The notes under the pieces: model-generated | Told to the model about the DNA's origin: nothing | The model's input: the letters and a program-made list of their open reading frames with translations, nothing else | Database searches by the model: none | Virus record (IMG/VR): IMGVR_UViG_3300031951_000015 | Location: 64,001 to 128,000 of that record | DNA: 64,000 bases | Source of the DNA: a virus | Strand: one strand, 5' to 3' | Shown here: piece by piece, positions 1-64,000 of the stretch | Numbering within the stretch: position 1 is the stretch's first letter | Layout of the letters: each line of letters begins with the position of its first letter | Translations under genes and position numbers: made by a program

Positions 1-199
1 GTGCCGAATCTTTCTTTGCTTGTGCTTCCAGAACTGCTACCTGACGAGTATATTCTGCTTTCTGAAGTTCTGCTTTACCTTGCAGAGATTGTGCCCACAC
101 ATTGTAGAGAGGACCAACCACAGCATTGATAATAAACAGAGAGAGAATAAAGGAAGCACCAATAATTGTGGCGTTCCGCATAGTGTTATCTTCTTTCAT
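1..199 (-). CDS. Membrane-anchored coiled-coil protein (SPFH/membrane-protease-subunit-like), partial at window edge
   Basis: Manual translation MKEDNTMRNATIIGASFILSLFIINAVVGPLYNVWAQSLQGKAELQKAEYTRQVAVLEAQAKKDSA...; ATGA overlap with the 196..378 ORF. Confidence 0.65.
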   Translation of the reverse strand, partial: MKEDNTMRNATIIGASFILSLFIINAVVGPLYNVWAQSLQGKAELQKAEYTRQVAVLEAQAKKDSA

Positions 200-378
200 T
201 TTGAGGAAACTCCAGTAGATTTGAAAATAGCGTTAGCAAGGAAGATGATAGCAAAGTTCTGCCAGAAGGTCAAGGATACACTAAACCAAGACAGAATCAA
301 ACCAAGCAACCACGCCTCAAAGAGAAGTCCAGCAGTGGCAAGGACAAGAACAACAAAGGCAAGACCAAAGATTTTCAT
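196..378 (-). CDS. Small two-TM membrane protein
   Basis: Hydrophobic 60 aa ORF directly downstream of a TATAAT promoter. Confidence 0.7.
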   Translation of the reverse strand: MKIFGLAFVVLVLATAGLLFEAWLLGLILSWFSVSLTFWQNFAIIFLANAIFKSTGVSSK

Positions 379-400
379 TGTAATTTTTGATTACCCACAT

Positions 401-458
401 ATTATAAGGGGTCCCCAGTGCCCTGAGAACCCCCTGTGTGCCAGTTTTAGAACCGTCC
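401..458 (-). promoter_or_regulatory. Early-type promoter: TATAAT -10 plus upstream imperfect palindromic box
   Basis: attata at 401-406; gtgccagtt-N4-aaccgtcc starting at 438 (31 nt gap); the same arrangement recurs at 6117 and 10431. Confidence 0.65.
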
Positions 459-671
459 TCAATCGTCGTAAACTCTACACTCAAGTGCATTAGGGTTTGC
501 ATCACAATAAAGCTCAAGTGGTGTAGGATCGTGAGAATCTTCTGGATGATGATTCTTATATGCTTTTAGTGCTTCTAATTCTTCTTCAGTATGTCTCCTA
601 GACTGAGGAGAAATTGTAGGATCACTCAAAAGTTCTTCATCCTTCTGGATGTGTTGGTCGATGTTATTCAT
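459..671 (-). CDS. cp12: CP12 Calvin-cycle inhibitor (auxiliary metabolic gene)
   Basis: C-terminal PLELYCDANPNALECRVYDD is the canonical CP12 C-terminal Cys-pair motif. Confidence 0.92.
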   Translation of the reverse strand: MNNIDQHIQKDEELLSDPTISPQSRRHTEEELEALKAYKNHHPEDSHDPTPLELYCDANPNALECRVYDD

Positions 672-700
672 GGTTTTGTATCGGGTTGATAATATTTATT

Positions 701-877
701 TTATCGTGGTGTACAATCACCTTTACCTTCCAGTGATCGAACCATAAGTTCAGTGAATTTTTCCATCTTTTCAGCAGAAACTGACTGGGGACGATAAGTT
801 ATAGCATCTTTGAGTGCCACAAGTTCATCCCATTCCTCTTGAGTAAGATTTTTAGGACCAGTTTTTGCTAGAGTCAT
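701..877 (-). CDS. Hypothetical protein (58 aa)
   Basis: Manual translation MTLAKTGPKNLTQEEWDELVALKDAITY...; fills an intergenic gap. Confidence 0.6.
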   Translation of the reverse strand: MTLAKTGPKNLTQEEWDELVALKDAITYRPQSVSAEKMEKFTELMVRSLEGKGDCTPR

Positions 878-961
878 AGGTGTTTTGCGTTGTGTCCCAA
901 TATTAGCATTTCAATACATTAGTATCTAGTAACTTAATGTTTTCTTTGGGATCCTGTTACA

Positions 962-1411
962 CTACTTAATAAACTCATCAAGGGCATCAAGATCATCTTT
1001 AAGTTCTTGTTCCCTTTTCTTGTCGTGATAATAAGACCATAGAGCATTATGAACATCCATCAAATGATCTATCCAAAACCCAGAAGGATAAATTCCAAGA
1101 TCATCCATCAATCCTCTGTGACTGGTTCCCTCACTTTCTGCTTTACACATAATATAGCAGATTGCCTGAACCATATCAAGTTTATCTTCTTCAGAAAGCA
1201 TAAAATACTTTCCTACTGCACGTTGCTTTGCTTCTTCATTTGCCTTTTGCATTTGTTTACAGGCATCAGAGTCCCACCATTCTTTTAGTGCCTTGCCGAG
1301 TTCGTTAGGTTCAGTCATCTTTCCCAAAAATAGTTCCAAAGAAACCAGAGTCTCCTGGTTTACGGTTTTCAAGTTTATCAAGAAGAGAATCAGTCGTTTG
1401 TAGTGTTTCAA
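962..1411 (-). CDS. Hypothetical protein (true start probably the internal MTEPNE)
   Basis: ORF track; coupled to the upstream ORF. Confidence 0.65.
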   Translation of the reverse strand: MKHYKRLILFLINLKTVNQETLVSLELFLGKMTEPNELGKALKEWWDSDACKQMQKANEEAKQRAVGKYFMLSEEDKLDMVQAICYIMCKAESEGTSHRGLMDDLGIYPSGFWIDHLMDVHNALWSYYHDKKREQELKDDLDALDEFIK

Positions 1412-1538
1412 TACGACTAATCATATCAGCAATCACAGAACATACCATAGGACGTTCATTTTTTGCTGCCCAATGTAGAGCATTTCTTAGGCACCCCTCT
1501 GCTTCTTTTAAGTTTTCTTCAACTTGATTTGTCAGCAT
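1311..1538 (-). CDS. Hypothetical cyanophage protein
   Basis: ORF track, coding-strand orientation. Confidence 0.65.
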   Translation of the reverse strand: MLTNQVEENLKEAEGCLRNALHWAAKNERPMVCSVIADMISRIETLQTTDSLLDKLENRKPGDSGFFGTIFGKDD

Positions 1539-1562
1539 TTTAAATATTTCAACTTAATTTCA

Positions 1563-2357
1563 TCATACCATTTCTCTCATGCTTTTGTCAATCCCTCTAT
1601 TATTTTGAAATCTTGAGAGGGCATTATAAGTTGAAATATGCCCTGTAATGAGACATCTCCATTTGATTTTGTTTTGTTTTTTAGCATTTTCACTTCTTTG
1701 TTCTTTTGTCAATCCACATATACCTATCTTAAATTCTTTACAAGTATTTCCTTGTTTTTTACCTCCTGCTATTCTTGCTTTTTTCATATCTTCATCATTC
1801 ATTCCAAATAAACCTTTACCTTCTTCATACAATTTTTTACCTGCTATTTTTCCACCATTACTACATATTTCCATTTTTCTTTCTTCTGCCAATCCATATA
1901 TTCCCACTTTATTAATTTTGTTTATTTTTGATGCCTCTTTACCACCTTTTGAAAGAGATTCTTGTTTTAAATATTTTCTTGCATTTTTTGCATTTTCTAT
2001 TCTTTGGTATTCACTAAATGAATGAATACCCTTTTTACTATCTCTAACACTTATTCCATTCTGCCTTTTTATTGATATAGAATAAGAACCTCCACATCTT
2101 TCATTAAGGCAATAAGAATCATTAAGAACTGGTTTTATCAATCTATCTTCAAGTTTTCTACATTCTTCATAACCTTCATCAGTATAATCAAATACTTCTA
2201 ATATTTGTTTCTTTGGAGTATAAAGTTCCCAACACCACTTATTTGTTATTGGAGAACCCCAGTATTCCTCATCAAATACTTTTTCTTTCTTACTTCCATA
2301 ATAGTAGTAAGGAACTTCTTCAAAGGTAATTTTGTATGTGTAGATACGTGGTTGCAT
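1563..2357 (-). CDS. Free-standing GIY-YIG-like (Seg-type) homing endonuclease with repeated basic GGK modules
   Basis: N-terminal IYTY-x9-YYYG..., YWGS, conserved E and LNE; Lys/Gly-rich repeats; AT-rich; own late promoter. Confidence 0.7.
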   Translation of the reverse strand: MQPRIYTYKITFEEVPYYYYGSKKEKVFDEEYWGSPITNKWCWELYTPKKQILEVFDYTDEGYEECRKLEDRLIKPVLNDSYCLNERCGGSYSISIKRQNGISVRDSKKGIHSFSEYQRIENAKNARKYLKQESLSKGGKEASKINKINKVGIYGLAEERKMEICSNGGKIAGKKLYEEGKGLFGMNDEDMKKARIAGGKKQGNTCKEFKIGICGLTKEQRSENAKKQNKIKWRCLITGHISTYNALSRFQNNRGIDKSMREMV

Positions 2358-2384
2358 AGTTCTACTCTAATTTGCTCGCATATC

Positions 2385-2392
2385 TATTTATA
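2385..2392 (-). promoter_or_regulatory. T4-type late promoter TATAAATA for the endonuclease
   Basis: tatttata on the plus strand 27 nt before the ATG. Confidence 0.8.
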
Positions 2393-2394
2393 TT

Positions 2395-2447
2395 AAAAAG
2401 GAGGGACTTTCACCCCCCCCTCCCGATAAGTGCGAGCAAATCAGGTA
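2395..2447 (-). ncRNA. Putative ~53-nt two-hairpin sRNA (copy A)
   Basis: Preceded by CTAAATA (2452-2458); stem CCUGAU/AUCGGG with loop UUGCUCGCACUU; G-rich/UCCCUCC-UUUUU terminator; homologous to 59550-59601. Confidence 0.6.
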
Positions 2448-2620
2448 ATATTATTTAGTGCCATTTAATCGATCCTCACATTTAGTATAAAAAGTTCCAT
2501 TTACATAACAAGACTTACCTGCTTCATAGTATTTTACCACAGGTATTTGTGTTCTTGGATATTCTACCACATTTTTTACATGACAGAATAGATTATAACC
2601 ACAAATAAGAGTTTCAAGCA

Positions 2621-3214
2621 TCAACACTCATCCATTCCAAGTGGTTTAGACACTTTAGTAAGTGTATAAGATCCATCGCCATTATCAACCCATTCAACCT
2701 GATCACCCTCCTTTAGGTTTGCTGCTTCAAGAAGGTCATCTGGGAAAGTTACAAAACATTCACCACTTGGTTCTAATTCAACAGGAAGTTGCCACTTTAC
2801 AACCTTATCTGCTTTTTCTTGTTTTTCTGCAGCATCACACATTGCATTCAGTTCCTCATCAGTGTACCGAACACTACTTACGGTTGAACCAGTGCTTTCC
2901 CAGAAAGAGTTCCAAGCATCTTTGCATTCGGGTGATGGATCATCTTTATCACAAGTCAGAGGGTTTTTTACATCACCATCACGCAAGTCACCAACAGTTG
3001 CCTGCCAAGCAAGTTTAAACTTCTCATCAAACTCCTCAATGAAGTATCCAAGAAACTCATATGCTGCCATTGTCATGGCCTCTGCACGTTCTTGTTGATT
3101 GTTACTGCAACATTCGTTTGCAACATCAATCATTTCACGGGCAGAGACGACCTTTGCAATGATCATCTCAAGATCATTCATTGTATCCCAAACTTTCTGA
3201 TACTTAATTGCCAT
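2621..3214 (-). CDS. Protein with C-terminal AbrB/MazE (SpoVT)-like DNA-binding domain
   Basis: C-terminal FVTFPDDLLEAANLKEGDQVEWVDNGDGSYTLTK matches the AbrB pattern. Confidence 0.7.
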   Translation of the reverse strand: MAIKYQKVWDTMNDLEMIIAKVVSAREMIDVANECCSNNQQERAEAMTMAAYEFLGYFIEEFDEKFKLAWQATVGDLRDGDVKNPLTCDKDDPSPECKDAWNSFWESTGSTVSSVRYTDEELNAMCDAAEKQEKADKVVKWQLPVELEPSGECFVTFPDDLLEAANLKEGDQVEWVDNGDGSYTLTKVSKPLGMDEC

Positions 3215-3368
3215 GACGTTTGAGTTCTTCCTCAATTGCTTGCTGTACTATAATGGAAATCTCTTTGGATGTCAACCCATTTAACCATTTCCAATTTGGA
3301 TCTTCCTTGTCCCAATCCATTGTGAACGATCCATCCTCGTTCTCTGTTATTTTAAGTGAGTCTTCCAT
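3204..3368 (-). CDS. Hypothetical protein (54 aa)
   Basis: Manual translation MEDSLKITENEDGSFTMDWDKEDPNWKWLN... Confidence 0.6.
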   Translation of the reverse strand: MEDSLKITENEDGSFTMDWDKEDPNWKWLNGLTSKEISIIVQQAIEEELKRHGN

Positions 3369-3568
3369 CACATATCAATATGAATATCATTTATCCAAGT
3401 TTGTTTTTCTGCTTTACGAAGTTTTTTCAATTCTTTCAGCATTTCTTTAATTTCTTGGTATGCTACTTCGGGAGACATCTTATCAGAAATTTCAAGTCCT
3501 ACAATATATTGCACTTTGTCCCCGAATCGGGCAAGTGCTCTTTCAAATTCAGTTAGAGTTTCGTACAT
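3368..3568 (-). CDS. Hypothetical cyanophage protein
   Basis: ORF track; 1-nt overlaps on both sides. Confidence 0.7.
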   Translation of the reverse strand: MYETLTEFERALARFGDKVQYIVGLEISDKMSPEVAYQEIKEMLKELKKLRKAEKQTWINDIHIDM

Positions 3569-3795
3569 TATTTGTTAAGTGAAAATCTATCAAGATTATA
3601 AGGTTCGGATGCAAGGATGTCAATACGTGCTTCAAGACTGTTAAAAATTTCGTATATTGAGTTAGTCGTATTGATATTCTCTTCTTCAAGAACTTTAACA
3701 CGTTGCTCTAACTCAACAACTCTGGTATAGAGTTCATCAATCAAAACAGGATCTTCTAGTCCCCATTTCTTTTGAAACCAATTTGTTCCAATCAT
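3568..3795 (-). CDS. Hypothetical coiled-coil protein
   Basis: ORF track; translational coupling. Confidence 0.7.
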   Translation of the reverse strand: MIGTNWFQKKWGLEDPVLIDELYTRVVELEQRVKVLEEENINTTNSIYEIFNSLEARIDILASEPYNLDRFSLNK

Positions 3796-3956
3796 AATAC
3801 ACCTACAGATTTAAGATAGTTTCGATATCCCATATATCTTCTCATATTTGGTTGATCTTTAACATCTAGTTGATGACAGATCTCACAGTAACATAACCAC
3901 TCATACCATGGCGTAGTAGGATCTAAAACATGATATGGATGATCAGAGTTTTCCAC
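3792..3956 (-). CDS. Hypothetical protein with CxCxxC motif (GTG start)
   Basis: Manual translation ...DHPYHVLDPTTPWYEWLCYCEICHQLDV... Confidence 0.55.
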   Translation of the reverse strand: MENSDHPYHVLDPTTPWYEWLCYCEICHQLDVKDQPNMRRYMGYRNYLKSVGVL

Positions 3957-4149
3957 CTACAGTTCCTTCATGAGTTTTGGATTCAGGGAAACCTTCCTGC
4001 CGTCCTTTAAGAACATAACGGGTTGCTGATACACATTGCTCTTCAGTGAGAGACGTGACCAGTCCGTTACCATCTTTGTCGGTAGAATCCCAGAGTCCAT
4101 ACTTTTTTTGCTCAACATAGAAGCAATCATCAATCAGTTTTTTTTCCAT
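3943..4149 (-). CDS. Hypothetical cyanophage protein (C-terminal VGGKL)
   Basis: ORF track. Confidence 0.7.
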   Translation of the reverse strand: MEKKLIDDCFYVEQKKYGLWDSTDKDGNGLVTSLTEEQCVSATRYVLKGRQEGFPESKTHEGTVGGKL

Positions 4150-4294
4150 TTTTCAAATCAGGATGAGGTGCATAGAGTGGTCCTTCATAATTACCAGCAA
4201 ACAAAGATAGATTCTTGACTGCTTCTACAACAGCAGGAGTTTCTTCCCAGTTCCACTCATTACCATGCTTATCAACAAAAGTTCTAATTGTCAT
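4130..4294 (-). CDS. Hypothetical protein (54 aa)
   Basis: Manual translation MTIRTFVDKHGNEWNWEETPAVVEAVK... Confidence 0.6.
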   Translation of the reverse strand: MTIRTFVDKHGNEWNWEETPAVVEAVKNLSLFAGNYEGPLYAPHPDLKNGKKTD

Positions 4295-4457
4295 ATTTGT
4301 AACTTAATTGAATGTCTTTCTTTTTAAGGTTGTAGCGATCAATGTGCTTTTTACGATGTTCTTCTGTTTGAAAGTAACATTTACGTGTTTCTTTTCCATC
4401 CTTATGAATCAACTTCCATGGAAATTGATCAAACGGAAACTCTTCGCTGTAATCCAT
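4284..4457 (-). CDS. Hypothetical protein (57 aa)
   Basis: Manual translation MDYSEEFPFDQFPWKLIHKDGKETRKCYFQTEEH... Confidence 0.6.
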   Translation of the reverse strand: MDYSEEFPFDQFPWKLIHKDGKETRKCYFQTEEHRKKHIDRYNLKKKDIQLSYKYDN

Positions 4458-4618
4458 CAGGTAGGTTGCTCAACACGTTGAGTATACACGGCATCAAACA
4501 ATTCGTCAAGCACCTCACCACAGGTATGATACTCTTTACTGTTCAGCACGGTCTTATCATACTGATAACGACGCACAGCAGTGTAAATGAGTTTATATTG
4601 TTCAGGTGTAAAGTTCAT
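4457..4618 (-). CDS. Hypothetical protein (53 aa)
   Basis: Manual translation MNFTPEQYKLIYTAVRRYQYDK...; coupled at both ends. Confidence 0.6.
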   Translation of the reverse strand: MNFTPEQYKLIYTAVRRYQYDKTVLNSKEYHTCGEVLDELFDAVYTQRVEQPT

Positions 4619-4797
4619 TCAGTTCCTCCATAAAGTCGTTGTCCTTCTTCATATCCTAGTTGATATGCCGCTTGTAACCACTTGATGATTGCTCCGTAAT
4701 CATTTGTTTTAGCAGCATAATCAAAGTCATCATAGAACCGCTCAGAGCGGAATGAGAACCCTTCCATCTCTTCAAACCAATCATTAAAATTAGTCAT
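4615..4797 (-). CDS. Hypothetical protein
   Basis: ORF track. Confidence 0.65.
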   Translation of the reverse strand: MTNFNDWFEEMEGFSFRSERFYDDFDYAAKTNDYGAIIKWLQAAYQLGYEEGQRLYGGTE

Positions 4798-5134
4798 AAA
4801 GATGCTGTTCGTGTTGCAACTTATCTAGGTGATGATAAATTGTCTGTTGTGAATACTGAAACTCTTCAAATCGTTGTGGTTTCTTCTGCTCCATTCGAGT
4901 GAGCATATTGATCCAATCATAATGAGTATTGATTACCCAACCATAATGTGCATCATTCATTTTAGTTCAAGTGTTTGGGTTTTTCTGTATCAAATTGGTA
5001 GAACTTTACATCTTTCATATCAAGACACATACGGATAGTTTCGTGCTCTCGGTGCTCTCTAGCAGTGCCTTTATATAATGCTCTGCGTTGGTATGCACAG
5101 CACCAGATGTTATAGAATATTTTAGATTTCTCAT

Positions 5135-5347
5135 TCACTGCCCTAACCTCAACTTACGTTCAGGTGAAATAGTGCGATTGAATGGGTCATCATAAGGAAA
5201 AATATATTCTTGCATCCAACCATAAGAAAGTGCTTCCCAAAAATCATCTGGAAAGTGCTCAATAGTATCATAACTATCCAAAGCATACCAGAAGTTATGG
5301 AAACCATCAAGGAAGAGTTCCCATTTTGTTGGGTTTTCAAATCTCAT
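5135..5347 (-). CDS. Hypothetical protein
   Basis: ORF track. Confidence 0.65.
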   Translation of the reverse strand: MRFENPTKWELFLDGFHNFWYALDSYDTIEHFPDDFWEALSYGWMQEYIFPYDDPFNRTISPERKLRLGQ

Positions 5348-5561
5348 TTAGATTACCTGTATTAGGAGACCATAAGGTGCTTAACTTCTTACCTTTCACT
5401 ATAACATTAAAGTGATCAATCTGTCCATTTTTACGAGTAATCCCAATCCACACACTATCAGGACCCATCACTTCCATATGAAATGTATCAATATCCCGCA
5501 CGATAATCTCATCGGGATTCTTACATTCTTCCTTTGGAAAATCGTTGCGGTCTTCTGTCAT
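5337..5561 (-). CDS. Hypothetical protein
   Basis: ORF track, coupled. Confidence 0.65.
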   Translation of the reverse strand: MTEDRNDFPKEECKNPDEIIVRDIDTFHMEVMGPDSVWIGITRKNGQIDHFNVIVKGKKLSTLWSPNTGNLNEI

Positions 5562-5857
5562 TTCAAAACCTCATAAACATCAACGGCATCATAATCTCCA
5601 ATACCAAGTTTGAACCTTACAAAATCAGTGAGGTCAGTAGCATCACATTCATAGACACAATACCCACCATTATTATCACTTTGAACATAATTGGTGTAGT
5701 AATCATCAATCACCACCATAATTGCAAGAGCACGGGATTGGTCGTGCTCTGTGATGGTTTTATGAGGATGTGCTACGATATTCGTGATACACTTAAAGAG
5801 TTCTTCTCTTGTGTATGAGAATGCTTTTGCTTCTTGGTTGAGTGAATAAGTCATCAA
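5558..5857 (-). CDS. Hypothetical protein
   Basis: ORF track, coupled. Confidence 0.65.
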   Translation of the reverse strand: MMTYSLNQEAKAFSYTREELFKCITNIVAHPHKTITEHDQSRALAIMVVIDDYYTNYVQSDNNGGYCVYECDATDLTDFVRFKLGIGDYDAVDVYEVLK

Positions 5858-6090
5858 ACCTCTCCGTATGCTTCCAGAATAGCACGGGCAACTGCGATTG
5901 CCAAATCCTTCTGTGCGATACTCATATCCTCACGAGCACCCCCTTCACAGGAAGTAATGAAGACACCAGCATTATCTACTGTAAGTTCTACCCGATGAAA
6001 AATCTTTTCATCATCAGGGTCAGACATCGTGAAGACATCAATCTTACTGCGGAGCACATCAGTTCCAGGAAGTTTTGTGTAGAAAGGCAT
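5854..6090 (-). CDS. Hypothetical protein
   Basis: ORF track; downstream of the promoter at 6117. Confidence 0.65.
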   Translation of the reverse strand: MPFYTKLPGTDVLRSKIDVFTMSDPDDEKIFHRVELTVDNAGVFITSCEGGAREDMSIAQKDLAIAVARAILEAYGEV

Positions 6091-6116
6091 TAGGGAGTTC
6101 CTTTGTGTATGAGACT

Positions 6117-6174
6117 ATTATAGGGCATCAAGTGGCATCTGTGGAGTGCTCTTGTGCCACTTTCATAACTGTCT
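6117..6174 (-). promoter_or_regulatory. Early-type promoter with upstream palindromic box
   Basis: attata 6117-6122; gtgccactt-N4-aactgtct starting at 6154 (31 nt gap). Confidence 0.65.
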
Positions 6175-6397
6175 CATGCCTCTTGTTGCTTTCGTTTCCT
6201 TGTTCTTCAATCAGGTCAGCAAGGTTGTTCAAATCTTCTACAGAAATACTCTCCTTCATATTATACTTACGGGCAAAGGCATAAAGCACAGCACGAATTG
6301 TGGTTGCCTGCAAATGTTCCATGCTGGTAAGAGAACCCCAAGGAGCAGCAGCACATTCATCGTTGTAGTATTCGTTATATCGGTCTATGAGTCTCAT
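6128..6397 (-). CDS. Hypothetical protein
   Basis: ORF track. Confidence 0.6.
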   Translation of the reverse strand: MRLIDRYNEYYNDECAAAPWGSLTSMEHLQATTIRAVLYAFARKYNMKESISVEDLNNLADLIEEQGNESNKRHETVMKVAQEHSTDAT

Positions 6398-6699
6398 GAT
6401 AAAAATACCTTGAGTGTACGTCCTTCATCTTGTTCTGATATTTGAACATTAGAGCAGTCATATTGAACAAACTCTCGTCCATTCTTACCAATCACTTCTA
6501 CACGATTGATAAGTGGATAAGACTTGATGTAATCACCATTCGGTGCATAATAATCTACATCGTCTTCACCCTCAAAATCACCATAATCAATTCCAAGTGA
6601 TTCTAAGGCTTTGTTTTCTGCTTCTCGTTGTGCGGCAACTTCTAGCATTTCCTCATGGGTCATACACTCCACTCCCTTGCTTCCCAATCCATCAGGCAC
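6394..6699 (-). CDS. Hypothetical protein (start likely MTHEE)
   Basis: ORF track. Confidence 0.6.
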   Translation of the reverse strand: MPDGLGSKGVECMTHEEMLEVAAQREAENKALESLGIDYGDFEGEDDVDYYAPNGDYIKSYPLINRVEVIGKNGREFVQYDCSNVQISEQDEGRTLKVFLS

Positions 6700-6854
6700 A
6701 TGTTAGTTTGCTCCTTATCAGTATAGTTGTCGTAAGCATACTGACGACACTCTTCTTCTGTGCCCTCAAACAGCATTTCATACATCTTGTGGTCTCCATC
6801 GTAGGTAAACTTATAAAGCCCCCACTCATCATAGCAGTCGGGAAAGAATGGCAT
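6660..6854 (-). CDS. Hypothetical protein
   Basis: ORF track. Confidence 0.6.
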   Translation of the reverse strand: MPFFPDCYDEWGLYKFTYDGDHKMYEMLFEGTEEECRQYAYDNYTDKEQTNMCLMDWEAREWSV

Positions 6855-7441
6855 TATCGTAGTTTCCCCTTAATTTTCTTGAGACAATCGTTGAAACCAT
6901 CTACCGTGCATTCAACATACTCATTTTGAGAACCAGCAGAAGATTGTTCTTTCGGTAAGAACAACTCAATCCTATCTACCAAATCCTCAATAGAAGTTTC
7001 CATATCATCATTACTATTGGTTGTAAATACATCTTCCCACCAATCATAAATCAAATCAGTAAGATTTTGTGGTTTAGTAGAAGATGAAACTACACCTTGC
7101 TTGACTGCTTCCCTGAATGCTCCTTTCAATCCATCAGCAACTTGCTCTGGTGTTTGTGGAGTTGGTTCCCACTCACTCACATTTTGTTGATAAGCAAACT
7201 CATAACCTGCTTGGAAACTTTCACTCACTTTCTTTTCTTTTGAGGCATTATATCCCATTTGAAATGCTCTCCACCTAATATCAAAAATATTATCAACACT
7301 TGGATTAGTTGGAGGATACACACCCATCCAATCTTTATATGCTTCTTCTACTGGTGATTTTGTTTTTTCCAGTTCTTCAAGGAAAGAGAGTTTCTTTTCA
7401 AGCACTTTAATTTCTGCTTTTGTTTTTTCAATTTCAGTCAT
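6854..7441 (-). CDS. Hypothetical protein
   Basis: 195 aa ORF, coupled. Confidence 0.7.
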   Translation of the reverse strand: MTEIEKTKAEIKVLEKKLSFLEELEKTKSPVEEAYKDWMGVYPPTNPSVDNIFDIRWRAFQMGYNASKEKKVSESFQAGYEFAYQQNVSEWEPTPQTPEQVADGLKGAFREAVKQGVVSSSTKPQNLTDLIYDWWEDVFTTNSNDDMETSIEDLVDRIELFLPKEQSSAGSQNEYVECTVDGFNDCLKKIKGKLR

Positions 7442-7598
7442 TTCCGTGCCTCCATTTTTATGCGATACTCACACCATTCTTCGTGATTTTCCAAGTATCC
7501 GTTGATTTGTGGATCACTAATCTTACAATAAGAACAACGATAATAAGGATTATCACCACCAATAGGTTCTGTTGGGTAATCGCAGTAATACTTTTCAG

Positions 7599-7826
7599 TC
7601 ATTTTGCCTCCCAATACTTACCTTCCATTCCACATCCGTGATACTTTCTCATATTATCACAAAAACCACCATTAGATTTCCCAGTCACAACATTTCCAGA
7701 CAGATGAGGATTGAGGCATAAGTCAAATGTGTCTCCATATCCAGTAATACGAGCACACCAATCTTTCTTGTAGTGCTTACAATCCTTACATAGACGAATG
7801 GGTTCAGTCACAGAGGTTCTCCACAA
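7599..7826 (-). CDS. Small Cys-rich (CxxC) hypothetical protein
   Basis: LCKDCKHY...CG.EGKYWE pattern. Confidence 0.65.
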   Translation of the reverse strand: MWRTSVTEPIRLCKDCKHYKKDWCARITGYGDTFDLCLNPHLSGNVVTGKSNGGFCDNMRKYHGCGMEGKYWEAK

Positions 7827-8029
7827 TCACAATCAAAGTCAAGGTATTCTATCACAGGTTTCCTCAAGAAGTTACAAAGGTGCCACTGTGCTTCTTCAAA
7901 TGTAGAATAATCACCATCCCTATATTCATCTACAAATATATTATACCAGAACAATCCAAATCTTTTGTGTTGTGGGTAATATCTGGTTGAGTGTCCGTCT
8001 GTGACTTTTTTGATACGATAGTTTTTCAT
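7808..8029 (-). CDS. Hypothetical protein
   Basis: ORF track. Confidence 0.65.
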   Translation of the reverse strand: MKNYRIKKVTDGHSTRYYPQHKRFGLFWYNIFVDEYRDGDYSTFEEAQWHLCNFLRKPVIEYLDFDCDCGEPL

Positions 8030-8211
8030 ATATCATACGGCATTTGAGGGTCTTTAGTCCACACTTTTGTATACACTAACCACTTCTCTTGTCTGTTATC
8101 CATTTCTGCTGTCCAGTGATACCCATTCTCATCAATAGCATCAAGGTAATGAATACCTTTTGTGATGTCAATAGTTCGTGTAACAGTTACAAACTTTACT
8201 TTCTCAACCAT
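8026..8211 (-). CDS. Hypothetical protein
   Basis: ORF track. Confidence 0.65.
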   Translation of the reverse strand: MVEKVKFVTVTRTIDITKGIHYLDAIDENGYHWTAEMDNRQEKWLVYTKVWTKDPQMPYDI

Positions 8212-8456
8212 TAGAGTTCATCGTCCTCCAACTCATCAGCAAGACGCAGTATAGCACCCTTTACCCACTTCTGTCCCTTGATGAAATAATTTTTTTCCAT
8301 ACTCAATTCTCGGTCAGGGTCTGGTTCAATATTGAGACCCTCCACTACTTCACGGAGAGCAGCAGCAACGGCAGCATTATCATAATAATTTGGACCTGGA
8401 CCCAACTTACTATAATACTCATTCATTACTTGTTGTGCTCTGTTTTTTCTACTCAT
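8211..8456 (-). CDS. Hypothetical helical protein (RAQ...LADELE family)
   Basis: ORF track; resembles 8453..8644. Confidence 0.65.
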   Translation of the reverse strand: MSRKNRAQQVMNEYYSKLGPGPNYYDNAAVAAALREVVEGLNIEPDPDRELSMEKNYFIKGQKWVKGAILRLADELEDDEL

Positions 8457-8644
8457 AGTGCTTCTACCTCATTGGCAAGTTCATACAATACATCAACAGG
8501 ACTTTGAAGTTCTCCACAATCAGTACAAAGTCGTGCTGCTGCTTCGTTGATGATAAAAGCAATCAGTTTCTTGCGGTCATCCTTCTGTGGTCGCAATGTG
8601 AGTTCCATAGAAGCATCTAGGAGTTCTTGTGCCCTAGTCGTCAT
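8453..8644 (-). CDS. Hypothetical helical protein (RAQ...LANEVE family)
   Basis: ORF track. Confidence 0.65.
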   Translation of the reverse strand: MTTRAQELLDASMELTLRPQKDDRKKLIAFIINEAAARLCTDCGELQSPVDVLYELANEVEAL

Positions 8645-8904
8645 TTGTGTTCTTTATACCAACGAAGGTCTCTTGGTTTCCAATCAACTATACTACAATC
8701 AAATTGAAATCGTTTGTATCGGATAAAACCACCGAACAAATGACTGGAACCAATACTCAACTGAAATGCTGGGAATAAATCATCACATCCATAATCATCC
8801 CATTGGAGAGTAATATCCAACAGAGCAAATCTGCGGCATGAGAGAACTTGGAGAAACCATTCTTTCCCATAGTCCTCATAGGTTTCATAGTCAAAGAGTT
8901 TCAT
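8641..8904 (-). CDS. Hypothetical protein, paralog of 10871..11155
   Basis: MKL...DYGKEW...RR..LL shared between the two. Confidence 0.7.
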   Translation of the reverse strand: MKLFDYETYEDYGKEWFLQVLSCRRFALLDITLQWDDYGCDDLFPAFQLSIGSSHLFGGFIRYKRFQFDCSIVDWKPRDLRWYKEHK

Positions 8905-9340
8905 CAATCCTCTCCATTTTAGCAAGGGGTTCGTGTCCCCATTTCATAGGGTCATCATAGCATACCTGCATCATTTCAGGCCACTTTCTTTCCGAATCCT
9001 CACTCTCAATAATACCTTCTTCTACTGCCCGTTCCCAAGAAAGTTTCTTACGAATAACACAGTGAAGGTCATAAAGAACTCCATTATTCTTGGGAAGGTC
9101 TGGATGCCCAATACCCAAAGAAACTTGAGGACAATCAATATCATCTACCATATGATTGCAAAGAATATTGCCAATCGTGCGTGTGTCTTCGTGAAGTTTG
9201 GTATAATCAGTCGGTTTTTTAAGAGGCAACCAATCCACAATCTCTTCCCACTGCCCCAACTGAACTCGTTGGAGTACATCAGTAGCATATTGCAGTGCCC
9301 GTGCCTGTTCTTCTGTGATAGTGAGAGTGTAGGTTTTCAT
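8891..9340 (-). CDS. Hypothetical protein
   Basis: 149 aa ORF. Confidence 0.7.
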   Translation of the reverse strand: MKTYTLTITEEQARALQYATDVLQRVQLGQWEEIVDWLPLKKPTDYTKLHEDTRTIGNILCNHMVDDIDCPQVSLGIGHPDLPKNNGVLYDLHCVIRKKLSWERAVEEGIIESEDSERKWPEMMQVCYDDPMKWGHEPLAKMERIDETL

Positions 9341-9627
9341 GGATTTGTAGGTTGTTCAGGTGGCACAGGGGGTGGTGCTACTGGAGGTAGTATAACGGGT
9401 TGTTGAACTGCTTGCACTTGAGGTTGTGCCACTTGCTCAACTGGTTGTGCTGGTTGTGCTGGTTCTTCTAGTTTCTTTTCAAGTTCTTGGATTTTCTGTT
9501 CCAGAGTCTGTTCCAGAGGAGCAGTTTGTGCGTTTTTAATATCCTCAGAAATCTTCCAACTTGCAAGACCCACACTAAAAATACTAGCAAGGGCAGCAAC
9601 AACAGAAACAGTTTTAGAAAAACTCAT
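9337..9627 (-). CDS. Membrane-anchored Pro/Gln-rich protein
   Basis: N-terminal TM helix, coiled coil, P/Q-rich tail. Confidence 0.7.
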   Translation of the reverse strand: MSFSKTVSVVAALASIFSVGLASWKISEDIKNAQTAPLEQTLEQKIQELEKKLEEPAQPAQPVEQVAQPQVQAVQQPVILPPVAPPPVPPEQPTNP

Positions 9628-9806
9628 TGGTATTCGTCCTCAGGAAAAGTAAAGTATTCGTGAATCGCAGACATCACAGCATCTTCAATATGCTCAATCA
9701 CAGCACCTTCACTGGGGTTTTCTACATGTTTGTGTGCCCGATGCCATCCTTGACGCACACCCTCTTCAATTGCCTGTTCTAAAATGACATAAAACTTAGG
9801 TTTCAT
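9624..9806 (-). CDS. Hypothetical protein
   Basis: ORF track. Confidence 0.65.
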   Translation of the reverse strand: MKPKFYVILEQAIEEGVRQGWHRAHKHVENPSEGAVIEHIEDAVMSAIHEYFTFPEDEYQ

Positions 9807-9988
9807 TCTTCTTCCTCACAAGGGAACATAGCATCATACTCTTCATCGGTCAGAGTCAGGTACTGAACATCAGCATCTTGGTGTTCTTCGGCATACATCA
9901 GTTGATAGTGTGCGAAGTCAGAGAGACTTGTGCTCCCATATTCTACCAGACCATCAACCAAGCACAAGTAGTTCATAATACCTCCCAA
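9803..9988 (-). CDS. Hypothetical acidic protein
   Basis: ORF track. Confidence 0.6.
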   Translation of the reverse strand: MGGIMNYLCLVDGLVEYGSTSLSDFAHYQLMYAEEHQDADVQYLTLTDEEYDAMFPCEEEE

Positions 9989-10179
9989 TCACATTCCCAA
10001 TGACAATCGTTGTTTACATTGACCCAGAAGAAGTATTTCTGATTCTCGGATGCAAGAAACATCATACCATCACCCTTGTCTTGCTCAACAATACAAACAG
10101 GATTGTTGCCCATCATATTACACAGACGGTTCTTCGCCTTGCTGCTTTTGGGTCTTACGGTTACTCTTTTCATTTTCAA
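9973..10179 (-). CDS. Hypothetical cyanophage protein
   Basis: ORF track. Confidence 0.65.
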   Translation of the reverse strand: MKMKRVTVRPKSSKAKNRLCNMMGNNPVCIVEQDKGDGMMFLASENQKYFFWVNVNNDCHWECDWEVL

Positions 10180-10390
10180 TCTCTAGTTTGAGTTTACGAA
10201 TTCCAGTAATGAAGTAAGCAAAGTCACGGGTCTCTGTGATAGGTTTGGTTTCACCACACACATCACAGGTTGACGTATAAACAGAAGAACAACCTACCGA
10301 ATAAACACCATAGGTTCGTCCACAATCCATACAGGTATTATAAGCAGTTTCAAGTCTCTTGAGAAGTGCTTTCTTTTCTTTGAGGTTCAT
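10118..10390 (-). CDS. Small zinc-ribbon protein (CxxC...CxxC), start MNLKE
   Basis: CMDCG...CDVCGE motifs; downstream of the promoter at 10431. Confidence 0.6.
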   Translation of the reverse strand: MNLKEKKALLKRLETAYNTCMDCGRTYGVYSVGCSSVYTSTCDVCGETKPITETRDFAYFITGIRKLKLEIENEKSNRKTQKQQGEEPSV

Positions 10391-10544
10391 AAGGTCCAAG
10401 TTCAACACGGGGTTTTGTGTCTGCAAGGTAATCATACAGCATCTGGGCGAACCCGTACTGGGGTTTTGTGCCAGTTTCAATACTGGATGAGGTGGCAACA
10501 GTCCACATTATATCAAGTTGTAGTTTATCAGGTAAGTTCTTCAT
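10350..10544 (-). CDS. Hypothetical protein overlapping a promoter box
   Basis: ORF track. Confidence 0.45.
   Translation of the reverse strand: MKNLPDKLQLDIMWTVATSSSIETGTKPQYGFAQMLYDYLADTKPRVELGPYEPQRKESTSQET
10431..10488 (-). promoter_or_regulatory. Early-type promoter with upstream box
   Basis: atcata (TATGAT) 10431-10436; gtgccagtt at 10468 (31 nt gap). Confidence 0.6.
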
Positions 10545-10878
10545 CTAAATCAACATCAATACCATCAGTAAGGTCTTTCAATCGGTCAAAGAAATCTTCA
10601 TCAAGTGGATATACCTTTTCTTCTCCTCTATCAATTCTATCACACATTTCCATCAGGTACTCAAGAAACTCTTTGGGGTAGGTTTCATCTAGGTTGATAC
10701 TTGTCCAAAACCACTGGTAACATTCTTCATATGGGTCATCAGTTGGAAGTAGAGCATAGTCCTTATAGTTTCCACTGATGAGGTCTCTCCACATCTTGAA
10801 GTTATTCCACATCTCTCTCCAACCAGTTTGGAAGCAGTGACCAAAGTAATATTCAAACCAGTTTAGTTTTTTAGCCAT
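10528..10878 (-). CDS. Hypothetical aromatic-rich protein
   Basis: ORF track. Confidence 0.7.
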   Translation of the reverse strand: MAKKLNWFEYYFGHCFQTGWREMWNNFKMWRDLISGNYKDYALLPTDDPYEECYQWFWTSINLDETYPKEFLEYLMEMCDRIDRGEEKVYPLDEDFFDRLKDLTDGIDVDLDEELT

Positions 10879-11155
10879 CTTTCAACTTCATATAATCTCT
10901 TGCACGGTAAAACAATTCATCACGCCAGTTACGACCACAAATATCAAAAGTGAAACCTAACCGACCAATAGAAAATAGAAAGGAGAATAGTCTTCCATAT
11001 CCCATAGAGATTTGAAGATAAGGAAATTCAATCCATTTCCCATACTCTCCATAATCAAAAGCAAGTTGAAGTAGTGAATATCGTCTTCCAGTACAAAGAG
11101 TCATATACCATTCTTTTCCGTAGTCGTTTCTTTCGCCAAATTGAATGAGTTTCAT
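10871..11155 (-). CDS. Hypothetical protein, paralog of 8641..8904
   Basis: Shared DYGKEW motif. Confidence 0.7.
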   Translation of the reverse strand: MKLIQFGERNDYGKEWYMTLCTGRRYSLLQLAFDYGEYGKWIEFPYLQISMGYGRLFSFLFSIGRLGFTFDICGRNWRDELFYRARDYMKLKDG

Positions 11156-11157
11156 AA

Positions 11158-11361
11158 TCAGTAAGGTAACGACTTCAGACCATCTAATACTTCTTGGAAT
11201 CTTTCGGCACGACTCTTGTGGTGCTCTACATTCTCTTCCAATACACCTACAATATCGTCCAGCACAACATCCAGAGAGGCATCAGTATCAAAGTATTTCT
11301 GGATTGCTTCGGCAAGGTATCTCCTCCGACTCCATTCCATACTATAAGGACGATAATTCAT
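11158..11361 (-). CDS. Hypothetical cyanophage protein
   Basis: ORF track; sigma70 promoter upstream. Confidence 0.7.
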   Translation of the reverse strand: MNYRPYSMEWSRRRYLAEAIQKYFDTDASLDVVLDDIVGVLEENVEHHKSRAERFQEVLDGLKSLPY

Positions 11362-11382
11362 AATCAGAAAGTATATGCAGGT

Positions 11383-11411
11383 ATTATAGGGTATCTAGGG
11401 CAGTTTGTCAA
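11383..11411 (-). promoter_or_regulatory. Consensus sigma70 promoter TTGACA-N17-TATAAT
   Basis: tgtcaa 11406-11411 and attata 11383-11388 on the plus strand. Confidence 0.8.
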
Positions 11412-11611
11412 TCTTTGTTTTTTCTATCATACTGATGCCACTTGCACCAACCATCGGCAGCAATCTTTCCTTTTACTGCGGTACAGGCATTCGGTGGTCT
11501 CCACATATTACAATTGGAGCACTTCTCATTGCCCTTCGGATGATTTTGATATTTTGCTGTTTCCTTAGAAGACTTTTCTTCTTCTGCTATAAACTCTTGA
11601 TAGGATTTCAT
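11408..11611 (-). CDS. HiPIP-like (high-potential 4Fe-4S) protein with T4 capsid-targeting-like N-terminus
   Basis: YQ..P.G...CSNC..W....C..V.G.I...GWC..W HiPIP pattern; N-terminal MKSYQEFIAEE. Confidence 0.78.
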   Translation of the reverse strand: MKSYQEFIAEEEKSSKETAKYQNHPKGNEKCSNCNMWRPPNACTAVKGKIAADGWCKWHQYDRKNKD

Positions 11612-11614
11612 TGG

Positions 11615-12088
11615 TTAAGTTGTCTCTTGTAACATTTTTCTATAACAATCTCTGGCAATAATTGCTTCATCTATCGTATCATAAGTGCCAACATAGTAGT
11701 TAATCTTTTTATGCCACATATTGACTTGATATTTACCAGATGGGACTTTTTTTATATTTCTCAACTCACCATTGGGACATCTGCGATTTATATTTTGTGT
11801 AGAGTTGTCTGCCCATCTTATATTGCCAGGAATATATCCAGAGTTGTTGTTTATTCTATCAATAGAATATCCTTCTGGTCTTTCACCCAAATTTTCATCA
11901 ATATATTTTAGAAACTTTATAAAACCTGGCGGAGTTTGTGTGGTGCCGTGAAACCCTCTTTCAGACCACTCTTCAAAAATTTCTATCCCACGAGCACCAT
12001 ACTCTGAATAGTTTATATTTTTTGGATCTTTACATCTGCGTATCATACCATTCCAAGTATGATATAGGGGGTGTTGTGATACTTTCAT
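11615..12088 (-). CDS. HNH-AP2 homing endonuclease-like protein
   Basis: W..M..RC, YGARGI, SIDRINNNSGY.PGN.RWA...QN.NRR; C-terminal AP2-like YVGTYDTIDEAIIARD. Confidence 0.85.
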   Translation of the reverse strand: MKVSQHPLYHTWNGMIRRCKDPKNINYSEYGARGIEIFEEWSERGFHGTTQTPPGFIKFLKYIDENLGERPEGYSIDRINNNSGYIPGNIRWADNSTQNINRRCPNGELRNIKKVPSGKYQVNMWHKKINYYVGTYDTIDEAIIARDCYRKMLQETT

Positions 12089-12090
12089 TG

Positions 12091-12180
12091 TAAGTCTTGG
12101 CGTGACTGATACTATTTATAATAACATATGTGTGGGTCTTACGCAACATAATTCCGCCAAGACTTATTGTTGCTGCCCAC
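12091..12180 (-). promoter_or_regulatory. Structured leader: upstream hairpin with loop complementary to the endonuclease 5' UTR, flanking late promoter TATAAATA
   Basis: 12-bp inverted repeat taagtcttggcg (12091-12102) / cgccaagactta (12155-12166); tatttata 12113-12120. Confidence 0.65.
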
Positions 12181-12182
12181 CA

Positions 12183-12506
12183 TCAATCACGAGTGCGCCA
12201 ATCAGTGTCATCTTCATCTCTCTTAAACCAATCGTGTAAGTCATCAGGAGAATCAAAACCACGACGACCAAATCTTTCGTGACCCAATCCACCAATATCT
12301 AATTGATTCATAAAGTCGTCTAAGTCACCTTCTACCATATCTGGATTCTCTGCTCTCCTTCTTGCCTGACGAAGGATTGTTGCAGCACTTCGGTTTGCTT
12401 TGGCGAGTTTTTCACACCAAATCATTTCACTTAATTCAACTGACTCACCTTTTACAATCTTATCACAAATTGATTCAAGTCTGAGTCTGTATTGTGTGGA
12501 AAGCAT
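12183..12506 (-). CDS. Conserved cyanophage hypothetical protein (MLSTQYRLRLE family)
   Basis: ORF track; late promoter-like upstream. Confidence 0.75.
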   Translation of the reverse strand: MLSTQYRLRLESICDKIVKGESVELSEMIWCEKLAKANRSAATILRQARRRAENPDMVEGDLDDFMNQLDIGGLGHERFGRRGFDSPDDLHDWFKRDEDDTDWRTRD

Positions 12507-12526
12507 ATTCTAACTCCAGATATGGG

Positions 12527-12760
12527 TTATTTATTTTTGTATTCATCCATTAACTCTTTTGCGAGTTTCATAGACCGACGCCACATAAGATACTTCACAA
12601 TCGGATTTGCAGGATTATGTAATATCCACCACTTTGTCTTTTCATATTGAACTCTTGCAAGTTGAGTGAGCATATAAAACCCTCTTGCGACTGATTGATC
12701 GGTGATAATCAGATATGCGATGCAAAAGAATATGATAAAGTAAATGTATGAGGTACTCAT
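12527..12760 (-). CDS. Small membrane protein
   Basis: N-terminal TM helix. Confidence 0.7.
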   Translation of the reverse strand: MSTSYIYFIIFFCIAYLIITDQSVARGFYMLTQLARVQYEKTKWWILHNPANPIVKYLMWRRSMKLAKELMDEYKNK

Positions 12761-12919
12761 TGTCTTAGAGTTTTGAGATATTCTAACACATGCTCACGAA
12801 CAATCATGAGTTCGTTGTAACATTCTTGATTATGAGCACAGTTTCTCAATTCATGATCTGGTTTCAGAACACTCTCTTCAAATAAAGTCAAACCACGATT
12901 CCATTTATCGGATTGAGAT

Positions 12920-13090
12920 TCATTTTGCATCTTTTTTAATCACCACAGGGCAGGATGGAATAGTTTCACGAATGAGATTGATAAGTTCTACTTTGATTTC
13001 ATTCGATAACATTTTATGTGTTCGAATTCGATTGATAACATCATGAGCTTGACCGCAGGTGATAATCGTAGTGAGAAACAGAGCAGTCAT
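12920..13090 (-). CDS. Small protein (56 aa), apparent paralog of the riboswitch-nested ORF 47066..47221
   Basis: MTALFLTTIITCGQAHDVINRI...CPVVIKKDAK; AGGAG RBS and ATAAATA promoter upstream. Confidence 0.7.
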   Translation of the reverse strand: MTALFLTTIITCGQAHDVINRIRTHKMLSNEIKVELINLIRETIPSCPVVIKKDAK

Positions 13091-13114
13091 AGCTCTCTCC
13101 TATTCTCAAAATAT

Positions 13115-13321
13115 TTATTGACCAAATCCCTTGCTCTTAACCTTTTGTTTATCTTTTACGATGATAACATCTAAAAAATCGGGGATCTGGCAGTTCTGGA
13201 ACCAGAACCCCTGAGCATCCGTCCAATTGTCGAAAAATACCTTTTTGTCATTTTTCAGGACAACTTCATAGGTATGTCTATCATAAGGGACATCAGATGT
13301 GACTTTAAATGTCTGAGTCAT
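13115..13321 (-). CDS. Hypothetical protein (C-terminal KGF motif)
   Basis: ORF track. Confidence 0.7.
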   Translation of the reverse strand: MTQTFKVTSDVPYDRHTYEVVLKNDKKVFFDNWTDAQGFWFQNCQIPDFLDVIIVKDKQKVKSKGFGQ

Positions 13322-13539
13322 AGAAATTTGTCCAGTGATGAGACTGATTTGCCGTTCATTGCCTTCTGAATATAAGACTTGGCAGTCTTATAGGTGCTGG
13401 CAGTGTGAACTTGCTGCCCATTGTGAATGATAACAAACTTTTTACCATAAGGAACGGCAGCCCACATGCCATCCTTAGTCACATATCCGTTGGGGTCTCC
13501 TGGTTTAGGATTCAGAATACCTTCATTTTGTATATTCAT
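13318..13539 (-). CDS. Hypothetical cyanophage protein
   Basis: ORF track. Confidence 0.7.
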   Translation of the reverse strand: MNIQNEGILNPKPGDPNGYVTKDGMWAAVPYGKKFVIIHNGQQVHTASTYKTAKSYIQKAMNGKSVSSLDKFL

Positions 13540-13540
13540 T

Positions 13541-14329
13541 TCAGTTAAAAAATTGATCTAAAGGATTAAAAGATCGGATTCGTTCCATTGCCATATTAAC
13601 ATACTCCTCATGAATTTCAACTCCAAGATACTTCCGTTTCAAATCAATACATGAAATTGCAGTTGTCCCAGATCCCATAAAAGGATCAAGAACTAAATCA
13701 CCAATGTAACTGTAATACTTAATGATACGATCAGACAGTTCTTTTGGATAGGGCGCTAAATGATCTGAATGTGTTTCTGGATTGATCTTCCATACGTTAG
13801 ATCGTTCATAGTCTTCATTGACAAGTGATTGCTCTAATACATCACCATCATAAGATCGAACAACTTTATCAATTAAGAATGGTGCTGGTTTCTGAAATAC
13901 AAAGATAGTCTCAGTTACAATGTTTGGTTTGTATGCAACTGGTTTGCGATGTTGAAAGAATCCACCATTACGATTAATTGATGCACCCTCAGGTTTTAAC
14001 CAGATAATATCATCAATGTATTTCCATCCCATTTGTTCCATTAAAGTAAAAAAATGAAATGGAATTGCAAGACGTTTACTCTCATGTGCCCGTGATTGTC
14101 TTGCCTCAATCACTGGAGAAAGATTTACAACACACATTCTACCTGGTTGAGTGACTCTTAACACTTCAAGAAACACATTTCTCAAGAAGTCAAGATACTC
14201 TTGGTAAGTTGGCCAAGTTGAATATTCTCTGGCGTTATAATATGGAGGAGAGGTGCAAGTAAGATGCACACTCTCACTTTCTATTTCTTTTAAAAGTCGG
14301 GATGAATCTCCCTGTAAGATCTGATCCAT
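13541..14329 (-). CDS. DNA amino-methyltransferase, beta class (N4-C/N6-A)
   Basis: Catalytic TSPPY before the SAM motif VLDPFMGSGTT; H.APYP.EL. Confidence 0.92.
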   Translation of the reverse strand: MDQILQGDSSRLLKEIESESVHLTCTSPPYYNAREYSTWPTYQEYLDFLRNVFLEVLRVTQPGRMCVVNLSPVIEARQSRAHESKRLAIPFHFFTLMEQMGWKYIDDIIWLKPEGASINRNGGFFQHRKPVAYKPNIVTETIFVFQKPAPFLIDKVVRSYDGDVLEQSLVNEDYERSNVWKINPETHSDHLAPYPKELSDRIIKYYSYIGDLVLDPFMGSGTTAISCIDLKRKYLGVEIHEEYVNMAMERIRSFNPLDQFFN

Positions 14330-14754
14330 TGAATTTTTCTACTCGATGCTTTGTTACTATCACAATCACCGTTAATTAGTGATTTTCGACCATGACACAG
14401 TTTACAATAAGTTTTAACATTGTCTGGAATATTGTTATGATGATCGCCATCTAGATGGTCAAGATCCAAACTGTTTTCAAATCCAACCCATCCATCTTTA
14501 GGAACTGGACAAGTCCATCCAAGATGTCCATCATGATTTTCACAATATGATTTCTTATGAATTGTAACTCCAGGAATTACTTTACCATTCTTTCGAGCAC
14601 TAGTGCAACGGGAACATTCGGATTTGAAAGACCAATACTTCCATTCTCGCACAAGAACTTTATTATTACAACCATCATTGACACATGTAGGAAGTTCATG
14701 CCCTTCGACAAAGAACTTCTCTTTCATTTGTTTGGAAAGACTCAACATAATCAA
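14290..14754 (-). CDS. HNH endonuclease with Zn-binding Cys motifs
   Basis: LDLDHLDGDHHNN...N....CKLCH..K. Confidence 0.82.
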   Translation of the reverse strand: MIMLSLSKQMKEKFFVEGHELPTCVNDGCNNKVLVREWKYWSFKSECSRCTSARKNGKVIPGVTIHKKSYCENHDGHLGWTCPVPKDGWVGFENSLDLDHLDGDHHNNIPDNVKTYCKLCHGRKSLINGDCDSNKASSRKIQWIRSYREIHPDF

Positions 14755-14891
14755 AATACAATGTTAGAGGACATTACACGGGCATTTGGATATTGTGCAA
14801 GAGCAACTTGTATTGCTTCTTGACGATTGCGGGCATAACACTCAACATAGAATGTTTGTCCACTAACCATGCAGGTGACACGATGCTTCAT
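14751..14891 (-). CDS. Small conserved cyanophage protein (MKHRVTC...)
   Basis: C-terminal part of ORF 14751..15020, GAGG RBS; EA...ALA..PNARV motif. Confidence 0.65.
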   Translation of the reverse strand: MKHRVTCMVSGQTFYVECYARNRQEAIQVALAQYPNARVMSSNIVF

Positions 14892-14898
14892 AATTACC

Positions 14899-16179
14899 TC
14901 AGCGTTTGATGGTGGAGATTGCAGGTTCGCCTTGAACAAAGATCGTCTCAGCGACACTCTGCAAACGTTTGGCAGTTGCGATGCCAACGTTACTATACAC
15001 GGGAACATGAATGAACCCATAGGACTTGTGATAGTCCTTCAACTGTCCAGGCACCAAAGAACCCTCTGAGAGGCGCTTAGAATCGTCTGGATGGAGGCGA
15101 ATCACACGCCCAATGGTCTGTGCCATAGCAATGTAATCCATGTTCCTCATGAGGACGCAGGAGGTCAATCCAGGACAGTTGATACCCTCAGAAAGGATGC
15201 TGTAGTGAAGAATGATGAACTTCTTCTCAGGATCCTTACCCCATGCAGTCAGAGTGTCAAAAAACAGTTCACGGGAAACCTTTTTGTTGTTGATGAATGC
15301 ACCATACTTTGCAGTCACCCACAATACATCATAACCATGTGACTGAACTTCTGTCATAAAATCAGTCTCAGCAAGCATTCGAACCAACACTTTAGTATTG
15401 GGTGCTGCTACCAAAACCTTCTGCATATTGTCCTCATTGAGAATCTTATCCAGAAGAGTCATGCAATCACGCTCTGCTGCATCATCTTTGTCACGAATTG
15501 CATTGATCTGACTCACACAAACCTGAGGAGGAACAATGAAACCACCTTCAACCAATTCAGGTGCAGCAACATTACAAATTACTTGACCATATACAGATCC
15601 ATCATTCATGCCAGGTTTGGAAATAGTAGCAGAATGCTTAGGAGTAGCAGTGAAGAAATAGCAGCGGTTAGCAGTAGCAGAGAAGTGTTTTGTAGCAGGG
15701 AAAAAATGACTCTTAACACTGTTGTGTGCTTCATCAAAGTAAATAGTGTCAATATGAATGTCTGCTTGCTGTAGACGCTGTAGAGAGTTGTAGGTAGTGA
15801 AGATCAGTTTGTGTTTGGGAGCATCAGGATTGAATGCACTAGTCACAATTTGATTCCAATACTGAATCTCAGAGGGTTTTGTAGTGCTAAAATGCCTTGT
15901 TTCCCCCGAATGGATATGAATAACAGATGCATTAGTAACATACTCCAAGAATTCAGCAGACAACTGTTCACTCAAAAGAATACGAGGAGCAACTACAACA
16001 ATAGTTTGAGGATCGCTATTGGAAAACTCTTTGATCGCATCAGCAATCATGGTCAGAGTCTTTCCAGCACCAGTCGGCATGATCAATTGACCAATACGAT
16101 ACTTGAGCATTGCTTCAAGACCGCGTTGCTGGTGAGGACGGAGTTGAATCACAGGGATCATTGCGTATGAGACTATCAT
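14899..16179 (-). CDS. SF2 helicase (ResIII/DEAH-like)
   Basis: PTGAGKT Walker A, FDEAH, TAT, QTIGRVIR. Confidence 0.9.
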   Translation of the reverse strand: MIVSYAMIPVIQLRPHQQRGLEAMLKYRIGQLIMPTGAGKTLTMIADAIKEFSNSDPQTIVVVAPRILLSEQLSAEFLEYVTNASVIHIHSGETRHFSTTKPSEIQYWNQIVTSAFNPDAPKHKLIFTTYNSLQRLQQADIHIDTIYFDEAHNSVKSHFFPATKHFSATANRCYFFTATPKHSATISKPGMNDGSVYGQVICNVAAPELVEGGFIVPPQVCVSQINAIRDKDDAAERDCMTLLDKILNEDNMQKVLVAAPNTKVLVRMLAETDFMTEVQSHGYDVLWVTAKYGAFINNKKVSRELFFDTLTAWGKDPEKKFIILHYSILSEGINCPGLTSCVLMRNMDYIAMAQTIGRVIRLHPDDSKRLSEGSLVPGQLKDYHKSYGFIHVPVYSNVGIATAKRLQSVAETIFVQGEPAISTIKR

Positions 16180-16269
16180 AGCAGAAAACCGTCCCTGATG
16201 CGACTCAGTGGACGGTTTCCTAAGTGTCCTATGAAGCTTTAGATTCTCATCTTCAACCGGGACAAAGGT

Positions 16270-16298
16270 AGTCTACTAGGATTGTTGTTTTTTGTCAA
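16270..16298 (-). promoter_or_regulatory. sigma70 promoter TTGACA-N17-TAGACT
   Basis: tgtcaa 16293-16298; agtcta 16270-16275. Confidence 0.7.
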
Positions 16299-16608
16299 TA
16301 TCTTCAGCAATTTTTTGAAATTTTGAATCCCAAGTTTCTTTATCAGCATCCCATTTACTTAGTGGGCATGAGTCAAGGATAATTTTTGCCTTTGCAGGAA
16401 CATAGCATCCACATTCTCTGCAACGATTTTCTAATTCATCATACTTATCACAACCTTTGCATGTTTCAATTCTTTGTTTATAAATTTCGTCAGAAACAAA
16501 GAGAATTGCATCACGATTTTGAGTTATGTATTGAACTAATTCCCAAGAAAAATTAGCAAGATTTTTGGTTTGTTCTATAAGAGAAGGATAATTTTTATCT
16601 TCAGACAT
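16276..16608 (-). CDS. Cys-rich small protein (DUF6171-like)
   Basis: R...CxxC...CxxCGC...K......CP..KW. Confidence 0.7.
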   Translation of the reverse strand: MSEDKNYPSLIEQTKNLANFSWELVQYITQNRDAILFVSDEIYKQRIETCKGCDKYDELENRCRECGCYVPAKAKIILDSCPLSKWDADKETWDSKFQKIAEDIDKKQQS

Positions 16609-16634
16609 TGTTTTTATATTTCAACTAAAAATAT

Positions 16635-18176
16635 TTATTGTGGTTGATAAGATCCCTTTATAGTTGATGCATTTATTGATCCTGATATTGTATAATTTGA
16701 TCCAACAATTGCCGATCCACCATTTCCTGCACCTGTAGCTCCTGTGGTGCCAGATCCAGATGTTGCCCAATCTCCACCAGAACCACCGGATTCTCCATTT
16801 GATCCACGAGTAGCACCACAAGTTGATGGGCTATACGACAAAGTATATTGATCAACAGAGGTTATATAAATTCTTGCATTTGTATCATCTCCACTATTGT
16901 CTCTCAACTTAACACCATTATCTCTAATTAGAACATTTCTTGGATTTCCAGAAATTTGCACCATATATGTCTTTGGAGATACATTAAAAGTATATCTTCT
17001 AATTCCATTTTTAAAATTCCATGAGAATATTTCTGCATACGCTGCAGTATTACCATCACGAACTCTAATCGTATCGTAACATCTACCATTAGTATTTGGA
17101 TTATCATTTGTATCAATTTCCATAGTAATTCGGGCAGATCCACTCCCAGTTACATTTAAGAAAGCATCATCATTATTTTCTGTCCAGTAATATCCGATAG
17201 ATGATAAGGAATATCCAGCACCTGCAGGATCCGAACCAAGACCTCCAGGAGACCCTAATAAAGTTCCATCTTGATTATTATATCCTCTACCATATCCACC
17301 TGTTCCTCCATATCCACCTGCTCCAGCAGTGATTGTTGAATATTGAGTACATCGACGATACTGAGTATTTTTCACACATCGTTCACAACAACCCCAGCAC
17401 CAATCGCAAGTAGATTGACAACAATTCCCACCCCAAGTTCCAGCATCATTATAACCACTACCGCAACCAGGAGCTCCGCCACATCCTTGAGTCGTATATT
17501 CATTATAACAAGATCCTGCGCCTCCAGGAGCACCTTGAGATCCTCTCTCACCTCCACCGCCGCCACCATATACTTGTGCCGATGGTCTTAATAAAACATT
17601 AACATTATTTCCACCGATGGGAGATAACGAAAAAGCGTTTCCACCATTCTCACCTCCAGGATCAGGTGCGCCATTACCAGTTCCACCTCCTCTTCCAGAA
17701 GCACCAAAAATTTGACCAAAAACATCAATTACCAAATTATGTGCAATTGTATTCAATATTGCAGATGGAGTAGAAGTATTTACAGATCCACAGATTCCAT
17801 CAATAAACAAAAATTTTCTAATGTTCTTATTTAAATTATTATTCCAAGATTGATTTGAGATATCAAGATTAAGTTCAGTATCACTTTGAGTAAGATAATA
17901 ATATTTTACTGAATTTCTAAATTGTGATGTTTTCCAATTATTTGATGTTGAAATATTGGCATTTTCGGTAGAATCTGGAACAACTGGGTCTGTATTTGTT
18001 GTACTTATGATTCTTTTTAGTTCTGAAACACTAATTTGACCAGTATCACTATTAAATGTCTCAGTTGTAGAAGAGGTTTGTTTTCTCTGCTGAGCACGAA
18101 AATTAGATCTTAAAGAACTAAAGGAAATAGCACCTGAAGAGTAATAAGGACCAGCTTTTGATACTGTTACTGCCAT
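16635..18176 (-). CDS. Gly-rich virion/fibre-tip protein with Cys/Trp-rich insert
   Basis: GGGGGG tracts, gp38-like GGNA...YGGGGGG; insert CCQSTCDWCWGCCERC. Confidence 0.7.
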   Translation of the reverse strand: MAVTVSKAGPYYSSGAISFSSLRSNFRAQQRKQTSSTTETFNSDTGQISVSELKRIISTTNTDPVVPDSTENANISTSNNWKTSQFRNSVKYYYLTQSDTELNLDISNQSWNNNLNKNIRKFLFIDGICGSVNTSTPSAILNTIAHNLVIDVFGQIFGASGRGGGTGNGAPDPGGENGGNAFSLSPIGGNNVNVLLRPSAQVYGGGGGGERGSQGAPGGAGSCYNEYTTQGCGGAPGCGSGYNDAGTWGGNCCQSTCDWCWGCCERCVKNTQYRRCTQYSTITAGAGGYGGTGGYGRGYNNQDGTLLGSPGGLGSDPAGAGYSLSSIGYYWTENNDDAFLNVTGSGSARITMEIDTNDNPNTNGRCYDTIRVRDGNTAAYAEIFSWNFKNGIRRYTFNVSPKTYMVQISGNPRNVLIRDNGVKLRDNSGDDTNARIYITSVDQYTLSYSPSTCGATRGSNGESGGSGGDWATSGSGTTGATGAGNGGSAIVGSNYTISGSINASTIKGSYQPQ

Positions 18177-18193
18177 TACACTGAGTTTTTCCT

Positions 18194-19651
18194 TTATTTA
18201 TGAATGGCGTTTATAATTTCTTTATGTGATATTCTTTGATTTTCTAATTTTTTAATTTTCGTATATTCATAATGTTCTTTTGCAAATTCTAAAATCTGTT
18301 GTTTATTTCTTTTTGAATTTAAGAAATCTCGAATTGCATTTTTATCAAACATATTTAATCCGTTTGAAACTTGAATAAAATTATCAAGTGACCAAACAAA
18401 TTTGGTTGAATTATTGCCTAGATTTTTAGCATCTAAAAACTCGTACTTACATTTTTCCTCAAAATCTCTGACCCATTCAGTTTTATTTTCAGTCATGTAT
18501 TTCCAAAAGTCAGAATCAAATCTATTTGTATTATAATGAAGACAAATAAAATCCACGATGACTTTATAAGCATTTAGGTTTATTTCATTAAATTTTTTTC
18601 TATTATATTCCAAGAAGGTTAAATTTGAATTTAAAGAAATAAAATCTTTAATTTGATTTATGATAATGTGAATACCAGTAGACTCTAGCGGTTCTACAAA
18701 TCCACTTGAAAGACCAATTGCTAAACAATTTCCAACCCATGCTTGATCATAATATCCAGGTTTATAGTAAATAATTTTGTCTGTTTGCAATCTAACTCCA
18801 AATTTTTCTAATAGCCAACAATTATATTTTGTTTTTGCTTCTTCATCTGAAGTAAATCTGGAAGAATAAAGATATCCAGTTCCATATCGATTTCCAATTG
18901 GTATCTGCCATATCCATCCATTATCTGTCGCTTCTGCTAACGTGTAAGATGGCACTTCTTCAAAATCATATGGAATTTGTTGTGGAATTGCTCTGTCAAT
19001 TGGCAAATAATCTGTAATGTCATTCCACTTTACCTTTAAGTTTTTAATTAACATAGAGTTAAATCCAGAGGCATCAATATAAAAATCTGCTTTTACATTT
19101 CCACTATTTTTGAAATCTATACTTTCAATTTGATTATTTTCAATATTAATTTTTTCAGCAATATCATCAATAAAATCAATCTCGTTATTCATCTTTCCAA
19201 AAATATAATTTGAAAATTCTTGTGTATCAATGTGCAGCGCATGACTATAATCAAAAGTTTTTTTTGGTAATGTAGATGTTGCTTCATTATAAAGTAGACC
19301 ACCATTATAGCAATCGTTTAGAATAGAATAGATTGCACTTGATTGATCCGACTCCCCCCAAAAAGAAACTTCTTTAAATCCATGAAAATATTCTGTATTG
19401 GGAATCCAATTTTTAAAATTTATTCCTAATTTTACACTTACATTTAAGTCTCTAATTAAATCTTCAGTTTTTATTCCCAGAGAATTAAGGAATAAATGAA
19501 TAATTGGTGTAGTACTTTCACCAACACCTATATTTTTTCTTTTGGCATCAAAATATAGAGAAACTTGAACTTTATCTCCCCAATATTTTTTAATCATTGA
19601 TGCTGCAATCAATCCAGAGGTTCCTGCCCCCAAAACAATAAATTTTTTCAT
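18194..19651 (-). CDS. prnA: Flavin-dependent tryptophan-halogenase family protein
   Basis: GAGTSG FAD motif, GVGEST, catalytic K in VKLGINF.NW, WIWQIP, GFVEPLESTG. Confidence 0.9.
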   Translation of the reverse strand: MKKFIVLGAGTSGLIAASMIKKYWGDKVQVSLYFDAKRKNIGVGESTTPIIHLFLNSLGIKTEDLIRDLNVSVKLGINFKNWIPNTEYFHGFKEVSFWGESDQSSAIYSILNDCYNGGLLYNEATSTLPKKTFDYSHALHIDTQEFSNYIFGKMNNEIDFIDDIAEKINIENNQIESIDFKNSGNVKADFYIDASGFNSMLIKNLKVKWNDITDYLPIDRAIPQQIPYDFEEVPSYTLAEATDNGWIWQIPIGNRYGTGYLYSSRFTSDEEAKTKYNCWLLEKFGVRLQTDKIIYYKPGYYDQAWVGNCLAIGLSSGFVEPLESTGIHIIINQIKDFISLNSNLTFLEYNRKKFNEINLNAYKVIVDFICLHYNTNRFDSDFWKYMTENKTEWVRDFEEKCKYEFLDAKNLGNNSTKFVWSLDNFIQVSNGLNMFDKNAIRDFLNSKRNKQQILEFAKEHYEYTKIKKLENQRISHKEIINAIHK

Positions 19652-19662
19652 AAAATTATAAA

Positions 19663-21447
19663 TTAATGGAAATCAGTCCACCCAACTCCAGTATATCCTT
19701 GAAATTTATTTGTATCCGTATTAAAAATAAATGCTCCAGCAACAGTTACTAAACCCACTCTTTGAGCAGTTGTTAGTCTTGGAGGTAACATATATGCTCT
19801 AGATCCAACGCCTTCACCGGGCAATAAACCTGGTGAAGATTTCCCAGCATCAGAAAAATCAACTGCAGAACGAACCGCTGTTGTTCCTACACCTACACCT
19901 CCAGATCCTCTTATATAAAGTACAGAATTATATAAGTTTGTTGTTGCATTATATTGGACAATTGATTTTCCTTCTATATACAATCCCTCACCATTAGTGG
20001 TTGTAGTTCCAATTCCAACGTTATCACTAATAGTTTGCCCAGAAACTTTTAAAGCGACGGTAGGAATTTGTGCTGTTCCAACTCCTACATTTCCAAAAAG
20101 GGCAGTTTTTTCTCTAACATCTAGATTAGCAATTGGGATGGTTGTTCCAATACCAACACTATTAACAACACTCAAATTACTTGATATACCAACATTAAAG
20201 AATGTGGATATTCCAGATGTATTGCTAATATTTTTATTGTTAAGGATCGTTGGTAAATCAAACGTTCCGGCTGATATTGTACCAAGTATATTTACATTTC
20301 CACTAAAAAATCCAGTTCCATTTGCATTAATTGTAACTCCAGTTCCAACTTGTAGATTTCCTTGTGGATCTGTATTCCCAATACCTAACCTTCCATCATA
20401 AGTTAGTGTCATTAATTCGACAAATGTTTGTCCATAGAACCAATTAAACCTACCAGTGCCAATTCCCATAGGACCAGCATGTAAGTACATACTGAAATCA
20501 CCAGTATCATTGTTTAAAATCTCAAGTGTCCTGTCTATATCACCAAATCTTAAAAGTGCTGTGCTTTTTCCTACTCCAACAGATTGACCAATACTAATTC
20601 TTGCATTTCCACTATTGGAAATAACTTCTAAGAGTGATCCAGATTCTTTTCTAATTTGCAATTCTGATGTTGGTAATGCTGTTCCAACACCAATTCTCCC
20701 AGAATTAAGAGCAGCAAATGCAGTTCCTCCAGTTCCAACATGAGATCTTGTAAATACTGTTGATACTCCAGTTGTTGAAAATCCACTATTAATTGAATTG
20801 ACTGTAATATCTGCTGTTGTTGTAATTGAAGATGCAGTTGATGCTATTCCAGTTAAATTTCCATAAAAACCCGTTGTTGCTGTTATAATTCCAACATTAA
20901 TATTTGATGGTAATCTTGCATTATCAATTGTTCCAGTTAATTGTGGAGCATTAAGACCAGTAAGACCAATACCAGAACCAGTGAAACTTGCTGCAGTTAT
21001 AATTCCAGAATATGATGCATTTCCATTTGAATTAATTGTAACTCCAGTTCCAATTTGTAAATTTCCTCTTGGAATCGTAGTTCCTATACCAACGCTGAAG
21101 GATGTAGAAATTGTAGAATTACTGCTGTTTACATACCATCCATCAACAGCAATTGCATAGATGTCAGTTAATCCAGATGCACTTCCTGAAAATAATTCTG
21201 CTGTAACAACACCAGAAACTGATACATTTTGTGTTACACTCAAAATTCCTACTGTTGTAACACCAGAAACATTTAGATCTTTTGTTACTGTAGCACCAGT
21301 AACTCTAGTATCGCCATAAACATTTAACAAATATTCGGTAGGAACGGAAGTTCCAATTCCCACCAAACCATTTGCATTTACAACGAAATTATCATCATCA
21401 ACTTGAACACCATTTCTAAGGTTAAATGACTTTCTATAATTTGCCAT
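19663..21447 (-). CDS. Tail fibre-like structural protein
   Basis: Repeated VGIGTTxP and GIITA beta repeats; late promoter upstream. Confidence 0.75.
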   Translation of the reverse strand: MANYRKSFNLRNGVQVDDDNFVVNANGLVGIGTSVPTEYLLNVYGDTRVTGATVTKDLNVSGVTTVGILSVTQNVSVSGVVTAELFSGSASGLTDIYAIAVDGWYVNSSNSTISTSFSVGIGTTIPRGNLQIGTGVTINSNGNASYSGIITAASFTGSGIGLTGLNAPQLTGTIDNARLPSNINVGIITATTGFYGNLTGIASTASSITTTADITVNSINSGFSTTGVSTVFTRSHVGTGGTAFAALNSGRIGVGTALPTSELQIRKESGSLLEVISNSGNARISIGQSVGVGKSTALLRFGDIDRTLEILNNDTGDFSMYLHAGPMGIGTGRFNWFYGQTFVELMTLTYDGRLGIGNTDPQGNLQVGTGVTINANGTGFFSGNVNILGTISAGTFDLPTILNNKNISNTSGISTFFNVGISSNLSVVNSVGIGTTIPIANLDVREKTALFGNVGVGTAQIPTVALKVSGQTISDNVGIGTTTTNGEGLYIEGKSIVQYNATTNLYNSVLYIRGSGGVGVGTTAVRSAVDFSDAGKSSPGLLPGEGVGSRAYMLPPRLTTAQRVGLVTVAGAFIFNTDTNKFQGYTGVGWTDFH

Positions 21448-21464
21448 CTTATATGGTTTTTTAG

Positions 21465-24400
21465 TTATTTATCCGTAAGTTTTTGTTCAAGGTTTTCAAC
21501 CTTCGCAGAAAGTTCCTTGATTGCTTCAACAAGAAGTGGAACGACCTTATGATAATCAACTGCCAAGTAACCATTATCTCTTGTTACAACCGCCTCAGGA
21601 AGAACTTCAAGAACTTCTTGTGCGATTACTCCAACATCATTTCCTTCCTTGCCAGACTTTTCATTCCAAGTATAAGTATTACCACTAATGGAAAGAACTT
21701 TTGCAAGAGGATCATCAATTGGAGTAATATTATCTTTTAGTCTCTGGTCAGAGGTATAAAATGCAGTAATATCACCAGTTACATTTAAATCGGAATTGAT
21801 TTGAGTTGTTGTATTAATTGCTACCTTTGATCCAGATACTGCACTTAATTTAAGATCTCCAGATGATGTGTCAATTGTATTATCATCAGTTTGTGCTAAT
21901 TTAATATTTCCAAGTTGAACAGTAGAACAATTTAATGTGCCATTAATATAAACATTTTTACCAATTCCTACTCCACCAGAAATAATTAAATCCCCAGTTG
22001 TTGAAGAAGTAGACTCTGCTCCTTGTGTCAGTCTGACTGTATTATTAAATGTTGTTTGTGATTTTGCTCTAATTTCTTTATTAAATGTTACGGGACCATC
22101 AAACTGAGAAAGAACTTGTCCAGATGCACCACCTTCTACAAGTAATCTCTCTTTAATTGTAACTTCATCAAATACGGCACTTAAACGATTAGGATTTTCA
22201 CCAGTAACTGTTGGTTTTGGAATATCATAAGAAACAACCTCTCCACTTGCTGCAGATGTTTTGGTATTTCCATTATAAAAATCTCCAGAATTGTTCATTC
22301 CAGTATATACAACAATACCACCAGAACGTTCCTGAGAGTTCGCTAAAAAGTTTTCTTGATCATTTAGTGTTTTAACCTGAACTTGTGGCAATCCAGTCGA
22401 ATAGTTACCTGGACCATATCCAAGATATTCAAAGGTGTGCCCTGACGCACGAAGAATAGAAGGTCTTCTGAACTCAATTGCAATTGGATTAATTCTACGA
22501 ATCAACGAGTTGACATCATGATTTTCTTGAACTGTTCCAAGAGATCCACGAATTACAGTTGCAGAAGTATCATTACCACTGCTGGTAATTCTCATAATTT
22601 CATTATCAATTTGAATATAACATCCAAGTGGCAATCTTTGTGCTGTTCCAATACCAGTATGACTAATATTAATTGTGCTTCCTGTTGTTAACTCAGATGT
22701 TAAAATAAATGTTTGATTATCATAAAAAGAGACATTACGTGTTCCAAAATTTTCTCCATTTTCATCAGAAATTGCATTATTTGAAGAAAGTCCATGTTTT
22801 AAAACATATCCATTTGTTGCCGAAATTGAAGAGTTTGTAAGTGCTGTAAATGTCGTTACACTTTCTCTCTTATCGACAATGTAATCTCCTATATTATTAT
22901 TATTAGAATCAATTACACGGAAACGATTTCCAGAAAGAAGACCATGAGCATCGTAAGTTGTAAATGTTGTAATACCTGCTGAGGAGTTGTATGCTGTCCC
23001 GCTAATTCTAATTGATGAGTTAACGACAAAAGCGTATTGTCCAGTTTGTATTGTTGGATCTCCAACAGTTTTAGCGATTGCAATTGATGTTGAAGATCCA
23101 ATAGAAGTAATTCGATAATAACCATCTGTTACTGTTCCTGCACCGGTGATTTGAACAACGTCACCAATGTTTGTAGAAATTCCTGATGTTGAGACTGTGT
23201 AAAGAGCACCACTTCCAGCACCAATTTTACTTTGATCAAAATATAGAGATCCAGCAGTATAACCAGATCCAGGTGCCATAATTTCAACAGAAGTTACAAT
23301 TCCACTACTCACAATTACTTTTGAAGTTGCACCACTCCATGAACCTGTTTGAGATCCATTAAGAAGTTTAACATTATAATATGTTCCATTTGTATAAGAT
23401 GTTCCACCATTTGAAATTGAACCAGTTACAATTCCTGAAAGACCATGAAATCTTGCAAAAGTTAATGTTGCAATTCCAGAACTTGATTCAACAGAAGAAA
23501 TTGTAAGAGCAACTCCAACATTTTTAAGAGAGAGATCTGTTGTTTCACGTGTAATACTTTTCTTTAGATCATTTGTCTCAACCGCACCAATTGGAGCACG
23601 TTTTGCAAATGTTTTTGCTGCTTGAGGGTTATCATTTACATTATCTCTATCTAATTGAGGATATAAATCGACAGGTAATTGTCCATACTTAAGATTTGTA
23701 AAAAGATTTGCACTAATTGCATTACTTGAGTTTAAAACATATAAGTGATAAATTCCATCTTGTTGATTGAAAATATATGGAGAAATAATTTCATTTCTGT
23801 AAACAAATAAATTACTTTGCCAATCATTCCTTTCAAATCTTGGTAGATTTTGATCTCTAGTTGATGTTGTATCTGTAAATGTTCCAGCAGATTGTGTTAC
23901 GCCCGTAATTGTATTTGTTGTTGTATATCTAAAGGTATATGCATCAATAATATTAGATACAATGAATCTACCATTGTATCCAGAATCAAATCTTCCCGTA
24001 GAATTTGTTGAACTTTTAACATTTCTAATTGTTACTACTTCACCAACTTGAACATTATGTGGAAGTTCAGTTAATACCGTAACTACATTTGAACTTTCTG
24101 AACAAGATGCAATCAATCTTGGATTTTTTAAATATGCATAATCAGTGCTTGCAATGCTAGTTCTTGTAAAATCAGTGTCAGTTCTAACACCTGTAGTGCT
24201 GGATTCTTGAAGAATAAATCCCGTTTCTGGATCTTTTGCGTTTGCAAATTCTTTTGGAATAACAACTCTCAACTTATAAATTTTTTCGTCTAAACTTCTT
24301 TCATCAGAAATACGCTTCACATAAGCAAGATCTGTTGTTGGACCAAAAGTTATCGTTCCACCAATACTCAATGCATTATAAATTTCATTGTTTTGATTAA

Positions 24401-26675
24401 CGTGAATAAACCAGTTATTATTTTGACTATCAAATTGAATAGGTGATCCAAGTTCTCCAGATTCCCTGTCAGAAACTCTACTTAAAATGTGAAGATTTGT
24501 ACCACCTACAACTTGAATTGGTTTGTTTTGAAGAGCATTTGTATACGATGCTGCAAGTTTTACTGTATTATTATCTCCAGGATTAATTGCATAGTAAATT
24601 TGATGAGGATCAATATTTTCTGGCAAATCTCCATCATCACTTATGATTATGATCTTTTCACCCGTTAACAGATTGTTAGATCCAATTGTAAATGATGTCG
24701 TAAATCCAGTTGGAGGTGTAGTGGTTGCATCATAAAATTTAACAGAACTTGTTGTTCCTAATGCAGTTGTAAGTCCAGAAGAACTAATTGCATTATTACA
24801 CATGTAAATATTTGCTTCACTAGTTCCAGTTCCCAAAGGAACGTATAACTTATCATTTAATTTTGCACCGATTCGATATCCTTGTGTAAGAGATGATGGG
24901 GCAACATTAATTGAGTTAAATCCAAAAAGATAAAGGTGACTTGAGATACCAACTTGAGTTGTAAGTCCTACGTTTAAAGATAACCACTCAATGTTATCTT
25001 CAACAGAAGAAACTGATCTTGGTGTGACTATAGAGGTAATAAAAGCTTTATTATCCTTATCAAATGCTTCTTTTTTAAATCCAGAAGAATTTAATGAAAT
25101 TTGACCAAAGTTTGAGTTTGAGTTTGTAATTGATGCATCACCACCAGTTTCTGCATCAAAATGCTTATTAAATCCAATTGCAAATACAGAAACAATTTGA
25201 ATGAAAGCATCATTTGTAATTTTAATATGACTTGTTTCCCATCCTTGACGATAGATAGCGTCTGGATCTAAATGATAAACTCTATTTGTATCTGTTTGAG
25301 ATGCTCCATTTGGAAGATCTCCACCAGAAACAGTAGTGTAATCAATTTTTTCATAAGATCTAGAAGATTTATTATATTTTGCAAAGGCACGATCATCCTT
25401 TTGAAGAGATACTGCAGTAAATTGTGCAACAACGGTGCTTCTAAATCCTGATGCTTTGCTACCATCAGCATGAAGACCATTCATACCCCAGACAGAGCGT
25501 AATGAACAGTTAAAAATGTAAGGGGATGCGCCAGATACAGTATCAGTCTCAACTGTTACTGTCGCTCCGGCAGCACTTGGACTTGGAATTGTAGGAACTG
25601 TTGAAAGAAGGTAAGTAAATGATGTTGAACTTAAAACAGATTGAACAGTTGTTGAAACATTATAAACCCCTACACCAACTCCTTTAACTTTAATTGGAGT
25701 ACCTACGTTTAAACCATGCTCTGTTGTGGTTGTAACTGTAACACGTGCGTCTGCAACACTGCCATTACCAGAAAATATTGAAGCAATTGTAATTGGATCT
25801 GAAGCAAAAGCACCGACAATTTGAAACTCTGGATCTCTCTTTGCAAAACCAAGAGGATTCGTTGGATATTTATCTTCTGCTTTAATTTCACGATATGCAT
25901 TATAAGCATTTGAGACTTTGCTATAATACATATCAAGATCGGTGAGACCTGTTGCAGTTCCACCAGCACCACCAATAGGCAATGTAATATTATTTACACC
26001 ATCACAAAATTCAAAACAAGTTACTTTATGGTGTGAAAAATTAGGTGTTGAGCGATAGATTGATGAAAAATCATCTGGATTTGTATATACCGTGCTACTT
26101 GCATCTGCATCAAAAATAGAAAATTGCCAAAAATAACAAGCACCAGTAATTCTAAAAATTGCAGATTTAGATACAGTATCATCTGTTGGATTTGGAACAT
26201 ATTTTGGACGAATTTTGGTCTTTCTTAAATCAAGACCAACAATAGAAGTTCCTCTTGGAACAACAACACCACCATACCAACTATTAAACTTATAAAGAAT
26301 ATTATCTTCTTGTGCAAGATCAAAGTTTGAATTTAATCCAAGTGAAAAAACATTTGTAGCAGTATCTTGACCACCAGATCGATTGACTGCTTTTGCTCCA
26401 CTGTTATTATAAACTGCATATCCAGGTCTATTATCAATTAAATGCTCACCGGGAAATAGTAAAATTGTGGTTTTTTCTACTAAATCATTATTATCTCCAG
26501 CAATATATGAGAATCTTGCCGCTTCTAATAATGCTCTTTGTATTGTTTTGAAAGGGCGAGCAAGAGAATTACCTTGATTCTCAATACTATCAGTTGAATC
26601 AAGATCATTTGGATTGACGTAAAGAATACGACCTTCTGTATTCTTGATAAAATTGTCAAGTTTATTCAGACCCAT
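21465..26675 (-). CDS. Large virion structural/tail fibre protein with C-terminal peptidase S74 intramolecular chaperone
   Basis: 1736 aa; N-terminal G.S..RPFKTIQRAL; C-terminal SDQRLKDNI...GVIAQEV...VDY.K.VPLLVEAIKEL. Confidence 0.85.
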   Translation of the reverse strand: MGLNKLDNFIKNTEGRILYVNPNDLDSTDSIENQGNSLARPFKTIQRALLEAARFSYIAGDNNDLVEKTTILLFPGEHLIDNRPGYAVYNNSGAKAVNRSGGQDTATNVFSLGLNSNFDLAQEDNILYKFNSWYGGVVVPRGTSIVGLDLRKTKIRPKYVPNPTDDTVSKSAIFRITGACYFWQFSIFDADASSTVYTNPDDFSSIYRSTPNFSHHKVTCFEFCDGVNNITLPIGGAGGTATGLTDLDMYYSKVSNAYNAYREIKAEDKYPTNPLGFAKRDPEFQIVGAFASDPITIASIFSGNGSVADARVTVTTTTEHGLNVGTPIKVKGVGVGVYNVSTTVQSVLSSTSFTYLLSTVPTIPSPSAAGATVTVETDTVSGASPYIFNCSLRSVWGMNGLHADGSKASGFRSTVVAQFTAVSLQKDDRAFAKYNKSSRSYEKIDYTTVSGGDLPNGASQTDTNRVYHLDPDAIYRQGWETSHIKITNDAFIQIVSVFAIGFNKHFDAETGGDASITNSNSNFGQISLNSSGFKKEAFDKDNKAFITSIVTPRSVSSVEDNIEWLSLNVGLTTQVGISSHLYLFGFNSINVAPSSLTQGYRIGAKLNDKLYVPLGTGTSEANIYMCNNAISSSGLTTALGTTSSVKFYDATTTPPTGFTTSFTIGSNNLLTGEKIIIISDDGDLPENIDPHQIYYAINPGDNNTVKLAASYTNALQNKPIQVVGGTNLHILSRVSDRESGELGSPIQFDSQNNNWFIHVNQNNEIYNALSIGGTITFGPTTDLAYVKRISDERSLDEKIYKLRVVIPKEFANAKDPETGFILQESSTTGVRTDTDFTRTSIASTDYAYLKNPRLIASCSESSNVVTVLTELPHNVQVGEVVTIRNVKSSTNSTGRFDSGYNGRFIVSNIIDAYTFRYTTTNTITGVTQSAGTFTDTTSTRDQNLPRFERNDWQSNLFVYRNEIISPYIFNQQDGIYHLYVLNSSNAISANLFTNLKYGQLPVDLYPQLDRDNVNDNPQAAKTFAKRAPIGAVETNDLKKSITRETTDLSLKNVGVALTISSVESSSGIATLTFARFHGLSGIVTGSISNGGTSYTNGTYYNVKLLNGSQTGSWSGATSKVIVSSGIVTSVEIMAPGSGYTAGSLYFDQSKIGAGSGALYTVSTSGISTNIGDVVQITGAGTVTDGYYRITSIGSSTSIAIAKTVGDPTIQTGQYAFVVNSSIRISGTAYNSSAGITTFTTYDAHGLLSGNRFRVIDSNNNNIGDYIVDKRESVTTFTALTNSSISATNGYVLKHGLSSNNAISDENGENFGTRNVSFYDNQTFILTSELTTGSTINISHTGIGTAQRLPLGCYIQIDNEIMRITSSGNDTSATVIRGSLGTVQENHDVNSLIRRINPIAIEFRRPSILRASGHTFEYLGYGPGNYSTGLPQVQVKTLNDQENFLANSQERSGGIVVYTGMNNSGDFYNGNTKTSAASGEVVSYDIPKPTVTGENPNRLSAVFDEVTIKERLLVEGGASGQVLSQFDGPVTFNKEIRAKSQTTFNNTVRLTQGAESTSSTTGDLIISGGVGIGKNVYINGTLNCSTVQLGNIKLAQTDDNTIDTSSGDLKLSAVSGSKVAINTTTQINSDLNVTGDITAFYTSDQRLKDNITPIDDPLAKVLSISGNTYTWNEKSGKEGNDVGVIAQEVLEVLPEAVVTRDNGYLAVDYHKVVPLLVEAIKELSAKVENLEQKLTDK

Positions 26676-26707
26676 TTTTATTGATTTTAACTCTTATTAT
26701 CTTCTAT

Positions 26708-27013
26708 TTAGTTAGTCAAATCTTCCTCATCATACTCATATTCTATCTCTTCTGGCATATCTTCAGGATTTTCTAACTCAACTGGAAAGAGACAGGGGTG
26801 TGCCTCCTCATCAATCAAGTAGAAAGAACTTCTATATAAATCGTCTGGTTCAAATGTGCGATTCTTATCTGCTTCTCTGCACAAATCTTGATCGTATAAG
26901 TGTCCCTCTGGCAACTCATCGAAGGTAAATGGAACAGAGTTGATAAAATACATCTTCACAATCATACTGCCGTCATTGTACCAGCAGTATGCAGAATCTA
27001 TACGATAAGACAT
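26708..27013 (-). CDS. Conserved cyanophage hypothetical protein (MSYRIDSAYCWY)
   Basis: ORF track trimmed to exclude the tRNA; ATAAATA upstream. Confidence 0.75.
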   Translation of the reverse strand: MSYRIDSAYCWYNDGSMIVKMYFINSVPFTFDELPEGHLYDQDLCREADKNRTFEPDDLYRSSFYLIDEEAHPCLFPVELENPEDMPEEIEYEYDEEDLTN

Positions 27014-27046
27014 AGGGGTTTTCCCATATCTTATATTTATTTTTAG

Positions 27047-27328
27047 TAGGAGCGGCGAGACTTGAACTCGCATAGCCGAAGCCGACGGATTTTCTTACCA
27101 CTACGACTTTCGCCGCCTCATAGAGTTTGTGGTCTGGACTATACCTTCACCATATCTTGTGATTTAGGTGCTCCCCGTCTAGTCTCTACACCTTCATCTT
27201 TCGATGCTTGGCTCGGTATTGCCATTTTACAGGTTTCACCGAATTTGAGGAGTTACACTCATGAGGTTTCCCAAATGAGGCTCAATTTTACATAAGTCCG
27301 TTGTGTCTACCAATTCCACCACGCTCCC
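27047..27328 (-). tRNA. trnL: tRNA-Leu(UAA) interrupted by a group I intron
   Basis: 5' exon GGGAGCGTGGTGGAATTGGTAGACACAACGGACTT (27328-27294) + 3' exon AAAATCCGTCGG...GCGAGTTCAAGTCTCGCCGCTCCTA (27093-27047); anticodon stem ACGGA/TCCGT. Confidence 0.9.
27094..27293 (-). ncRNA. Group I intron (trnL-UAA type), 200 nt, no ORF
   Basis: Inserted after U34, ends in G; ATTGAGCC internal guide, AAATTCGGTGAAACC, GGCAATACCGAGCCAAG, GTGTAGAGACTAGACGG, AAGGTATAGTCC core elements. Confidence 0.88.
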
Positions 27329-27341
27329 GTGATGTGAGACC

Positions 27342-27370
27342 ATTATAACTCAAAGAGTTGTAGTGGTCAA
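27342..27370 (-). promoter_or_regulatory. sigma70 promoter TTGACC-N17-TATAAT for tRNA-Leu
   Basis: ggtcaa 27365-27370; attata 27342-27347. Confidence 0.7.
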
Positions 27371-27371
27371 G

Positions 27372-27445
27372 TGCAGGTTGTGGGGATCGAACCCACCTTA
27401 GCCGAATTATGAGTTCGGTGCTTTCAACCAGAGAGCTAAACCTGC
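27372..27445 (-). tRNA. tRNA with CAU anticodon (Met, or Ile2 if lysidine-modified)
   Basis: GCAGGTT acceptor stem, CCGAA-CTCATAA-TTCGG, GGTTCGATCCC T-arm. Confidence 0.88.
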
Positions 27446-27449
27446 ACGA

Positions 27450-27521
27450 TGGGAACAGCGGGAGTTGAACCCGCGCTAAGCACTTATAAGGTGCCCGCTC
27501 TAACCATTAAGCTATGCTCCC
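27450..27521 (-). tRNA. tRNA-Ile(UAU)
   Basis: GGGAGCA acceptor stem, GGCAC-CTTATAA-GTGCT, GGTTCAACTCC T-arm. Confidence 0.88.
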
Positions 27522-27538
27522 ATAAAAAACTCAGAGTA

Positions 27539-27712
27539 TCACTGAGCTTCGTTGTTTAATTCAGTGTGTATTCGTATCAGATCGTCGTCTGCGGGCATCA
27601 TTACTGCTGCCTTTCCATTCTCATCCACAATACCTAAAGTTTCTCCATTTTCAACTCGTCCCATCAGTTCATCAAACCTCTCTTGAAACTCTTCCACTGT
27701 GAAAATTTCCAT
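27539..27712 (-). CDS. Phd/YefM antitoxin-like small protein (57 aa)
   Basis: Manual translation MEIFTVEEFQERFDELMGRVENGETLGIVDENGKAAVMMP...; Phd-fold pattern. Confidence 0.65.
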   Translation of the reverse strand: MEIFTVEEFQERFDELMGRVENGETLGIVDENGKAAVMMPADDDLIRIHTELNNEAQ

Positions 27713-27734
27713 TTCCGATATTTATATTATAGCA

Positions 27735-27935
27735 TCACTCGCCATAAACTGCAAGGTCTGCGTATTCAATTTGATCGGGTTCAAGATTAGCAGTGACAAC
27801 TTCAAGGACGTTCATAAACTCTTGAACAGTATCACATTCTACCAGACGCTCGTTGCCTTGATCACTCAGGAGCAAGAAGGTACGACTGCATACATCAATT
27901 ACAATGCCCTGTACGGTCTCTTGTGCAGTGCTCAT
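27735..27935 (-). CDS. Conserved cyanophage hypothetical protein
   Basis: ORF track; TTGACA-N17-TATAAT promoter at 27961-27989. Confidence 0.75.
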   Translation of the reverse strand: MSTAQETVQGIVIDVCSRTFLLLSDQGNERLVECDTVQEFMNVLEVVTANLEPDQIEYADLAVYGE

Positions 27936-27996
27936 GGGGTGTTCCGTTGATTACCCCCATATTATAGGGGGTCTTGGTGCTGGTGTCAAGAGGTCT

Positions 27997-28674
27997 TTAA
28001 GAGTAATTTTTAATTACACCAATGGACCCAACGATTCTTGTGTTTTCTTCTTGAAGATCTTTAATTGTAAAATTCTGCCCATATCTCTCAAACTCATATT
28101 CTCTTCTTTCAGTTTTAATTTGATTTGAGCTAGTAATTAAACTTGTTAGTTCACTTCTTAAAGATACAATTTGCGATTGCTTTGATGTTATAGATGATGC
28201 GTGTGAGACGCAAACTGAAGATGTACAAGGTATTCTGTAACAAGAAGACAAGTTACCATATAAACTTCCGATTCCAGACTGTGTAGAATCATTTTGTGTG
28301 TAAACTAACCACGTACCTATACCTACATTTGATGTGACCAAAAATGTGCTAGTACTATCAAAAGGATCTTCACCGTTATAAGTTGGTGAGGACATATTTT
28401 CACTATAAACTCTTACAACATCAGGAAAAACAGTTGAAACGCCAACAGTTGTTCCACACCCAACAGCATATGCATTTTGTGAAAGAGATACTATTTCCGT
28501 TTGAAGAACAACTATTGATGCTGCAATAGAAACTATCTTTTTATCAATGTTTGTACAAGGGGGTGAAAATGATTCGATGCTTTCTTGCGATTCTCCTTTA
28601 CTCTCATTGAGGAAAGAGATTGCATCCGTATTTGCAGATAATTTTTCACTTAATATTTCACTTAGAAATTTCAT
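27997..28674 (-). CDS. Putative structural protein
   Basis: ORF in tail operon, coiled-coil ends. Confidence 0.7.
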   Translation of the reverse strand: MKFLSEILSEKLSANTDAISFLNESKGESQESIESFSPPCTNIDKKIVSIAASIVVLQTEIVSLSQNAYAVGCGTTVGVSTVFPDVVRVYSENMSSPTYNGEDPFDSTSTFLVTSNVGIGTWLVYTQNDSTQSGIGSLYGNLSSCYRIPCTSSVCVSHASSITSKQSQIVSLRSELTSLITSSNQIKTERREYEFERYGQNFTIKDLQEENTRIVGSIGVIKNYS

Positions 28675-29332
28675 TTATTTTCTCCTTCAGTTCTTCAATT
28701 TGTTTTTGTTGTTCTTTAATTGCTTCAATTAAAAGACCGACAATGTTTCCATATTGGACACCTTTGTATCCATCAGGATTTTCTCCAACAACTTCTGGTA
28801 TGATTTGTTCAACTTCTTGTGCAATAACTCCAATTTGTGGTTGTTTAGTTTCTTTAAAGTCAAAAGATACTCCACGAAGAGCAGAAACTTTATCTAGTGC
28901 ATTTTCAATTGTATGAACATTTTCTTTGAGTCGTATGTCGGAAGTTGGGAGTTTCTTACCTAATGCAAGTTCTGCTTCTAGATCCTTACCATTAATTCTA
29001 ACCTTTCCAAAAAAATTAGTTCTACCAATAACGGTTAATCTTCCAGATATGTAACTTAGTCCAAATAGATAAACTCCAGAAAAATTCAGAATTTTTCCCC
29101 TAGTTCCTATAATATTTGGAGGTGCTTTTAAATTAAATGGATTTTTAAGCATCCATAAATTTCCACAAACAGCTTGCTCACCAAGAATTAAAGAATTACT
29201 TTGTCCTATTAACTGCCCAGTGACTTTTACATTTTGATTAAAAGTGCTATTATCGTGATAAAATTTTTCTTTACCTTTTTCAGGAAGAGTTGGAAATCCA
29301 ATTAAACTGAATAAAGTATTTACTACTGACAT
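28658..29332 (-). CDS. Short spike/fibre protein with peptidase S74 chaperone domain
   Basis: SDIRLKENV...LRGVSF...GVIAQEVE...LLIEAIKEQQ. Confidence 0.8.
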   Translation of the reverse strand: MSVVNTLFSLIGFPTLPEKGKEKFYHDNSTFNQNVKVTGQLIGQSNSLILGEQAVCGNLWMLKNPFNLKAPPNIIGTRGKILNFSGVYLFGLSYISGRLTVIGRTNFFGKVRINGKDLEAELALGKKLPTSDIRLKENVHTIENALDKVSALRGVSFDFKETKQPQIGVIAQEVEQIIPEVVGENPDGYKGVQYGNIVGLLIEAIKEQQKQIEELKEKINEISK

Positions 29333-29898
29333 TAACCTACTCCTACAATTGCTTTAATTGCGCCAATTACATTTAATCCACCAACAAACACATCAGTAAT
29401 ATATTCATTTCCTACAGGTGAGAGTGAGAATGCTCTCTTTCCAAAAGAGTCAAGAATAGCATTACCAGTCAGTGCTACTTGATCTATTTTGTTTGCTTTC
29501 ATAATAATGCGACCAGATCCTGATATTGCATTAATATTTCTACCCGCTTTTAAATCTAAATCTTCTACTGCCTCAATCATAATAGTTTTTCCTTTGATCT
29601 TCACTGTACCATTACTCATTGCAGTGATACAAATATCTCCACCCATTCCAGTGAGACAAATATCAACATTTCCCTCAGATCCTGTATTTCCAGCGACGAT
29701 TTCAATTCCTTTATCATTTAAAATCTTATAAGACCCTGTTTCAGTAAAAGTCTGCAAATGAACATCATTATCATTTGTATAAGCATACATGTGATAAACA
29801 GATGTTCCATCCATTCCCATTAAGGGATCATTTGTAGTAATTCTAAATTTTGGTCCTACACTAATATAATCTCTTGCTTCGTAATTTCTATGAGTCAT
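29332..29898 (-). CDS. Baseplate spike beta-helix protein (gp5 C-terminal-like)
   Basis: Beta-repeat pattern GDICITA..G.VKIKGK.I.IEA...DLKAG; follows gp5. Confidence 0.65.
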   Translation of the reverse strand: MTHRNYEARDYISVGPKFRITTNDPLMGMDGTSVYHMYAYTNDNDVHLQTFTETGSYKILNDKGIEIVAGNTGSEGNVDICLTGMGGDICITAMSNGTVKIKGKTIMIEAVEDLDLKAGRNINAISGSGRIIMKANKIDQVALTGNAILDSFGKRAFSLSPVGNEYITDVFVGGLNVIGAIKAIVGVG

Positions 29899-29899
29899 T

Positions 29900-31930
29900 T
29901 TATGTTGGACAATCTATTGATGTTTGAATACCTACTTTATCTCTAATTGTTTGTTGAGATATTGTACCAAGAATTGGTTTCAAGATAGCACCAAATCCAG
30001 TGTCTGAGTTAACTGTAATTACAGGAATATCAGAAACCTCCAAAATATTTAGAGGTGTTGCCGAAAGTATTCTACCATTATCAACTGTTAAACTATAAGT
30101 ATTTCCAAGATTATCGGTTGCAGTATCATTGTTAGAGTATTCTAATCCAGCAGTTTGTACTATAACATCAGTAACACCATAAGCATCTTGATTTTGCACT
30201 AATGGATATCCTTCACCAGAAGATAGCATATAAATTGCAGTTACTTCTCCAGCATCATTGATTACTGCTCTACCTTTTGCACCATATCCTAATCCACAAC
30301 TATCACTAAATTCAACAAAGGGTGGAAACCGATATCCAGAACCAGGATTTGTAACTACAGATCCAATAATACTTGCAGTCTGTGTTACATTATTGATTGC
30401 ATTTATGAGTGGATTTCTAGCACCAAGAATGGCAATTGCTGTTGCTCCAGATCCTCCTCCACCAAAAATGTTAATTGTAGGAGAACCACAAGTCGCTGGG
30501 AATGTTGGAATACACTCACCCAATCCGTTGACAGCATCCTGTAAGATATCGTTTGAGAATACATCTGCAATTCCTGCAACACCTTCAACTGCAGAAGTTA
30601 CATCTCCAACAACACTACCAATAGTGTTTGCAATATCAAAAATACTATTAAATGATTCTAGAGGATCTATACTACTCTTTGGACCAACTCCAACTACCCA
30701 TTCTTTAGTTCCATCACACTTATTATTGCTTTGATTACAGTCAAAGAGACCACCAGATCCACTAAATAAATCTTTTGCACTTTTAATAAAATCAACAACA
30801 CTAAAAACACCACCCAATAAAGCAGAAATACCATCTAAAGCAGAAGATAATCCATCAGCAATCGCATCGGTAATTGTATTAATAAGAGATCCGATGAATT
30901 GCTCTGCTATACAAGTTACAAATCTTTCAACATTTTCGAGAAGTGATTCAAGTAACTGAATAATCAAATCTTTAAGACCCTCAACAATTGCATTTGCGAC
31001 ACAAGAAAGTGCTTCTTCTAGAACTTTAATCGGAATTACAAAAACTTCATTAGACTTATATCCTGCAGTATGTGCTGCTGCTGGACTACCAGTTGCAGCA
31101 AGAACTGACCCATAAACACTAATATACAGTGCTTGTAATGCTTTTGGAATAATTCCTGGATTTTTCTCATCACCAACTAGATACTCATAAATTATATTAA
31201 AAATTTCACCAACTAACCAGTTGACTGCACCTTTAATTACCTCAGCAGTATTTTGAATTGCCTGTTTAAAATCAGAAATTTTTCCTTGGGCATCTTGTAT
31301 ATCTTTAAGTAAATTATCAACTTCGGATTTTACTGTTTTAATTGTTGTATCTTCACAAGTATCGGCAAATACAACTTTTTTTCCAATACCACTATAAGCA
31401 GATATTTCTTTTAATCTTGCTGCTACTTCTGGAGGAACTGCTCTTGGACTTTTTTGAGATTGCTCTGTTGCTTCATTTGATTCATCAGATTCTATTCTAC
31501 CAGTTCCTTTTGGACTTTTTACTCTAGATGTGTGTCCAGTAAAAGGAGTAAAAGGATTTTTATATTCGGCAGTTGACCAATCACTTGTATGACCAAGTGT
31601 TCCCATAATAACTGGGATTTGTGCATTATCACCATCCATGAAAAATCCAATGACCATATCGCCAGGTCTTATTTTTGGATTTACTGCATACTTTGCTGCA
31701 CCACTTCCAGTAGTAGTTGGGAACATAACCTGCGCCCATGGAAGATCATCATTTGATAATTCAGAAACGTCTAAAGGATGGTATCCTATAATTCTAACTT
31801 TGTATCTGTATCCCCATCCACCACCATTTGCTTGCTCTTCCCACGATTCTACCGGTGCAATTTGACCTAACCACCAACGAAAACCGTCTCTACCAATAAA
31901 ATGACTTTGAAGTAATGATTGATCTAACAT
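29900..31930 (-). CDS. gp5: Baseplate hub/central spike gp5-like (OB-fold; no lysozyme domain evident)
   Basis: FRWWLGQ...RYKVRIIGYH...LPWA...GFFMDG..AQ.PVIMG gp5 N-terminal signature. Confidence 0.85.
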   Translation of the reverse strand: MLDQSLLQSHFIGRDGFRWWLGQIAPVESWEEQANGGGWGYRYKVRIIGYHPLDVSELSNDDLPWAQVMFPTTTGSGAAKYAVNPKIRPGDMVIGFFMDGDNAQIPVIMGTLGHTSDWSTAEYKNPFTPFTGHTSRVKSPKGTGRIESDESNEATEQSQKSPRAVPPEVAARLKEISAYSGIGKKVVFADTCEDTTIKTVKSEVDNLLKDIQDAQGKISDFKQAIQNTAEVIKGAVNWLVGEIFNIIYEYLVGDEKNPGIIPKALQALYISVYGSVLAATGSPAAAHTAGYKSNEVFVIPIKVLEEALSCVANAIVEGLKDLIIQLLESLLENVERFVTCIAEQFIGSLINTITDAIADGLSSALDGISALLGGVFSVVDFIKSAKDLFSGSGGLFDCNQSNNKCDGTKEWVVGVGPKSSIDPLESFNSIFDIANTIGSVVGDVTSAVEGVAGIADVFSNDILQDAVNGLGECIPTFPATCGSPTINIFGGGGSGATAIAILGARNPLINAINNVTQTASIIGSVVTNPGSGYRFPPFVEFSDSCGLGYGAKGRAVINDAGEVTAIYMLSSGEGYPLVQNQDAYGVTDVIVQTAGLEYSNNDTATDNLGNTYSLTVDNGRILSATPLNILEVSDIPVITVNSDTGFGAILKPILGTISQQTIRDKVGIQTSIDCPT

Positions 31931-33277
31931 TTACGTTTTTCTTGCCTCTACATTGACTCCAAATGTATCACGAATGAGTTTCATAGATGTATATGAATTC
32001 TCAACATCAAAATGATGACATAGTTCTTTAATCATATATAGACCACTTGTTTCAGGGTCAAATTCTTTTGCATTTGATTGAGTGATTTTTGGAAAGTTGC
32101 ATTCAATGATATCACCAGCTTTTAGATTTGTATTTGACGGTACAACAATATTAACAACCTGAGTAAACAATGTGTTATATCTCATGAGTGATTGTGATTG
32201 ATAATCTATTGGATCTGCATTTAGATTTTTAGATACATCTTTTTCCATTGTTCCAACATCTAAAATTCCAGTGATAATTCTAGTTGGAATATCTCCAAGA
32301 GTTTGACTTGAATTATTATCTAATCTTGGAAGATTAAATGATTTTCTTCCAAGATTACTTGTTTTTCGATCATAATTACTTTGTTTGAATACTTCTTTAC
32401 CTGGAGATGTGATTGTTCCATTTAATGGATTAAAGAAAATTCTATAATTTGCATAAGTTCCTAAACGAAGTTTTTCAAGTAAATTTTGATTTTTATCAAC
32501 ATAGTAATTCAAAATTTTAAAATCATTATTTACTTTTTTATCATTCTCATCATAAGATGTTTGAGATTCTGTATAAGTATAAGTTGCTTTTGGACTTTGT
32601 TTCATTAGTTCATCAAGAGATCTAAATTGAAACCCATCTTGAGTTTGATAGAAGACAAAACCAGCAGTAGCACTTCCAGAACTTTCAGGAACTGCTTTTG
32701 ATGCTAACCAAACTAAAACTGTAAATGGTTTTCTTAGATTGCCAATGAAACCATATTTGTTAGATGAAGGATTTATTGTTCCTAATTTATTTGTTTTTAA
32801 TGTATCCCTTAAAATTGCCGATACAGAATCACTAATTCTTAAAGAAGTTGGAAATTTTTTAGAAACTCTTACTGTTTCATTCGTGATTGCTTCTCTTGAT
32901 ACTAAATGCAAAGTAAATGTTTCTCTGTTTGTTTCAGATATTACATCAGTGATGCTTGAAACATAAAAATAGTCATCTGCTTTCTTAGAAAAATTTAATC
33001 CTGGATTTGTTGCTGAGTTGCCAGCGATATTTAAAGAAACCCTTTCTCCCCCACGAAGAGGAAGACCATTATAAATTGACTGCTTATCCCCACTTTTACC
33101 ATCTGCTGGTGTGATAACATTTCCATTATCAATGACTTTAAGTTTTGCAGTGATTGTTGGTGAAAAAATATCTTCATAATACTCAAATAAAATAGCACCA
33201 GTTATTAGATCAATCGTTCTTGATCCGTCATTTGATTCTAAAATAAGTTCATTGTATAAGGACTTTTTAATTGACAT
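31931..33277 (-). CDS. Baseplate hub protein (gp27-like)
   Basis: YYEDIFSPTITA, FYQT.DGF.F.S, L.AGD.I...P, SGLY.I..LCHHF; position next to gp5. Confidence 0.7.
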   Translation of the reverse strand: MSIKKSLYNELILESNDGSRTIDLITGAILFEYYEDIFSPTITAKLKVIDNGNVITPADGKSGDKQSIYNGLPLRGGERVSLNIAGNSATNPGLNFSKKADDYFYVSSITDVISETNRETFTLHLVSREAITNETVRVSKKFPTSLRISDSVSAILRDTLKTNKLGTINPSSNKYGFIGNLRKPFTVLVWLASKAVPESSGSATAGFVFYQTQDGFQFRSLDELMKQSPKATYTYTESQTSYDENDKKVNNDFKILNYYVDKNQNLLEKLRLGTYANYRIFFNPLNGTITSPGKEVFKQSNYDRKTSNLGRKSFNLPRLDNNSSQTLGDIPTRIITGILDVGTMEKDVSKNLNADPIDYQSQSLMRYNTLFTQVVNIVVPSNTNLKAGDIIECNFPKITQSNAKEFDPETSGLYMIKELCHHFDVENSYTSMKLIRDTFGVNVEARKT

Positions 33278-35205
33278 TATAGATACGCCAGATCGAGCAA
33301 GAGTTTGTTCTTAATAAAATTATTTAACAGTTTAAATTCGGTGATTGTTGGAGTAACTGTAGGTTGTTGAGATGGGTATGATACTTGTGGTGCTTGTGCC
33401 TGTGGTTGTGTATCATCAATGAATATTATTTGTGATCCTTTTCTTTCGGGAGTCATTGCCGCTGGTTGTCCCATTCGTGAAGATGGGAAAGAAATTTGTG
33501 CGGGTGGAGTACTAGGTTGTGATGTTATTGCTCCAGGTTTAGCATATTTTAAAGGGTGTCTTTTTAACCAGGATCCTGGATCTTCAAAAGAAGTAAACTG
33601 CCCATTACTTTGTGGAGGATTATTTGAGATTTCCCAGTGTAAATGTGGTCCAGTTGATTCACCTGTGCTTCCAACATAACCCATCAAAGTTCCCTGATTA
33701 ATAACTTGTCCAACACTTACAGAAGGACGATTTCTCATATGACCAAAGAAATGATATGCACCATACATATCATCTTGCCAAACAACCCAGTTTCCGTAAC
33801 CAGCAGAAGATGCAGTTCCATCTATACCAATATGAGTTACTTTTCCAGGAAAATATGCATATAAAGGAGTTCCACTAGCAGCAGCAATATCATATCCTTT
33901 ATGTTGTTTTCCCCATCTCATTCCTTTTCCTGAGGTTATTGTTGCTCCAGAACCAGGTTTAAATGGACTATATGGAACACTTAAAGGTTTATTACCCATT
34001 GATGCACCACTTGTTCCAGTTACAGGTGTAAAACTTGTTGCTAAAGGAGTTTGTGGAGTAACCGATGGTTTTTGTGGTTGTCCTGATGAAGGTTTAAAGT
34101 TTTTAATAAATTGATTGTGTTTTCTTCTCCGTTCAGCATAAACTCCTTTAGATGGATTCTCCCATTGTATCATCCAGTCATCTGCCGCCTCTTCTGGAGT
34201 ATTAAACTGTTTTCTTAAATATAATGGAGTATTTGGATCATTCTTTATTGCAAAATCAACTTGTCCTTTCCAATTAGTTTTATAATCAGGAACTGCTTTT
34301 AAAAATGCGTTTTTTCTTGACGGAAAAGAATATTGAAATAATCCAACACCAGATTTTGTCCCACCTTTTTCAGTAACTCCAATTTGAAATCCACTTTCTC
34401 CTTGTATATTTGCCAAAATACCAAGTGCATGAATATGGGGCACTCCCAACTGTCTTAAATATGAATAAACTGCCTGAGGACTTACTGTTCCACTACTAGC
34501 AGTATCTTCTTCAGGAAACATAGTATCAGGTCTTTCTTCATCAAGAGCAGGTGCTTGTTCTCCGGTTTCTACAGATTCATTAAGTGGTGTGGTAAAAAGT
34601 CTGAATGTTTCTGTAATTTCATCACCTAAACCTTGAACTGCAAGATTAAGTTCATCAAAAGATTGTGCAACACTTCCCTCACTAAACGAATTAAAATCAA
34701 GTGTAATAATTGCATTGAATGAATTCTCTAAAACAGATCCAAATGATTTGATAATATTTTGCATATTACCGACCATATTATACATCGTTCTACCAAATAT
34801 CTGAATTCTAGTTACAAACTCTTGACCCATAAAAATCCAAGTCGGTAGATTTTCTACAATCCATCCAGCAGTTATAAATCCTAAAAATCCAACCAATCTC
34901 CCTAAAGGTCCCTTATCACTTCTCCCTGCAAAGGCAAGTCCTCTTGAAGGAGATGTTGATACTCTAGAAGATTCTAACTGATCCTCAATTTCTTGTCTTT
35001 TTGCTGCTTCTCTTCTTCTAGATTCAATAAGTTGAGTATTTGCAAATAATTCTCTTTTAACTCTAGTATTTGTCGCAATAATTTTAGAGATATTACTAAC
35101 AGAATCATTAACAGAAGAAACACTTCTCTTTGTTTCAAACAAAGATTTAGAAATATTGGTAATATTAATTGATGATGTTCTAAGTGAATCTGATATTGAT
35201 GCCAT
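33277..35205 (-). CDS. Tail-associated muralytic protein: phage tail lysozyme + M23 peptidase
   Basis: GILANIQGESGF...GLFQ lysozyme motif; HKGYD, GYGN, STGPHLHWE M23 motifs. Confidence 0.88.
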   Translation of the reverse strand: MASISDSLRTSSINITNISKSLFETKRSVSSVNDSVSNISKIIATNTRVKRELFANTQLIESRRREAAKRQEIEDQLESSRVSTSPSRGLAFAGRSDKGPLGRLVGFLGFITAGWIVENLPTWIFMGQEFVTRIQIFGRTMYNMVGNMQNIIKSFGSVLENSFNAIITLDFNSFSEGSVAQSFDELNLAVQGLGDEITETFRLFTTPLNESVETGEQAPALDEERPDTMFPEEDTASSGTVSPQAVYSYLRQLGVPHIHALGILANIQGESGFQIGVTEKGGTKSGVGLFQYSFPSRKNAFLKAVPDYKTNWKGQVDFAIKNDPNTPLYLRKQFNTPEEAADDWMIQWENPSKGVYAERRRKHNQFIKNFKPSSGQPQKPSVTPQTPLATSFTPVTGTSGASMGNKPLSVPYSPFKPGSGATITSGKGMRWGKQHKGYDIAAASGTPLYAYFPGKVTHIGIDGTASSAGYGNWVVWQDDMYGAYHFFGHMRNRPSVSVGQVINQGTLMGYVGSTGESTGPHLHWEISNNPPQSNGQFTSFEDPGSWLKRHPLKYAKPGAITSQPSTPPAQISFPSSRMGQPAAMTPERKGSQIIFIDDTQPQAQAPQVSYPSQQPTVTPTITEFKLLNNFIKNKLLLDLAYL

Positions 35206-35206
35206 C

Positions 35207-36823
35207 TTATGTTACCACATTATAATTTAACTGAGAATATAAAACATAAAAATTATCAGGATTTGCAGAGTTAATCAAAGGAACATCAGATAATGCTCCA
35301 CTTGTCAATGGAACATTTGCTTGTTGATTAGCATTATTTGATGATTTAATCATTGTTATTGATGGTTGTGGTTCTGGCAACTGACCAACCTGTGTTGGTG
35401 GTTTTGCAGGTGGTGTAACTTCTGCTGGAGATGCTACAACAGCATCTGGCAATCTCATTTCGGACCAATTGTATCCTTTAGATGCTGCCCAAGATTTTGC
35501 TTGTTGCTTTTCTTCTGGAGTCATTTTACTCCATGCATCTTCAATTCTCCCTCTTGCAAAGGGATTATTTCTATATTGCCATGCCTGTTCAAATTTTGAA
35601 ACCATTTCTGGACTTGGAGCAGATGGCATCATGGTAGTTTGTGGTTGCACTGCAGCAGGAGCAGGTGCTGGTGCGGCCGCAGGTGCAGGTTCTGCTGCTG
35701 GTTTTGGAGATTCTTTTGGTTTTTCTTCTGCTGCTGGTTTTAGAGATTCTTTAGGTTTTTCTTCTGTTAAAATTCTAGTATTTGTTTCAGTTTTTCCAAA
35801 AAACTTATCATAAATTTCTTTTCCAAACTTTTGACCTGGACCATATGCAAGAGCACCAGAAATAAGTCCTGTTCCTGGAATAGGTATTAAAGATCCTAAA
35901 CCAAAAGCGGCAGCAGAAGTAATCATACCGCTCGTGGCACCTGCAACTGCTCTGGCAGGATTTTCTCCTCCAGCAATGTCAAGTCCTGTCATCAATGCAC
36001 CAATTGCAATATTACTTCTTACATTAAGACCACTACCAGGTTTTGGTCCAGCAGGTTTTGGTCCAGCAGGCTTTGGACCGCCAATACGAGGGAGTAATGC
36101 TGCTGCAATTGCTAAAGGTTTTGCAATTAATAATCTTGTTAATCCAAAAGCAATTCTACCAATTGTATTTTTAACAATCGAAAATCCTGCACGAATTGCT
36201 AGTAAACCACCACCAATGATTGCAAGATTTTTAATAATATTAAATTTAATATTATTAAAGAGACTTGTATTCTTATCTTCAGATGCTTGTATTGCTTGGA
36301 CAACTTGATTTGTTAACCAACCACCAAATAAAATTCCAAGTGCAGCACCAATTCTACCAAAGACATCATCTACCTTTGGAGTTAATTTCTGAACTGGAGT
36401 AACAAGAGCATTTTGTATCTTTTGCTCTAATTCATTCTCTTTACCAATTCTAACTTGTTGTTCTGCTAATCTTCTTTCTTTCTCTTGTTCTGCTCTTGTT
36501 CTAGATATTTCTTCAGCATTATCTTGTTGGAGAAGTGTTGCAATGCTTGCAAGACCTGTTCCTAACTTACCAATATCAGATCTTAATGCTTGAATATTAG
36601 AATTAAATCCTAAGAGTGCTTGCTCTTGAGACTGAATCACTCTAACATTCTGGTTATCAATTTCTCTTTTTCTATTTTCAGATTCTATTAATTGATTTCT
36701 GAAAACAGATTGATCAATTATTGATTTCTTTAAAAGTGCATTTCTAACTTCTTGAGACAGAGGAGATCCCGTGCCTGGATCTATTCCAGATCTACCAACT
36801 TTTTCGGGATCTAACTCAGCCAT
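35207..36823 (-). CDS. Baseplate hub/tape-measure-like protein
   Basis: Coiled coil, TM-like segments, Pro/Ala repeats; follows gp51. Confidence 0.6.
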   Translation of the reverse strand: MAELDPEKVGRSGIDPGTGSPLSQEVRNALLKKSIIDQSVFRNQLIESENRKREIDNQNVRVIQSQEQALLGFNSNIQALRSDIGKLGTGLASIATLLQQDNAEEISRTRAEQEKERRLAEQQVRIGKENELEQKIQNALVTPVQKLTPKVDDVFGRIGAALGILFGGWLTNQVVQAIQASEDKNTSLFNNIKFNIIKNLAIIGGGLLAIRAGFSIVKNTIGRIAFGLTRLLIAKPLAIAAALLPRIGGPKPAGPKPAGPKPGSGLNVRSNIAIGALMTGLDIAGGENPARAVAGATSGMITSAAAFGLGSLIPIPGTGLISGALAYGPGQKFGKEIYDKFFGKTETNTRILTEEKPKESLKPAAEEKPKESPKPAAEPAPAAAPAPAPAAVQPQTTMMPSAPSPEMVSKFEQAWQYRNNPFARGRIEDAWSKMTPEEKQQAKSWAASKGYNWSEMRLPDAVVASPAEVTPPAKPPTQVGQLPEPQPSITMIKSSNNANQQANVPLTSGALSDVPLINSANPDNFYVLYSQLNYNVVT

Positions 36824-36989
36824 TTGTGTTGTTCTTTAAGTTTTCTTCTTCAATATATTGTTTGAGAAGAGCAATATAAACTTCCCTTTCCCAAGGTATA
36901 AGATTTTCTATTTCTGTCAATGAATATTTATGGTGTTGAACAAGAGAAAAGTTAGTTTTATAATATGACTCAAGATTTTCATGAGCCAT
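36816..36989 (-). CDS. gp51: Baseplate hub assembly catalyst
   Basis: Manual translation MAHENLESYYKTNFSLVQHHKYSLTEIENLIPWEREVYIALL... Confidence 0.88.
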   Translation of the reverse strand: MAHENLESYYKTNFSLVQHHKYSLTEIENLIPWEREVYIALLKQYIEEENLKNNTNG

Positions 36990-36991
36990 TC

Positions 36992-37717
36992 CTAAGCGAA
37001 AAAACTTGATAACCCTTCCAGTAATACTTCACTCTCAACTCCAGTATTTGGATTCTTGACTTTAAGTGTATGAGAAAGTTTAGGCATCGTTGCAAAAAAC
37101 TTTTCAACTTCTTTGAATTGCTTTGAACTTAACTGATCAATAAATTCAGAAAGTTCTTTTGCTGTGCAATCAGATGCTGACCAAGATTCTTCTTCATTAT
37201 AAACTTGTTCCACACAAGACATAATCAAATCAAAAGTATCATCAACACTCATGTTAAAGTCATTTCCAAAGTTTGTTTTGATAAACTCTTTCATTGATGG
37301 ATACTTCATTCTAAGAGTTAGATTAGAATCTAATTTAATATCTCTAGAATGTTCTTCATTTACACTAATTTTAATATCATCAAGATTAATGCTGATTGGA
37401 ACTTGTGTTTGACCATCATCAGGACAAGTAATTAAAACATCAACATTTTCACCAACAGACTTTCCACGAATATTAAGAAACAAATATTCAATATCAAAGG
37501 TTGCAAGTTGATCAACCTTAATTCCTTTTGTTAAAATACAATTGCTAATGACATTTTTAACAGCATCAGCAATTTGTTTTGAGTCTTCACTCTCCATTGC
37601 AATAATCAAGATCTTTTCTTCTTTTACAAGAAAAGGGCGATATTTGATTTCTTTTTTAAGAGATGGAATTTCTAAACTATAAGACGGAGTTACAACAGTG
37701 GGTAATGGCATATTCAC
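36992..37717 (-). CDS. gp26: Baseplate hub subunit
   Basis: YRPFLVKEEKIL, FDIEYLFLNIRGKSVGE, LEGL..FF. Confidence 0.92.
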   Translation of the reverse strand: MNMPLPTVVTPSYSLEIPSLKKEIKYRPFLVKEEKILIIAMESEDSKQIADAVKNVISNCILTKGIKVDQLATFDIEYLFLNIRGKSVGENVDVLITCPDDGQTQVPISINLDDIKISVNEEHSRDIKLDSNLTLRMKYPSMKEFIKTNFGNDFNMSVDDTFDLIMSCVEQVYNEEESWSASDCTAKELSEFIDQLSSKQFKEVEKFFATMPKLSHTLKVKNPNTGVESEVLLEGLSSFFA

Positions 37718-37738
37718 CTACAAATCAGATAAAATTAT

Positions 37739-38557
37739 TTATCTATACTTTTGCAGATCCGTCCCGTAAAGAGACTCATATAAAGTTTGACCAGCAGGTA
37801 ACAATTCTACACCATTTGAAGGAATAGATCCAGGAGATCTTGGAACTAATCTTGGTTTTGGATCTCTTTGTGGTTGTTGTGGAGGTTGCCCGACTTCGTT
37901 ATTATTATCAATATTCTCAAAAATATCTTTACTATAAGATTTACCAACTACATAACGCTCAATTTTAAATGTTGCTTGCATAGACATCACGTTTGATTGT
38001 GAGTATGAAACTGGAATTGATGCAATATTATAAGGATACAAACCGATAAAAGTATATTCCAATTCTCTCTTATAATCACGATCAAATTTAATAATACGAG
38101 TGCGATTTGATTTGTAATATTCCGGATACTGCATTCTAGTAAAATATCCTTGATCAACATTATTATTGATTGGATTTAATTGACTATCAATTGGATTAGT
38201 AGATCCACTTGCGATGAATTCCATCCAATGTTCAAGAAACTTCAAGGTTTTATAATTTTTATCGACATAAAATTCTAGACTAATATCTTGATAGACTCTA
38301 CGATGAGCAAAATTTTCTGTGATTCCAATATAGTTTCCAGAAACTTCTGCTACTGAAAGTTGTGTTGTTGGAAGAGCAGCATTATTACATAAAAGTCCAA
38401 CATCTTCTGCAATGAATCGACGATCAATTCCTTTTCTACTTAGATAAGATAATAATTGTGGAGGAAGACCACCAAACTTTACTTCATAATGAGAAGTTTG
38501 AGCAAGGTTAGTGAATAATGGTTTTATATCCGATATTCTACGGGGTCTAACTGCCAC
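37739..38557 (-). CDS. Tail-tube-like baseplate protein (gp54/gp19 family), GTG start
   Basis: C..A.LP, L.FYVD, F.E.W, Y.F..LYP tube-fold motifs; divergent from gp4. Confidence 0.75.
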   Translation of the reverse strand: MAVRPRRISDIKPLFTNLAQTSHYEVKFGGLPPQLLSYLSRKGIDRRFIAEDVGLLCNNAALPTTQLSVAEVSGNYIGITENFAHRRVYQDISLEFYVDKNYKTLKFLEHWMEFIASGSTNPIDSQLNPINNNVDQGYFTRMQYPEYYKSNRTRIIKFDRDYKRELEYTFIGLYPYNIASIPVSYSQSNVMSMQATFKIERYVVGKSYSKDIFENIDNNNEVGQPPQQPQRDPKPRLVPRSPGSIPSNGVELLPAGQTLYESLYGTDLQKYR

Positions 38558-38558
38558 T

Positions 38559-38597
38559 CTAAATACCTTATATGAGTCTTATAGTATAAGTATTTAG
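38559..38597. promoter_or_regulatory. Pair of opposed late promoters (CTAAATA on each strand)
   Basis: ctaaatac at 38559 (+) and gtatttag at about 38590-38597 (-), inside a 40-nt intergenic inverted repeat. Confidence 0.7.
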
Positions 38598-39035
38598 ATG
38601 TCATACAAAGGAAAATATAAACCATCATTTCCAGATAAGTATCGTGGAGATGTTACAAATATCATATATCGTTCTTTATGGGAAAGAAAATTTTGCACTT
38701 ATTGCGATCTAAATGAAAATATAATTGAATGGCAATCTGAAGAAAAAGCGATTCCCTACCGTTCTCCAGTGGACGGGAAGATACATCGTTACTTTCCAGA
38801 TTTTCTTATTAAAGTCAAAGAATCGAATGGGTCAATCAAAAAATATATGATTGAGATTAAACCATCAAAGCAAACGGTTCCTCCTATCAAACCTCAAAGA
38901 CAAACGAAGAGATATATCAGTGAGGTTTATGAGTATGCTAAAAATCAATCAAAGTGGGAAGCAGCAAAAGAATGGTGTGCTGATCGTGGATATGAGTTCA
39001 AAATCATCACAGAACACGAACTAGGTATCAAGTAA
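38598..39035 (+). CDS. gp4: Head completion nuclease
   Basis: YRSLWERKF, W.SEE..IPY, YFPDF, EIKP, N..KW.AA, ITE. Confidence 0.93.
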   Translation: MSYKGKYKPSFPDKYRGDVTNIIYRSLWERKFCTYCDLNENIIEWQSEEKAIPYRSPVDGKIHRYFPDFLIKVKESNGSIKKYMIEIKPSKQTVPPIKPQRQTKRYISEVYEYAKNQSKWEAAKEWCADRGYEFKIITEHELGIK

Positions 39036-39631
39036 TGGCACTCACAGGATACGAAAAACCATTAGATCAATATAACCAAAAAGAATTAGTAGAAATTGCT
39101 AAAGAATATAATCCTTATTATCAGACAGCAAGTGGAAAGGGAAAACTTGCAGGATATGAAAGATTAACTAAGCAACAACTGATTAATATTATTAAAGTTG
39201 ATATTGATTATATTGAAGCAAATCCAAAACTTCCTAGAAGAGTTAAAGGTCCCACTTATAGTAAAAGTAAATCAAAAAGTCTTACTGAGTTAAAAGAATC
39301 TTTATTAGGAGTAGAAACCCCCGATGAGCTCATGAATGAAATATTATCCAGACTTAGTGGAAGTGAAACACCTCTTCCACCTGCTCCTGGAAGATATTAT
39401 ACTTATGTTTATTATGCTAAAACTCCAAGAATTCTTTATGATCGATACCCATTAATTATTGTTGATAGTTTATTACCAAAAGGATTTAGAGGTTTTAATT
39501 TTCATCTTGGAAAATATAGACAATACAATACTCAAGATGGAGATCGATTAGTTAGCGGATTATATGAATTGAGCAGAGATGAATTTTCAATTTTACTAAG
39601 AATTCCCTACGGAAAAATAATTCAAAACTAA
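39035..39631 (+). CDS. gp2: DNA end protector-like protein
   Basis: PG.YY...Y.AKT...YDRYPLI, GFNFH; follows gp4. Confidence 0.75.
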   Translation: MALTGYEKPLDQYNQKELVEIAKEYNPYYQTASGKGKLAGYERLTKQQLINIIKVDIDYIEANPKLPRRVKGPTYSKSKSKSLTELKESLLGVETPDELMNEILSRLSGSETPLPPAPGRYYTYVYYAKTPRILYDRYPLIIVDSLLPKGFRGFNFHLGKYRQYNTQDGDRLVSGLYELSRDEFSILLRIPYGKIIQN

Positions 39632-39654
39632 CAATAAATAGTTAGAAAAAATAA

Positions 39655-40548
39655 ATGGCAGATTACTTCCGATATCCGATTAAAAATATTGGAAATCAAG
39701 ACGACTATTTTAAGATTCAGGTGATTGAATATAAAGCACCTGGTCTTAATTTAACGGGTGGTTTTGCATTAAGAACAACAGAAGAAGCATTAAATCAATC
39801 TGGAAATATCAAAAATTCTCTGGCAACAATTATACTTCCAATGCCAGCAAATATTCAAGACAATAATGCTGCAGATTGGACATCTGGAACTATGAATCCA
39901 GTTCAAGCAACTCTTGCTGCAGGTGGAAATAGTGCTATATTAAGTTCCAATCTTGTAGGATCGGTTGGGGAATCAATTACAAAAGCATTTGGAAATATTA
40001 CTGAAGCCATAAAATCTGGAGAAGGTCAAAAAGCAACTGCAGCAGGTGCAGCAGGTGCAGCAATGGCGGCAGCATTAGGTCAAGGAGATATTAATTCAAT
40101 TATTTCCAGAGCAACTGGACAAATTTTTAATCAAAACGTTGAACTACTATTTAATGGTGTAACTCTTCGCCCAGCATATCAATTTTCTTTTGATATGGTC
40201 CCAAGATCTCAAAAAGAGTCTGAAATGATTAAAAATATTATTAGAATATTCAAAAAGAATATGACTCCTCGAAAAGGGACACCAGACCAAAATGGTGGTG
40301 GTTTATTTGTTAAAGCACCAAATGTATTTAAGTTAGAATATATGAGTGGTGGAAAGCAGCATCCATTCTTACATCGTTTTAAACCATGTGCTTTAACACA
40401 AATAAGTATTAATTATAATGGTTCTTCACAATATGCAACATATGCTGATGCAACTCCTGTTCATATGCAAATGACGTTACAATTCCAAGAACTGTCTCCA
40501 ATTTACAATGAAGATTACAAAGAAACCGATATTGGAGTTGGTTACTAA
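39655..40548 (+). CDS. gp48: Baseplate tail tube cap
   Basis: I.LPMP, N.N.ELLF.G...R...F.F...PRS..E, L.FQEL.PIY. Confidence 0.9.
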   Translation: MADYFRYPIKNIGNQDDYFKIQVIEYKAPGLNLTGGFALRTTEEALNQSGNIKNSLATIILPMPANIQDNNAADWTSGTMNPVQATLAAGGNSAILSSNLVGSVGESITKAFGNITEAIKSGEGQKATAAGAAGAAMAAALGQGDINSIISRATGQIFNQNVELLFNGVTLRPAYQFSFDMVPRSQKESEMIKNIIRIFKKNMTPRKGTPDQNGGGLFVKAPNVFKLEYMSGGKQHPFLHRFKPCALTQISINYNGSSQYATYADATPVHMQMTLQFQELSPIYNEDYKETDIGVGY

Positions 40549-41198
40549 TGTCTTATTTTAGAACACTACCAAACTTAGAATATCAATCATTCTTATCAGA
40601 TAAGACTTCTGTTGATGAGTATTTAACTGTAAAAAACTTATTCCGTAGAGTCAAACTTCGTGATGACTTACAAAATGTTTTTACAGTTTTTGACAAATAT
40701 CAAATCATTGATGGTGCTCGACCAGATACTATTGCGGAAGAACTTTATGGTAGTTCGCAATATGATTGGGTTATTTTAATTACTGCAGGAATTACTAGAG
40801 TTAGAGATCAATGGCCGCTGTCTGATGCACAAGTTTATGATTATGCAGAGTCAATTTATGGTGCAGATTTAAATTCAATTCATCATTATGAAACAACGGA
40901 AGTCAAAGATTCTGAAGATCGTTTAATTCTTCCAGCAGGTAAAGTTGTTGATGTTGACTTTACAATTCCAAAACCAGGAGATCCAACTGCATCTTTAAAT
41001 CCAGTTGTTGGTATTTCAAACTATGAGTATGAAGTTCTAAAAAACAATGACAAAAGAACCATTTATGTTCTCAAACCAGTTTATTTGCAACAAGTTTTAA
41101 ATGATGTAAGAAAGGAGATGACTTATGATCAATCATCTCAGTATGTTAATGATAAAGTAATTAGAACTGAGAACACAAGAGCGTCAAGTCCACAATAA
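40548..41198 (+). CDS. gp53: Baseplate wedge subunit
   Basis: KNLFRR, RPD..A..LYG...YDW..L, WP, IHHYET, NYEYE...N..KR.I. Confidence 0.92.
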   Translation: MSYFRTLPNLEYQSFLSDKTSVDEYLTVKNLFRRVKLRDDLQNVFTVFDKYQIIDGARPDTIAEELYGSSQYDWVILITAGITRVRDQWPLSDAQVYDYAESIYGADLNSIHHYETTEVKDSEDRLILPAGKVVDVDFTIPKPGDPTASLNPVVGISNYEYEVLKNNDKRTIYVLKPVYLQQVLNDVRKEMTYDQSSQYVNDKVIRTENTRASSPQ

Positions 41199-41774
41199 TT
41201 TTAATTTCTTATCAAAAACCATCACATATCGGTGTTTGCGGGAGCGTTCTTTCCATTCTCCTGCAGCACCTTTAACTTTGCCTCTAGAGTGTTTAGTTCC
41301 GTCTGCATAATAGAAATCTTTCTTTGGATCTGAAAGTCCGCAATATTTAAAATTACAAGCGCGATAGATTGTACCATTGTGGAAATCACTATCAGCGTAA
41401 GAGATGATTGCTTTAACTTCAGTATCCTTCCGTAACTGTCTAATCGATCTTGAAACAAACCAAGAAGTGATATTATGCTCGGTTCCTTGTGTTTCGGGGT
41501 GTATGCAAAGACGGGAAAGTTCAAAGAGTCCTTCTTGTTCATTCCGTTCTAATCCAAATGCTCCTTTTGCAATTTCAGGTACAGGAAGTCCAGTAAAGAT
41601 ACAGACTCCCTGAATACCACCAATATTCAACGGGCAAAAGTCATTGCCCTTATAAAGACCGTAGTTGTAACCTGACTTAAAGGATTTGGAAAAGTCCTTA
41701 AGATAATGAAACCGCAGAAGTAACTCTGCGGCTTCGGATTTACTTACACGGTCAATGTAGTAATCTGTTTTCAA
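41184..41774 (-). CDS. Mom-like DNA modification protein (GNAT fold)
   Basis: HYL, ELSRLC, ISYAD...H.GTIYRACNF.Y.G, KHRY motifs of Mu Mom homologs. Confidence 0.8.
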   Translation of the reverse strand: MKTDYYIDRVSKSEAAELLLRFHYLKDFSKSFKSGYNYGLYKGNDFCPLNIGGIQGVCIFTGLPVPEIAKGAFGLERNEQEGLFELSRLCIHPETQGTEHNITSWFVSRSIRQLRKDTEVKAIISYADSDFHNGTIYRACNFKYCGLSDPKKDFYYADGTKHSRGKVKGAAGEWKERSRKHRYVMVFDKKLKLLWT

Positions 41775-42694
41775 TCTTCGGCAAGACGGGCGAAATACGA
41801 CAACGCATCATCATCGTCATCCTCCACAGGTGCCGCAGCACGGCGAGTAGGTTGAAGATTGTTGAGTTCACTGCGAAGATCTTCATCAAGGTCTTTCACA
41901 GGACCACGAGTATTATCCTCATCAAACTCTTCAGGGTCCTGATAGCGAGGAGTGCCTTTGGTGCCAAGCACATAGTCCAGACGCTTCTTCAAATCATCAT
42001 AAGACTTGAACTGATCGGCAGCAACGAGTTCAGCAAGCGAATACTGCTTTTTCCAGATTGCTTCCATTGCGTCATCGTCGTCCAGAAGAGGGGCAGATGC
42101 AGCAAACTCAGAGGAGTCATAGTTACGATAACCAGCAACGTTCTTTGCCTTCAGTTTGAAGTTGGCACCTTGCCAGAAGTCAAATGGATCAATTGCTTCC
42201 TCATCTTCAAACTCAGGTTGCATTGCAGCGGTAAGTTTATCAAAGATCTTCTTACCATACTTGAACAGGAAGACCTTACCTTCGTTGGCGGGGTTCGCAG
42301 GGTCCTTCACCACGTAGATGTTGGAGATATAAGTCAGTTTACGCTTTTGCTTACGTGCCAGTTCTTTACCAGCATCAGTGCCGTTGTTCCACAGTTCGGA
42401 GTTCAGTTCGGACACAGGATCCTTCTGATTCAAAGTGGTGAGACTGTTTTCAATATACCAACCACCAGAACCCTGAAATGCGTGACTGTAGAGTTTCACG
42501 AACGGCAGGTCTTCACCGTTAGGAGCAGGGAGGAAACGGATCACGGCATAACCATTATTTGCTTTGTCGCATTCTAATTTCCAGAAGCGTTCATCACTAG
42601 AACCGCTACTAGTATTCATTTTTTCTACTTCTTTGACCAATTTGGCAGTAAGATTGCCCAGCTTGGACTGTTTTTTAAGGTCGGAAAACGACAT
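41771..42694 (-). CDS. gp32: Single-stranded DNA binding protein
   Basis: G.AVIRFLP, WYIENS.TT, YG.KIFDK, FDFWQGANFKLK, acidic tail; sigma70 promoter at about 42739-42767. Confidence 0.95.
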   Translation of the reverse strand: MSFSDLKKQSKLGNLTAKLVKEVEKMNTSSGSSDERFWKLECDKANNGYAVIRFLPAPNGEDLPFVKLYSHAFQGSGGWYIENSLTTLNQKDPVSELNSELWNNGTDAGKELARKQKRKLTYISNIYVVKDPANPANEGKVFLFKYGKKIFDKLTAAMQPEFEDEEAIDPFDFWQGANFKLKAKNVAGYRNYDSSEFAASAPLLDDDDAMEAIWKKQYSLAELVAADQFKSYDDLKKRLDYVLGTKGTPRYQDPEEFDEDNTRGPVKDLDEDLRSELNNLQPTRRAAAPVEDDDDDALSYFARLAED

Positions 42695-42756
42695 TTGGAT
42701 TACCTCGGATAGTTTGGATTCGGGGGATTTACTTAGATAGTATAGCGAAGATTGAA

Positions 42757-43089
42757 TCACCTGTCAATATATTGCTTGAGTGATTCAATGGTCTTGTTCA
42801 TACTACTGAATAAAACTTGCATATCAGTCTCTGGTGGGAAACCCATCAAGGCAACTGACTTGCGTAGGTTCTCTTTCATTTCAACCGCTTGAGGGTCGTC
42901 TGAAAGGGACAACCTAGTATACATCACTCTCTGCTTTTCTAGCAAGAGCTCAAGTTTCTCAATGTGCTCCAATTTGGTCTCACGGGACATTCCACCGAAA
43001 GTTAAAATACTTCCGTAGATTTCTTCTTGTAACTTGTTAATTTCTTTCAGTTCTTCCTGAATAATATCAGAATCGAAAAAGCTACTCAT
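42757..43089 (-). CDS. Conserved cyanobacterial/cyanophage protein (DUF1825-like)
   Basis: FFDS.I.QEE...RL.LSDDP.A. Confidence 0.75.
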   Translation of the reverse strand: MSSFFDSDIIQEELKEINKLQEEIYGSILTFGGMSRETKLEHIEKLELLLEKQRVMYTRLSLSDDPQAVEMKENLRKSVALMGFPPETDMQVLFSSMNKTIESLKQYIDR

Positions 43090-43678
43090 CTATAATGTCC
43101 CTTAAAATTTTCTTGTAATTGAACACGTCAATATTTAGAAATGGTTTATACTTTGAAATTTTCAAACTGACGGTTTCCCACACTGGGTCCAGGAGTTGCT
43201 TATCAAAGGTCTTCCCGAACAGGAATATTCTATCCCATATAGTAAAGGTTTCTATACTAATCTTCCCGCTCAGGAACTTTTTTAGAATGACTGGATGTTG
43301 CTTTGAAGCATCAAGAACCTGCTTTAAGTTGCTTTCAGACAACATATCTTCCGATTCTTGCTTGAAGATATAAGACAAACTTTGCTGGCGTCTCATCCAG
43401 TCAGCATAAGTTCTCTCACCCGAATTGATGATCTCACCGATCCAGAGATTACCAGGCGTGTCTGATGCTACAAAGTTTGATACTAGAAAATCTACAATTT
43501 CCTTGTCCGAAAATTTGCGACTCGTGCGTTCGAAGAAATACTTATCTTTGCGTCGATTAAAGGACGTTATACTCGCACGAGTCTTCGCACCGTACTTAAA
43601 GAAGTCGTATTTTGGATTTGTAAAATGATTTTTGAGTGACAGATAATGTTGATAAGTTTCAAAGGGTGTCACGGTCAT
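43082..43678 (-). CDS. gp59: Helicase loader
   Basis: YLSLKNHF...YDFFKY...F.RRKD.YFF; synteny gp33-gp59-gp32. Confidence 0.9.
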   Translation of the reverse strand: MTVTPFETYQHYLSLKNHFTNPKYDFFKYGAKTRASITSFNRRKDKYFFERTSRKFSDKEIVDFLVSNFVASDTPGNLWIGEIINSGERTYADWMRRQQSLSYIFKQESEDMLSESNLKQVLDASKQHPVILKKFLSGKISIETFTIWDRIFLFGKTFDKQLLDPVWETVSLKISKYKPFLNIDVFNYKKILRDIIDE

Positions 43679-43935
43679 AGAGGCAGTTTTGCTTTCGAAG
43701 TTCGCTTCATAAAGTTCAAACGGGTTGCATCCCATTTGAGTCGCTCTTTCAGAGGTTTTGAAATGAGTTTTGTTACTGATTCTACTTCAAGACTATTGAT
43801 TTCACAATAGTGAACGATTGCGTCAATATAGTTGAAGTTTTCTTCTGCAACAATCTTTTCAATCTCAAGAGCAAACTTAGAAGGAGTTAAAAACTTATTT
43901 TCGATTGCCTGTTCCAGTTCTTTATTTGGTTCCAT
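43675..43935 (-). CDS. gp33: Late transcription co-activator
   Basis: F...IE......YIDAI..YC......E...KLIS..LKE......LNF. Confidence 0.9.
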   Translation of the reverse strand: MEPNKELEQAIENKFLTPSKFALEIEKIVAEENFNYIDAIVHYCEINSLEVESVTKLISKPLKERLKWDATRLNFMKRTSKAKLPL

Positions 43936-44602
43936 AGAGTTCCAGTTTATCTCTAACAAACTTTCTAATGTATTCTGTGAGAAGTTTGATGTACTTTGAT
44001 TTGTTTCTTTCTTCATAAACGACGCATTCTCCATTTTCACAAGCCATAATGATTACAAGTTTTTTGACTGAAATACCAGTCAGTTCGTATAGCATACATC
44101 CGTAAGCCATACATTGAACAAAGTAGTGTTCGATCCACTCTCGTGGTTTTGGTTTTTTAGAAGTTTTAAAGTCAATTATTGCTAACTCGCCGTCATATTC
44201 AGCGATACAATCAACTGTCCCAGCAATACCTAATTGCTTACTATATAGGGACCCTTCTAGGGCGTAAATATTATTTATGCGATTGAGTTCTGTTTTGGAG
44301 ATTTTAAAGAGAAAATCTGATAGAGGTTGAACTTTTGGTAGGGTTTCATTTTTGAGGTGATGCTCAACAAGCGTGTGCATATCAGTTCCACGACTTGTTG
44401 CCGCTTTTGTAATACGATCTGCTTCTTCGTTACCAACTTTCTTACGCCAGTTAACAAAGATCTCCTTATTAAAATGACTGGTCACCGAAGTAATGGAGAC
44501 CAGTCTTAGAAGTTCTTCTTCATCAGGTACAGAATAATAACGAACACCATCTATAGTTTCCCGTTCAAGTTTCGGGAGATTCAATTCAACGTGATCAAAC
44601 AT
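43922..44602 (-). CDS. PD-(D/E)XK exonuclease (Cas4-like)
   Basis: RGT.MH, AGTVDCIAE, IIDFKTS, YFVQ..AY. Confidence 0.88.
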   Translation of the reverse strand: MFDHVELNLPKLERETIDGVRYYSVPDEEELLRLVSITSVTSHFNKEIFVNWRKKVGNEEADRITKAATSRGTDMHTLVEHHLKNETLPKVQPLSDFLFKISKTELNRINNIYALEGSLYSKQLGIAGTVDCIAEYDGELAIIDFKTSKKPKPREWIEHYFVQCMAYGCMLYELTGISVKKLVIIMACENGECVVYEERNKSKYIKLLTEYIRKFVRDKLELYGTK

Positions 44603-45360
44603 TAAAAACCTGCTTCCATTTTTGCAAGAATGTATTCTTTGACAAGTCCAGAACGAACAATATCATCTACACCAAACTCAATTATATCAAAGGATGGCAT
44701 TTTACGCAACACGGTCATAAAGTCTACAATACCATTGCGCTCATTTGTTTTCTGCAAGTCGGATTGTGATGCATCACCACAGAAACAAATTTTAGTGTTT
44801 TCACCAACACGAGTGATGATCGAATCAAGTTCGTGGAAGTTTAGGTTTTGGAATTCATCTACAATGATAATAGAGTTATCAAGAGTCGTTCCACGAAGGA
44901 AAGAAGTGGACCAGAACTTAATAGTTTCTTGTGACTTCAAGTTACCATAAAGCATTTCAAAGTCTGCATCAGAAGGCATCTGGAACATATACTTCACCAT
45001 ATTCTTATAAGGAATCTGGTAAATATCTGCCTTATCTTCATGAGATCCAGGAAGAAAACCAATCTCTCTTGTTGCAACTAATGAACGGACAAGATAGATT
45101 CTTTCGTAAGGAGATTGCTCATCCAGAACGTCTTGGAGAGCATTATAGAGTGTAATAAAGGTTTTACCAGTACCAGCACAACCATAGGCAACAATGTGTT
45201 TGCCATTGACATATGAATCAAACAAACGTTTTTGATTGTCTGTAAGAGGTTCAATATCAATTAGATACTCAGAACTTAACGGTTTTCTGCGCTTCATTTG
45301 TTTCGCAGTCAGACCAACTCCAATAGGTTGGTCACTGTTGCCTCTTTTTCTTCTTGCCAT
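44602..45360 (-). CDS. phoH: PhoH-like ATPase
   Basis: GCAGTGKT, GFLPG, FLRGTT, DEFQN, GD..QSD, DIVRS. Confidence 0.95.
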   Translation of the reverse strand: MARRKRGNSDQPIGVGLTAKQMKRRKPLSSEYLIDIEPLTDNQKRLFDSYVNGKHIVAYGCAGTGKTFITLYNALQDVLDEQSPYERIYLVRSLVATREIGFLPGSHEDKADIYQIPYKNMVKYMFQMPSDADFEMLYGNLKSQETIKFWSTSFLRGTTLDNSIIIVDEFQNLNFHELDSIITRVGENTKICFCGDASQSDLQKTNERNGIVDFMTVLRKMPSFDIIEFGVDDIVRSGLVKEYILAKMEAGF

Positions 45361-45361
45361 A

Positions 45362-45610
45362 CTAGATTTTCTTTACTCGTGAACCAGGTGCTTTTGATGC
45401 TTTATGAAGAATGTCATTCCATCCAGGATTTTTTGCGACAAGTTTATCCTTCCACTCACCCACCTCACCAGGAGAAGGGCAAGTAGATGGATCAGACCAG
45501 TCACGAGTCCAGTCTGGATTATCATTCTTCCACTGATCCCAGTCGTGGACACTCATTTCCACTTCTTTCTGTTCACCAGTTTTTGTATTCACTACGGGGT
45601 ATGTGGCCAT
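45362..45610 (-). CDS. Conserved T4-like hypothetical protein (upstream of phoH)
   Basis: MATYPV...TGEQKE...GW.D.L...K.PGS. Confidence 0.75.
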   Translation of the reverse strand: MATYPVVNTKTGEQKEVEMSVHDWDQWKNDNPDWTRDWSDPSTCPSPGEVGEWKDKLVAKNPGWNDILHKASKAPGSRVKKI

Positions 45611-45648
45611 TGTTATAAATTCAAGATAATTTATTTAGAGTCATTAAA

Positions 45649-46401
45649 TTAAGGACTCAAACGAGCACGGTGTAGTCTCTTTTCTTCATAATATTTCCAA
45701 ACATTAGGTGCCCATTTTTGAAGTTCCGGAACCATAGCATCACAAAGTGCTTGAATTTCAATCTGAGCATCAAGTTTAGAACGAAGATCCATAAAGTGAA
45801 GAACAGAACGCAGATTGAAAGAAACTACAAAGTTCTGACGAATTGCCTGAGGGAGATAATCACGAATATGCTCTTCACACATACCTTCCATATAATACTT
45901 GGCATACTCCCCACACTCACTCAGAATGCGCTCTAACTTGCGTCGACGATGCTCTTGGGTCCATTCATACTTTTTACCTTTACGGTTGGTATAGAACCCC
46001 TCAGGGCGCACATAAAAGACTTCTTCAACATCAAGTTCACGATTAGCAACTTTCACAACTCTTTTTCCAGTATATCGTTGAGATTGAACATCCCAAGAAG
46101 TTCCAATACGATGAGTTCTTGCCTGAACAATTACATTATGAACAAATCCAGAAACTGAAAAGGTAATACCAGGATGTTCAATTGGACCCCAATGACCTCG
46201 TTCATTTGCTAAAAGTTGTTCAACAATCCATTCACCACATTCTATCGGTGATGGAACTTTAACTTCATGAATAGGAATCTCCGAATAATCACCCTTTCCT
46301 GCTTGCCAAATAACTTGCTCTGGAATTGGATAGCATTGGAGTTTTACAACTTGAAGTCTCTTATCAAGTTCAAGAAGATCGTTTGCTTTAATAGGTTTCA
46401 T
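45649..46401 (-). CDS. thyX: Flavin-dependent thymidylate synthase
   Basis: H.GP.EH, Q.RTHR...S...QSQRY, LR..LHF.DLR....AQ.EI. Confidence 0.92.
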   Translation of the reverse strand: MKPIKANDLLELDKRLQVVKLQCYPIPEQVIWQAGKGDYSEIPIHEVKVPSPIECGEWIVEQLLANERGHWGPIEHPGITFSVSGFVHNVIVQARTHRIGTSWDVQSQRYTGKRVVKVANRELDVEEVFYVRPEGFYTNRKGKKYEWTQEHRRRKLERILSECGEYAKYYMEGMCEEHIRDYLPQAIRQNFVVSFNLRSVLHFMDLRSKLDAQIEIQALCDAMVPELQKWAPNVWKYYEEKRLHRARLSP

Positions 46402-46586
46402 TTCTTACCAAATCCTTTTGAAAGTTTTCCTTCTAATTGTGCGAGTTCTTTCTTCACATCTCGCAGTTGTCCTTTCATCTCTATAATTTTTTCAGCAGTA
46501 TAAAGATGCTCTTGTTTAACTAATCGTTCCAGAAGTTTAACAAGTTTTTTTGCCCTACTAATCGGGGTATCCATCATCATCCTCAA
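46398..46586 (-). CDS. Hypothetical protein (C-terminal KGFG)
   Basis: ORF track. Confidence 0.6.
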   Translation of the reverse strand: MRMMMDTPISRAKKLVKLLERLVKQEHLYTAEKIIEMKGQLRDVKKELAQLEGKLSKGFGKK

Positions 46587-46731
46587 AAATTTCGTCGTAG
46601 TCGTGCCGTAATCCTTTCTTTACTTCCTCATAGTTCAAGTAACTTTGAGTATCAGAATACACTTCTGCTTTCAAAGAGTCAACTAAGAGTTCCAGATTAC
46701 GGACGATGAGTTTGAGTTTGTCTTTGTCCAT
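46558..46731 (-). CDS. Conserved cyanophage hypothetical protein (57 aa)
   Basis: Manual translation MDKDKLKLIVRNLELLVDSLKAEVYSD...DYDEIFEDDDGYPD. Confidence 0.7.
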   Translation of the reverse strand: MDKDKLKLIVRNLELLVDSLKAEVYSDTQSYLNYEEVKKGLRHDYDEIFEDDDGYPD

Positions 46732-46762
46732 AAGAAAATATTCTCTCGATTCATTTTACCAT

Positions 46763-46790
46763 AAAAAAAGGAGGGAATCAATCCCTCCTT
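46763..46790 (-). terminator. Intrinsic terminator
   Basis: AAGGAGGGA-ttgat-TCCCTCCTT then a T-run on the minus strand. Confidence 0.8.
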
Positions 46791-46794
46791 TGAA

Positions 46795-46893
46795 TTATTT
46801 TGCCGCTACCAGCGTAGCAAGAGATGCTTGTTTACGACGTTGCTCTTTTTGCTTTTGCTCTTTAATGAGTTGAAGGAAATTGAGTTTTTTCAT
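46795..46893 (-). CDS. 32-aa basic peptide, possibly GifA/IF7-like
   Basis: MKKLNFLQLIKEQKQKEQRRKQASLATLVAAK; ATGA-coupled to DUF4278, with AGGAG RBS. Confidence 0.6.
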   Translation of the reverse strand: MKKLNFLQLIKEQKQKEQRRKQASLATLVAAK

Positions 46894-47027
46894 TTGTGCC
46901 CCTCCTTTACAAACTTAATACCACGATAGGTTTCGTTGTATTGTTGGGGTTGCTGCATCATCTGCTGTTGATATGCAATACGCTTTTCGGTATCGTATTC
47001 AACACCGCGATAAACTACTTTCGACAT
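46890..47027 (-). CDS. DUF4278 family small protein
   Basis: MSKVVYRGVEYDT...TYRGIKF with two YRG motifs; AGGAG RBS; downstream of glutamine aptamers. Confidence 0.85.
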   Translation of the reverse strand: MSKVVYRGVEYDTEKRIAYQQQMMQQPQQYNETYRGIKFVKEGHK

Positions 47028-47058
47028 TGGTTTTCTCCTTAGTTTTTAGGTTAAAGAG

Positions 47059-47230
47059 CGTTCCTTCAGTCGGCTTTTGCGTCTACGAAGCAACCTTTTC
47101 TTGTAACTTGTTTAATCTCCCAAACAATATCATTCTTTTGTTGAGAAGTCAGTGTTTGGTTGATATTAACTTTACCAATCAAAAACTGTGCCTGTAAGCA
47201 AGTTAAGAAAAGTGCTTCCATAGATGAACG
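47059..47230 (-). ncRNA. Glutamine (glnA-type) riboswitch aptamer 2, with P2 loop expanded by an ORF
   Basis: 5' CGTTCA-TCTATGGAAGCA and 3' TGCTTCGTAGA-CGCAAAAGCCGACTGAAGGAACG; P1 CGTTC/GAACG. Confidence 0.72.
47066..47221 (-). CDS. 51-aa ORF nested in riboswitch aptamer 2
   Basis: MEALFLTCLQAQFLIGKVNINQTLTSQQKNDIVWEIKQVTRKGCFVDAKAD; paralog at 12920..13090. Confidence 0.65.
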   Translation of the reverse strand: MEALFLTCLQAQFLIGKVNINQTLTSQQKNDIVWEIKQVTRKGCFVDAKAD

Positions 47231-47234
47231 GCTT

Positions 47235-47285
47235 CGTTCCGAGTCGGCTTACTTCCGTTCGCTATTCGAAAATAGCGAATGAACG
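47235..47285 (-). ncRNA. Glutamine (glnA-type) riboswitch aptamer 1
   Basis: CGTTCATTCGCTATT-TTCG-AATAGCGAACGGAAGTAAGCCGACTCGGAACG matches the recalled glnA motif consensus. Confidence 0.85.
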
Positions 47286-47405
47286 TAAGGGTATTATACC
47301 CTTGTTGATCGTATTTATCAACAATATTTTGTAATTTTTTATACAGTTTTAGAAAACTTTAAGAATCAAAAATTTTGCCGGAAAATTTTCCCCCGATCTG
47401 GGAAA

Positions 47406-47780
47406 TCACTTCCGCTTTTTCTTTTGGGGTGCTTGATATCCCCAGAGTTTTGGATTGACTCTACCATGTCCGAAGTCAATACTCTTCAAGTTACTACGAA
47501 ACTTATCCCAGTACATATCAAATAGTTTGATACGCCCACCTCTGGTTAAATCAAAACAGATCTTATCATCTACAAGATACTTGATAATGTATGCATCATT
47601 CGGTGCATCTTTTGTACACACATCAGCATATGAACCATTCTCGATCAGAATATCACAACCGTATCGTGACTTACAAGTTTCCTTCTCTGCTGGTGTCCAA
47701 TGATCCATATGCTTTTTTGTGGTTTTTTCTCTCTCAATTACATCATTATGTTGACTCATATTCAGGAACGACCTCCCCAA
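47406..47780 (-). CDS. Conserved cyanophage hypothetical protein
   Basis: ORF track; FDMYWD...G.VNPKLW. Confidence 0.7.
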   Translation of the reverse strand: MGRSFLNMSQHNDVIEREKTTKKHMDHWTPAEKETCKSRYGCDILIENGSYADVCTKDAPNDAYIIKYLVDDKICFDLTRGGRIKLFDMYWDKFRSNLKSIDFGHGRVNPKLWGYQAPQKKKRK

Positions 47781-48418
47781 ATAATATCGGGATATGCTTC
47801 CGAAACAACTTCTTTGGTGATTTTATATTTTGTTTCCAGATTCTTATCCTTTACAAGGCAGATGATTTCTGCTTCAAGTGGATGAAGACCTTGAAGTAGA
47901 TTAATGAACATTGTTTCTCTACGAAGAGAACTCAGTCCATCATTTCCACCTTTGATGAAATTATAAAACTTTGAATATTCTTTACGAATAGAAGAACGTC
48001 CCTGATCTTGTGACCCAAGTGAATTAGAACCAAGTTCTTCCATCTTACCGACTGCATCTGCAATCTTCTCACTCAAAGTTCCTTTGAAAGAGTCCATCTC
48101 ATCGACAGCAGCATAAGGGACATCACCAGGAGGAAGTGCTGATGTAATAGTTTCGTCAAAGTTCCAAATGAACAATGCTTTTAGTGCAGGATGAGCATAC
48201 TTTTGAAGTACCTCCACCTTCTTTGCGTTGCTTCTTTGTTTTGAAGCGGCATTGAAAATCTCAAAGATAAAAGGATTTGCAGGAAGTTCTGGAATGGATT
48301 CTGCAATTACCGTTGCTTTTGGTGCCGCTGGTTTTTTGGTGGCAGTCGTTTTAGTCTTAGTCGTCGCTGCCGTCGTCTTCTTCGTTGTCGTCATAATAGT
48401 TCTCAAAATTAAATGCAA
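47762..48418 (-). CDS. Conserved T4-like protein (DUF6433-like)
   Basis: LP.G.VPY, RRETMFI.LL.GLHP.EA. Confidence 0.8.
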   Translation of the reverse strand: MHLILRTIMTTTKKTTAATTKTKTTATKKPAAPKATVIAESIPELPANPFIFEIFNAASKQRSNAKKVEVLQKYAHPALKALFIWNFDETITSALPPGDVPYAAVDEMDSFKGTLSEKIADAVGKMEELGSNSLGSQDQGRSSIRKEYSKFYNFIKGGNDGLSSLRRETMFINLLQGLHPLEAEIICLVKDKNLETKYKITKEVVSEAYPDIIWGGRS

Positions 48419-48587
48419 TTACTTCGTCAGGTATAAGATTTCCTTGGGAGTCAAACATTTCCGGATGAGGTCTTGGAATTTCCCGATAGTTCATCATATA
48501 TTCTCTTGCTACCCAACCACCTATAAGTCCCACTATAAGAAATAAAACGGTTAGGAATGAACCGAATACTAGACTAACTGCTAACAT
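48357..48587 (-). CDS. Small membrane protein (HPEMFD..G motif)
   Basis: TM helix followed by HPEMFDSQGN. Confidence 0.75.
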   Translation of the reverse strand: MLAVSLVFGSFLTVLFLIVGLIGGWVAREYMMNYREIPRPHPEMFDSQGNLIPDEVIAFNFENYYDDNEEDDGSDD

Positions 48588-48825
48588 TTCTTTTTCTCCG
48601 GGAAACTACTTTTTTCTTCCTTGAATGAAAGGAAAATTCAAAATAGATAGTTACTTCCCGATTGAAGAAGCAAACCATCTTTTCAAAAATGATATGGAAT
48701 GGGTGTGTTTGCTTCTTTTTGCCTCCATTAAGTATGAGTTCAACACCACGATTAAAGTGGTCTTCCTTTTTATTTAGGGTCTCATCAGACGATTTGGTTC
48801 TCTTTGAGGAATTTGATTGTGTCAA
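48574..48825 (-). CDS. Hypothetical protein
   Basis: ORF track. Confidence 0.55.
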   Translation of the reverse strand: MTQSNSSKRTKSSDETLNKKEDHFNRGVELILNGGKKKQTHPFHIIFEKMVCFFNREVTIYFEFSFHSRKKKVVSRRKRNVSS

Positions 48826-49021
48826 CGCATCCTCCTAACTTTTTATCATTACAAATTACTTGTGGAAATGTAGATCCTTCACCAAACTCTGCGTAAAATT
48901 CTTCTCTGGTAAAGTCTTGGTTTAAAGTATACATCACATACTTCTGTTCTGTCAAGTCCAATACTTGTTTGACCTTATCGCAGTATGGACAACCTGGTTT
49001 CGAATAAACTGTGAAATTCAT
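48785..49021 (-). CDS. nrdC: Glutaredoxin
   Basis: CPYC active site, TFPQV, GG. Confidence 0.92.
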   Translation of the reverse strand: MNFTVYSKPGCPYCDKVKQVLDLTEQKYVMYTLNQDFTREEFYAEFGEGSTFPQVICNDKKLGGCVDTIKFLKENQIV

Positions 49022-49122
49022 ATGTGTCGTTTTGTTTTTATTATATAGAAGTTTATGGGAATGCAAAAATTTTGCGAAATATATTTAATTTTATCCGAAT
49101 TTAAAATATTATACTATCATAT

Positions 49123-49686
49123 TCATATGATATTAAAAGATAAACTAATTTTTTCTCTATCAGTAGGTCGAGTTGCATGAAAAGTTGAACTCATAAAAAT
49201 CAATATTCTTCCATCTAAAGTTTCATAATTATAATTTTCGAAAGAATTATTATCTTGGAAATTTGGTAGTATTGGTTGATGATCTACAATTGGTGACTTT
49301 ACGTAAAAATCTGCCAGTCCACTACCAATTATATAAACAACCCCAGATAATAAAGAATTGTGATGAATGTGAGTTTCTTGATACATACCTGGTTGATAAT
49401 AATTTAACCAACTACTTTTAATTTGATATGATTGATTCATATCAAATTTCATATATTTACAATATTCCTTTATTGATTCTTCTACTGATTTTTTTACTCT
49501 ATAAAAATCAGGTAATTCTAAAATGTTACTATTATTTTTTATAGTAGAAATGCACTTCGATTGAAATGCATAGTCTCCCTGTTCAAAACATATTCTTTTT
49601 GCTATGATTTTTATGCTTTCGCTGATAAGTTTTGGATTATCTTTTTTATAAATGATTGTAGGAAACAATGTATCAAAGTTACTCAT
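49123..49686 (-). CDS. Putative 2OG-Fe(II) oxygenase (TIGR02466-like)
   Basis: SW.N, HxH...SGVVY, F.S..H, SLSFN. Confidence 0.85.
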   Translation of the reverse strand: MSNFDTLFPTIIYKKDNPKLISESIKIIAKRICFEQGDYAFQSKCISTIKNNSNILELPDFYRVKKSVEESIKEYCKYMKFDMNQSYQIKSSWLNYYQPGMYQETHIHHNSLLSGVVYIIGSGLADFYVKSPIVDHQPILPNFQDNNSFENYNYETLDGRILIFMSSTFHATRPTDREKISLSFNII

Positions 49687-49727
49687 AAAATAAAAATCAT
49701 AGCATCAATTTATTAGATATGCAAGAT

Positions 49728-51143
49728 TTATCTTAGTTGGTAACCATTGATTGTAAATCCATATTGAGCACCACTACTATCTCCTATTAAACCAGTGTTT
49801 CCTCCATTTGATCCGCTGATAACCATTGTAAACGAAGATATGGTTTTTATCTCTCCAAGATTTGTCTTTCCTTGATAATCTGGAGTGTAAATGTAGGGGA
49901 ATTGAGTCCCAGATACATCGTTGATATAGAAATAACCAGGTTTTGGTGCTGTTGCTGGACCATTACCAGTAATCCAAGAAACTTTCAATGCCTGGGCACA
50001 CATGGGTGTTGCCAAAGCAAATCTCCAAGCAATAGTTGTCCAACCAGATGATATTTCATAATATCCACCAGCTAGATTAGTTGCACTCCCACCCCAAGCA
50101 GTAAATGGACCACCATTTATTGAATACGTTATACTACTACCAGGAATAGGTCCAGTTGCAGTGGTGCATGATAGTGGTGAATCTGTTCCAGTTAGATAAG
50201 CAACAATAACTCTCCCAGATCCCCCACTACCTCCGGAACCGCCACCACCACCGCCACCAGATCCGGTGTTTGCAACTCCGTTACCACCGGTGCCGCCATG
50301 ATTTCCTACGCCACCGCCACCAGATCCACCACTAGAACTTCCTACCCTAGATGCACCTCCGCCGCCGCCAGCAAAAAATTGAGAAGTTGGAGAGAAAAAT
50401 GGAGTTGCGTTTAACCAAGAAATAGGTGTTGTAGGAAGACCTGCGCCACCAACACCAGGTTGATCTGGTTGTCCTTGGATTCCTGCCCCACCAGCACCTC
50501 CTCCTCCACCACCTCCGAACCCGGGACCCCCTGAAGAGGAGGGTCCACCTTGATTTCCCAATCCGAAGATATTAGAATTAGTGGGTAATGCTGGATTGTT
50601 AACTTGATTTAATGGAGATATTGAATTGCCATATGTTCCACCAGGAGAACCACCTTGAGTTGTAAGTGGACTTGGTGTGTAATTTAATCCTCTACCTCCC
50701 CCCTGAGCAACCCAATCAGGTCCAAAAGTTGAATTGCTACCATTTGAACCAGGTGAATTAGATAATGATCCTGAACCTCCAGCACCTCCTCCTCCCACAA
50801 CAACATCATATGATCCTGAGGTTAAAGTTAAAGGTGCAATTATTACACCACCCGCACCGCCACCAGCTTGTCCACCATCACCAGGAGGATTATAAGAACC
50901 GCCACCACCACCTCCAATCAGTAATATATATGCTGCTTTTGGACCTCCAGTGGTTACAAAAGGATTTGGACCAGAACTGGCAAAATCATGATATGTATAA
51001 CTTCCTACCGTTGTTTTTGTTCCACCAGTTGCAGAAAAAGGTCCACCACCGACAGCACCACCAACAGGTGCTACATACCTCTTTCTTCCAAATCCGAAAG
51101 AAAATCCACCCCCACCACCAGTTCTTGATAAAATAGGACTCAT
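49728..51143 (-). CDS. Gly-rich adhesin-like fibre-tip protein with extra C-terminal domain
   Basis: ATGG...Y.YH.F, GGGGGG tracts, GGSG.VIVAY, then about 150 aa beta domain. Confidence 0.75.
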   Translation of the reverse strand: MSPILSRTGGGGGFSFGFGRKRYVAPVGGAVGGGPFSATGGTKTTVGSYTYHDFASSGPNPFVTTGGPKAAYILLIGGGGGGSYNPPGDGGQAGGGAGGVIIAPLTLTSGSYDVVVGGGGAGGSGSLSNSPGSNGSNSTFGPDWVAQGGGRGLNYTPSPLTTQGGSPGGTYGNSISPLNQVNNPALPTNSNIFGLGNQGGPSSSGGPGFGGGGGGGAGGAGIQGQPDQPGVGGAGLPTTPISWLNATPFFSPTSQFFAGGGGGASRVGSSSGGSGGGGVGNHGGTGGNGVANTGSGGGGGGGSGGSGGSGRVIVAYLTGTDSPLSCTTATGPIPGSSITYSINGGPFTAWGGSATNLAGGYYEISSGWTTIAWRFALATPMCAQALKVSWITGNGPATAPKPGYFYINDVSGTQFPYIYTPDYQGKTNLGEIKTISSFTMVISGSNGGNTGLIGDSSGAQYGFTINGYQLR

Positions 51144-52045
51144 CTGTAACCTCCATTAACTACACCCATCAAGTAATAATTTGCTGTTGTACTTGCAGAA
51201 CCAACAGTATTAATACCAGTGAAACTATAAATATCCATTCCACTTGTAGTTGTTACACCAGAGATTGCATTTGCTAATGAACCACCAGCCCAACGAATGG
51301 TAGCATTAAATCCATTAAGAGTAACAGCAGTACAAGATCTTGCCGTGCCTGTCTGATTTACAAATACATTGAAAGTGATTGTATGACTATCAAAATCACT
51401 TGAAGTTGGAATGCCAACAACTGCGAGTGTAATATCTCCTGTTGGATTAGTTGTTAATCCAATGTTTGATGATGCTCCGTTGTAAGTTAAAGTAACTGTA
51501 TTTCCATTTGTAATTATATGCTTTTCTGCAACACTGATAAATCTAGTTTCAGTAGTTGCCCAAGCAACATTAGTTTCAAATCCTTTTTTAGTATTATTAT
51601 AAGTTAGTGTTTTATTTGTTGTACCATAAATCTGAATACCATCACCATCTGCTTGTGCATCAGTTGTATTTCCAGAACCAATGCCAACTAATGGATCTGT
51701 GATTTCTAAATTGGTTGTATTGATTATAGTTTGAGTACCATTTACAGTCAAATTTGTAAATGTTGCTGCCGATCCTGTGATATTTCCTACTGTAATATTT
51801 GGAGATCCAGAAAGTCCGGTAGCGTTGCCAGTTACATTACCTGTGAGGTTTCCAGTTACATTACCTGTGACATTACCAGATACATTGCCTGCGAGAGTTC
51901 CAGTTACATTACCAGTTACATCGCCAGTGAAACTAGTAGCAGTTACAACACCAGTGACACTAAACCCATCGGCAATACCATTTGGAAATCTAGGTCCACC
52001 AGTTCCTAATCTATCAACAAGTTTATCAGCTCTAATCCTGGACAT
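51140..52045 (-). CDS. Tail fibre module (MSRIRAD...G.P.FPNG N-terminus)
   Basis: GNVT repeats, ADG.G motif; paralog of 53061..53966 and 56510..57295. Confidence 0.78.
   Translation of the reverse strand: MSRIRADKLVDRLGTGGPRFPNGIADGFSVTGVVTATSFTGDVTGNVTGTLAGNVSGNVTGNVTGNLTGNVTGNATGLSGSPNITVGNITGSAATFTNLTVNGTQTIINTTNLEITDPLVGIGSGNTTDAQADGDGIQIYGTTNKTLTYNNTKKGFETNVAWATTETRFISVAEKHIITNGNTVTLTYNGASSNIGLTTNPTGDITLAVVGIPTSSDFDSHTITFNVFVNQTGTARSCTAVTLNGFNATIRWAGGSLANAISGVTTTSGMDIYSFTGINTVGSASTTANYYLMGVVNGGYR
51826..51930 (-). repeat. 12-nt coding tandem repeat (GNVT/GNLT)
   Basis: Degenerate ccagttacatta units encoding TGDVTGNVTGTLAGNVSGNVTGNVTGNLTGNVTGNA. Confidence 0.7.
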
Positions 52046-52147
52046 TAAACTATCCTTCTACCAGTATTATCTGTATTTATTATACAATGAAGTTAGTTGT
52101 ATGAGTTTATATCATAAACACTCTTGTTTAGAATGTTATATTAGATT

Positions 52148-53056
52148 TTATATAGTATATCTAATAATTACAATACCCGGACCTCCTGCGCCACCGACAC
52201 CAGGAGGGTTCCAAGAATGTCCTCCTCCACCACCTCCAGTGTTTGGAGTTCCTGGACTTGCATCTCCAGGATCACCAAATCCATTACCACCACCCCCAGA
52301 TCCACCCAGAGCAGCATCCGAATTATCTCCTGCGCCTCCACCACCACCAGCTCTTGTTATTGATGTTCCAGTAATACTTGATGTAACGCCATTTCCACCA
52401 CGTCCACAAGTAGTTGGACCTGATGCATCAAAACCGGCCGTACCGGCACCACCTCCTCCACCAGCAGCTCTACCACTAGCAGATCCACCACGATATCCTT
52501 GATTTGAAGTTCCGGAACCATAATTAGATCCGGCGTCTCCACCAGCACCCCCACCAGATCCACCATTAAATCCTGAAACACCTGGATAAGCACCTCCACC
52601 ACCTCCACCTGGTGAAGTGATAGTTGTAATATTAGGTCCCGAAATAGAAGAGGAATTCCCATTGCCGCCTCGTGTGGATTTATCTGTCGCTTTTATTCCC
52701 CCAGTTCCAACAGTAATGGTGTATGTAACACCAGCGGTAAATGTTGTTGTTGGTTCAGCAGACGCTCCACCACCAGAATTTTCACCCTGAACTGAAGATC
52801 TATAACCACCGGCACCGCCGCCGCCTCCCATACCACCACCACCAGCACCACCGCCACCAACAATAATCCACTCTGCACTAACGGTATTAGATACTTGGAA
52901 ATTATAATATGGTGCTGGTTGACCTACAACAAAGCTATGTATTTTCCAACTACCGAATGTAGTAATATCACCACCAGAGGCGGAAAAAATACCACCACCA
53001 GAGGGTGCATCAACTCTACCAAACCCAAATGCTCTTCCAGTAAAAATCGGTGCCAT
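52148..53056 (-). CDS. Gly-rich adhesin-like fibre-tip protein
   Basis: MAP...FGFG, ASGG...H.F, GGGGAG tracts, GG.GIVIIRY. Confidence 0.78.
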   Translation of the reverse strand: MAPIFTGRAFGFGRVDAPSGGGIFSASGGDITTFGSWKIHSFVVGQPAPYYNFQVSNTVSAEWIIVGGGGAGGGGMGGGGGAGGYRSSVQGENSGGGASAEPTTTFTAGVTYTITVGTGGIKATDKSTRGGNGNSSSISGPNITTITSPGGGGGGAYPGVSGFNGGSGGGAGGDAGSNYGSGTSNQGYRGGSASGRAAGGGGGAGTAGFDASGPTTCGRGGNGVTSSITGTSITRAGGGGGAGDNSDAALGGSGGGGNGFGDPGDASPGTPNTGGGGGGHSWNPPGVGGAGGPGIVIIRYTI

Positions 53057-53060
53057 ACTA

Positions 53061-53966
53061 TCAGACTCCTACGTTACCTTGTCTAAATCCCCCGTTCTTT
53101 GTTGCATAAACCTGGTAACTTGTTGCAGTTGTATTCGTACCTCCAGTATAATGCACAAAGAACGAAACAAAATCTCTATCATTTGGAGTTGAAGATAGAG
53201 TTACAGTTGTTCCAGAACCAACTAATGCTCTGGTTGAGATACCAGCAACTGTTGCTCCATTTTCATAACCAATCACAGTGCAGTTAATTCCAATACCAGT
53301 TGTTGCTGTTGTATTTCCAGTTCCTACTGGTGTTGATGACATCTGCGTAAAGATGCAAGTAATGGTTGTTCCATTTGCATTGCCAGTGAAGGCAGGCATA
53401 TTCTTGAAAGAAACAATACCAATATTTGCACCAGTTGGAATAGTGTAAGTATATGTCGTTGCGTTTCTTACATCTAATTCAAGAACAAGATTGTTTCCAC
53501 TATTATAAGTCGTCGCAGCAGCAACAGTTTCTAGAACACCCTTGAACTTATTAGGATCAGAATAAACAAAAGAACTACTACCTCTTTCCCAAGTTAAAGT
53601 CTTATCTCCTCCTGCTCCACCAAAAATTGTTAGTCCACCACCATCTGCCGTTGTATTTGATGCAGAGGTTGTAGTTCCGATACCAATGTTCTTATCTTCT
53701 ACTACCAGATTTACGGTATCAATAGTAGTAGTGGTTCCTTGAACTGTTAAGTCACCAGTTATCGTTGCGTTTCCAACAGTGATATTCGGAGTTCCAGTTA
53801 AACCCTGTGCATTGGTTGCAACTGATACAGTTCCTGTTACATTGCCAGTTAAATTTCCATCAAAACTAGTAGCAGTAATAACACCAGTAACGGTAGCACC
53901 ATTAGGGAAATTAGGTGCGCCGCTACCCTCCCTATTACGAATACTATCAGCTCTAAGTATAGACAT
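53061..53966 (-). CDS. Tail fibre module
   Basis: MSILRAD...GAPNFPNG; VEDKNIGIG...ADGGG. Confidence 0.78.
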   Translation of the reverse strand: MSILRADSIRNREGSGAPNFPNGATVTGVITATSFDGNLTGNVTGTVSVATNAQGLTGTPNITVGNATITGDLTVQGTTTTIDTVNLVVEDKNIGIGTTTSASNTTADGGGLTIFGGAGGDKTLTWERGSSSFVYSDPNKFKGVLETVAAATTYNSGNNLVLELDVRNATTYTYTIPTGANIGIVSFKNMPAFTGNANGTTITCIFTQMSSTPVGTGNTTATTGIGINCTVIGYENGATVAGISTRALVGSGTTVTLSSTPNDRDFVSFFVHYTGGTNTTATSYQVYATKNGGFRQGNVGV

Positions 53967-53997
53967 TAACTTATTCCGAGACCAATTTTACTTGTAT

Positions 53998-54630
53998 TTA
54001 TATCTGAAAGGCGTTGATAACCAATTCACAATTAGGTCCAAGTATCAGACTCTTTGTATCCGCAACAACAACAGATTTTCTTGCAACCGTAACTGTTGAA
54101 GATGTTGAACCTGCAAGTGTCTTATCTTCGGTTACGTCAAGAACATTTTGTATTTCAATAAATCCAGTGTCAAAAGTTCCATCACCAATTGTCAATCCAT
54201 TCGGAAAGTTTGGAGCACCAGTTCCTACCTTGTTTGTAAAGTTATCTGCACGAACTCTTCCACCAGTTCCTGAAAGAAGACTAATACCGCTAGTACTAAT
54301 ACCAAGAACATCTGGAATAAATTCATCACCATCAGAAACTATGAAGTCCGCACCTTCTTCAACTGCAAGATCAACATATTGAGTATATGCAACATTTGAA
54401 GAATCTGGAACAGTGACAGTTGATGTTTGCCCGATGCTTAAAACTTCGTTTGTATAATAAATTTTACTCAGAGGACTTGCCTGATCTTGACTTATAGCAG
54501 TTCCTAAACCAGCAGATGTTATACCATCAAGATTTGATCCATCACCATAAAATGCGGTAGCAGTAATGATACCAACAATCAGTTGATTACCATCACCAAT
54601 ACCAGGTCCAAGTACTTTTGTGAATGACAT
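53998..54630 (-). CDS. Fibre adaptor/branching protein
   Basis: Contains the domain found at the C-terminus of 57326..58861 plus an internal RVRAD...GAPNFPNG motif. Confidence 0.7.
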   Translation of the reverse strand: MSFTKVLGPGIGDGNQLIVGIITATAFYGDGSNLDGITSAGLGTAISQDQASPLSKIYYTNEVLSIGQTSTVTVPDSSNVAYTQYVDLAVEEGADFIVSDGDEFIPDVLGISTSGISLLSGTGGRVRADNFTNKVGTGAPNFPNGLTIGDGTFDTGFIEIQNVLDVTEDKTLAGSTSSTVTVARKSVVVADTKSLILGPNCELVINAFQI

Positions 54631-54661
54631 TGGAAGTTTTTAGGTATTTATATTGTTATTA

Positions 54662-55459
54662 CTACCTAATTAACAAATCAAATTCTAAACATCTATGGCA
54701 TATTTGATCTGAAACATTTACTTTATATTTCCTTTTTCGAATACCCTTTGTGTCAATTTTGTGAAGATTATTACCAAGAAAATTATCAGAGTATTCAACT
54801 CCATTAATATTTAACTGTTTTATTTTTTTATAGTTATGACTGTAATGAGGGATATTTAAAAAATCATATATTCTTTCCACTTCTTTTTGAGGATTGTTCA
54901 CAAAATCATCATAGCCAATCAGTATATGAATATTATTTTGTGGATCTATTTTGTTAAGTGTATTGATGGATAATATCTGCTGAACCAACTGCCCATGAGG
55001 ATTAAAAATAAATTCAAATTTTTGTTCCACAGTTCCATTATTAGTATTTCTATTAATAAAGTTATTTGGATTTTTATCAGACCAGTCTACCCAAGATTTA
55101 AAAATATCAAGAGTATTTCTAACAAGACAAACTATTTTTATTTCATTTGGGCAATATTTTTGAAGTAAAGAAAAATTAGCAGGAGTTCCCCAAGCAGATC
55201 TATCAATAACATAATCAACATTCCATTTAGAATAATATGAAGATATTATACTTTCCATCACAGAATCATAAGATTTTTCATCTGGAAAATTTTTATACGC
55301 TACATCAGTATCTTTCCAACTATCAAGTTTAAAAAGAATTTCTGATACTAAACTATTTCCAGATACACCTATTTTTTTATTTTGATTTAAAATACATGAC
55401 AAAATAGTGTTTCCTGCTCTCGGCATACCCGAAAGAAAATAATACTTTTTACAACTCAT
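54662..55459 (-). CDS. Sulfotransferase family protein
   Basis: PAPS-binding SGMPRAGNT, LVRN...S, Y.D....P....IY.FL. Confidence 0.85.
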   Translation of the reverse strand: MSCKKYYFLSGMPRAGNTILSCILNQNKKIGVSGNSLVSEILFKLDSWKDTDVAYKNFPDEKSYDSVMESIISSYYSKWNVDYVIDRSAWGTPANFSLLQKYCPNEIKIVCLVRNTLDIFKSWVDWSDKNPNNFINRNTNNGTVEQKFEFIFNPHGQLVQQILSINTLNKIDPQNNIHILIGYDDFVNNPQKEVERIYDFLNIPHYSHNYKKIKQLNINGVEYSDNFLGNNLHKIDTKGIRKRKYKVNVSDQICHRCLEFDLLIR

Positions 55460-55491
55460 TGAAAATAGAATTTTATAATATTATATCACAC

Positions 55492-56508
55492 TTATGAAGG
55501 ATATCTGACGATGACTATTCCTGCTCCACCATTTCCACCACCTGCGGGACCATTTGGATGTCTTCCAGCGCCACCACCACCAGTTCCATAAACTCCTGGA
55601 TTTCCACTAGCTGAACCACCACCACCTAATCCACCAGCCCCTGTTCTATTTGTACCTGTGCTACTATATACACCTCCTCCTCCACCACCACCATAGTAAC
55701 CTGATGCGCCTACGGCAGGAATAAAAGCAGGTTGTTCAGGAGCAGGTATTGCCGGTCCAATGATAGGTCCAGGAAAATCTCCAAATGCAACTCCAATACC
55801 ACCATCACCACCACCAGGATCATTTCCAGGAGTAGAAACACCAGCTGCACCTGCGCCTCCACCGCCAGAAGTGCCATACCCACCAGTTGGAACAGAAAAT
55901 CCACCAGGATTTCCATAGTCAGTTAATGCTGGATTAGTTCCTGGTTGTGTTGCCTGACCAGATGCAGGCGCTGGATCTCCTCCAGATGATCCACCACCAG
56001 ATCCTCCTGGTTGTCCAAAATTATGACCGGGTCCAGCATCGTAATAATTGGATCCAGCTCCACCACCACCTTTTGCCAGTACATAGTTTGGTTGACCAAA
56101 TATTGGAACTCCGGGAGTTCCAAAGTAACTATTTCCACCAGGACTTCCCTGAGGAACTTGTGGAGCAACTGCGACAGGACCATAACCCTTTGTGCCTGGT
56201 GCGCCAACTTGAACTGGATATATTCCAGCAGCTAAAGTTTTGGATGCACCATAAACAACACCGCCAGCTCCACCGCCAGCACCATAATAGTTACCACCTC
56301 CTCCACCACCAGCAACAACTAAAATATTGACAACCTTAGGAGATGGTAATGAAAAACTAGTAGAATTTGGATAAGTAAAAACATGATAAGTATACCCATT
56401 TCCTGGAGTTAATATTGTACCTCCAGTTGCCGAACCACCACTAGAAACAGCAGAAGAACTAAAACTCATTCCGAGTTTGTCAGCAATTCTAGAAAGTAAA
56501 GGTGCCAT
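55492..56508 (-). CDS. Gly/Pro-rich adhesin-like fibre-tip protein
   Basis: ATGG..PGNGY.YH.F, VVAGGGGG, GG.GIVIVRY. Confidence 0.78.
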   Translation of the reverse strand: MAPLLSRIADKLGMSFSSSAVSSGGSATGGTILTPGNGYTYHVFTYPNSTSFSLPSPKVVNILVVAGGGGGGNYYGAGGGAGGVVYGASKTLAAGIYPVQVGAPGTKGYGPVAVAPQVPQGSPGGNSYFGTPGVPIFGQPNYVLAKGGGGAGSNYYDAGPGHNFGQPGGSGGGSSGGDPAPASGQATQPGTNPALTDYGNPGGFSVPTGGYGTSGGGGAGAAGVSTPGNDPGGGDGGIGVAFGDFPGPIIGPAIPAPEQPAFIPAVGASGYYGGGGGGGVYSSTGTNRTGAGGLGGGGSASGNPGVYGTGGGGAGRHPNGPAGGGNGGAGIVIVRYPS

Positions 56509-56509
56509 A

Positions 56510-57295
56510 TCAATAGAATCTATAATTTCCGTTTGCGCTTCCCGTGACAGTATAACTTGTTATAGCACCATCACCGACAGTATCTATACCAACAAAGTTA
56601 TAATAATCAATACAAGAAGTATTACCTGCGGATACAGTTCCAGATGCCCAACGAATTGTTCTTTGAGTTCCGTTGAAGAAAATACTGGAGCAAGCATATC
56701 CAGTTGAACCCTGATTTATAATTACCGTTAAACTAATTACTTTATTACTAAAATTAGTTGTGGGAATATTATTTACATGCAAGGAAATTGGACCAGATGG
56801 TGATCTTACAATTCCAATGTTTCCTTCTCCCGCACTAAAATCAATTGTTACTGATGTTGCAGTTCCTACTTTAATCTCCTCTGCAACTGATTTAAATCTT
56901 GTCTCATCAGGAATTAGAGTTGTTAGGGTAGTGACTCCGGAATTAACCACAATACCACCAGCAGTAACTCTAACACCAGTCCTTGCTGTGACTAACCCAA
57001 CCGAGTCAATATTAGTTACGTCTTCATAAGTTAAAGTTCCACCTACCGAAACATTACCACTGAAAGTTGCAGTGGTTCCAGTTACATTTCCAACAGTAAT
57101 ATTGGGAGTTCCTGATAGTCCAGTAGCACTACCAGTTAGATTTCCACTAAAAGTCGTGGCGGTTACAATGCCAGTGAGGTTAATACTACCAGCACCAGAG
57201 ATCGTACCAGTGGAAGGAACTGTTGCACCATAGGTTAGTTCAGGTGCGCCAGTTGCATTTTTATTTACTAGTTGATCCGATCTAAGCCTAGACAT
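56510..57295 (-). CDS. Tail fibre module
   Basis: MSRLRSD...GAP; TYEDVTNIDSVG; C-terminus similar to 51140..52045. Confidence 0.78.
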   Translation of the reverse strand: MSRLRSDQLVNKNATGAPELTYGATVPSTGTISGAGSINLTGIVTATTFSGNLTGSATGLSGTPNITVGNVTGTTATFSGNVSVGGTLTYEDVTNIDSVGLVTARTGVRVTAGGIVVNSGVTTLTTLIPDETRFKSVAEEIKVGTATSVTIDFSAGEGNIGIVRSPSGPISLHVNNIPTTNFSNKVISLTVIINQGSTGYACSSIFFNGTQRTIRWASGTVSAGNTSCIDYYNFVGIDTVGDGAITSYTVTGSANGNYRFY

Positions 57296-57325
57296 TAAAT
57301 TATCCTAGTACCAATTTAACTGTAT

Positions 57326-58861
57326 TTATATGTTCAATTCATATACATCAATTATAAAATCATCACTATCAAGAATTAAGTCATATGGAGATTCAATTTT
57401 AACTTCTTGATATTTCACAAAAGTAACGTTATGTCCTACCTTTGGGGCAACAGTTGAAGTAGCACCTACACTTATCACTGTTGGCATACTGATGACTTCA
57501 CCCAAGAATGATCCACTACCAGTAGCAAGAGTCTCTTCACCACCTCCAATCTGTCCAGTTAATGAAGTATTGATTATCAAGTTATCAATTGTTGAATCCA
57601 GAATTGTATTCTGAACGACAGAACTATTGATGACAACATCTACAATATCACCAGCAATCGCAGGTTCTGCAAGAGTAATTGTTGTGCTATTAGTTTCAGT
57701 AAAGTCCGTTGCAGATAAACGAACACCGTTCAGATATACATCAACATATCCAGTATTATAAGAATTAGTTAAACTGAATACTGTTCTTGATGAACTAACA
57801 TTAAAGGTTTCTTTGTAAATGACACCAGATGCACCTCCACCAGAACCAGAGATAGTAACTTCAACAGTATTTCCAACCTGACGAATACTATTTCCAGATC
57901 CAACAAAGTTAATGGTTCTTACCGTACCAATCCCAAGGCCACCAGATTGAATTGCAACAACTGGATCACTCTCAATAATTGTAACTGGTCCAACTCTTCC
58001 ATAGAAAGAAGTTACATCACTATTGACTGGACTTGAAAATCCAATGTGACGAACTTGAATTTGAGTTCCTGCTGGTGGAGCACCAGTAAATGCAAGTACG
58101 GTATCATAAACAGAATAAGCACGAGTTCCATTATTATCTGATGCGTGCTGAACAACACCATCAATTGTGACTACAACACTTGCACTATTGGGAACTGACT
58201 GTGAAAGTGTAAAGTCAGTTGTGACTCCATCACCAGAGAAATTATCAAGTTTATTATCACTAATATCAAAGGTTGCCAGTGATTCGGCAATCACATATCC
58301 CCAAAAGATTTCTGATGATGTCGGTGCAGTCGCAAACTTAATATTACCACCAGCATCAATTGCAAATCCAGAACTTAAAGATAATAATTTATTTGGTTGC
58401 TGAATAACACCATTAATGGAGATTTGAAGTTGTGCGGCATCAGTGATTCTACAATGAGTTCCATTGTCTCTTGTAGGACGGAATGATGTATTGACTCCAT
58501 CAAAAGCAACATTCAGTGTATGTGCAGAACCAGTACCGACTAATGTTAGATTTCTTACAATATTATTCGTGGCATTTGATGCAGAGTCTGCCAGACTAAT
58601 GTTGTCTCGATCATACTTAATAATATAATAAGCGTTTCCACTTGTTAATCCACCAATACTAGTGCCACCACCATTGGTATATGTAACTCTTTGCCCAGTT
58701 ACAAAACGGTGTTCTAGAATTTTTATCGTATTATTTCCAACCGATACAATGCTAGAAGATGATCCATCAATCGTTGCGGTATATGATGAGATATCATCGA
58801 GTATTTTAAAGTTACTTGCAGTATCACCAGTGACGTGGTAATTTCCGATGTATGGGGACAT
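57326..58861 (-). CDS. Tail fibre base/baseplate-associated protein
   Basis: YIG N-terminus, LDDIS, GVIQ.P, DG.TT.FTL, VYLNGVRL repeats. Confidence 0.75.
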   Translation of the reverse strand: MSPYIGNYHVTGDTASNFKILDDISSYTATIDGSSSSIVSVGNNTIKILEHRFVTGQRVTYTNGGGTSIGGLTSGNAYYIIKYDRDNISLADSASNATNNIVRNLTLVGTGSAHTLNVAFDGVNTSFRPTRDNGTHCRITDAAQLQISINGVIQQPNKLLSLSSGFAIDAGGNIKFATAPTSSEIFWGYVIAESLATFDISDNKLDNFSGDGVTTDFTLSQSVPNSASVVVTIDGVVQHASDNNGTRAYSVYDTVLAFTGAPPAGTQIQVRHIGFSSPVNSDVTSFYGRVGPVTIIESDPVVAIQSGGLGIGTVRTINFVGSGNSIRQVGNTVEVTISGSGGGASGVIYKETFNVSSSRTVFSLTNSYNTGYVDVYLNGVRLSATDFTETNSTTITLAEPAIAGDIVDVVINSSVVQNTILDSTIDNLIINTSLTGQIGGGEETLATGSGSFLGEVISMPTVISVGATSTVAPKVGHNVTFVKYQEVKIESPYDLILDSDDFIIDVYELNI

Positions 58862-58887
58862 CTAATTTTGAGGTGCTTTCCTTGTTA

Positions 58888-59514
58888 TTATTTATTGGTT
58901 TGTTTAGACCATCTTTTATTGGCAGCATCACTTAATTTTTTTCTTGTTTCCTCTGTAATATTGCAAATACGTCCCAATACAAGTCCTTCAGATAGTTTTT
59001 CTTGAACTTTTATTCTCATTATTCTATGATTCTTTTTTGTTTTTGGGTCATACATCCAAACTAAATCCAGTTTTTTAAGTGTTTGTTTTCTTTTTATTGA
59101 ACTTTCTTCTGTAAAAACTTGAAGTGCTCTTGCTCTTCTAATCTTCTCTCTTGCACTTTCATTTAGAAAAAATTTACCTTTTTTAACTTTACTCATTTTT
59201 TCTTTTGTTTCTTGAGATGTAACTGCACCCTCTCTCGTAAATTTAGTCGAAGTTTGTTTTGCCCTATTAGCAAAATGTGAGTTAAGAGCAATATCATAAA
59301 AATTATGCAACTTTATTTCTGCACGAATTGCATCCTTTCTTGTTTTAAACGTTTCGATAATTACTTTTTGAGTGGGATTAAATGTTTTATCGTGAAATGA
59401 TCCAAAATAGTTTATATCTTGTTCCGGTAAGCAATTGCAACTTCTACACCCAATATACCCCCTACCCCACTCTTCATAAGAATAATAGGTATAATGATAC
59501 TTCTTATTAGACAT
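58888..59514 (-). CDS. GIY-YIG-like homing endonuclease with NUMOD3-like motifs
   Basis: HYTY-x9-YIG.R, YFGS, AEI.LH, F.N.A; SQETKEKMS and TEETRKKLS. Confidence 0.82.
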   Translation of the reverse strand: MSNKKYHYTYYSYEEWGRGYIGCRSCNCLPEQDINYFGSFHDKTFNPTQKVIIETFKTRKDAIRAEIKLHNFYDIALNSHFANRAKQTSTKFTREGAVTSQETKEKMSKVKKGKFFLNESAREKIRRARALQVFTEESSIKRKQTLKKLDLVWMYDPKTKKNHRIMRIKVQEKLSEGLVLGRICNITEETRKKLSDAANKRWSKQTNK

Positions 59515-59539
59515 TTCTTTACCATTAGGACCGCATATG

Positions 59540-59547
59540 TATTTATA
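59540..59547 (-). promoter_or_regulatory. Late promoter TATAAATA for the endonuclease
   Basis: tatttata on the plus strand. Confidence 0.8.
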
Positions 59548-59549
59548 TT

Positions 59550-59601
59550 AAAAAGGAGGGACTTACACCCTCCTCCTGATAAGATTGCGGTCCATCAGGT
59601 A
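59550..59601 (-). ncRNA. Putative ~52-nt two-hairpin sRNA (copy B)
   Basis: ATAAATA promoter at 59606-59612; stem CCUGAU/AUCAGG with loop GGACCGCAAUCUU; GGAGGG/CCCUCC-UUUUU terminator. Confidence 0.62.
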
Positions 59602-59615
59602 TTAATATTTATCAT

Positions 59616-59639
59616 AAAAAAAGAGGGGTAGAACCCCTC
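59616..59639 (-). terminator. Intrinsic terminator
   Basis: GAGGGG-ttcta-CCCCTC followed by T7. Confidence 0.82.
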
Positions 59640-59645
59640 AGTTTA

Positions 59646-60056
59646 TCATTCACCTGCTGGTGGTTCGGGAGTAAAGAGATCCCAAGCACCTGCTTCTTCA
59701 TCCCAACGATAAAATGAACGTGCTTCAATCTCCGCCTCGGTGAGTGCAGGAGCAGGTCCTACTGGTGATTCCCAATCAGCAGTTTCTTCATTCAGAATCC
59801 ACGAAGCAAATGGTTGTGGTGGAATGAAAGCATCAAGAGTTTCATTGTAAGAGTAACCAATACCTGCATAGCGAACTCTCATATTGTTATTGTATGAGGT
59901 TTGCTTCCAGTTGGTATCAGCACCTAGGAGTTTCTTACAAAATGCAACTCCGATTTCTTCTACTTCTACTCCATTAGAATCAGAAGTATCTTCGTTACTC
60001 ACAACAATGACTTGAGTAACAACGTTGTTTTCATCTAGTTGTGCAAAATGTGCCAT
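59646..60056 (-). CDS. Conserved fibre-associated protein (MAHFAQLDENN family)
   Basis: W.QTSYN...R.RYAGIG...DAFI.P.P..SW. Confidence 0.8.
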   Translation of the reverse strand: MAHFAQLDENNVVTQVIVVSNEDTSDSNGVEVEEIGVAFCKKLLGADTNWKQTSYNNNMRVRYAGIGYSYNETLDAFIPPQPFASWILNEETADWESPVGPAPALTEAEIEARSFYRWDEEAGAWDLFTPEPPAGE

Positions 60057-60160
60057 CGTTTTCTTATATGAATGATTATGACTGTGAAAGTATTTATTAT
60101 ACTATAAGTTTAGTATCCTGAAAAGTCAGATATGAATATTTATTGGAGTTGTTAAGCATT

Positions 60161-62152
60161 TTATGAAGGATATGCGATGAGAACGATACCAGAACCACCT
60201 TTACCACCATTTCCAGATACTGGTGTGTCTGTAGAAGCTCTCCATCCATTTCCACCTCCTCCACCTCCTCCTGTGTGAAGTTTTCCATCTTGACCACTTC
60301 TTCCATAAGATCTAACAACTCCTGGTGTTGTTTGACCAGCCCCACCACCTCCGCTACCACCAGCAGATCCTACTACGCTCGTCGGATATCCACTGCCGCC
60401 GCCTCCGCCACCAAACCAGAATCCACCTGGTGTTGGTGCGGCCGCTCCACCATATCCTCCTGGATCGCCATAAGCAGAACCTGGATCTCTAAAAGAAGGT
60501 GGTGCCTGTATTCCATATCCACCAGCACCACTACTTATATTTGGAGAAGTTCCATTAGAACCAACTGCTCCCGCACCACCTCCACCAGCACCTTCATAAG
60601 GTCCAGAATTTCCGCCATTATTTCCATATTGTATTATTCCAGGAATTCCTGGGTTTTGTGATGGTTGAGATGCTGGTCCAGGAACAGCAGTGTAGTGAGA
60701 TCCTCCACCAGAACCACCAGTTGACGCATTTCCAGCACTACCACCACCTTTACCACCACCTTTTGCTGTTACTGTTGTTGGTCCAGGATAAGATAAAGTT
60801 GTATCAGATCCAGTAGATTCCGCTCCACCTCCAGCACCTACAGTAATAGATAACGCATTTGGAGATCCTGTAGAAACAGTAAATGCTGGATTATAAACTA
60901 TTCCACCAGCTCCACCACCACCACCTGCGCCTATGCCAGTATTACCAACTCCTCCTCCACCTCCACCAGCAACAATCATGTATTCAATATTTAAAGGAGA
61001 ACCTGATACATTTGTAAAAGTTCCTGTTGCCAAGAAAGTATGAATTGTTTTATTATTATAAAAACTTACAATACCTCCTGTTGCTTTTATAGATGAGATT
61101 GATTTTAGATATCTTACTACTACAATACCAGATCCACCATTTCCAGCTACTATACCATCAGCACCAGAAGCTCCTCCTGCTCCAGTATATTGATCTCCAT
61201 TGTATGGTTGGGGACTTTCCCCACCACCACCAGCACCGCCACCAAATGGTGCATTTCCTGGATAATTTTCTCCACCTCCGCCACCACCATAATATCCACT
61301 ATGGGGTGCTAGAGCAGGTACACCAATCAGTGGTCCATTAAATTCTGAAAATTGAATTCCATTTCCACCAAATCCTTGAGATACTGGCGCTGCATTAGCA
61401 CTGTCATTATGCGATCCACCAGCCTCTGCGGCACCACCGCCGCCAGATCCATCTCCCGGATTTGGTCCAATTGGAGCTCCACCGGGACTTCCATAATTTA
61501 TCCATCCTGATGGTGCTGTTGGATGTGTTTGTGATGGTTGAGTTCCAGTAGCTAAAACATTTGAATAATTACCTCCATATCCACCACCGCCTCCACCAGA
61601 ACCACCAGGACTTCCAGCAATTCCAAAATATCCACCACCACCACCACCTTTTGCAGTTAATCCACCAAAAGTACTATCCGAACCATTCTGACCAATATTA
61701 GGAGAACTAATTCCACCAGCACCTCCACCTCCAACAGAAACCGGAATTGTAAGTGGATATGGTCCGGATGATACATTATATGTTGCGTGCCTAACAACAC
61801 CACCAGCACCGCCGCCACCGCTACCATTTCCTACAGGAACTGCAGTTTTTCCCCCACCTCCACCACCTGCAACAACTAAAACATCAATAAAACCTGGATG
61901 TTGTGGTGATATGGATTCTATGATAAAAGTGCTAGGTCCAACAGTTGAGGTGAATGTGTGATATGCATAATTATTTCCTGGTTCTAATCCATTAATATCT
62001 CCACCAGTTGCAGCGATAAGTGGTGGTGGAGGAGGAATATTTGGTCCAGCATTTGCACCACCACCACGAATAAAAGATTTACGGAAGTACTCTAATAAGT
62101 GCCCGTCGCTTCTATTATTTTGCGTTGTATTCTTAGAACTTCTTGCACCCAT
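60161..62152 (-). CDS. Gly-rich adhesin-like protein with two tandem Gly-rich units
   Basis: Two ATGG...H.F...VAGGGGG...GGSGIV units. Confidence 0.78.
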   Translation of the reverse strand: MGARSSKNTTQNNRSDGHLLEYFRKSFIRGGGANAGPNIPPPPPLIAATGGDINGLEPGNNYAYHTFTSTVGPSTFIIESISPQHPGFIDVLVVAGGGGGGKTAVPVGNGSGGGGAGGVVRHATYNVSSGPYPLTIPVSVGGGGAGGISSPNIGQNGSDSTFGGLTAKGGGGGGYFGIAGSPGGSGGGGGGYGGNYSNVLATGTQPSQTHPTAPSGWINYGSPGGAPIGPNPGDGSGGGGAAEAGGSHNDSANAAPVSQGFGGNGIQFSEFNGPLIGVPALAPHSGYYGGGGGGENYPGNAPFGGGAGGGGESPQPYNGDQYTGAGGASGADGIVAGNGGSGIVVVRYLKSISSIKATGGIVSFYNNKTIHTFLATGTFTNVSGSPLNIEYMIVAGGGGGGVGNTGIGAGGGGGAGGIVYNPAFTVSTGSPNALSITVGAGGGAESTGSDTTLSYPGPTTVTAKGGGKGGGSAGNASTGGSGGGSHYTAVPGPASQPSQNPGIPGIIQYGNNGGNSGPYEGAGGGGAGAVGSNGTSPNISSGAGGYGIQAPPSFRDPGSAYGDPGGYGGAAAPTPGGFWFGGGGGGSGYPTSVVGSAGGSGGGGAGQTTPGVVRSYGRSGQDGKLHTGGGGGGGNGWRASTDTPVSGNGGKGGSGIVLIAYPS

Positions 62153-62167
62153 TATACTTACCTCTTA

Positions 62168-62575
62168 TCAGATGTCTGTATCACCGAGAATTTGATAGTT
62201 GATAGCACTACCAATACCTGCTCCTCCAACCACGTTCGCTGGTTGTGTAACTTCTACAACAATCTTTTCTTGGTTTGTAAGAACCAGTGGATAGTTCATT
62301 TCAAAGAAGAAAGTTTCGTTTGCATTTAGATCTACTCTTGCCAATCTATATGCCGTCTGCCCAACACCAGAAACCGTAACGCTACTTGGGTAAACGTAGA
62401 GTGATGAAGTAGCAGTTGAAAGTCCAGTGTTGTGCATTACCACACCACGAAGATAGGTGGTTGATGCAATACCAACACCACCAGCAGTTGCAGTGGTTCC
62501 TACAGTTAAAATACCTACTGTATTAATGCCAGTAACTGCCTGAATACCTAATAATTTAGTTCTTTTGAGTGCCAT
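62168..62575 (-). CDS. Putative structural protein
   Basis: ORF with late promoter upstream. Confidence 0.7.
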   Translation of the reverse strand: MALKRTKLLGIQAVTGINTVGILTVGTTATAGGVGIASTTYLRGVVMHNTGLSTATSSLYVYPSSVTVSGVGQTAYRLARVDLNANETFFFEMNYPLVLTNQEKIVVEVTQPANVVGGAGIGSAINYQILGDTDI

Positions 62576-62597
62576 CGGTATATACTTTTTAAGTTAT

Positions 62598-63221
62598 TTA
62601 GTTAAACAGTGCGGCGTCAAGTTCATTAAAATCTCCACCTCCACCACCAGACACTGGAAGGTTTGTCAGATTAGCGCCAGATCCAACAAAACTTGTTGCG
62701 TACATAGTTCCAGTAACTGTCGCACCAACTCCCAAAGTTTCAAACTTCTTACTGTTATCATGATAAAGTTCGGCGGAACCATTGCCAACAAACTTCGCCA
62801 TTGTTTCACCAGTTGAATGGTGTTGAATAATGACGTTAGTGGAACCAGAAAGATATAGATCTCCTGCTCCAGTATCCTCCACATAACTATTGGTTCCATC
62901 ATGATAGATTCTTAAATCATCACTATCACCAAAGTTTGCTTTAACATTATCACCAAGATTAATATCTTGAGCAAATGTTGAGATACCAGAAACAGAAAGA
63001 CCAGTAACTGTGATACTAGGTGATCCAGTTAAACCAGTTGCATTTCCACTGAATGTACCACTGAATCCACCGCTAAATGTAGTGGCGGTAATAATTCCGG
63101 AAGAGTTTATATTTCCTACACTACTAATCCCAGAACCCCCAAGATCAAGATTGTCTCCTACTTGGAGTTCTTGAAGTTGTCCAGCACTTGGATTATAAAT
63201 CAGCGGATATCTATTCGCCAT
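62598..63221 (-). CDS. Tail fibre-like protein
   Basis: FG...DL.IYHDG, ELYHDNSKKFET repeats typical of cyanophage fibres. Confidence 0.75.
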   Translation of the reverse strand: MANRYPLIYNPSAGQLQELQVGDNLDLGGSGISSVGNINSSGIITATTFSGGFSGTFSGNATGLTGSPSITVTGLSVSGISTFAQDINLGDNVKANFGDSDDLRIYHDGTNSYVEDTGAGDLYLSGSTNVIIQHHSTGETMAKFVGNGSAELYHDNSKKFETLGVGATVTGTMYATSFVGSGANLTNLPVSGGGGGDFNELDAALFN

Positions 63222-63246
63222 TATATCTGAATAGTCTTTGGATTAT

Positions 63247-63648
63247 TTATGCTACATTGAAAGAGATGAATCCCTTTGTTCCGTCTCTTCGAAGGACTCC
63301 AAGTTGCTCTCCATTTAATGCAAGTGTTGCTGCACTAGTTCTAGTTCCAATCGTTAAACTTGTAAGTGCAGTCGTATTTAATGTAGTTCCAAGAACTATA
63401 CAATAAAAATTTGATGTTGCATCAGGTGGCGAAGCAAACGTGATTTGATTTTCTTGAACAACAAAAGACTTGATAGGTTCTTGAATAACACCATCAAGTG
63501 AAAGAAGTAGAGTATAAGCGTTTGATGTAAAAAATGGAGAACCACCAAGCGTGAGATTAAATGTTACCTTACTTCCATCAAACTCATCAGAGATATCATC
63601 AAGTTTGAGATAGGGGCCCGTTGCTTGGGGTCTTCCGATATATGCCAT
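63247..63648 (-). CDS. Tail/baseplate-associated protein
   Basis: MAYIG, LDDIS..FDG, DGVIQEP, F..PP; shares its domain with 57326..58861. Confidence 0.72.
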   Translation of the reverse strand: MAYIGRPQATGPYLKLDDISDEFDGSKVTFNLTLGGSPFFTSNAYTLLLSLDGVIQEPIKSFVVQENQITFASPPDATSNFYCIVLGTTLNTTALTSLTIGTRTSAATLALNGEQLGVLRRDGTKGFISFNVA

Positions 63649-63665
63649 TGAGGGTTTTTAGATAT

Positions 63666-64000
63666 TTATGATGCCAAGTATCGAACAATAACTATTCCAG
63701 ATCCTCCGTTAGCTGTTGGAGCAGTAAATGTAGTATATTGACCTCCACCTCCGCCACCTCCGGTATAAACTACACCGTTGTTCCCATTTCCACCTTGTGC
63801 TGATACAGCACCACCGCCAGTTCCGGGTCCACCAGGTCCTCCTCCACCAGGTCCCCCAGATCCACCGGTGGATCTACCGCCAGCACCTCCTCCTCCACCA
63901 AAAAGACCAGTTGGTCCCACTGCGGATGTCCATGCCGTTCTTTCTGGAGAAGGTATAGCAGGAGCAATAATAGGTGCAGGAAAACCTGGAAATGGTTGTC
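63666..64000 (-). CDS. Gly-rich adhesin-like protein, 3' part (runs off the window)
   Basis: Ends GGSGIVIVRYLAS; frame open to the window edge. Confidence 0.75.
   Translation of the reverse strand, partial: QPFPGFPAPIIAPAIPSPERTAWTSAVGPTGLFGGGGGAGGRSTGGSGGPGGGGPGGPGTGGGAVSAQGGNGNNGVVYTGGGGGGGQYTTFTAPTANGGSGIVIVRYLAS

Follow-up and report, generated by a model that had tools for sequence, protein, structure and literature searches.

How is a late nuclease gene controlled when a segment complementary to the 5' end of its own mRNA lies upstream of it on the same strand, behind a promoter-like box and in front of a terminator-like hairpin? The question was raised by a stretch of 64,000 nucleotides (the window), which represents bases 64001-128000 of a 174,667-bp IMG/VR virus record. 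PHROG matches to a baseplate hub/tail lysozyme, a gp32-type single-strand DNA-binding protein and a helicase place this genome among the T4-like myoviruses. A preliminary description of the window had interpreted the arrangement as a small RNA that belongs to its own nuclease, acting either as an antisense repressor or, more speculatively, as a short guide bound by the protein. According to the analysis presented here, the cassette is a portable 5' control unit of ~110 nt that heads free-standing homing-endonuclease genes in a freshwater lineage of T4-like cyanophages.

The first copy, cassette A, occupies positions 2352-2477 on the minus strand, which also carries all of the genes around it, and consists, in order, of a late-promoter-type box (P1), the sequence ACCUG, an arm displayed in a loop, a terminator, a second late-type box (P2), the complement of the arm, a Shine-Dalgarno region and the ATG (Table 1). 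All of the elements that had been described for this copy were found in place, and the 11-nt complementarity between arm and leader proved to be exact. The stretch from the second arm to the AUG at 2357 reads UAGAGUAGAACU. What the earlier reading missed is that the pairing reaches the Shine-Dalgarno region and that two structures compete for one 5' strand, as ACCUG can pair either with AUCGGG, forming hairpin H1, or with the leader sequence UAG(A)GU, forming part of a long helix.

Several further observations concern the surroundings of cassette A and the window at large. The gene upstream of the cassette (2621-3235, minus strand) encodes a protein of 204 aa whose C-terminal domain is of the MazE/AbrB type (SpoVT-AbrB; Pfam PF04014, E 1.7e-5). 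Contigs of lake-phage relatives in three runs appear to join position 1311 to 2619, which omits the small ORF 1311-1538, the nuclease gene, cassette A and 160 nt upstream (window 1312-2618); this join was read from DNA contigs of four lake runs set against window 1-5000, across short sides of 27 nt, and its boundary is uncertain. Elsewhere, a phage tRNA-Leu(UAA) gene (27047-27328, minus strand) apparently carries a group I intron in its anticodon loop (27117-27303; Rfam RF00028, 58.5 bits) and directly follows tRNA-Ile(UAU) and tRNA-Met genes; its exon halves were read by eye, and ARAGORN made no call for it.

Table 1. Elements of cassettes A and B and the genes below them, in window coordinates
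Feature	Position	Strand	Basis or remark
P1 of cassette A, late-promoter-type box CTAAATA	2452..2458	-	then five bases before ACCUG
ACCUG, predicted +1 of the P1 RNA and anti-Shine-Dalgarno strand	2442..2446	-	covariation with both partners
Arm 1 of cassette A, AUUUGCUCGCA, variable specificity arm in the H1 loop	2431..2441	-	then CUU
H1 3' strand, AUCGGG	2422..2427	-	fold of the 52-nt RNA
Predicted intrinsic terminator: G-rich stem, UGAAAGU loop, CCCUCC, U5	2395..2421	-	sequence and fold
P2 of cassette A, perfect T4-type late box TATAAATA	2385..2392	-	AA before, GAUA after
Arm 2 of cassette A, UGCGAGCAAAU, exact complement of arm 1	2370..2380	-	predicted nuclease mRNA +1 = G2379
UAGAGU, Shine-Dalgarno region, pairs with ACCUG, A2366 bulged	2364..2369	-	duplex structure
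Nuclease-like ORF under cassette A, 264 aa	1563..2357	-	family N-terminus PRIYxYKITFEEVPYYYYG
Cassette B	59507..59631	-	CM score 94.3 bits
P1 of cassette B, ATAAATA	59606..59612	-	sequence and fold
ACCUG of cassette B	59596..59600	-	sequence and fold
Arm 1 of cassette B	59586..59593	-	sequence and fold
Predicted terminator of cassette B	59550..59573	-	sequence and fold
P2 of cassette B	59540..59547	-	sequence and fold
Arm 2 of cassette B	59528..59535	-	sequence and fold
ATG of cassette B	59514	-	sequence and fold
Homing endonuclease under cassette B, 208 aa	58888..59514	-	phrog_314, E 2.6e-13; NUMOD3 motif

The second copy of the scaffold that had been reported from the window, with a different loop and a matching different leader, is present as cassette B, whose arms (GGACCGCA/UGCGGUCC) form 8 bp and are unlike those of copy A. 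Right before its P1, cassette B has a separate intrinsic terminator (59614-59638, minus strand), unique among 108 upstream contexts; read-through from upstream should be minimal at this copy, and RNA with the arm would come mainly from P1. A covariance model (CM) made from 76 cassette copies identified three cassettes in the 174,667-bp genome, the third of which heads an HNH gene 6 kb past the window, as well as 105-119 cassettes in the phage contigs fetched from lake phages. Two other candidates in the window were discarded: a pattern match with three mismatches at 37724-37742 is merely a late promoter before a structural gene, and a CM match at 49508-49631 (17.9 bits, E 0.63) is no cassette. 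An exact 25-mer of the scaffold matched 13 viral contigs, a leader-anchored pattern at least 118, and a metagenome scan for the hairpin-terminator core yielded at least 120 contigs. The ends of these core-bearing contigs did not cluster at the terminator or at the +1, in a set in which RNA and DNA assemblies were not told apart.

S-SRM01 (Kyanoviridae), a freshwater phage of Synechococcus that is in culture, has six cassettes; it was the sole matching record when three cassette variants were compared by blastn with ~50,000 phage genomes; a megablast of window 1500-3300 against the phage collection matched nothing. In S-SRM01, the RefSeq start of the 'homing endonuclease' gp297 (NC_070963.1 192466-193167; positions 1557-2258 of our locus L130) is a GTG within the terminator loop of the cassette; judging by the conserved leader, translation probably starts instead at the ATG at locus position 1612. 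Another genome (IMGVR_UViG_3300007735_000887) contains six cassettes within 14 kb, each in front of a different nuclease gene and all with different arms, and this region is a dense island of homing-endonuclease genes.

The 5' part of the cassette and its leader form a helix of ~16 bp in which ACCUG and arm 1 pair with arm 2 and UAG(A)GU. Among 92 distinct sequences, 97.4% of the cells of this helix and the terminator stem were paired, a value obtained from an alignment fitted to the structure model, and changes on both sides were found in 20 of the 21 pairs (406 cells). When the partners were slid by one to three columns as a control, 39-56% of the cells were paired, and none of 500 shuffles matched the observed pairing and covariation values. 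In an RNAduplex test, which is independent of the model, the 5' part paired with its own leader at a mean of -22.8 kcal/mol compared with -10.0 kcal/mol for non-cognate leaders. The arms themselves are diverse, with 42 distinct 10-nt strings among 78 distinct cassettes, and arm 1 of copy A has arm 2 as its sole perfect target in the genome, just as each of the other arms matches only its own leader. The covariation of loop and leader that the two copies in the window had suggested is also seen in their homologs, and together with the stronger cognate duplexes it supports pairing at the RNA level.

An inverted repeat that flanks a promoter, within a cassette that is shuffled between genes, might be expected of an element that functions as DNA, for example a recombination repeat, a cruciform or an operator. 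Across the helix, however, 127 G.U cells were observed versus 8 A.C cells, which indicates strand-specific pairing of the sense-strand RNA rather than a DNA repeat or an RNA from the opposite strand, and the arms lack a fixed sequence for a protein to read. We consider a DNA-level element extremely improbable. The helix, its strand and its covariation are established by these data.

Closer examination of the helix revealed that it does not end with the variable arms. The near-invariant ACCUG, whose ACCU we take to resemble the 3' end of 16S rRNA, as would fit an anti-Shine-Dalgarno strand, pairs with UAG(A)GU located 5-12 nt before the AUG. This part of the helix was 99.1% paired with changes on both sides in all six pairs, and even the rare variants are matched (GCUU with AAAGC and AUCUG with (C)AGAU). 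In fold predictions, the 107-nt read-through RNA from ACCUG to codon 5 adopted the long helix around the terminator hairpin (-41.2 kcal/mol, z -6.2), and the P2 leader alone, from arm 2 on, was essentially open (-5.6 kcal/mol, z -0.3). Since the invariant ACCUG carries the pairing on to the Shine-Dalgarno region, the element has the properties of a mask over the ribosome-binding site, and it is very probable that some mask of this kind operates at the RNA level.

Both boxes are placed in a precise relation to this helix. The P1 box was kept in 89 of the 92 distinct cassettes and the P2 box TATAAATA was found between the arms in 91 of them; the pairwise difference was 0.01 for the P1 box and 0.00 for P2, compared with 0.72 for the flank directly upstream of P1. 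Five bases and then a purine follow the P1 box in 83 of 89 cassettes, with a purine always present as the first base at the ACCUG position, and follow the P2 box in 81 of 92; a purine as the sixth base after the P2 box was counted in 90 of 92. In T4 late promoters, the promoter element is placed at -13 to -6, and a box followed by five bases and a purine accordingly marks the site where such a promoter would start. The helix begins on the P1 purine; at its other end the P2 purine forms the last pair that is well conserved, and the next pair outward is the least conserved (13 unpaired cells). This conservation and geometry of both boxes is likewise established here. In the phage genome, NATAAATA and CTAAATA occurred within 60 nt of ORF starts and were strongly biased towards the sense strand (45 sense vs 7 antisense and 18 vs 3, respectively), whereas the controls GTAAATA and TTAAATA exhibited neither the bias nor such placement; from these counts, ATAAATA and CTAAATA appear to behave as promoters in this genome. 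T4 late promoters consist of a -10-type element only (PMC7892883).

The terminator stem between the arms was 99% paired, and all six of its pairs had changed on both sides. Only 1 of the 108 upstream contexts, that of copy B, has a terminator of its own, so transcripts arriving from upstream would normally end inside the cassette and carry the arm at their 3' end. Hairpin H1 (CCUG:CAGG; in copy A CCUGAU:AUCGGG) encloses the arm in a loop of ~15 nt and was 97.9% paired in a structure-aware alignment, with changes on both sides in 3 of 4 pairs; its 3' strand covaries with the 5' strand as well as with the Shine-Dalgarno partner. Because H1 and the long helix share the same bases, H1 can matter only while the 5' part is unpaired with the leader. 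The predicted 52-nt RNA (2446 to ~2395) folds as H1 plus terminator (-19.4 kcal/mol), and from the conserved geometry of P1 and the terminator the existence of a separate RNA of ~52 nt may reasonably be supposed. More generally, it is from sequence and fold that we infer promoter activity, termination, the small RNA itself, repression and the direction of regulation; a search of sequencing runs for window 1400-3400 yielded no RNA run that contains this DNA.

A search for split cassettes, in which the 5' half lies apart from its target, used a strict pattern that recognised just 13 full cassettes and gave one real candidate. This decayed half cassette (locus L114, ~11100-11310, minus strand) has P1, GCCUG, arm and CAGG intact; its terminator is truncated, P2, arm 2 and a nuclease gene are missing, and the target is absent from the 13-kb locus. 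An endonuclease gene was probably lost here and left this remnant behind.

The same structures could serve a mask that acts in cis only, as in T4 I-TevI. The 5' arm would then act solely on those transcripts, begun upstream or at P1, that continue past the terminator; mRNAs started at P2, which lack the 5' arm, would be translated, and the short P1 RNA would be an inert by-product or P1 inactive. The layout is that of the T4 and Aeh1 cases, with a late promoter between the arms and the ribosome-binding site in the 3' arm (PMC2988022), and the read-through RNA does fold strongly into the long helix. A mask confined to cis, however, leaves unexplained why P1 is conserved to the same degree as P2 with its +1 on the first paired base, why a terminator between the arms removes most of the transcripts on which the mask would act, and why H1, a competitor of the mask, is kept with compensatory changes. 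The conservation of P1 could also reflect another role, such as that of a recombination boundary of the cassette. We regard action in cis only as a real possibility that falls somewhat short of an even chance.

The genes headed by the cassette provided evidence on what the arms are not. For the ORF under cassette A, Pfam and PHROG profiles as well as a profile search of the PDB were without a match, and its AlphaFold model was poor (pLDDT 48.7). Six relatives share 46-60% identity with it, and in its C-terminal half it shows homology to the DNA-binding tails that homing endonucleases of the copy B type carry (NUMOD3; hhalign probability 99.8%). The term 'GIY-YIG-like', used for this ORF in the preliminary description, expresses no more than a resemblance: only the likeness of its N-terminus (IYxYKI...YYYYG) and the homology to the NUMOD3-type tail point that way. 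Overall, the cassette-headed ORFs encode proteins of 140-330 aa that include HNH_3+AP2, HNH, GIY-YIG, NUMOD3 and Endonuclease-VII-like types, and the one scaffold is common to at least nine unrelated N-terminal families. Identical arm alleles were found before up to three unrelated families (HNH, GIY-YIG and zinc-finger-type proteins), and the protein family of copy A is preceded by at least seven different arms.

These distributions bear directly on the suggestion that the nuclease binds the arm as a short guide or recognition tag, within an RNA/protein pair specific to each nuclease. The only point in its favor is the physical linkage of cassette and nuclease gene. Since unrelated nucleases share an arm and one family uses many, we reject the guide, which we consider highly improbable, and view the cassette as a portable leader that is shuffled between genes. 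The earlier interpretation thus holds for the RNA pairing of loop arm and leader and for the promoter box and terminator that the arm has of its own, but neither for a protein guide nor for a pairing that is specific to each nuclease.

Sequence divergence of the arms (0.43-0.45) was within the range of neutral spacers (0.41-0.56). Diversifying selection on the arms was not seen in this comparison, and as they diverge no faster than spacers, nothing demands selection for specificity in trans. Both this neutral drift and the sharing of the same arms by many nucleases are in line with a mask acting in cis only. The orthogonality proposed for the two copies in the window would, in its strongest form, mean dozens of mutually orthogonal pairs of small RNA and leader, each ~52-nt RNA silencing its own mRNA in trans while selection bars cross-reaction, so that rival nucleases, whether they share a phage or arrive with co-infecting phages, are each under separate control. 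None of the 82 ordered pairs of co-resident cassettes cross-paired at -16 kcal/mol or below, compared with 7.6% between records (co-residence permutation P ~0.012 at -16 kcal/mol and 0.087 at -18), but orthologous cassettes from related phages are among the between-record pairs, which confounds this within-genome comparison and makes it a lead only. Orthogonality under selection is therefore not upheld by these data, and we consider such a system of independent pairs unlikely.

The model that we favor combines an RNA acting in trans with a mask in cis. Its 5' strand would be made up of ACCUG, a mimic of the 16S rRNA 3' end, and the freely variable arm of 8-11 nt, and its 3' strand of the first bases of the late nuclease mRNA together with the Shine-Dalgarno region; formation of the helix would conceal the ribosome-binding site and leave the nuclease untranslated. 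For the trans route, transcription from the late P1 would start at ACCUG and stop at the internal terminator, and the resulting RNA of ~52 nt would display the arm in its small hairpin and base-pair with the P2 mRNA at its unstructured 5' end. Transcripts of upstream genes that end at the cassette terminator would carry the arm as well. For the cis route, the mask would form on the smaller share of transcripts that escape termination. As P1 and P2 belong to the same late class, mask and target would be made together, which suggests damping rather than a temporal switch. The benefit of producing both simultaneously is not obvious and counts against the combined model, as does H1, which is short (4-6 bp) and mostly invariant. 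We hold the chances of this two-route model to be even.

The helix ends on the predicted +1 of P2, so that the duplex would cap the 5' end of the mRNA, and the small RNA might accordingly have a positive or stabilising effect by shielding the P2 mRNA from decay that depends on its 5' end or by directing its processing. The duplex also covers the covarying Shine-Dalgarno region, however, which predicts repression, and homing endonucleases are generally held low (PMC2988022). Stabilisation by the small RNA appears improbable to us.

To persist in phage genomes, homing endonucleases must stay near-silent. The known solution is a bespoke hairpin for each gene, whereas the cassette is a standard, movable part of ~110 nt that any nuclease gene can acquire and that joins promoter, mask, terminator, second promoter and leader in one module. 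If its first half is released as RNA, it would represent an abundant and uncatalogued class of phage small RNA as well as a natural set of at least 40 matched riboregulator pairs on one scaffold, which could appeal to synthetic biologists. In annotation the cassette has a practical use, since it shows at which codon nuclease genes such as gp297 truly start; it also breaks metagenome assemblies, and a cultured system is at hand with S-SRM01 on Synechococcus sp. KCZYC6.

No cassette family was detected in Rfam at gathering thresholds, the best sub-threshold match being Termite-leu (19.4 bits vs 51). The genome paper of S-SRM01 does not mention promoters, terminators or the cassette, and a published description of it was not found in the open-access literature. 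Several known systems nevertheless share individual features with it. The PeSL cassettes of T4-like phages combine sigma-70-type early or Mot middle promoters with a single stem-loop (PMC2839356, PMC4122927). They are similar in being composite modules of promoter and stem-loop that flank variable genes and are apparently shuffled as units, but the boxes of the cassette described here are of the T4 late type without a conserved -35 region, and PeSLs have no late boxes, no complementarity of arm and leader and no masking of the ribosome-binding site. In cyanophage S-PM2, CfrI, said to have been described by Millard et al. in 2010, is reportedly a long opposite-strand RNA over an endonuclease gene and psbA; it is likewise a non-coding cyanophage RNA tied to a homing-endonuclease gene, with an architecture unlike that of the cassette.

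Type I toxin-antitoxin systems with a neighbouring trans-encoded small RNA include tisB/istR-1 and zorO/orzO. By analogy, a short RNA beside a harmful gene would pair with the 5' UTR and limit translation in the cassette as well. In contrast to these systems, the 'toxin' would be a nuclease of 200-300 aa instead of a small membrane peptide, the RNA is encoded upstream and co-oriented, and the cassette exhibits no sign of differential stability or addiction.

In T4 I-TevI, I-TevII, I-TevIII and segB as well as in Aeh1 mobE, a hairpin that sequesters the RBS encloses a late promoter, and T4 soc, e, 39, 25 and 26 are further examples of RBS-sequestering hairpins; in such masks early transcripts hide the RBS, and the inner late promoter provides a translatable mRNA (PMC2988022). 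The cassette resembles them in the homing-endonuclease genes it serves, in the T4-like phage background, in a stable helix over the Shine-Dalgarno region and, as far as sequence can tell, in a late promoter between the arms with the 3' arm beginning at the predicted +1. It differs in that a late-type box of its own precedes the 5' arm, with the predicted +1 on the first paired base, so that the arm would not derive solely from early or middle read-through, in the covarying terminator between the arms, in the competing hairpin that displays the arm, and in its portability, as dozens of arm alleles are spread over nine or more nuclease families.

The specificity alleles of the c4 RNA in phages P1 and P7 differ by matched changes in regulator and target. 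The cassette shares with c4 the position of the regulator upstream on the strand of its target, pairing at the translation start, and matched allele changes. The location of c4 upstream of and on the same strand as its target goes back to Citron and Schuster (1990), as cited in PMC8198154. c4 is excised from the transcript of an operon and regulates an antirepressor of a temperate phage, whereas the cassette is predicted to produce an RNA from its own promoter to its own terminator and to control nucleases in a lytic phage. c4 is the nearest known example of an antisense RNA whose gene lies upstream of its target in the same orientation.

What the first reader, a model, noticed from the sequence alone, without database searches (positions are those of the whole stretch)
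47059..47285. Tandem glutamine riboswitch with a whole gene nested inside the second aptamer
Seen: aptamer 1 is compact (47235-47285). Aptamer 2 begins CGUUCA-UCUAUGGAAGCA and resumes about 125 nt later with UGCUUCGUAGA-CGCAAAAGCCGACUGAAGGAACG. The two arms pair as an 11-bp P2 with one bulge. The AUG of a 51-codon ORF lies in the 5' arm of P2, its last codons (VDAKAD) are the conserved aptamer core, and its UGA stop is in GACUGAAGG. Inference: ligand binding or folding occludes the nested start codon, while translating ribosomes would melt the aptamer, creating a mutually exclusive switch between the nested peptide and the downstream DUF4278 operon. Covariance searches would probably miss the split aptamer. 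I do not know of this architecture being described.
Basis: partly seen in the sequence, partly recalled or inferred. Interest (0 to 1): 0.85.

Follow-up and report, generated by a model that had tools for sequence, protein, structure and literature searches.

The report
Gene nested inside phage glutamine riboswitch
In this freshwater cyanophage a real 51-codon gene sits inside one hairpin of a double glutamine-sensing RNA that heads a small operon; hundreds of cyanophages share the layout, standard riboswitch scans miss it, and I found no published description.

Summary
On the minus strand a promoter (47321-47293) starts an mRNA that opens with two glutamine-riboswitch cores. One hairpin (P2) of the second core closes around a 51-codon ORF (47221-47066): its AUG lies in the 5' arm and its UGA in the sensor core.

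The ORF is a real gene. It has dN/dS 0.17, belongs to PHROG 504, has free-standing relatives elsewhere and gives a confident two-helix fold. Its first 2 and last 6 codons are also frozen at synonymous sites, which points to an RNA constraint.

The layout is widespread: 393 viral contigs carry this peptide family, and over 300 sequenced cyanophages, including Syn9 (gp197), carry the wider one.

The two sensors are interlocked, not side by side:
- The junction base of unit 1 pairs with the base after the last GAACG in 146 of 146 distinct leaders.
- The two units also share a covarying helix.

Sensor folding and ORF translation must exclude each other. The regulatory logic (glutamine turns on the DUF4278-like gene and shuts off the nested gene) is inferred, not shown.

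This scan has reported the same architecture on other genomes. I found no paper that describes it.

The parts
47293..47321 (-). Sigma-70-type promoter TTGATA-17-TATAAT. The predicted start lies about 47286, just before the first CGUUC.
   Evidence: 11 of 12 consensus matches. Relatives place TATAAT 6-7 nt before CGTTCA. Syn9 has the same arrangement.
47281..47285 (-). Strand a: CGUUC, the 5' strand of the outer P1. It pairs with strand d (47063-47059).
   Evidence: Invariant in relatives. The outer pairing is inferred from the capping-pair covariation. The unconstrained MFE also pairs a with d.
47258..47279 (-). P2-1, a compact 9-bp hairpin with a UUCG loop (P2 of the outer core).
   Evidence: Sequence and Rfam alignment. 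In 31 relatives this hairpin instead encloses a 59-68 codon ORF.
47250..47257 (-). Junction CGGAAGUA (E-loop half) of the outer core. G47255 is the capping-pair base.
   Evidence: Matches the RF01739 consensus. G47255 covaries with C47058.
47242..47249 (-). x: AGCCGACU, the 5' strand of the helix shared by both cores (P3).
   Evidence: Pairs with 47075-47068. Across 31 distinct junction combinations the paired fraction is 0.80 against 0.68 +/- 0.015 with shuffled partners, and 0 of 5000 shuffles reach the observed value.
47235..47239 (-). Strand b: GAACG. With strand c (47230-47226) it forms the inner P1, capped by the linker AAGC (47234-47231).
   Evidence: The linker is always 3-5 nt. The base after b pairs with unit 2's junction C in 94.5% of leaders. 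The window itself has A there, giving a C-A mismatch.
47226..47230 (-). Strand c: CGUUC, the 5' strand of the inner P1.
   Evidence: Invariant, and lies 9 nt before the nested AUG in all 80 relatives.
47213..47224 (-). 5' arm of P2-2, UCUAUGGAAGCA. It holds the nested start codon AUG at 47221-47219.
   Evidence: Pairs with 47092-47082 as 11 bp with one bulge. Across ORF families the arms covary: mean contiguous stem 5.84 against 4.00 +/- 0.21 with shuffled partners.
47066..47221 (-). Nested gene: 51 codons plus UGA, a member of PHROG 504. Predicted helix-loop-helix protein with two invariant cysteines.
   Evidence: - Codons 3-45: median dN/dS 0.17, pS 0.63. The end codons have pS 0.084.
- PHROG 504 matches the window at E 1.6e-4 and 56 of 62 family members, best 9e-31.
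- AlphaFold2 mean pLDDT 88.6.
- Free-standing homologs have their own Shine-Dalgarno sites.
47093..47212 (-). Interior of P2-2 (the inserted 120 nt). In the window its two ends extend the helix by about 14 more pairs (47212-47199 with 47110-47095).
   Evidence: Seen in the MFE. In the family 84.8% of cells are paired against 41-51% when slid, but there is no significant covariation, and the structure was derived from the window itself.
47082..47092 (-). 3' arm of P2-2, UGCUUCGUAGA (codons 44-47 of the nested gene).
47076..47081 (-). Junction CGCAAA of the inner core (C47079 is its capping-pair base). It also encodes part of D-A-K.
   Evidence: Invariant also at third codon positions. The same core occurs in the compact relatives S-CREM1 and P-TIM68, whose unit 2 scores 33.5 and 35.4 bits on RF01739.
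47068..47075 (-). x': AGCCGACU, the 3' strand of the shared helix. The nested stop codon UGA is 47068-47066.
   Evidence: In 56 of 60 insert-bearing leaders from a pattern search, the ORF ends exactly at this U[GA]A.
47059..47067 (-). GAAG junction (47067-47064) and strand d, GAACG (47063-47059), the 3' strand of the outer P1.
   Evidence: Matches the RF01739 consensus GAAGGAACG. Invariant in relatives.
47035..47058 (-). Expression platform. Anti-SD CUCUUUA (47058-47052) pairs with SD UAAGGAG (47041-47035). C47058 is both the capping-pair partner of G47255 and the first anti-SD base.
   Evidence: 7-bp hairpin of -4.7 kcal/mol, 72% of the ensemble. Conserved in most relatives. The same design was proposed for the gifB leader (PMC6212724).
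46890..47027 (-). DUF4278-like (IF17-like) 45-aa gene, the regulated gene.
   Evidence: Pfam PF14105 E 0.001, 19.8 bits, below the cut-off of 25.3. PHROG 5049 E 5e-12.
46795..46893 (-). 32-codon ORF overlapping the previous stop codon (ATGA). It is probably the last gene of the unit.
   Evidence: Only weak PHROG 545 and 13986 hits.
46767..46791 (-). Intrinsic-terminator-like hairpin followed by a U run: the end of the transcription unit.
   Evidence: 10-bp stem with 5 GC pairs, then TTTTATGG.

Best explanation
The mRNA of a small phage operon opens with an interlocked double glutamine sensor of the glutamine-I (glnA) type.

**Anatomy**
- The outer core is made of the first CGUUC, hairpin P2-1, the CGGAAGUA junction, a shared helix (x/x'), GAAG and the last GAACG.
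- The inner core is a circular permutation built on the middle GAACG-linker-CGUUC hairpin, P2-2, the CGCAAA junction and the same shared helix.
- P2-2 closes around a complete gene for a 51-aa two-cysteine helical protein (PHROG 504). Its start codon lies in the 5' arm, and its last six codons and stop are sensor core.

**How it most likely works**
- A ribosome on the nested gene and the folded sensor cannot coexist. This follows from the anatomy.
- The AUG-bearing arm is transcribed about 130 nt before its partner. The nested gene is therefore probably translated mainly from nascent or unfolded RNA, and is shut off once the sensor closes. This is inferred.
- When the sensor is folded and glutamine-bound, the capping pair G47255:C47058 takes the first base of the anti-SD. 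That frees the Shine-Dalgarno site of the DUF4278-like gene, making an ON switch. This is inferred by analogy with the gifB leader.
For: **The gene is real**
- dN/dS 0.17 with near-saturated synonymous change in mid-ORF.
- PHROG 504 membership and 378 cluster representatives.
- Non-nested homologs with ordinary SD sites.
- Mean pLDDT 88.6.
- 56 of 60 independent inserts are open from the arm's AUG to the core's U[GA]A.

**The sensor is maintained across the gene**
- Synonymous sites are frozen in codons 1-2 and 47-52: pS 0.084 against 0.63.
- The P2-2 arms covary.
- The in-silico deletion restores a full-length match at 56.1 bits.
- The cores are identical to those of the compact S-CREM1 and P-TIM68 riboswitches.

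**The topology is interlocked**
- The capping pair is Watson-Crick in 146 of 146 leaders in the swapped register, against 60% in the side-by-side register.
- It changes about 5 times on the ORF tree (at least 3 forced by well-supported branches) without ever breaking.
- The shared helix covaries.

**Expression platform**
- The anti-SD/SD hairpin abuts P1, as proposed for gifB (PMC6212724).
- The ligand contacts the first two P1 pairs and the junction G (PMC6698751), all of which are present in both cores.
Against: - No ligand-binding or expression data exist for this or any nested form.
- The window's unit 1 scores below Rfam's gathering score (31.2 against 35), and unit 2 is not detected at all.
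- The window's inner capping pair is a C-A mismatch, because its linker starts with A.
- Nearest-neighbour energies do not separate the interlocked fold from the side-by-side fold (-60.8 against -61.7 kcal/mol).
- P1 strands are invariant, so the P1 partners cannot be read from covariation directly.
- The long extension of P2-2 shows no significant covariation, and RNAalifold recovers only P1.
- P2 may form with or without glutamine, so glutamine control of the nested gene is uncertain.
- Relatives with a different platform (GGGA...UCUC) may use other logic.
Confidence: 0.55

Rival explanations
1. Translational coupling dominates. Ribosomes finishing the nested gene at UGA 47068-47066 melt P1 and the anti-SD hairpin 10-30 nt downstream. 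This drives translation of the DUF4278-like gene regardless of glutamine. The folded sensor then mainly acts as a brake on both genes (OFF with glutamine, or only a timer).
For: The stop codon lies 8 nt before the anti-SD and 38 nt before the next AUG. The stop position is fixed in 56 of 60 leaders. In the marine AGUCGCG-type class, 25 of 27 ORF-bearing leaders have a GGAG-like linker against 0 of 6 compact ones, which suggests active initiation at the nested AUG.
Against: Compact relatives keep the same platform without any nested gene. The anti-SD/capping-pair competition mirrors the gifB ON switch. There are no data on coupling.
Confidence: 0.2
2. An ordinary side-by-side tandem. Unit 1 (47285-47235) and unit 2 (47230-47059) each fold on their own P1, and unit 2 merely has a long P2.
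For: Each unit has CGUUCA...GGAACG ends. Rfam aligns unit 1 alone. Published work lists glutamine doublets as tandem, pseudo-cooperative systems (PMC9481103). Constrained energies are equal.
Against: - Read this way, unit 1 lacks GAAG and unit 2 lacks GGAAGUA.
- The capping pair fits the side-by-side register in only 58-60% of leaders, against 100% and 94.5% for the swapped register.
- The x/x' helix would be a pseudoknot between the two units.
- The linker is a fixed 3-5 nt, like a hairpin loop.
Confidence: 0.1
3. The sensor is a relic. A small gene was inserted into P2 and killed the aptamer. The flanks are conserved only as the gene's translation start and C-terminus.
For: Rfam does not detect unit 2. 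The window's inner capping pair is mismatched.
Against: - Third codon positions of the last six codons are invariant, while mid-ORF third positions vary freely.
- Free-standing homologs end differently, so the protein does not need the DA(K/N)(A)D tail, and the tail has low pLDDT.
- Long-range pairs that span the ORF still covary.
- The layout persists in more than 300 isolates.
Confidence: 0.05
4. The insert is removed or cut at the RNA level (intron-like splicing, or RNase III cleavage of the long P2). This would leave a compact or two-piece sensor and a separate small mRNA.
For: In the window P2-2 can extend to about 25 bp. A two-piece glutamine-II sensor assembles in vitro (PMC6698751). 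Metatranscriptome contigs show a 'joint' from 47235 to 47083.
Against: That joint carries 19 other letters which form a compact P2 with a GAAA loop. It is a co-occurring compact relative, not a splice product. No intron family hits the region. Contigs from RNA libraries cover the ORF contiguously with no differences.
Confidence: 0.05

Closest known systems
Glutamine-I riboswitch (glnA RNA, Rfam RF01739), e.g. the Synechocystis gifB leader (PMC6212724); structure by Ren et al. 2015 as summarised in PMC6698751
   Same: - P1 formed by CGUUC and GAACG.
- The A that follows P1, then the P2 hairpin.
- The ACGGAAGUA and GAAG E-loop junctions, a P3 helix and a capping pair.
- An anti-SD next to P1.
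- A DUF4278/IF17-like gene downstream.
   Different: - Two cores are interlocked on one shared P3, with swapped P1 strands.
- The inner core is circularly permuted and has a CGCAAA junction, like glutamine-II.
- P2 encloses a protein gene.
- The element is phage-borne.
- It scores below the Rfam gathering score.
Tandem (doublet) glutamine riboswitches, described as pseudo-cooperative (Weinberg 2010, PMC2864571; Sherlock 2022, PMC9481103: 157 doublets)
   Same: Two glutamine aptamer-like units lie head to tail before one gene.
   Different: The covariation found here says the units are not independent: they have swapped P1 partners and a shared helix. No published account mentions an ORF inside an aptamer.
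Group I introns with a homing-endonuclease ORF in a peripheral loop (PMC3984707)
   Same: A protein gene is carried in the loop of a peripheral helix of a structured, functional RNA. The helix must close across the ORF.
   Different: Here the RNA is a ligand sensor, not a ribozyme. The ORF's start and stop lie inside the conserved core. The protein is not an endonuclease and shows no sign of mobility.
Leader-peptide attenuation, and long-distance-interaction control of the MS2 maturation gene (from my own knowledge, not tested here)
   Same: Ribosome occupancy of a short ORF, or the time window before a distal partner strand is made, decides which RNA fold forms.
   Different: The ORF here encodes a conserved, folded protein with free-standing homologs. 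It is not a codon-sensing leader. The competing fold is a metabolite sensor.

Membership tests
Glutamine-I riboswitch (RF01739) | Score at or above Rfam's gathering threshold (35 bits) | tested here: not met
   Unit 1 scores 31.2 bits. Unit 2 gets no hit. Nothing is reported at the gathering threshold. Compact relatives reach 33.5-35.6 bits.
Glutamine-I riboswitch (RF01739) | P1 formed by CGUUC and GAACG, whose first two pairs contact glutamine | tested here: met
   Four invariant strands (47285-47281, 47239-47235, 47230-47226, 47063-47059) give two P1 helices. The ligand contacts are taken from PMC6698751.
Glutamine-I riboswitch (RF01739) | E-loop junctions ACGGAAGUA and GAAG flanking a P3 helix | tested here: met
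   Both are present only when unit 1's junction is read together with unit 2's GAAG (the outer core). P3 is the covarying x/x' helix. The inner core has the variant junctions CGCAAA and CG.
Glutamine-I riboswitch (RF01739) | Long-range capping base pair next to P1 | tested here: met
   G47255:C47058. Watson-Crick in 146 of 146 relatives, with both C:G and G:C, and about 5 co-changes on the tree, at least 3 of them forced by well-supported branches.
Glutamine-I riboswitch (RF01739) | Selective binding of L-glutamine | not testable with these tools
   Needs in-line probing or ITC.
Independent tandem (pseudo-cooperative) riboswitch | Each aptamer folds on its own P1 and capping pair | tested here: not met
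   The side-by-side register gives 60% and 58% pairing. The swapped register gives 100% and 94.5%.
PHROG 504 (nested protein) | Profile match | tested here: met
   Window peptide: E 1.6e-4, profile positions 8-52 of 53. 56 of 62 superfamily members match, best 9.2e-31.
DUF4278 (PF14105, IF17-like) | Pfam gathering score (25.3 bits) | tested here: inconclusive
   19.8 bits, E 0.001. PHROG 5049 E 5e-12. The YRG repeats and the position after a glutamine riboswitch fit PMC6212724.

The most novel reading that the evidence does not exclude
Cyanophages use a composite RNA device in which an interlocked double glutamine sensor encloses one or two paralogous protein genes. Ribosome traffic on the nested genes and glutamine then act as two competing inputs on one fold. 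This gives reciprocal or timed expression of the nested two-cysteine proteins and of an IF17-like regulator of host glutamine synthetase. It would also mean that riboswitches are common in phages and have been systematically missed because their aptamers are split by genes.
Probability: 0.4. Interest if true: 0.9.

Novelty: new variant of a known kind. Interest (0 to 1): 0.85.

Why it matters
**A riboswitch feature not reported before.** Riboswitch aptamers are treated as compact non-coding units. Here a conserved protein gene lies inside one, with its start and stop codons in the sensor itself. Translation and ligand sensing must therefore compete on the same nucleotides. That kind of gene control has not been described for riboswitches in any paper I could search.

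**Phage riboswitches may be undercounted.**
- A survey found only two glutamine aptamers in cyanophage genomes and concluded that phages rarely use riboswitches (PMC5473149).
- The nested form occurs in more than 300 sequenced cyanophages, and Rfam scans do not see it. Syn9 gives no hit even at E 0.1.

**Published doublets may need re-reading.** The interlocked topology suggests that the 'tandem' glutamine doublets in the literature should be re-examined.

**It can be tested.** Syn9 and its Synechococcus hosts are laboratory systems, and the downstream gene family is linked to inactivation of glutamine synthetase. The biology, phage control of host nitrogen assimilation, is therefore directly testable.

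Tried and rejected
- **RNAalifold on 51 family members:** it gave only P1 and a few spurious pairs. The long P2 extension read from the window keeps 85% pairing but shows no covariation beyond shuffles. I claim only the P2 base, where arms covary between ORF families.
- **Rfam with relaxed thresholds:** no family other than RF01739 fits. The other listed hits are noise.
- **cmsearch on an in-silico deletion:** I replaced it with an nhmmer profile of compact relatives.
- **Foldseek of the protein model against the PDB:** nothing at E <= 0.001.
- **ESM Atlas:** only unnamed clusters.
- **Pfam on the nested protein:** nothing.
- **tblastn of the window peptide against phage isolates:** only 3 freshwater isolates. 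The wider family appeared only with a marine member as query.
- **Cellular genomes:**
  - Peptide patterns found no relative.
  - The 14-base DNA pattern gave 120 chance matches, none with the unit 1 junction upstream.
- **Metatranscriptome contigs:**
  - RNA-library contigs cover the ORF region without differences, but DNA carry-over cannot be excluded and contigs show no RNA ends.
  - The apparent 151-nt 'skip' is a compact relative, not splicing.
- **Constrained folding:** it does not separate the two topologies.
- **Papers:** Ames and Breaker 2011 (PMC3127080) is not held. A search for Syn9 transcriptome data on gp196-198 found nothing usable.
- **Glutamine-codon idea:** I considered a Gln-codon-sensing leader peptide, since the window peptide has 6 Gln. 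By eye, marine family members have few, so I dropped the idea without a formal count.

Full report
**Setting.** The window comes from a 174,667-bp IMG/VR virus record. It is a T4-like cyanophage: the neighbouring ORFs look to me like phoH and thyX, and the closest isolates are the freshwater Kyanoviridae phages S-SRM01, DSL-LC02 and DSL-LC03. Everything of interest is on the minus strand. A near-consensus promoter (TTGATA-17-TATAAT, 47321-47293) and a terminator (46791-46767) bracket one transcription unit. The unit contains the leader RNA, a nested 51-codon ORF, a 45-aa DUF4278-like gene and a 32-codon ORF.

**Check of the observation.**
- Unit 1 (47285-47235) aligns to Rfam RF01739 at 31.2 bits, below the gathering score of 35. 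A standard scan of the whole window therefore reports no riboswitch.
- Unit 2 is not detected at all.
- Its 5' part (CGUUCA plus arm, 47230-47213) and 3' part (arm plus core, 47092-47059) are separated by 120 nt.
- The arms pair as 5 + 6 bp with G47219 bulged. The AUG is 47221-47219, and the UGA (47068-47066) lies in GACUGAAGG.
- I could not run the proposed cmsearch on a deleted sequence, so I built a sequence profile from 25 compact relatives instead. The window with the P2 interior replaced by a tetraloop matches full length (56.1 bits, E 8e-17). The native sequence matches as two pieces that break exactly at the P2 loop.

**The nested ORF is a gene.**
- Relatives of the peptide are encoded on 393 viral contigs. 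In all 80 fetched, CGTTCA lies 9 nt before the ATG and GGAACG follows the stop. 79 of 83 ORFs have 51 codons.
- In 51 distinct ORFs, codons 4-45 have high third-position entropy and near-zero second-position entropy.
- Pairwise pS is 0.63, pN 0.20, and median dN/dS 0.17.
- The peptide belongs to PHROG 504. A profile of 62 diverse members finds 378 cluster representatives, nearly all 50-60 aa.
- Two of those representatives, with different C-termini, sit in ordinary operon contexts with their own Shine-Dalgarno sites and no aptamer halves. The protein therefore exists independently of the riboswitch.
- AlphaFold2 gives a confident two-helix hairpin (pLDDT 88.6). Confidence is low only in the C-terminal DAKAD tail, and the two cysteines are the only invariant residues not dictated by the RNA.
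- No fold or family match suggests a function.

**The sensor is maintained across the gene.**
- Codons 1-2 and 47-52 are invariant even at synonymous sites (pS 0.084). They coincide with the aptamer core found in compact relatives.
- S-CREM1 has an annotated glnA riboswitch, and P-TIM68's unit 2 reaches 35.4 bits on RF01739.
- A pattern search for the junction between the units returned 100 true double leaders: 34 with a compact second P2, and 60 with a 125-180 nt insert.
- In 56 of those 60, an ORF runs from an AUG in the 5' arm to exactly the U[GA]A of the core. Three stop a few codons earlier and one runs on.
- The inserts belong to many sequence families, and their P2 arms covary (UCUA/UAGA, UCCC/GGGA, UCCU/AGGA, UUCC/GGAA). 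The mean contiguous stem is 5.84 against 4.00 +/- 0.21 with shuffled partners.

**Interlocked, not side by side.** Notes from this scan on other genomes suggested that the two cores are nested, and I tested this here.
- Read side by side, unit 1 lacks the GAAG junction and unit 2 lacks GGAAGUA.
- Structural work shows that the junction base after ACG forms a long-range pair with the base following GAACG.
- In 146 distinct leaders, unit 1's base pairs with the base after the LAST GAACG in all 146 (87 C:G, 59 G:C). It pairs with the base after the first GAACG in only 60%.
- Unit 2's base pairs with the base after the first GAACG in 94.5%, and with the base after the last in 58%.
- On a tree built from mid-ORF codons only, the outer pair switches about 5 times (at least 3 forced by well-supported branches) and never breaks.
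- The stretch after unit 1's junction pairs with the stretch before unit 2's GAAG. Compensatory changes include AGUCG/CGACU to AGUCA/UGACU, CAAC/GUUG, and U-A, G-C or A-U at the eighth pair. The paired fraction is 0.80 against 0.68 +/- 0.015, with 0 of 5000 shuffles reaching it.
- The consistent secondary structure is therefore: outer P1 (first CGUUC with last GAACG), P2-1, a shared P3, and inside it a hairpin of the middle GAACG-linker-CGUUC plus P2-2.
- Nearest-neighbour energies cannot separate this from the tandem drawing, and the P1 strands never vary. The assignment therefore rests on the capping pairs and the shared helix.
- In the window itself the inner capping pair is a C-A mismatch.

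**Breadth.**
- A marine member of the protein family finds 310 phage records, including Syn9 gp197, Syn33, S-ShM2, S-CAM8 and the S-RIM12/14 isolates.
- A Syn9 leader query finds 361 records, most of which cover the stretch from unit 1's junction through the nested gene to the last GAACG.
- In Syn9 both P2 hairpins carry a gene (gp196 and gp197), and Rfam reports nothing even at E 0.1.
- Across my loci, 31 leaders have an ORF in P2-1. That family is homologous to the P2-2 family (hhalign 96.4%, E 1.3e-9), aligning Cys-helix-loop-helix-Cys.

**Mechanism.**
- Shown by anatomy: the nested start codon is base-paired in P2-2 and lies 5 nt after an inner-P1 strand. The last codons and the stop are junction and shared helix. 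A translating ribosome and the folded sensor therefore exclude each other.
- Also shown: C47058 is both the capping partner of G47255 and the first base of a 7-bp anti-SD/SD hairpin (-4.7 kcal/mol) over the DUF4278-like gene's ribosome-binding site.
- Inferred: as proposed for gifB, glutamine binding favours the capping pair, weakens the anti-SD and turns the downstream gene on.
- Inferred: the nested gene is translated mainly before its 3' arm is transcribed, or when the sensor is unfolded.
- A coupling model, in which ribosomes terminating at 47066 open the platform, is a serious rival.
- In one marine class, a GGAG-like linker accompanies ORF-bearing leaders (25 of 27, against 0 of 6 compact). 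This hints at active initiation there.
- Metatranscriptome contigs contain the ORF-bearing form without differences, alongside a more abundant compact relative. They cannot show RNA ends or translation.

**Literature.** Tandem glutamine riboswitches are known. 157 doublets have been counted and called pseudo-cooperative. A survey found only two glutamine aptamers in cyanophage genomes and concluded that phages rarely use riboswitches. The S-CREM1 paper annotates its compact form only. My full-text searches found no description of a gene inside an aptamer, or of interlocked glutamine cores. Ames and Breaker 2011 could not be read.

**Verdict.** This is a new architectural variant of a known riboswitch class. 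It is real, under selection at both the RNA and the protein level, and widespread. Its regulatory logic remains to be tested. The same architecture has been reported by this scan on other genomes. That does not change my score.

Noticed in passing
window 27117-27521 (-): Two adjacent tRNA genes (27450-27521 at 69.6 bits, 27372-27445 at 55 bits) are followed directly by a Group I intron match (27117-27303, 58.5 bits, above the gathering score). I did not identify the gene that hosts the intron.
   Followed up: no
L210 (Syn9, NC_008296.2) 455-935: Syn9 carries the same leader with genes in BOTH P2 hairpins: gp196 in the outer core, with its stop UGA in the 3' arm, and gp197 in the inner core. 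gp198 lies downstream. Rfam finds nothing there even at E 0.1.
   Followed up: yes
L016:347-550, L055:353-550, L150, L176 and others: ORFs nested in P2-1 (59-68 aa) have signal-peptide-like hydrophobic N-termini and two invariant cysteines. They are paralogs of the P2-2 family (hhalign 96.4%). All four combinations of compact and ORF-bearing P2-1 and P2-2 occur.
   Followed up: partly
window 47286-47302 (-); relatives such as L009, L012, L021: The -10 hexamer sits in the centre of an inverted repeat: AAGGG-TATAAT-ACCCTT in the window, and AGGTC-TATAAT-GACCT in many relatives. This may be a shared promoter-operator feature of these leaders.
   Followed up: no
L015, L033, L039, L044, L066 and others (downstream of the last GAACG): A second type of expression platform (GGGA...AUCUC hairpin, then AUUUCUUUAGGAG) always goes with the C:G form of the outer capping pair. 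The segment next to P1 is not complementary to the SD, so the logic may differ from the window's anti-SD design.
   Followed up: no
L001 (S-SRM01) 1697-1864: In S-SRM01 the core reads GACGGAAGG instead of GACUGAAGG. The nested ORF therefore loses its usual stop and runs 4 codons further, through the P1 strand.
   Followed up: no
marine AGUCGCG-type leaders (L094-L206): The linker between the units is GAG(C/U) in 25 of 27 ORF-bearing leaders, giving ACGGAG, a Shine-Dalgarno-like GGAG 11-12 nt before the nested AUG. None of the 6 compact leaders of the same class has it. I did not correct for relatedness.
   Followed up: partly
window 47083-47235, runs X1-X3: Aquatic metatranscriptome contigs hold a relative in which the nested gene is replaced by a 4-bp P2 with a GAAA loop. 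This compact form occurs in the same samples as the ORF-bearing form, at higher contig depth.
   Followed up: partly
window 49728-51143 (-): A 471-aa ORF that is extremely rich in glycine runs (GGGGG repeats) with a non-repetitive C-terminal part. I did not examine it.
   Followed up: no

What the first reader, a model, noticed from the sequence alone, without database searches (positions are those of the whole stretch)
59515..59613. Copy B of the sRNA cassette shows compensatory change of loop and target
Seen: the scaffold cgcatat(g/c)tatttatattaaaaaggagggactt(a/t)caccc is nearly identical to 2377-2415, with gataag and atcaggta also conserved. The loop is GGACCGCAAUCUU and the leader reads AUGCGGUCC (8-bp match, 59586-59593 with 59528-59535), versus UUGCUCGCACUU / AUGCGAGCAAAU in copy A. 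The unit is insulated by an upstream terminator (59616-59639), so the sRNA would need its own ATAAATA promoter (59606-59612). The two nucleases are highly divergent, yet the non-coding scaffold is conserved. Inference: covariation points to selected, pair-specific recognition in a mobile sRNA plus nuclease module, rather than simple duplication.
Basis: partly seen in the sequence, partly recalled or inferred. Interest (0 to 1): 0.85.

Follow-up and report, generated by a model that had tools for sequence, protein, structure and literature searches.

The report
Homing-nuclease control cassette with matched RNA arms
A roughly 110-base portable control unit sits in front of selfish DNA-cutting genes in freshwater cyanobacterial viruses; an upstream RNA arm pairs with the nuclease messenger's leader using a different matched sequence in almost every copy, which extends a trick known from phage T4 and may also release a small antisense RNA, though that RNA has not been shown.

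Summary
Copy B (59504-59612, minus strand) belongs to a large cassette family, with 101 distinct copies retrieved here.

The cassette reads, in order:
- [A/C]TAAATA box (P1), then 5 nt
- hairpin 1, which carries a variable arm
- a G+C hairpin followed by a U-run
- TATAAATA (P2)
- a leader complementary to the arm
- a homing-endonuclease gene

The arm and leader pair over 12-15 contiguous bp in most copies. In copy B the pairing is 8 bp plus 3 bp. There are 40 arm types, every pair shows compensatory changes, and no Rfam family matches.

The core design is the known T4-type mask: a late promoter nested between two arms that cover the ribosome site. Dassa et al. 2009 saw such hairpins in marine metagenome loci.

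Two things are added here:
- P1 is almost invariant (100/101 copies). It has fixed spacing and a pyrimidine/purine start.
- A terminator-like hairpin follows the arm.

Together these would release a roughly 50-nt RNA able to pair in trans. That RNA is not shown; the RNA data available were contigs only. Selected orthogonality is also not shown, because the arms vary no more than the spacers do.

This scan has already reported the same module on other genomes, with the same verdict. It is a new variant of a known kind.

The parts
59616..59639 (-). Intrinsic terminator of the upstream 136-aa gene (stem 59623-59639, T-run 59616-59622). It is not part of the cassette.
   Evidence: Phage Bellamy has a terminator followed by ATAAATA at the homologous spot.
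59606..59612 (-). P1: an ATAAATA late-promoter-type box. The predicted +1 is the A at 59600.
   Evidence: TAAATA is present in 100/101 cassettes. The spacer is 5 nt in 96/101, position -1 is a pyrimidine in 98/101 and +1 is a purine in 101/101. [A/C]TAAATA lies 8-45 nt before ORF starts in 52-58% of its occurrences in this genome, against 0-11% for control heptamers. Transcription is not shown.
59550..59600 (-). Predicted ~51-nt RNA: hairpin 1 plus a terminator-like hairpin plus U5. Equally, this is the 3' end of any upstream transcript that stops here.
   Evidence: The fold is -20.8 kcal/mol with z = -3.4 and forms two hairpins. The RNA has not been detected.
59575..59599 (-). Hairpin 1: stem CCUGAU (59599-59594) with AUCAGG (59580-59575), and loop GGACCGCAAUCUU (59593-59581).
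   Evidence: The stem is 90.6% paired across 101 cassettes, with 23 double-change cells and 0/500 shuffles reaching that. These columns were not part of the model's structure.
59586..59593 (-). Variable anti-leader arm, GGACCGCA.
59550..59574 (-). Terminator-like hairpin: AGGAGGG (59574-59568), loop (59567-59561), CCCUCCU (59560-59554), and U-run 59554-59550.
   Evidence: This helix covaries across subfamilies whose stems are entirely different, and a T-run is kept in all of them. The simple scan does not flag it here.
59540..59547 (-). P2: a perfect T4-type late promoter, TATAAATA. The predicted +1 is the G at 59534.
   Evidence: The -12 to -6 geometry follows PMC1524935 and the motif follows PMC2984593.
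59528..59535 (-). Leader arm UGCGGUCC, complementary to the anti-leader arm. In the predicted read-through fold a further GGU (59521-59523) pairs with ACC (59598-59600).
58888..59514 (-). 208-aa homing-endonuclease-like gene with a GIY-YIG-like N-terminus and a NUMOD3 motif.
   Evidence: phrog_314 'homing endonuclease', E = 2.6e-13. NUMOD3, E = 6.6e-4. Related DNA lies in S-PM2 p178, beside F-CphI.
58889..58895 (-). ATAAATA overlapping the nuclease stop codon, 27 nt before the next gene's ATG (58861). It is the likely late promoter for the downstream fibre-like gene.
   Evidence: Such a box lies near the stop codon in only 13 of 80 cassettes.
2349..2458 (-). Copy A of the cassette: P1 CTAAATA 2452-2458, arm 2431-2444, P2 2385-2392, leader arm 2367-2380, ATG 2355-2357, gene 1563-2357.
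   Evidence: The read-through fold is -42.5 kcal/mol with z = -6.8.

Best explanation
This is a self-contained expression-control cassette that travels with free-standing homing-endonuclease genes of T4-like freshwater cyanophages.

How it is built:
- An upstream arm sits in hairpin 1 and pairs with the first 8-15 nt of the nuclease mRNA leader.
- In most copies the pairing runs to position -8, next to a weak SD-like GAG, which would block ribosome access.
- The perfect late promoter P2 lies between the two arms. Messengers started at P2 therefore lack the masking arm and can be translated late.
- Any RNA coming from upstream is either stopped at the terminator-like hairpin or, if it reads through, folds into the masked form. 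This is the T4 I-TevI / Aeh1 mobE logic.

The added layer: the cassette also carries its own late-promoter box P1, placed so that transcription would start at the base of hairpin 1, with a terminator-like hairpin right after the arm. The arm is therefore probably also released as a ~50-nt RNA that can pair with P2 messengers in trans and throttle nuclease synthesis.

What is shown and what is inferred:
- Shown: the pairing (by covariation), hairpin 1, the motif conservation and the portability.
- Inferred: translation repression, read-through, P1 activity and trans action.

My odds: the mask acts at least in cis, about 0.85; a P1 RNA is made, about 0.65; it regulates in trans, about 0.45.
For: Pairing:
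- Arm-leader complementarity is 12-15 contiguous bp in about 75 distinct cassettes, against mostly 5-8 bp (at most 10, one 15-bp exception) in about 30 chance pattern matches.
- A structure model recovered 107 copies. 97.7% of cells pair and all 20 pairs carry double-sided changes (397 cells). 0 of 500 shuffles reach this, and slid controls give 45-57% paired.
- There are 40 arm types. Cognate cofold energy averages -14.7 kcal/mol against -2.9 for non-cognate pairs. The three cassettes in this genome do not cross-pair.

Predicted folds:
- Read-through RNA adopts the long helix around the terminator hairpin.
- P2-started RNA is nearly unstructured.

Promoters:
- P2 is TATAAATA in 100/101 copies. 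The arm begins 4-5 nt after it, at the predicted start (geometry from PMC1524935).
- P1 conservation, spacing and pyrimidine/purine start, plus genome-wide enrichment of the motif before ORF starts.
- P1 is present whatever lies upstream, including tRNA ends, ORF stop codons and terminators.

Other support:
- The hairpin 1 stem covaries even though it competes with the long helix for CUGA, which fits a free-RNA state.
- Precedent: PMC2988022 for the T4 mask, and PMC2677866 for hairpins with TATAAATA before metagenomic endonuclease genes.
Against: - No transcript ends, no small RNA and no translation data exist. The metatranscriptome material was assembled contigs and left the nuclease gene of this phage uncovered.
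- In copy B the contiguous helix is only 8 bp and ends 13 nt before the AUG. Masking there rests on a predicted extra 3-bp ACC:GGU contact.
- The internal hairpin of copies A and B, and of L028 and L040, fails the simple terminator scan. Its U-run is only 4-5 long, so termination efficiency is unknown.
- Two tandem promoters of the same temporal class make the purpose of a cis mask against P1 transcripts unclear.
- The SD-like element is weak, so 'RBS sequestration' is partly assumed.
Confidence: 0.7

Rival explanations
1. Cis-only mask. The arm works solely inside read-through transcripts, exactly as for I-TevI, segB and Aeh1 mobE. The P1 box is then a stop-codon provider, a recombination microhomology or a retained host promoter. 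Any short terminated RNA is an inert by-product.
For: - This is the established mechanism for this gene class (PMC2988022), and Dassa et al. interpreted similar hairpins this way (PMC2677866).
- The helix extends into the hairpin 1 stem and reaches -8.
- Upstream ORFs very often end in the TAA of P1, or at +4. The 5' end of the cassette has stops in all three frames.
- At the copy B site, phage Bellamy has a terminator followed by ATAAATA without a cassette, so this particular P1 could be a native promoter.
- A 260-nt contig from an RNA library spans a relative's whole cassette. This is a weak hint of read-through, or of DNA carry-over.
- Arm variability is no greater than in the spacers.
Against: - P1 is kept in 100/101 copies, with a fixed 5-nt spacer, pyrimidine at -1 and purine at +1, while the spacer letters drift. 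This holds in at least 40 different contexts, including after tRNA genes.
- The hairpin 1 stem is maintained by compensatory changes although it competes with the mask.
- If the terminator-like hairpin works, the two arms would usually end up on different molecules.
Confidence: 0.35
2. A dedicated trans-acting small RNA, analogous to a type I antitoxin, is the main regulator, and the loop/leader 'addresses' diversify under selection so that co-resident cassettes stay orthogonal.
For: - The promoter-hairpin-terminator anatomy.
- The arm is displayed mostly in a 13-15-nt loop.
- Cognate and non-cognate energies are well separated, and this genome's three cassettes are orthogonal.
- Arms on one contig are never identical (0 of 32 pairs).
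Against: - The 0/32 result is expected by chance with P = 0.27.
- Arm columns carry 1.25-1.42 bits of entropy, and spacers carry 1.0-1.9 bits. Neutral drift with compensation is therefore enough to explain the variation.
- The same arm type serves several nuclease families.
- The RNA has not been detected.
- The cis mechanism is not excluded.
Confidence: 0.25
3. A DNA-level element. The two arms would be an inverted repeat used for recombination or cruciform formation, or recognised by the nuclease, and not an RNA helix.
For: - The arms form an inverted repeat around a ~50-bp core.
- The cassettes are mobile and are shuffled between nuclease genes.
Against: - G-U wobble pairs are tolerated on the sense strand (for example 71 G-U cells at one pair). 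In DNA, or on the other strand, these would be mismatches.
- The arm ends sit precisely at the predicted transcript starts.
- The repeat sequence is variable while the core is conserved, which is the opposite of transposon ends.
- Unrelated nuclease families share the same arms.
Confidence: 0.03

Closest known systems
Late-promoter-within-hairpin translational masks of T-even homing-endonuclease genes: I-TevI, I-TevII, I-TevIII, segB, and Aeh1 mobE (review PMC2988022; Gibb and Edgell 2007 and 2009 as cited there)
   Same: - A helix covers the ribosome-binding region of a homing-endonuclease gene.
- A TATAAATA or CTAAATA late promoter lies between the two strands, so late transcripts lack the 5' strand.
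- The purpose is to keep a selfish nuclease silent in transcripts that come from upstream.
   Different: - Here the helix is long-range (about 50 nt apart) and encloses a terminator-like hairpin.
- The 5' strand is itself displayed in a small covarying hairpin.
- The unit starts with its own conserved late-promoter box.
- The unit is portable and shared by many nuclease families, with about 40 matched arm sequences.
- In copy B the main helix stops 13 nt before the AUG.
Hairpins upstream of free-standing endonuclease genes in 'fractured gene' loci of ocean metagenomes (Dassa et al. 2009, PMC2677866)
   Same: Environmental phage-like loci. [quoted passage not shown]
   Different: - That paper describes a single regulatory hairpin by analogy with Aeh1.
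- In the main text searched here it does not mention a terminator, and nothing retrieved described an upstream promoter box, an inner hairpin or a possible released RNA.
- I could not see its figures or supplement, so identity with this family is not verified.
Cis-encoded antisense RNAs of type I toxin-antitoxin and plasmid copy-control systems (textbook knowledge, not tested here)
   Same: A short promoter-to-terminator RNA presents a loop that is complementary to the translation-initiation region of a neighbouring, potentially harmful gene. The pairs diverge into non-cross-reacting variants.
   Different: - The RNA is encoded in tandem on the same strand upstream of its target, not antisense to it.
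- Complementarity comes from an inverted repeat.
- The target is a DNA endonuclease of a lytic phage.
- The RNA itself is hypothetical.
PeSL promoter/stem-loop cassettes of T4-type phages (Arbiol et al. 2010; recalled from memory, not retrieved)
   Same: Short mobile regulatory cassettes that combine a promoter and a stem-loop and flank shuffled ORFs in T4-type genomes.
   Different: PeSLs carry early promoters and have no arm-leader complementarity. They are not specifically tied to endonuclease genes.

Membership tests
T4-type late-promoter-in-hairpin mask of homing-endonuclease genes | An RNA helix involves the ribosome-binding region of the endonuclease gene. | tested here: inconclusive
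   Across the family the helix is 12-15 bp and ends at -8, overlapping an SD-like (U)AGAG. In copy B the 8-bp helix ends at -14, and only a predicted 3-bp ACC:GGU contact reaches -9 to -7.
T4-type late-promoter-in-hairpin mask of homing-endonuclease genes | A late promoter is nested between the helix strands, so late transcripts lack the 5' strand. | tested here: met
   TATAAATA is present in 100/101 copies. The 3' strand begins 4-5 nt after it, which is at the predicted +1 (geometry from PMC1524935).
T4-type late-promoter-in-hairpin mask of homing-endonuclease genes | Upstream (read-through) transcripts that contain both strands exist and are poorly translated. | not testable with these tools
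   Only assembled RNA contigs were available. One contig spans a relative's cassette, but DNA carry-over cannot be excluded.
Cis-encoded regulatory small RNA (antisense, type I antitoxin-like) | The RNA has its own promoter. | tested here: met
   Met at the sequence level only. P1 TAAATA is present in 100/101 copies, with a 5-nt spacer in 96/101 and pyrimidine at -1 / purine at +1. The motif is enriched before ORFs in this genome. Activity is not shown.
Cis-encoded regulatory small RNA (antisense, type I antitoxin-like) | The RNA has a defined 3' end at an intrinsic terminator. | tested here: inconclusive
   A covarying G+C hairpin followed by 4-5 U is present in every subfamily. The simple scan flags it only in the third genomic copy and not in copy A, copy B, L028 or L040.
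Cis-encoded regulatory small RNA (antisense, type I antitoxin-like) | The RNA is detected as a discrete species and acts in trans. | not testable with these tools
   Searches gave contigs only, with no cover of the cassette of this phage.
Any Rfam family | A match to a curated covariance model. | tested here: not met
   No family reached its gathering score at the cassette. The best permissive hits had E = 0.16-8 and lay far below threshold.
Homing endonuclease (product of the downstream gene, copy B) | Recognisable nuclease and DNA-binding modules. | tested here: met
   phrog_314 'homing endonuclease', E = 2.6e-13, and a NUMOD3 hit just under the Pfam cut-off. For copy A the support is indirect: there is no hit for the protein itself, and its relative in L015 hits phrog_314 at E = 4.5e-4.

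The most novel reading that the evidence does not exclude
Each cassette would encode a real ~50-nt late small RNA that represses its own nuclease messenger in trans through a private 8-15-nt 'address'. Homing-endonuclease genes would then travel with a built-in, naturally orthogonal antisense throttle, a type I antitoxin-like partner for a DNA nuclease. The roughly 40 natural address pairs would be a ready-made set of non-cross-reacting riboregulators.
Probability: 0.4. Interest if true: 0.75.

Novelty: new variant of a known kind. Interest (0 to 1): 0.55.

Why it matters
Homing endonucleases must be expressed just enough to spread without damaging their carrier. How free-standing ones are controlled outside the T-even coliphages is largely unknown.

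This family shows that one portable RNA module serves at least four recognisable nuclease families, plus several unassigned genes, in uncultured freshwater cyanophages. Its helix is proven by dozens of independent compensatory changes.

If the upstream promoter is active, this would be the first case I could find in the searchable literature of a homing-endonuclease gene carrying its own antisense small RNA. The matched arm pairs would then be of practical use as orthogonal regulators.

If the promoter is not active, the module is an elaborated and well-documented instance of the T4 mask, and it would merit an Rfam entry.

Tried and rejected
- **Rfam**: no family matches.
- **Public RNA runs**: nine metatranscriptomes hold parts of the stretch, but all are kept as contigs.
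  - Contigs of this phage cover only the upstream 136-aa gene (59651-60056), not the cassette or the nuclease gene.
  - Pieces that lie on the cassette core come from relatives.
  - One 260-nt contig spans a relative's whole cassette.
  - None of this shows transcript starts, ends or strand, so it decides nothing.
- **Named phage genomes**: only Synechococcus phage S-SRM01 carries this scaffold subtype, so I found no published transcriptome to consult.
- **Empty-site comparison for copy A in S-SRM01**: the downstream gene is homologous but the upstream ORF differs, so the left boundary could not be fixed.
- **Bellamy comparison for copy B**: it has a terminator plus ATAAATA at the same place without a cassette. 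For this copy, P1 may therefore coincide with a native promoter.
- **Diversifying selection**: arm columns are not more variable than spacers.
- **Within-contig distinctness of arms**: 0 of 32 pairs identical, P = 0.27, not significant.
- **Cassettes bracketed by late promoters**: a promoter box lies near the nuclease stop in only 13 of 80 cassettes, so I rejected this as a general rule.
- **Simple terminator scan**: it does not flag the internal hairpin in copy A, copy B, L028 or L040. It flags copy C and the upstream terminator of copy B.
- **Supplement of Dassa et al.**: not held.
- **DNA-level inverted-repeat reading**: rejected because of strand-specific G-U pairs.

Full report
**What is at the coordinates**

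Both copies are read on the minus strand. For copy B the sense strand carries, in order:
- the terminator of the upstream 136-aa gene (59639-59616);
- ATAAATA (59612-59606), then five bases;
- ACCUGAU-GGACCGCAAUCUU-AUCAGG, which is hairpin 1 (59600-59575);
- AGGAGGG-UGUAAGU-CCCUCCU followed by U5 (59574-59550);
- AA, then TATAAATA (59547-59540), then four bases;
- UGCGGUCC (59535-59528), then 13 bases;
- the ATG (59514) of a 208-aa gene.

Copy A (2458-2349) has the same order, with CTAAATA in place of ATAAATA and the arm pair CUGAUUUGCUCGCA / UGCGAGCAAAUUAG.

The shared 23-mer core occurs exactly twice in the window, where none is expected by chance. The two proteins show no significant similarity.

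**It is a large family**

- An exact 21-mer from the core found 31 further viral contigs.
- A pattern built only on P2 and the ribosome-site box found more than 118.
- About 75 distinct true cassettes among these have 12-15 contiguous complementary bases between arm and leader.
- About 30 chance matches to the same pattern lack the cassette hairpins; their best complementarity is mostly 5-8 bp, at most 10 apart from one fortuitous 15-bp match.
- An alignment-free descriptor scan of 1.45 Mb recovered 90 distinct cassettes, and the set used for cofolding, these plus copy B, carries 40 arm types. The scan used any TAAATA followed by a leader complementary to a stretch 25-75 nt upstream.
- The same genome holds a third cassette, 6.2 kb past the window, with a different hairpin, CATAAATA and a 10-bp pair (GGUUGGUGAC / GUCACCAACC) in front of a different endonuclease-like gene whose N-terminus resembles the NUMOD3/phrog_655 class.

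**Covariation**

A covariance model built from 24 copies retrieved 107 cassettes, 101 of them distinct.
- On that alignment 97.7% of cells in the long-range helix and the terminator-like hairpin pair.
- All 20 pairs have changes on both sides (397 cells).
- No shuffle out of 500 reaches any of the measures, and sliding the partner by 1-3 columns drops pairing to 45-57%.
- That alignment is fitted to the model, but the alignment-free counts say the same.
- The stem of hairpin 1 was not in the model. It is 90.6% paired, with 23 double-change cells and 0 of 500 shuffles.

Hairpin 1 and the long helix compete for the same CUGA. The fourth base covaries with both partners. The element therefore has two selected states.

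**Promoter boxes**

- P2 is TATAAATA in 100 of 101 copies, and the leader arm starts 4-5 nt after it.
- P1 is TAAATA in 100 of 101 copies, preceded by A or C.
- P1 has a 5-nt spacer in 96 copies, a pyrimidine at the fifth base in 98, and a purine at the sixth in all 101.
- With the published geometry (CTAAATA from -12, PMC1524935; NATAAATA in cyanophages, PMC2984593), P1 would start an RNA at the first base of hairpin 1. P2 would start the messenger at the second base of the leader arm.
- In this genome ATAAATA and CTAAATA lie 8-45 nt before an ORF start in 58% and 52% of occurrences, against 0-11% for control heptamers.
- P1 is present whatever lies upstream: ORF ends, tRNA 3' ends, terminators.
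- In more than half the cassettes the upstream ORF stops in the TAA of P1, or four bases later. The box therefore also supplies stop codons.

**Folding**

- The predicted 51-nt RNA of copy B folds into two hairpins (-20.8 kcal/mol, z = -3.4).
- The read-through RNA forms the arm-leader helix around the second hairpin (-31.3 kcal/mol for copy B; -42.5 kcal/mol with z = -6.8 for copy A).
- The P2-started leader is almost unstructured.
- Cofolding every predicted small RNA with every leader gives -14.7 kcal/mol for cognate pairs and -2.9 for non-cognate pairs.
- The three cassettes of this genome give -17.4, -12.5 and -6.9 on the diagonal and no better than -3.0 off it.

**Genes served**

- Downstream proteins include GIY-YIG with NUMOD3, NUMOD3-only homing endonucleases, HNH_3 with AP2, HNH, and a few proteins without hits.
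- Copy B's protein hits phrog_314 'homing endonuclease' (E = 2.6e-13).
- Copy A's protein has no hit itself, but a relative has a weak one.
- One arm type can precede several nuclease families, and one nuclease family can have many arm types. The matching is therefore between the two halves of the cassette, not between cassette and enzyme.

**Comparison with what is known**

The review of T4 mobile elements describes exactly the core logic for I-TevI, I-TevII, I-TevIII, segB and Aeh1 mobE. A stable structure sequesters the ribosome site in transcripts from upstream, and a late promoter is positioned so that late transcripts lack the inhibitory strand (PMC2988022).

What I did not find described:
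- the conserved upstream promoter box;
- the inner hairpin;
- the terminator-like hairpin inside the long helix;
- the scale of matched arm variation.

Searches for a small RNA linked to homing endonucleases returned only the unrelated S-PM2 antisense RNA. No Rfam family matches.

**Cis or trans**

| For a released RNA | Against, or neutral |
|---|---|
| P1's near-perfect conservation and start-site geometry | No RNA evidence |
| Selection on hairpin 1 | The U-run is short, and the simple scan flags the hairpin only in copy C |
| A terminator-like hairpin that would normally separate the two arms onto different molecules | Arm columns are only as variable as spacers |
| | Arms on one contig always differ, but this is not significant |
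| | At copy B's site phage Bellamy has a terminator plus ATAAATA without a cassette, so that P1 may double as a native promoter |

I therefore keep the T4-type mask as the secure part and the small RNA as a likely but unproven addition.

**Earlier work in this scan**

The same module was already followed up on other genomes (e1-5377470, e1-5338414, e1-5340345, e1-5338407), with the same reading. My analysis agrees with it and adds:
- the start-site statistics for P1;
- the independent test of hairpin 1;
- the cognate versus non-cognate energy matrix;
- the negative tests for diversifying selection.

**Verdict**

- This is a new variant of a known kind.
- Interest is moderate. It would rise if the ~50-nt RNA is found.

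Noticed in passing
window 27117-27303 (-), with tRNAs at 27372-27445 and 27450-27521 (-): A group I intron (Rfam RF00028, 58.5 bits) lies just downstream of two tRNA genes. I did not determine which gene it interrupts.
   Followed up: no
G000:C1 about 134,200-134,300 (L144:960-1100, minus strand), 6.2 kb beyond the window: A third cassette in the same genome. It has CTAAATA, a different hairpin, a terminator flagged by the scan, CATAAATA, and the 10-bp pair GGUUGGUGAC/GUCACCAACC, in front of an MNYLRTYCNLIR-type endonuclease gene.
   Followed up: partly
window 58889-58895 (-): An ATAAATA box overlaps the stop codon of the copy B nuclease, 27 nt before the next (fibre-like, 511-aa) gene. This resembles the T4 habit of embedding promoters for downstream genes in endonuclease genes. 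Only 13 of 80 cassettes have such a box.
   Followed up: partly
L028:3440-3480, L119, L015:6100-6150: Several cassettes begin directly after what looks like a tRNA 3' end (GGTTCGAATCC...CCACGCC). tRNA clusters therefore seem to be a recurrent landing place.
   Followed up: no
L146 (S-PM2 136215-138272): The copy B nuclease is related at the DNA level (about 70% over 258 nt) to S-PM2 p178. That hypothetical gene overlaps the end of F-CphI, between psbA and psbD, and has no cassette in front of it.
   Followed up: no
L041 (five cassettes), L023 and L103 (three each): Single contigs carry up to five cassettes, each with a different arm and often a different terminator stem. These phages are heavily colonised by endonuclease genes.
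   Followed up: partly
window 59554-59574 and many loci: The purine run before the second hairpin (AGGAGGAGGG) can pair with the following U-run. This lengthens the stem and hides the U-tract from the simple terminator scan. The run is also a perfect Shine-Dalgarno-like sequence, and I do not know whether that matters.
   Followed up: no
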